A stretch of 526 nt of DNA from a phage, in sequence record EF517083.1, one strand, 5' to 3'. This document shows, in pieces, positions 1 through 526 of the stretch. Below the pieces are notes generated by a model. That model made no database searches. It was not told where the DNA came from and saw nothing but the letters and a program-made list of their open reading frames with translations. How positions within the stretch are numbered: the stretch's first letter is position 1; every line of letters starts with the position of its first letter. Position numbers and translations under genes: made by a program.

Positions 1-1
1 G

Positions 2-238
2 GAAGGGGCTCATCCGGTTAAACAGGTTGCTGGCGGTCTAGCTGGTCTGGCTGGTGGTACTGATGAAGCACAGATGGTGGTAGTACCACAAGCTGCCGCA
101 CAGATTGTTGACGTACCTGAGAAAGAGGTTTCCACTGAGGACGAAGCACAGACAGAAAGCGGACGCAAGAAAGCTCGTGCTGGCGGTAAGAAATTCTTGA
201 GTGTAACCCGTAGCTCCGGTGACGGTATCAACATTTAA
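2..238 (+). CDS. 3' end of a small phage protein gene (5'-partial). Gly/Ala-rich linker, acidic middle, basic C-terminal tail. Possibly a T7-group gene 7.3-like small tail/virion protein; identity not verified.
   Basis: Frame 2 is open from the window edge to TAA at 236-238 (79 codons, no stops). Translation: EGAHPVKQVAGGLAGLAGGTDEAQMVVVPQAAAQIVDVPEKEVSTEDEAQTESGRKKARAGGKKFLSVTRSSGDGINI*. The opposite-strand ORF 10..234 is Cys/Ala/Ser/Thr/Pro-rich and looks like an antisense shadow. The product name rests on recollection of T7 gene order (7.3 followed by HNH-like 7.7), not on a search. Confidence 0.7.
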   Translation, partial: EGAHPVKQVAGGLAGLAGGTDEAQMVVVPQAAAQIVDVPEKEVSTEDEAQTESGRKKARAGGKKFLSVTRSSGDGINI

Positions 239-240
239 TC

Positions 241-247
241 AGGAGGT
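241..247 (+). promoter_or_regulatory. Shine-Dalgarno sequence (AGGAGGT) for the downstream HNH endonuclease ORF
   Basis: AGGAGGT at 241-247 is a near-perfect complement to the 16S rRNA 3' end. It sits 4-5 nt upstream of GTG at 252 and 2 nt after the upstream TAA stop, an arrangement typical of coupled phage genes. Confidence 0.6.
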
Positions 248-251
248 TATC

Positions 252-526
252 GTGGAAAACTGCATTGAATGGACCGGAGGTGTCAACTCTAAGGGTTATG
301 GTCGTAAGTGAGTTAATGGTAAACTTGTGACTCCACATAGGCACATCTATGAGGAGACATATGGTCCAGTTCCAACAGGAATTGTGGTGATGCATATCTG
401 CGATAACCCTAGGTGCTATAACATAAAGCACCTTACGCTTGGAACTCCAAAGGATAATTCCAAGGACATGGTTACCAAAGGTAGACAGGCTAAAAGAGAG
501 GAACTAAGCAAGAAACTTATAGAATC
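252..526 (+). CDS. HNH_3-family homing-endonuclease-like gene (T7 gene 7.7-like?), 3'-partial, interrupted by an in-frame TGA at 309-311. Either a disrupted gene or one needing UGA readthrough.
   Basis: Frame 3 from GTG 252 gives VENCIEWTGGVNSKGYGRK-[TGA]-VNGKLVTPHRHIYEETYGPVPTGIVVMHICDNPRCYNIKHLTLGTPKDNSKDMVTKGRQAKREELSKKLIE, running off the window. This matches the HNH_3 signature: C-x-EW-x-G, GYGR, HR-x-x-YE, G-x-(I/V)P-x-G, H-x-CDN-x-x-C-x-N, HL-x-x-GT-x-x-N-x-x-D. The match spans both sides of the TGA in one frame. Possible downstream restart codons are GTG 327 and ATG 390, both in frame. Confidence 0.6.

Follow-up and report, generated by a model that had tools for sequence, protein, structure and literature searches.

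The in-frame TGA codon at positions 309–311 of the window (the whole 526-base stretch of phage DNA analysed here) very probably marks an ordinary, mutagen-type knockout of gene 7.7 in a phage T7 derivative loaded with GC>AT changes. Much of this account is directly supported. The lesion is a point mutation whose direction is set by comparison with T7. It sits within a characteristic substitution spectrum that bears no mark of selection against amino acid changes. Gene 7.7 is dispensable, and the same class of lesion is present in known mutagenised T7 genomes. We infer both the origin, most likely a laboratory T7 line, and the mutagenic agent. The biological weight of the result is small; in a T7 derivative with a heavy mutation load, a dispensable selfish gene has presumably been knocked out by a Trp-to-opal change. 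The practical lesson for sequence interpretation is to examine the spectrum of nearby substitutions first whenever an in-frame TGA falls on a Trp codon.

Results

The window spans parts of T7 genes 7.3 and 7.7

The whole 526-base window aligns with positions 19597–20122 of phage T7 (NC_001604). The match is ungapped, with 97.9% identity and no insertion or deletion across the window. T7 is the best match and nothing closer was found among 50,697 phage records. Two genes are represented, both on the plus strand and both extending past the window edges. According to the T7 annotation, positions 1–238 are the 3′ part of gene 7.3, which encodes a tail/host-range protein; codons 22–99 (the last 78) are followed by a TAA stop at 236–238. 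A Shine-Dalgarno sequence for gene 7.7, AGGAGG, lies at 241–246 (plus strand) and is the same as in T7. Gene 7.7 itself, encoding an HNH endonuclease (NP_041994 in T7), occupies positions 252–526 of the plus strand, which hold the GTG start and the first 91 codons. The order of gene 7.3, Shine-Dalgarno sequence and GTG start is common to T7 and the window. Gene 7.7 is in its T7-type position, between gene 7.3 and gene 8, with gene 8 itself falling beyond the window end.

A single G>A change converts Trp20 of gp7.7 to an opal codon

The TGA at 309–311 (plus strand) is in frame with the GTG at 252 and corresponds to codon 20 of gp7.7. Translation of the gp7.7 frame gives VENCIEWTGGVNSKGYGRK*VNGKLVTPHRH and onwards. 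The original prediction had described this codon as an in-frame TGA one base away from TGG, and the ungapped T7 alignment confirms it. Codon 20 is TGG in T7 but TGA in the window; the window has A at position 311 where T7 has G at 19907, so that a single G>A (G19907A in T7 coordinates) produces W20opal. A point change, not a frameshift, had also been proposed, and the window contains no indel relative to T7. With the stop read as W, Pfam HNH_3 (PF13392) matches residues 29–70, at positions 336–461 of the plus strand, with a score of 51.3 bits against a cut-off of 24.8. This region includes the H-N-H sequence MHICDNPRCYNIKHL of T7 gene 7.7, which is intact in the window. All of it is downstream of the TGA. 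The stop follows residue 19 and is upstream of the entire Pfam-modelled catalytic domain; hence, the frame leading through that domain is broken at codon 20. Judged from its sequence, the locus appears to be a 7.7 allele in null or pseudogene form, with a presumed loss of function. A search for a sequence-related solved structure of the window-encoded protein found none.

The mutated residue was said to be a Trp conserved after a GYGR motif. This is correct among close T7-group orthologues only. Thus, W or TGG is found at codon 20 in T7, YpP-R, phiA1122, Bas102 and P0001–P0005. Codon 20 falls outside the Pfam HNH_3 model, and a ‘conserved Trp position of HNH_3’ consequently cannot be read from the model. 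We counted the residues at this column using an exhaustive HMMER search, which yielded 356 domain instances from the 150 best family representatives. Trp is not conserved at this breadth. The column is W in 35 of the 356 instances, and R, S, G and K are each as frequent or more so; family-wide, Trp accounts for about 11%. In the same 356 instances, the GYG motif just upstream of codon 20 is nearly invariant. Most of the best family representatives are 230–680 residues long and match gp7.7 in 2–5 separate stretches. These long representatives appear to consist of tandem gp7.7-like HNH modules within single predicted proteins.

Substitutions in the window run in one direction

Relative to T7, the window has 12 substitutions in 526 bases: nine G>A, two C>T and one A>T. 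Read from T7 to the window, every one of the 11 transitions is GC>AT (P about 0.0005 for a random direction). Six of the changes are missense substitutions in gp7.3 (R25H at position 12, G42D at 63, E48V at 81, S86F at 195, A90T at 206 and G95D at 222, plus strand). Besides W20opal, the first 91 codons of gp7.7 contain four missense changes (D3N, 258 G>A; E71K, 462 G>A; G82R, 495 G>A; T90I, 520 C>T; plus strand) and one synonymous change (E91E, 524 G>A, plus strand). Hence, 11 of the 12 substitutions alter a protein and E91E is the sole silent change in the window. Among the transitions, 10 of 11 are non-synonymous, compared with 76% expected for unselected GC>AT hits (P=0.22). Purifying selection has therefore left no sign. 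Between positions 259 and 461 the sequence is the same as wild-type T7 save for position 311. A purine precedes the mutated G at eight of 11 sites, against a baseline of 56%, an excess that does not reach significance in the window by itself (P=0.21); the TGA site is a G preceded by G.

The natural relatives YpP-R, phiA1122 and Bas102 have differences from T7 that run in both directions, and at nearly all 12 sites their base is that of T7. An A is found at site 63 in phiA1122 and at site 258 in Bas102, in places where the alignments are gapped or divergent. The full set of 12 changes occurs in none of the genomes compared. Searches of viral, metagenome and genome contigs found neither the exact 36-mer around the TGA nor a 39-mer with three lineage-specific changes, and plasmids and complete E. 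coli genomes were likewise negative by megablast. A protein search with the gp7.3 fragment of the window found nothing closer than 91%, and members of the T7 protein clusters do not carry the window's substitutions. By sequence, then, the window is best described as derived, with a one-directional mutation load, and not as a case of ordinary divergence. Ordinary natural divergence was discounted on the direction of the changes together with the non-synonymous excess. Two further sources were considered and rejected: bisulfite-type conversion, as only about 4% of G and C positions are altered, and targeted base editing, as the changes are scattered over all 526 bases.

A gp7.7 variant (P0283; WP_425323272.1) also has T90I. 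It is encoded by a 39-kb T7-like contig that is labelled Escherichia coli and looks like a phage filed under a bacterial name. Codon 82 is altered in this variant too, as G82V, whereas the window has G82R. Variation thus appears to be free in the linker that follows the HNH core.

Mutagenised T7 isolates carry the same class of lesion

T7 isolates K, K115, P and P82 are deposited in GenBank, as is their wild-type ancestor, AY264774. We take these four isolates to be the nitrosoguanidine-mutagenised, bottlenecked lines of Bull et al. 2003. Isolates K (AY264775) and P (AY264777) were compared directly with the ancestor. K has 417 substitutions, of which 196 are G>A and 191 are C>T; P has 307, with 127 G>A and 159 C>T. 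The GC>AT share is therefore 387/417 in K and 286/307 in P, or about 93%. K has acquired three nonsense mutations (genes 4.7, 5.7 and 5.9) and P has acquired two (genes 0.4 and 4.2). All five are TGG>TGA and all five are in non-essential genes, which the depositors labelled ‘similar to gene ...’ and not as CDS.

These genomes resemble the window in several respects. Their changes are almost exclusively GC>AT, and missense changes are numerous in both 7.3 and 7.7. For isolate K the counts are five missense and no silent changes in gp7.3, and five missense and two silent changes in gp7.7. Substitution density is about 1% genome-wide and up to 2.5% locally. As in the window, each nonsense mutation is a TGG>TGA in a non-essential gene. 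The Trp-to-opal lesion is thus of an already documented kind, the same class having arisen five times in K and P. There are also differences. The window shares no substitution site with either isolate and hence represents an independent lineage. Gene 7.7 stays open in both K and P. In addition, the window is denser, with 12 substitutions compared with nine in the same 526-bp interval of K. Across isolate K, 526-bp windows have a mean of 5.4 substitutions and a maximum of 13.

The choice of stop codon can be understood from the sequence preference of the mutagen. In isolate K, 3.84% of G residues preceded by G were mutated, compared with 0.69% of those preceded by T. The overall preference for a purine before the mutated G has an odds ratio of 4.0 (P=5e-33). 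On the basis of these mutabilities, TGG>TGA is about 5.6-fold likelier than TGG>TAG. The 5′-G preference accounts for all six nonsense mutations (window, K and P) being opal, and leakiness of the codon need not be invoked. Six hits in the window's share of gene 7.7 would include one or more nonsense mutations about 20% of the time. The 5′-G rule is also a simple predictor of which stop codon such mutagenesis creates.

Gene 7.7 is dispensable

The engineered T7 clones MZ375289 and OL964749 are viable and have no gene 7.7; gene 8 directly follows 7.3. Similarly, a T7 Δ2.8 Δ7.7 Δ3.8 phage forms plaques in numbers similar to those of the wild type (bioRxiv 10.1101/2025.09.07.674715). Hence, gene 7.7 is dispensable. 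The 7.7 stop codon overlaps the start of gene 8 in T7 as TAATG (20238–20242), and with early termination in 7.7 translational coupling to gene 8 may be lost. The deletion clones indicate that losing this coupling is not lethal. Between the premature stop and gene 8, the portal gene, about 330 nt go untranslated.

Discussion

Origin of the TGA codon

We propose the following sequence of events. A T7 derivative would have gathered dense GC>AT transitions under little purifying selection, the pattern left by alkylating or deaminating mutagens and seen in laboratory T7 lines treated with nitrosoguanidine. In the non-essential gene 7.7, one of these hits would have turned the TGG of Trp20 into TGA. 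With only 19 residues translated, the product would lack both the HNH catalytic domain and the C-terminal part, and the gene would be knocked out. The dispensability of 7.7 would let the phage tolerate the TGA. If basal reading of UGA by near-cognate tRNA-Trp yielded any full-length protein, the amount would be an incidental trace, with no designed level of expression behind it. Among the explanations offered in the original prediction, a fresh nonsense mutation in a dispensable selfish gene is the one that fits, with TGG in the relatives and viable T7 lacking 7.7. The density of changes counts against the proposal. Twelve substitutions in 526 bases are at the upper tail of isolate K densities, since only 1.6% of K windows have 12 or more. 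The window density is also about four times that of the Springman 2010 population, which reportedly has 245 mutations per genome. Moreover, six missense changes in the essential gene 7.3 raise a question about the viability of the genome.

Another explanation is that the TGA, together with the other GC>AT differences, reflects cytosine-deamination damage, a low-coverage consensus or another sequencing or processing error. Deamination damage yields precisely C>T and G>A, none of these variants turned up in a second sequence in the collections searched, and 11 of 12 changes are protein-altering, as noise would give. However, plaque-derived T7 genomes have the same spectrum and local density, 12 would be an extreme number of errors for 526 bases of assembled consensus, and one change is an A>T transversion in the gp7.3 E48 codon, which is also altered in isolate K. 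We therefore regard an artefact as unlikely. Alternatively, a selfish homing endonuclease gene might have decayed naturally to a pseudogene in a wild T7-like phage. T7-like phages often lose their free-standing HNH genes or carry them in degraded form, and many relatives match just the 7.3 part of the window. Yet the divergence seen here is one-directional GC>AT and nearly all non-synonymous, even in the essential gene 7.3, and in this it is unlike the natural relatives. We consider a natural origin of this type very improbable.

The remaining explanations assign a function to the TGA. E. coli tRNA-Trp is a near-cognate reader of UGA, and readthrough would insert Trp. Low-level misreading of this kind, in the style of Qbeta A1, would restore the wild-type residue and supply a reduced dose of functional endonuclease. 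The frame is intact downstream of the TGA, and six out of six nonsense mutations in the mutagenised T7 material are opal, none being amber. Conversely, the opal bias is accounted for by the 5′-G preference of the mutagen, and a stop at codon 20 is absent from every relative examined (T7, YpP-R, phiA1122, Bas102 and P0001–P0005). The context of the TGA is still that of wild-type T7, and hence no surrounding sequence has adapted to the stop. The base after the TGA is G, and UGA followed by G is a relatively efficient termination context in E. coli. Predicted RNA folding of positions 300–400 was no better than that of shuffled sequence (z=−0.35), and the window had no Rfam match at E<=1. Three of the missense changes in gp7.7 (E71K, G82R and T90I) lie downstream of the stop within the window, and D3N lies upstream. 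Finally, gene 7.7 is dispensable in any case. Like Qbeta A1, the window has a UGA readable by tRNA-Trp and an open frame downstream. Unlike Qbeta A1, its stop has no counterpart in the relatives examined and no stimulatory context, and it interrupts a pre-existing gene instead of forming a boundary between two functional modules. Nor is the extended product required by the phage. Thus, with relatives that lack the stop, wild-type flanks and no stimulatory element, the proposal of an attenuated gene expressed by UGA readthrough finds no support, and we judge it highly unlikely. Much the same low probability attaches to a hypomorphic allele maintained by selection, in which trace readthrough or initiation at Met47 would preserve a nuclease-independent DNA-binding role. 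A candidate internal restart occurs at positions 377–392 (plus strand), where AGGA (377–380) is followed after 9 nt by an in-frame ATG (Met47) at 390; wild-type T7 has the same arrangement. Initiation at Met47 would, speculatively, give a protein that keeps the H-N-H core along with the C-terminal region. In a recent preprint, a role of this nuclease-independent kind, the masking of DNA ends from the GAPS4 defence system, is proposed for other phage homing endonucleases. If a hypomorph of this type were real, the opal allele would be kept by selection and would not be debris. Least credible of all is the notion, also raised in the original prediction, that TGA encodes Trp in this phage-host system, through reassignment or genome-wide suppression. 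The stop does fall exactly on a Trp codon of the orthologues. However, TGA terminates 17 of the 51 genes in the T7 backbone, including 4A, 5, 9 and 19, no tRNA gene was found within the 526-base window, and the hosts of matching phage records are enterobacteria that use the standard code, such as Escherichia coli and Yersinia. Furthermore, with this spectrum of mutation, nonsense codons arise most often by TGG>TGA. One-directional, mostly non-synonymous GC>AT changes in a run are a mark of mutagenesis or damage, not of recoding.

Parallel changes in gp7.3

Should the full genome be recovered, it would provide a third heavily mutated T7 lineage in which to study mutation load and parallel changes at gp7.3 codons 48 and 95. 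These codons, at positions 79–81 and 221–223 of the window, are altered both in the window and in the independent isolate K. E48 is Val in the window and Lys in K (T7 19676); G95 is Asp in the window and Ser in K (T7 19817). The probability that both K codons would coincide with the six of 79 that are altered in the window is about 0.005. The coincidence suggests that gp7.3, the tail protein, has hot spots of mutation or was under parallel selection. The A>T at position 81 (E48V) is the sole change in the window that is not GC>AT, and it occurs at a codon also altered in K. E48V may be a selected change and not a mutagen hit.
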